18,749 nucleotides of DNA from a virus (IMGVR_UViG_2703718769_000007), one strand, 5' to 3'. Shown: positions 1 to 18,749, counted from the first letter of the stretch. Numbers and translations: made by a program. The notes: a model not told the origin generated them from the sequence alone.

Positions 1-15754: not shown

Positions 15755-15979
15755 TCAACACACTGGCTGTAATGCAGCAGATACCATGCGGCATTTAGCG
15801 GCATTCACAGCACACTCCACGGTTAGCTCTTCATTCGAGGCATCCACCCGAAAGACCCGGGAGTATGATTGCGTACATTTACCACTGAACGTACCTTCAA
15901 CAAGAACACGACCAGGCTGCAAAACACGGAACGGAATTGTTCCCTGAAAAGGCTTTACGGTTACCAGTAATTTCTTCAT
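15755..15979 (-). CDS. Hypothetical 74-aa Cys-containing protein
   Basis: ATG 15979 preceded by GGAGAA (MKKLLVTVKPFQGTIPFRVLQPGRVLVEGTFSGKC...VEC...AKC...PVC). No family recognised. The supplied ORF starts 6 codons upstream. Confidence 0.5.
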   Translation of the reverse strand: MKKLLVTVKPFQGTIPFRVLQPGRVLVEGTFSGKCTQSYSRVFRVDASNEELTVECAVNAAKCRMVSAALQPVC

Positions 15980-16002
15980 GCATTCTCCGGATAACAAAAA
16001 TA

Positions 16003-16461
16003 CTAGTTAATACACTGAGTGCGGATATATTCCTGCGCCCCTTCCAGCTGCTTCTGCATCATCATCAACCGCTCTCTGAGAGTGAAATAATCCCGTTCAA
16101 CTGTGTCTGCCAGTCGGGGGCCGGTTGCATTATCCACGCCGGAGGTGGTGGGGGCTTCACGCACGGAGCCTGGACAGGTGGCGTTGATCCGCAGGCGCTT
16201 ACGACCAGCGGCAACATCAGCACGCAGAGTTTCATTTTCAGCTCTCGCATCGGCTAATTCCCTCGAGTATTTTGCATCAAGCGCAGCAACATCACGCTGG
16301 CGCACCTGCATGTCAGTAATGGTTGCGTTTGCCAGCTCCAGCTCTCTGGCTTTTTTATCGCGCTGCGCTTTGTAGGTGATGGCATTATCGCGGTAATGAT
16401 TCAGCCCCAGACTAAGCGCACCACAGACCACAAACAGAATAACGGTAAACGCGGAAAGCAT
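16003..16461 (-). CDS. Rz: Rz i-spanin
   Basis: From ATG 16461: [65 protein letters not shown]... is near-identical in places to lambda Rz as recalled. The supplied ORF starts upstream at an unlikely start. Confidence 0.9.
16065..16250 (-). CDS. Rz1: Rz1 o-spanin lipoprotein, embedded in Rz in the +1 frame
   Basis: [22 protein letters not shown]...[32 protein letters not shown] matches lambda Rz1 (lipobox, proline run). Confidence 0.85.
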
Positions 16462-16472
16462 TCGGTTTATGC

Positions 16473-16604
16473 TCACCCCACCAGCCCTGCCGAAGTCAAC
16501 GCCATCCAGGTTATGGAAAGAAAAAGAACAACCAGCATTAGTGAAAATGAAATACCGACGATTACACAAAGGCCCTTCGCCAGCATTATGAGTTTGTCTG
16601 ACAT
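16473..16604 (-). CDS. Small hydrophobic membrane protein (43 aa), unannotated in the ORF track
   Basis: ATG 16604 preceded by [49 protein letters not shown]; stop TGA 16473-16475, 11 nt before the Rz start. Confidence 0.4.
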
Positions 16605-16606
16605 CT

Positions 16607-16696
16607 TTACCCCTTAATAGCAGTAATTAACCGGGCAACCACCCATAAAAACGGAATCAGCCAGACCAGCAAAAATTTCCAGTCCATTTTTATCAT
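16607..16696 (-). CDS. Small hydrophobic peptide (29 aa), unannotated
   Basis: ATG 16696, 2 nt after the antirepressor-like stop; [29 protein letters not shown]. Weak RBS, so likely translationally coupled if real. Confidence 0.25.
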
Positions 16697-16698
16697 CT

Positions 16699-17394
16699 TC
16701 ATGCTGCGGTAGCTCTCCATGCAGCAAGCAGACCAGCAATCCACTGAACACCTTTTGGGGTGAATTTAACCTGCGTAAAAGCATGACCATTGCCCGCCTC
16801 GCCCGTTTTCACGCTAAACCGCCCCGCATCCAGGTGATGCGAGTAAGGCGTCATTTTTCCAGCGAGGCGATACATTATTCCGTTCTCCAACAAAAACAGC
16901 CGGAAATCGGTTTCTTTGATACCGAGTAACTTAGCAACTTCCCGGAATCCCATCAGACCAGATGCTTCAACATAGTTATCAACAAATTCAGCCTTCGGCG
17001 CTGCTATTGCCAGTTGATTTTCCAGCACTGCTTTCTGTTCAGCCAGTTTTGCCGCAAATCGCAACGCCTCAGGTAAAGTCCGTGGGATCTGAATACCATG
17101 CATCGCTTTGAGCCTTGCCAGCACAGAACGACGAACGGCCTTTGACTCCCTCATGCCAACGAGCATCATCTGGTCAAAATCCAGATCATAGTATGCCGTT
17201 CTTGTCTGGTTATTGTTTAACCGGAATTTTTTCCAGGTTACCTCAAGCTCAAGTTCGTCCTCAATTTTTGCAAGGAACTTACGCGGTTCATGAGGTGGTT
17301 TCCCTGCCTCAACCCGGATGGGGTTAATAATGTTATTCAGAAAATCCAGACTACTCATGGATATTTCATGATCGACAGAAATCATCTCTTTCAT
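16699..17394 (-). CDS. Antirepressor-like protein with C-terminal KilA-C (ANT)-type domain, inserted inside the lysis cassette
   Basis: 231 aa; ATG 17394 preceded by AAAGGAA. C-terminal ...FREVAKLLGIKETDFRLFLLENGIMYRLAGKMTPYSHHLDAGRFSVKTGEAGNGHAFTQVKFTPKGVQWI... resembles phage antirepressor KilA-C domains (from memory). Confidence 0.7.
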   Translation of the reverse strand: MKEMISVDHEISMSSLDFLNNIINPIRVEAGKPPHEPRKFLAKIEDELELEVTWKKFRLNNNQTRTAYYDLDFDQMMLVGMRESKAVRRSVLARLKAMHGIQIPRTLPEALRFAAKLAEQKAVLENQLAIAAPKAEFVDNYVEASGLMGFREVAKLLGIKETDFRLFLLENGIMYRLAGKMTPYSHHLDAGRFSVKTGEAGNGHAFTQVKFTPKGVQWIAGLLAAWRATAA

Positions 17395-17530
17395 GGTTGA
17401 TTCCTTTTAGTGATGAACCCTGCGCACAGGAATAACCAGCCCAAAGAGGGTTAACCAGACCACTGCCGGTTATCCACCAGGGCTCATCCTGAAAGGTTCT
17501 TTGGTTTATTTACGCTTGTGCGAAGCGCAG

Positions 17531-17557
17531 AAATGACAAAGGCACCATTACGGTGCC
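17531..17557 (-). terminator. Terminator-like hairpin with T-rich tail downstream of the endolysin gene
   Basis: GGCACC-ATTAC-GGTGCC (17541-17557), followed on the minus strand by TTTGTCATTT. A second weaker hairpin CGCTT-GTGCG-AAGCG lies at 17513-17527. Confidence 0.4.
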
Positions 17558-17667
17558 TCTGCGTGAAATAATGATCCTGACTTTATTCACTTACATTTTG
17601 CCAGTTCGCAGGATTTCGTGTTATCCGTCCGCGTTGGTCAACGTCATTTTTCAGCAAAATATTCTGC

Positions 17668-18201
17668 TTATCTGTCGATACCCCAGCACGCCAGCGCACT
17701 CTCCTGGTCGCGACGAGATACCTGACCGTAGCAATTATTTGAGCGGATACGGCAGTCTCTGCCACCGTCCTTAATCCACCAGCGAATCGCTTCACACGCT
17801 CCTCTGCGATCGCCTGCATTAATTCGTTTATAAAACGTCGACGGGAGACACTTACCGGGGCCAATGTTATACGGGCAGAATGACGCAATACCCGCTTTCT
17901 GAGGTTCGGTCAGTGGCACTCTGATGTTTTTCGCCACCCATGCCAGCGCCTTATCCCGTTCGATAGCGTTAACCCGGTCGCATTTTTCCTTCGACAGCTT
18001 CATGCCAGGAATCACAGGCTTACCATCCACCCGGGTGGCTCCACGGCAGATGGTCCAGATACCCGCACCATCACGGTATGCCGTGGTGTGGTTACCTTCC
18101 TTTTCATCCAGAAACTGGTCGAGGATTTCAGGCGCAGAAGCACCTGCGGCAATCAGCGCCAGAACGGCAGCCGATAAACCATAGCGGAGTTTCCTGCTCA
18201 T
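17668..18201 (-). CDS. R: SAR endolysin (T4-lysozyme-like, phage 21 R-type)
   Basis: 177 aa; N-terminal signal-anchor-release-like segment MSRKLRYGLSAAVLALIAAGASAPE, then ...DEKEGNHTTAYRDGAGIWTICRG... (E/D/T catalytic pattern). ATG 18201 lies 4 nt after the holin stop. Confidence 0.9.
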   Translation of the reverse strand: MSRKLRYGLSAAVLALIAAGASAPEILDQFLDEKEGNHTTAYRDGAGIWTICRGATRVDGKPVIPGMKLSKEKCDRVNAIERDKALAWVAKNIRVPLTEPQKAGIASFCPYNIGPGKCLPSTFYKRINAGDRRGACEAIRWWIKDGGRDCRIRSNNCYGQVSRRDQESALACWGIDR

Positions 18202-18205
18202 CAGC

Positions 18206-18421
18206 TTACTCTCCCCGTGCCGCCTTACGCCGGTCCTCTCTGATTTTGAAATACAGGTTCGTCAGATATGTCAGCAGCCCAAACAGCAGACTCCCCAGCA
18301 CGCCTATTGCCGCCCACTGAGACGGGGAAACCCTGTCCAGCAACTGCAGGAACCAGTAGCCCGTTCCCACCGCTGACGTGGTGTATGACACACCTGTTGT
18401 GATTTTTTCCATCTGGTACAT
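18206..18421 (-). CDS. S: Pinholin (phage 21 S-like), dual-start motif
   Basis: 71 aa [71 protein letters not shown] closely matches phage 21 S as recalled. In-frame ATGs at 18421 and 18412. Confidence 0.9.
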
Positions 18422-18496
18422 ACCCCGTCTCCCGCAATCCGGAAGCTCACAACAACAAGAGGGGCATCAGCTCACACCGACAGCCCCTGCGCATGG

Positions 18497-18749
18497 TTAC
18501 ATCATCATTTCGCCGTCAGGCTGAGGCTCACTGCCACCATCAGGCTGAGACACGACACCATCTGAAACAGCACTGTCATCCGCAATGCCTTCCGGCTCCG
18601 GAACAGTCGGTGCGCCCAGCAGTTCATCCAGAATGGCATCCACTTCTGCATCAAGACGCGCCTCAAGATTCTGCCGGAGTTGCTGTTTCAGTGCGCTTCT
18701 GACTTCTTCAGAGCGCAGGACTTCCTTCACTGCTTCAGCAGTGACCAGC
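18497..18749 (-). CDS. 3' part of an unknown ORF entering from beyond the window end; acidic Pro/Glu/Asp-rich C-terminal tail
   Basis: Minus frame is open from the window edge (…LVTAEAVKEVLRSEEVRSALKQQLRQNLEARLDAEVDAILDELLGAPTVPEPEG...GEMMM, stop at 18497). The supplied start at 18730 is a GTG. No family recognised. Confidence 0.35.
   Translation of the reverse strand, partial: LVTAEAVKEVLRSEEVRSALKQQLRQNLEARLDAEVDAILDELLGAPTVPEPEGIADDSAVSDGVVSQPDGGSEPQPDGEMMM

Follow-up and report, generated by a model that had tools for sequence, protein, structure and literature searches.

Two small membrane-protein reading frames between the endolysin and spanin genes of a Stx-phage-like Escherichia prophage

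Two small frames in a lambdoid lysis cassette

The lysis genes of the prophage studied here raise a simple question: are two tiny, hydrophobic reading frames immediately ahead of the spanin gene Rz real genes and, if so, what do they contribute? Both lie in a stretch of viral DNA of 18,749 nucleotides (IMGVR_UViG_2703718769_000007), the whole of which we call the window. An earlier note, made from the sequence alone, described them as tightly packed minus-strand frames of 29 and 43 aa, here ORF1 and ORF2, and proposed that they could be lysis modulators (antiholin or releasin-like) or membrane-active toxins. The positions, sequences and spacings in that description are reproduced in our analysis; the functional labels are taken up further below.

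Pfam matches mark the minus strand from 18421 to 16003 as the lysis cassette of an Escherichia prophage of the lambdoid, Stx-phage-like kind. It opens with a class II holin of the phage 21 S type (18206..18421, PF04971) and the lysozyme R (17668..18201, PF00959), a protein of 177 aa with a hydrophobic N-terminus of the R21 type. A module of about 898 nt follows (16684..17581, delimited by blastn against an ant-less relative, L002), which carries the phage antirepressor gene ant with its KilAC domain (16699..17394, PF03374). ORF1 (16607..16702) and ORF2 (16473..16604) come next, and behind them, again by Pfam, a genuine Rz i-spanin (16003..16461, PF03245) with the Rz1 o-spanin lipoprotein embedded in it (16065..16250, PF06085). 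Downstream of Rz, still on the minus strand, a lipoprotein-like ORF of 113 aa with a TonB_C domain (15084..15425, PF03544) occupies a position at which bor is often found in lambdoid phages; the terminase and head genes lie beyond it.

On the minus strand a consensus scan finds neither promoter-like nor terminator-like sites adjoining ORF1 or ORF2, and no Rfam family is matched anywhere in the window. At the start of the ant module, between R and ant and 24 nt inside the module's left edge, the sequence can be read as a terminator-like hairpin, GGCACC-GTAAT-GGTGCC followed by TTTGTCATTT (17531..17557, minus strand). This hairpin is absent from the output of the consensus terminator scan, and the leader that holds it is common to two unrelated antirepressor modules.

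A 43-codon membrane-protein gene ahead of Rz

ORF2 runs from an ATG at 16604 to a TGA at 16475..16473. Its AAGGGG Shine-Dalgarno sequence (16615..16610) lies just upstream of the ORF1 stop, and between its own 3' end, GGTGGGGTGA, and the Rz ATG (16461) there are 11 nt; the ribosome-binding site and the 11-nt gap to the Rz start had both been pointed out before. Each small frame was also said to have one hydrophobic stretch of transmembrane (TM) length, and this holds: the best 17-residue Kyte-Doolittle mean is 2.36 in ORF1 and 2.74 in ORF2, and AlphaFold2, given the family alignment, models ORF2 as one continuous helix (residues 2-38, mean pLDDT 89). Three charged residues (D3, K4 and K10) stand before the helix and there are none after K10. 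By the positive-inside rule this would place the N-terminus of ORF2 inside and its C-terminus outside the membrane, with a predicted tail of no more than about 10 uncharged residues beyond it.

How confident can one be that a frame this short is a gene? We regard ORF2 as very probably a real protein gene, and it is comparison across copies, not the length of the frame, that shows it to be more than a chance opening. In all 167 copies examined, which represent 26 distinct nucleotide alleles, the frame is open and stops at codon 44, and every homologue keeps the character of a single hydrophobic helix. ORF2 is found behind four kinds of upstream neighbour (ORF1 with a KilAC-type ant, a 189-aa antirepressor, a 71-aa small membrane protein, or an ant-less ORF1), and its Shine-Dalgarno sequence and start codon are kept in all four. 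Behind the 189-aa antirepressor, which is unrelated to ant, it gains an MGWLM extension so that its start overlaps the upstream stop. With one other class of cassette, nucleotide homology (blastn) restarts exactly at the ORF2 ATG, which is the pattern to be expected if gene function filters recombination junctions.

Codon-level comparison points the same way. Against the divergent homologue at locus L168, dN/dS is 0.20 in the ORF2 frame and 0.61 and 1.67 in the other two, at a dS of about 1.5, close to saturation of the synonymous sites. For closely related E. coli alleles, with changes counted along a minimum-spanning tree, omega is about 0.51 over the whole gene and 0.31 in its core (codons 13-28), compared with 0.76 and 1.04 for the shifted frames of the same allele set; counted in the same way, Rz has an omega of 0.46, ant of 0.22 and R of 0.11. 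Purifying selection on ORF2 within this set is weak. Ahead of the Rz ATG, the Rz frame remains open for about 36 codons, across ORF2, because its third codon position coincides with the T-rich second position of the hydrophobic ORF2 codons. A longer, TTG-initiated Rz of 188 aa (16569..16003, minus strand) was considered there and rejected, dN/dS in that frame being greater than 1.

The earlier note had named conservation of the frame and ribosome profiling as checks, and for ORF2 the second has, in effect, been published. The homologue in prophage Sp10 of E. coli Sakai was reported as the novel small gene XECs191 (Hücker et al., 2017; PMC5597208), with an RNA RPKM of 30.0, a footprint (translatome) RPKM of 12.6, an RCV of 0.43 and a coverage of 0.55 in LB. 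These values pass the thresholds of that study (minima of 1 RPKM, 50% coverage and an RCV of 0.25); the signal is low and comes from an uninduced culture. The authors of the study predicted a product located in the inner membrane, with a single TM helix. In the current Sakai RefSeq record the position of XECs191, within Sp10, is held by ECs_1966, a hypothetical protein of 147 nt.

The family to which ORF2 belongs is therefore not new: ORF2 is already catalogued, and the translation of its homologue is already in print. ORF2 matches PHROG 4906 over its full length (E = 6.6e-24; residues 1-43 align with positions 7-49 of the 49-position profile), its protein is identical to RefSeq WP_001280923.1 ("hypothetical protein"), and each of the RefSeq or GenBank loci inspected carries an annotated homologue. 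It differs from other members of this family, ECs_1966 included, only by allelic variation, and shares with them a place between an endolysin or antirepressor gene and Rz. The description of the two frames as unannotated consequently holds only locally; ORF1 is skipped by PGAP. PHROGs lists both PHROG 4906 and PHROG 6632, the family of ORF1, as of unknown function.

Of 5426 complete E. coli genomes, 1070, or about one fifth, carry ORF2, at 1484 places in all, and its relatives are encoded on 369 viral contigs. Among 70 cluster representatives, all those with a source name come from E. coli; in the most divergent clusters, the members that carry names are Escherichia. When 1.84 billion representative proteins were searched with a profile, only 28 matched, and no remote link to a characterised family emerged. 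The only match in a species-representative genome, L085 (NZ_JPLE01000251.1), is a 328-bp contig of a Xanthomonas pisi assembly whose allele is of the E. coli type; contamination is the probable explanation. By hhalign, the ORF2 and ORF1 families are unrelated.

A truncated frame fused to the antirepressor module

ORF1 poses a different problem. Its short form begins at an ATG at 16696, 2 nt after the ant stop (TGA, 16701..16699), and ends at a TAA at 16609..16607, giving the 29 aa of the earlier description. What had been overlooked is a second in-frame ATG (16702..16700) that overlaps the ant stop as ATGA and gives a long form of 31 aa (MKMIKMD...); in GenBank PV340545 the ORF1 homologue is annotated from this overlapping start. 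The frame itself is present as claimed, but its origin had been missed. A search with the longer ORF of an ant-less prophage recovers a family (PHROG 6632) of about 44-47 aa, in which a cytoplasmic segment, xIDFSKLIRELRLM, precedes the TM helix and a Shine-Dalgarno sequence with a GTG, ATG or TTG start is conserved. The family follows the pattern x(I/V)DFSKLIRELRLMI.QLP(N/D)WKFLLIW..PF.W....LI.AIKG, with a variant ending in ...LIGQIRWW, and dN/dS is 0.07-0.16 in most pairs.

ORF1 aligns with only part of this family (profile positions 20-43 of 45, E = 2.3e-4): it shares the C-terminal TM helix, WKFLL(V/I)W..PF.W....LI.AIKG, and the N-terminal IDFSKLIRELRLM segment is missing. Alignment with the ant-less relative accounts for the difference. 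The stretch 17581..16684, ant included, replaces 127 nt which in that relative encode the conserved N-terminal part of the family, and homology restarts at 16683, the codon before WKF. It follows from this boundary that ORF1 in the window keeps only the TM helix together with seven codons contributed by the end of the ant module, which stand in place of xIDFSKLIRELRLM and of the family's own Shine-Dalgarno sequence and start. ORF1 is, on this alignment, a truncated, ant-fused derivative, or paralogue, of a longer family.

Members of that family occur in E. coli, Salmonella and Providencia. Like ORF1, they lie in nearly all contexts downstream of an endolysin: in Salmonella phage SPN3UB an unannotated ORF of about 44-45 aa sits between the lysozyme gene and Rz, and in Providencia the gene follows a CHAP-like hydrolase. 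The one context seen without relation to lysis genes is in Salmonella phage SEN34, a myovirus, where the gene (L171 2001-2138) lies between the baseplate spike and wedge genes.

Is the truncated frame still read? The ATGA overlap would probably allow the 31 codons to be translated by termination-reinitiation, and we put the chance that ORF1 is still translated at about even. The competing reading, to which we give a little less than an even chance, is that the ant insertion destroyed the gene and left a non-functional remnant whose frame is open by accident. The insertion boundary does fall inside the gene, and the segment lost with it is the most conserved one in the family; none of the three ATGs in the window copy has a Shine-Dalgarno sequence at a useful distance, 11 loci have lost the third of them, the helix of one ant-linked allele contains a Glu, nonsense alleles have arisen independently in the family, and PGAP makes no call. 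Against decay, two divergent ant alleles (MKMIKMD and MNTKQTY) both retain the ATGA and the stop-free, in-frame junction, the 31 aa that result are the length expected from an invariant internal Met of the family, and pN/pS in the TM part is 0.14 between two ant-linked copies. This last value may reflect selection that predates the truncation, since the TM part at L175 differs from that of the full-length L168 protein at a single site.

The internal Met just mentioned (..RELRLM-I..; seen at L002 2486-2577, L168 2501-2635, L170 2001-2138 and L196) is preceded 9 nt upstream by the element xGG-GAG, and a short form begun there would measure 31 aa. In the L196 allele class a stop codon lies just upstream of it. 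Speculatively, this could be a dual-start design that gives a long and a short form, comparable to the holin/antiholin pairs of lambda (S107/S105) and phage 21 (S71/S68), which likewise supply membrane helices from the lysis cassette. For annotation, ORF2 deserves a gene call and ORF1 a flag as a truncated paralogue.

The endolysin-spanin junction and the case for a role in lysis

Neither small frame is alone in occupying this position, in a lysis cassette that is very common among E. coli prophages. In a sample of 57 distinct intervals from the R stop to Rz, anchored on the R protein and not on the small ORFs (loci L178-L256), 53 carry at least one tiny TM ORF of PHROG 6632, 4906 or 1115/4493, and R abuts Rz in only four; since these are close relatives, the fraction should be taken as no more than indicative. 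Two further types of small TM ORF at the junction match PHROGs 1115/4493/3246, and up to four tiny TM ORFs stand in tandem (for example at L002 2365..2928). Directly upstream of the small TM genes there is, in nearly all contexts, an endolysin gene, which may be of any of four types: R21-like lysozyme, Peptidase_M15_4, GH108 or CHAP-like hydrolase. The junction also takes two kinds of antirepressor gene and DNA methyltransferase genes, and for this reason we regard it as an insertion-tolerant site. The near-ubiquity and shuffling of micro-membrane genes between endolysin and spanin is, in our view, the feature that deserves a specialist's attention.

Some details of these junctions are worth recording. 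DNA methyltransferase genes lie between ORF2 and Rz at L023 (1376-2143), L049 (2629-3573) and L089 (2144-3079), where the methyltransferase starts a few nt after the ORF2 stop, with the same GGTGGGGTGA or a GGAGTGA element. In two cassettes with no Rz nearby (L175 2625-2822 and L168 2762-2887), a small lipoprotein ORF comes after the ORF2 homologue; it has the lipobox ..LVPFLLVGC.., is truncated in L168 and matches PHROG 7528 (unknown function).

Do the peptides belong to a known class of lysis protein? ORF1, ORF2 and the related small ORFs have no match in Pfam, NCBIfam or PADLOC, and a literature search on these accessions or on small ORFs between endolysin and spanin returned nothing specific. 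The closest functional precedents are two small single-TM accessory lysis factors. The releasin gp25 of phage Mu has 99 aa, with DUF2730, an N-terminal TMD and an anionic cytoplasmic domain of 73 aa (PMC9239132); Lcc6 of the Shewanella prophage LambdaSo has 65 aa, a cytoplasmic tail of 43 aa and a gene near xis (bioRxiv 10.1101/2024.01.23.576932). Both are cytoplasmic-membrane proteins that act beside SAR endolysins or pinholins, and the resemblance to them is one of functional analogy only: ORF1 and ORF2 are almost pure helix, have no sequence similarity to either protein and are dispensable in many relatives, and their genes lie inside the lysis operon, whereas that of Lcc6 is far from the lysis genes. 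The releasin-like label finds no support: neither frame has the DUF2730 signature (PF10805; no Pfam match at E <= 1), and the anionic cytoplasmic domain of about 70 aa is missing from both, ORF1 having 29-31 aa in all and ORF2 no residues beyond its helix.

The antiholin label, which stands for a protein that binds its holin and delays triggering, likewise finds no support as a family assignment. Holins typically combine one or more TMDs with a charged, hydrophilic C-terminal tail; ORF2 is uncharged after K10 and ORF1 ends in ...AIKG. Neither has a Pfam holin match, and BLASTP aligns nothing of ORF2 with the cassette's own holin. An antiholin of the dual-start type is excluded, ORF1 and ORF2 being genes separate from the holin. 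We also considered ORF2 as an i-spanin or u-spanin substitute at the loci where Rz is missing (L168 and L175) and rejected it: ORF2 has no periplasmic domain, at most about 10 of its residues lie outside the helix, and Cys13 stands in the context K-G-L-C without a lipobox. An i-spanin would carry a coiled-coil domain in the periplasm, and an o-spanin or u-spanin a lipobox. By the features that can be tested in the sequence, then, the two appear not to be members of the releasin, holin, spanin or type I toxin classes.

What stood of the broader proposal, that the frames are lysis modulators, is that they encode membrane-helix peptides within a lysis operon; what did not stand is a specific partner. 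Homologues of ORF2 also adjoin unrelated holins (Phage_holin_8, Phage_holin_3_7) and GH108 or Peptidase_M15_4 endolysins with no Rz nearby, and on these grounds a dedicated pinholin, SAR endolysin or Rz partner is disfavoured and any fixed phage partner for ORF2 is unlikely. Nor does ORF2 show a conserved helical face, its conservation moment being matched or exceeded by 9563 of 10000 shuffles. The small TM genes are, moreover, dispensable: K-12 Qin has no small ORFs or named small genes at the R-Rz position, they are missing from 4 of the 57 intervals, and ORF2 is far rarer than R-type lysozyme (1484 places against 7816).

Competing explanations and their consequences

Our best explanation, which taken whole we hold with roughly balanced confidence, is that the ORF2 frame is a genuine, translated gene for a single-pass inner-membrane protein, that ORF1 is the cut-down copy of another, and that both supply dispensable membrane accessories of lysis. 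ORF2 would be transcribed as part of the late lysis message, between endolysin and spanin genes and without a promoter or terminator of its own, and its 3' end (GGTGGGGTGA) would be placed to serve as a ribosome-binding site for whichever gene comes next. The insertion of the ant module replaced the N-terminal segment of ORF1 and left the 31-codon frame, and in most relatives the junction is filled by a combinatorial array of tiny TM genes of which both frames are part. The peptides would act in the cytoplasmic membrane at the time of lysis, where helix-helix contacts might tune holin triggering, endolysin release or the action of the spanins. That the function is lysis-related at all is a tentative suggestion, which we rate somewhat below an even chance. 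A broader version, in which the near-universal, shuffled junction set of enterobacterial lambdoid prophages (PHROGs 6632, 4906 and 1115/4493, in some cassettes with the lipoprotein of PHROG 7528) amounts to an unrecognised class of accessory regulators governing when, or under what conditions, pinholins trigger, endolysin is released or spanins fire, with the long and short starts of the ORF1 family acting in a holin/antiholin-like manner, we consider unlikely.

The main rival reading is that the small genes are moron-type cargo, directed at the host or at competitors (superinfection exclusion, block of a transporter or receptor, membrane physiology) and present at the junction only because the site tolerates insertions. 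We think it rather unlikely, though much of what has been described above is compatible with it: the antirepressors and methyltransferases at the junction clearly have nothing to do with lysis, the small genes shuffle independently of each other, the ORF1 family has its member among the SEN34 baseplate genes, ORF2 homologues accompany unrelated lysis genes and are then followed by the small lipoprotein ORF, and transcription and translation were seen in an uninduced lysogen culture. The low uninduced signal would, however, fit spontaneous induction equally well, and cargo of this kind sits uneasily with the start-to-stop packing within the late operon, the lack of a promoter-like site ahead of the genes, the endolysin gene of one of four types that directly precedes them in nearly all contexts, and the absence of any PADLOC defence match.

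A reading that dispenses with the peptides altogether takes the frames as translation-coupling leaders, in which only the act of translating them matters, by delivering ribosomes to Rz or opening its mRNA. The ORF2 stop does lie within 11 nt of the next start in most contexts, and the last codons of ORF2, which resemble a Shine-Dalgarno sequence, persist regardless of whether the following gene is Rz, a methyltransferase or another small ORF. Purifying selection on the amino acids (the dN/dS of 0.2 against L168, with its near-saturated synonymous sites) and the conservation of a hydrophobic single helix in every homologue speak against it, as does an RNA with no more structure across ORF1-ORF2 than shuffled sequence (z = 0.10), and we consider it improbable. 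Least probable is the membrane-active toxin of the earlier note, a type I toxin such as Hok, Ldr, Ibs or TisB. Small hydrophobic single-helix peptides are what such systems encode, but ORF1 and ORF2 lie in a tight, same-strand operon without a long 5' leader, and would be co-expressed with proteins that kill the cell anyway. Crude consensus scans find no promoter-like site flanking either gene on either strand, the only match falling inside ant, and hence neither a promoter of their own nor a nearby antisense promoter, and the window has no Rfam antitoxin or other RNA family.

Lysis timing is a major trait of phage fitness, and toxin release depends on it as well in Stx prophages. Two recent examples, Mu releasin and LambdaSo Lcc6, show that lysis can hinge on a small single-TM protein that is not part of the holin-endolysin-spanin triad. 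If the junction peptides modulate lysis, they would add an extra layer to the lambdoid lysis model; if they have no measurable effect, they would provide an example of small TM genes that persist as shuffled cargo.
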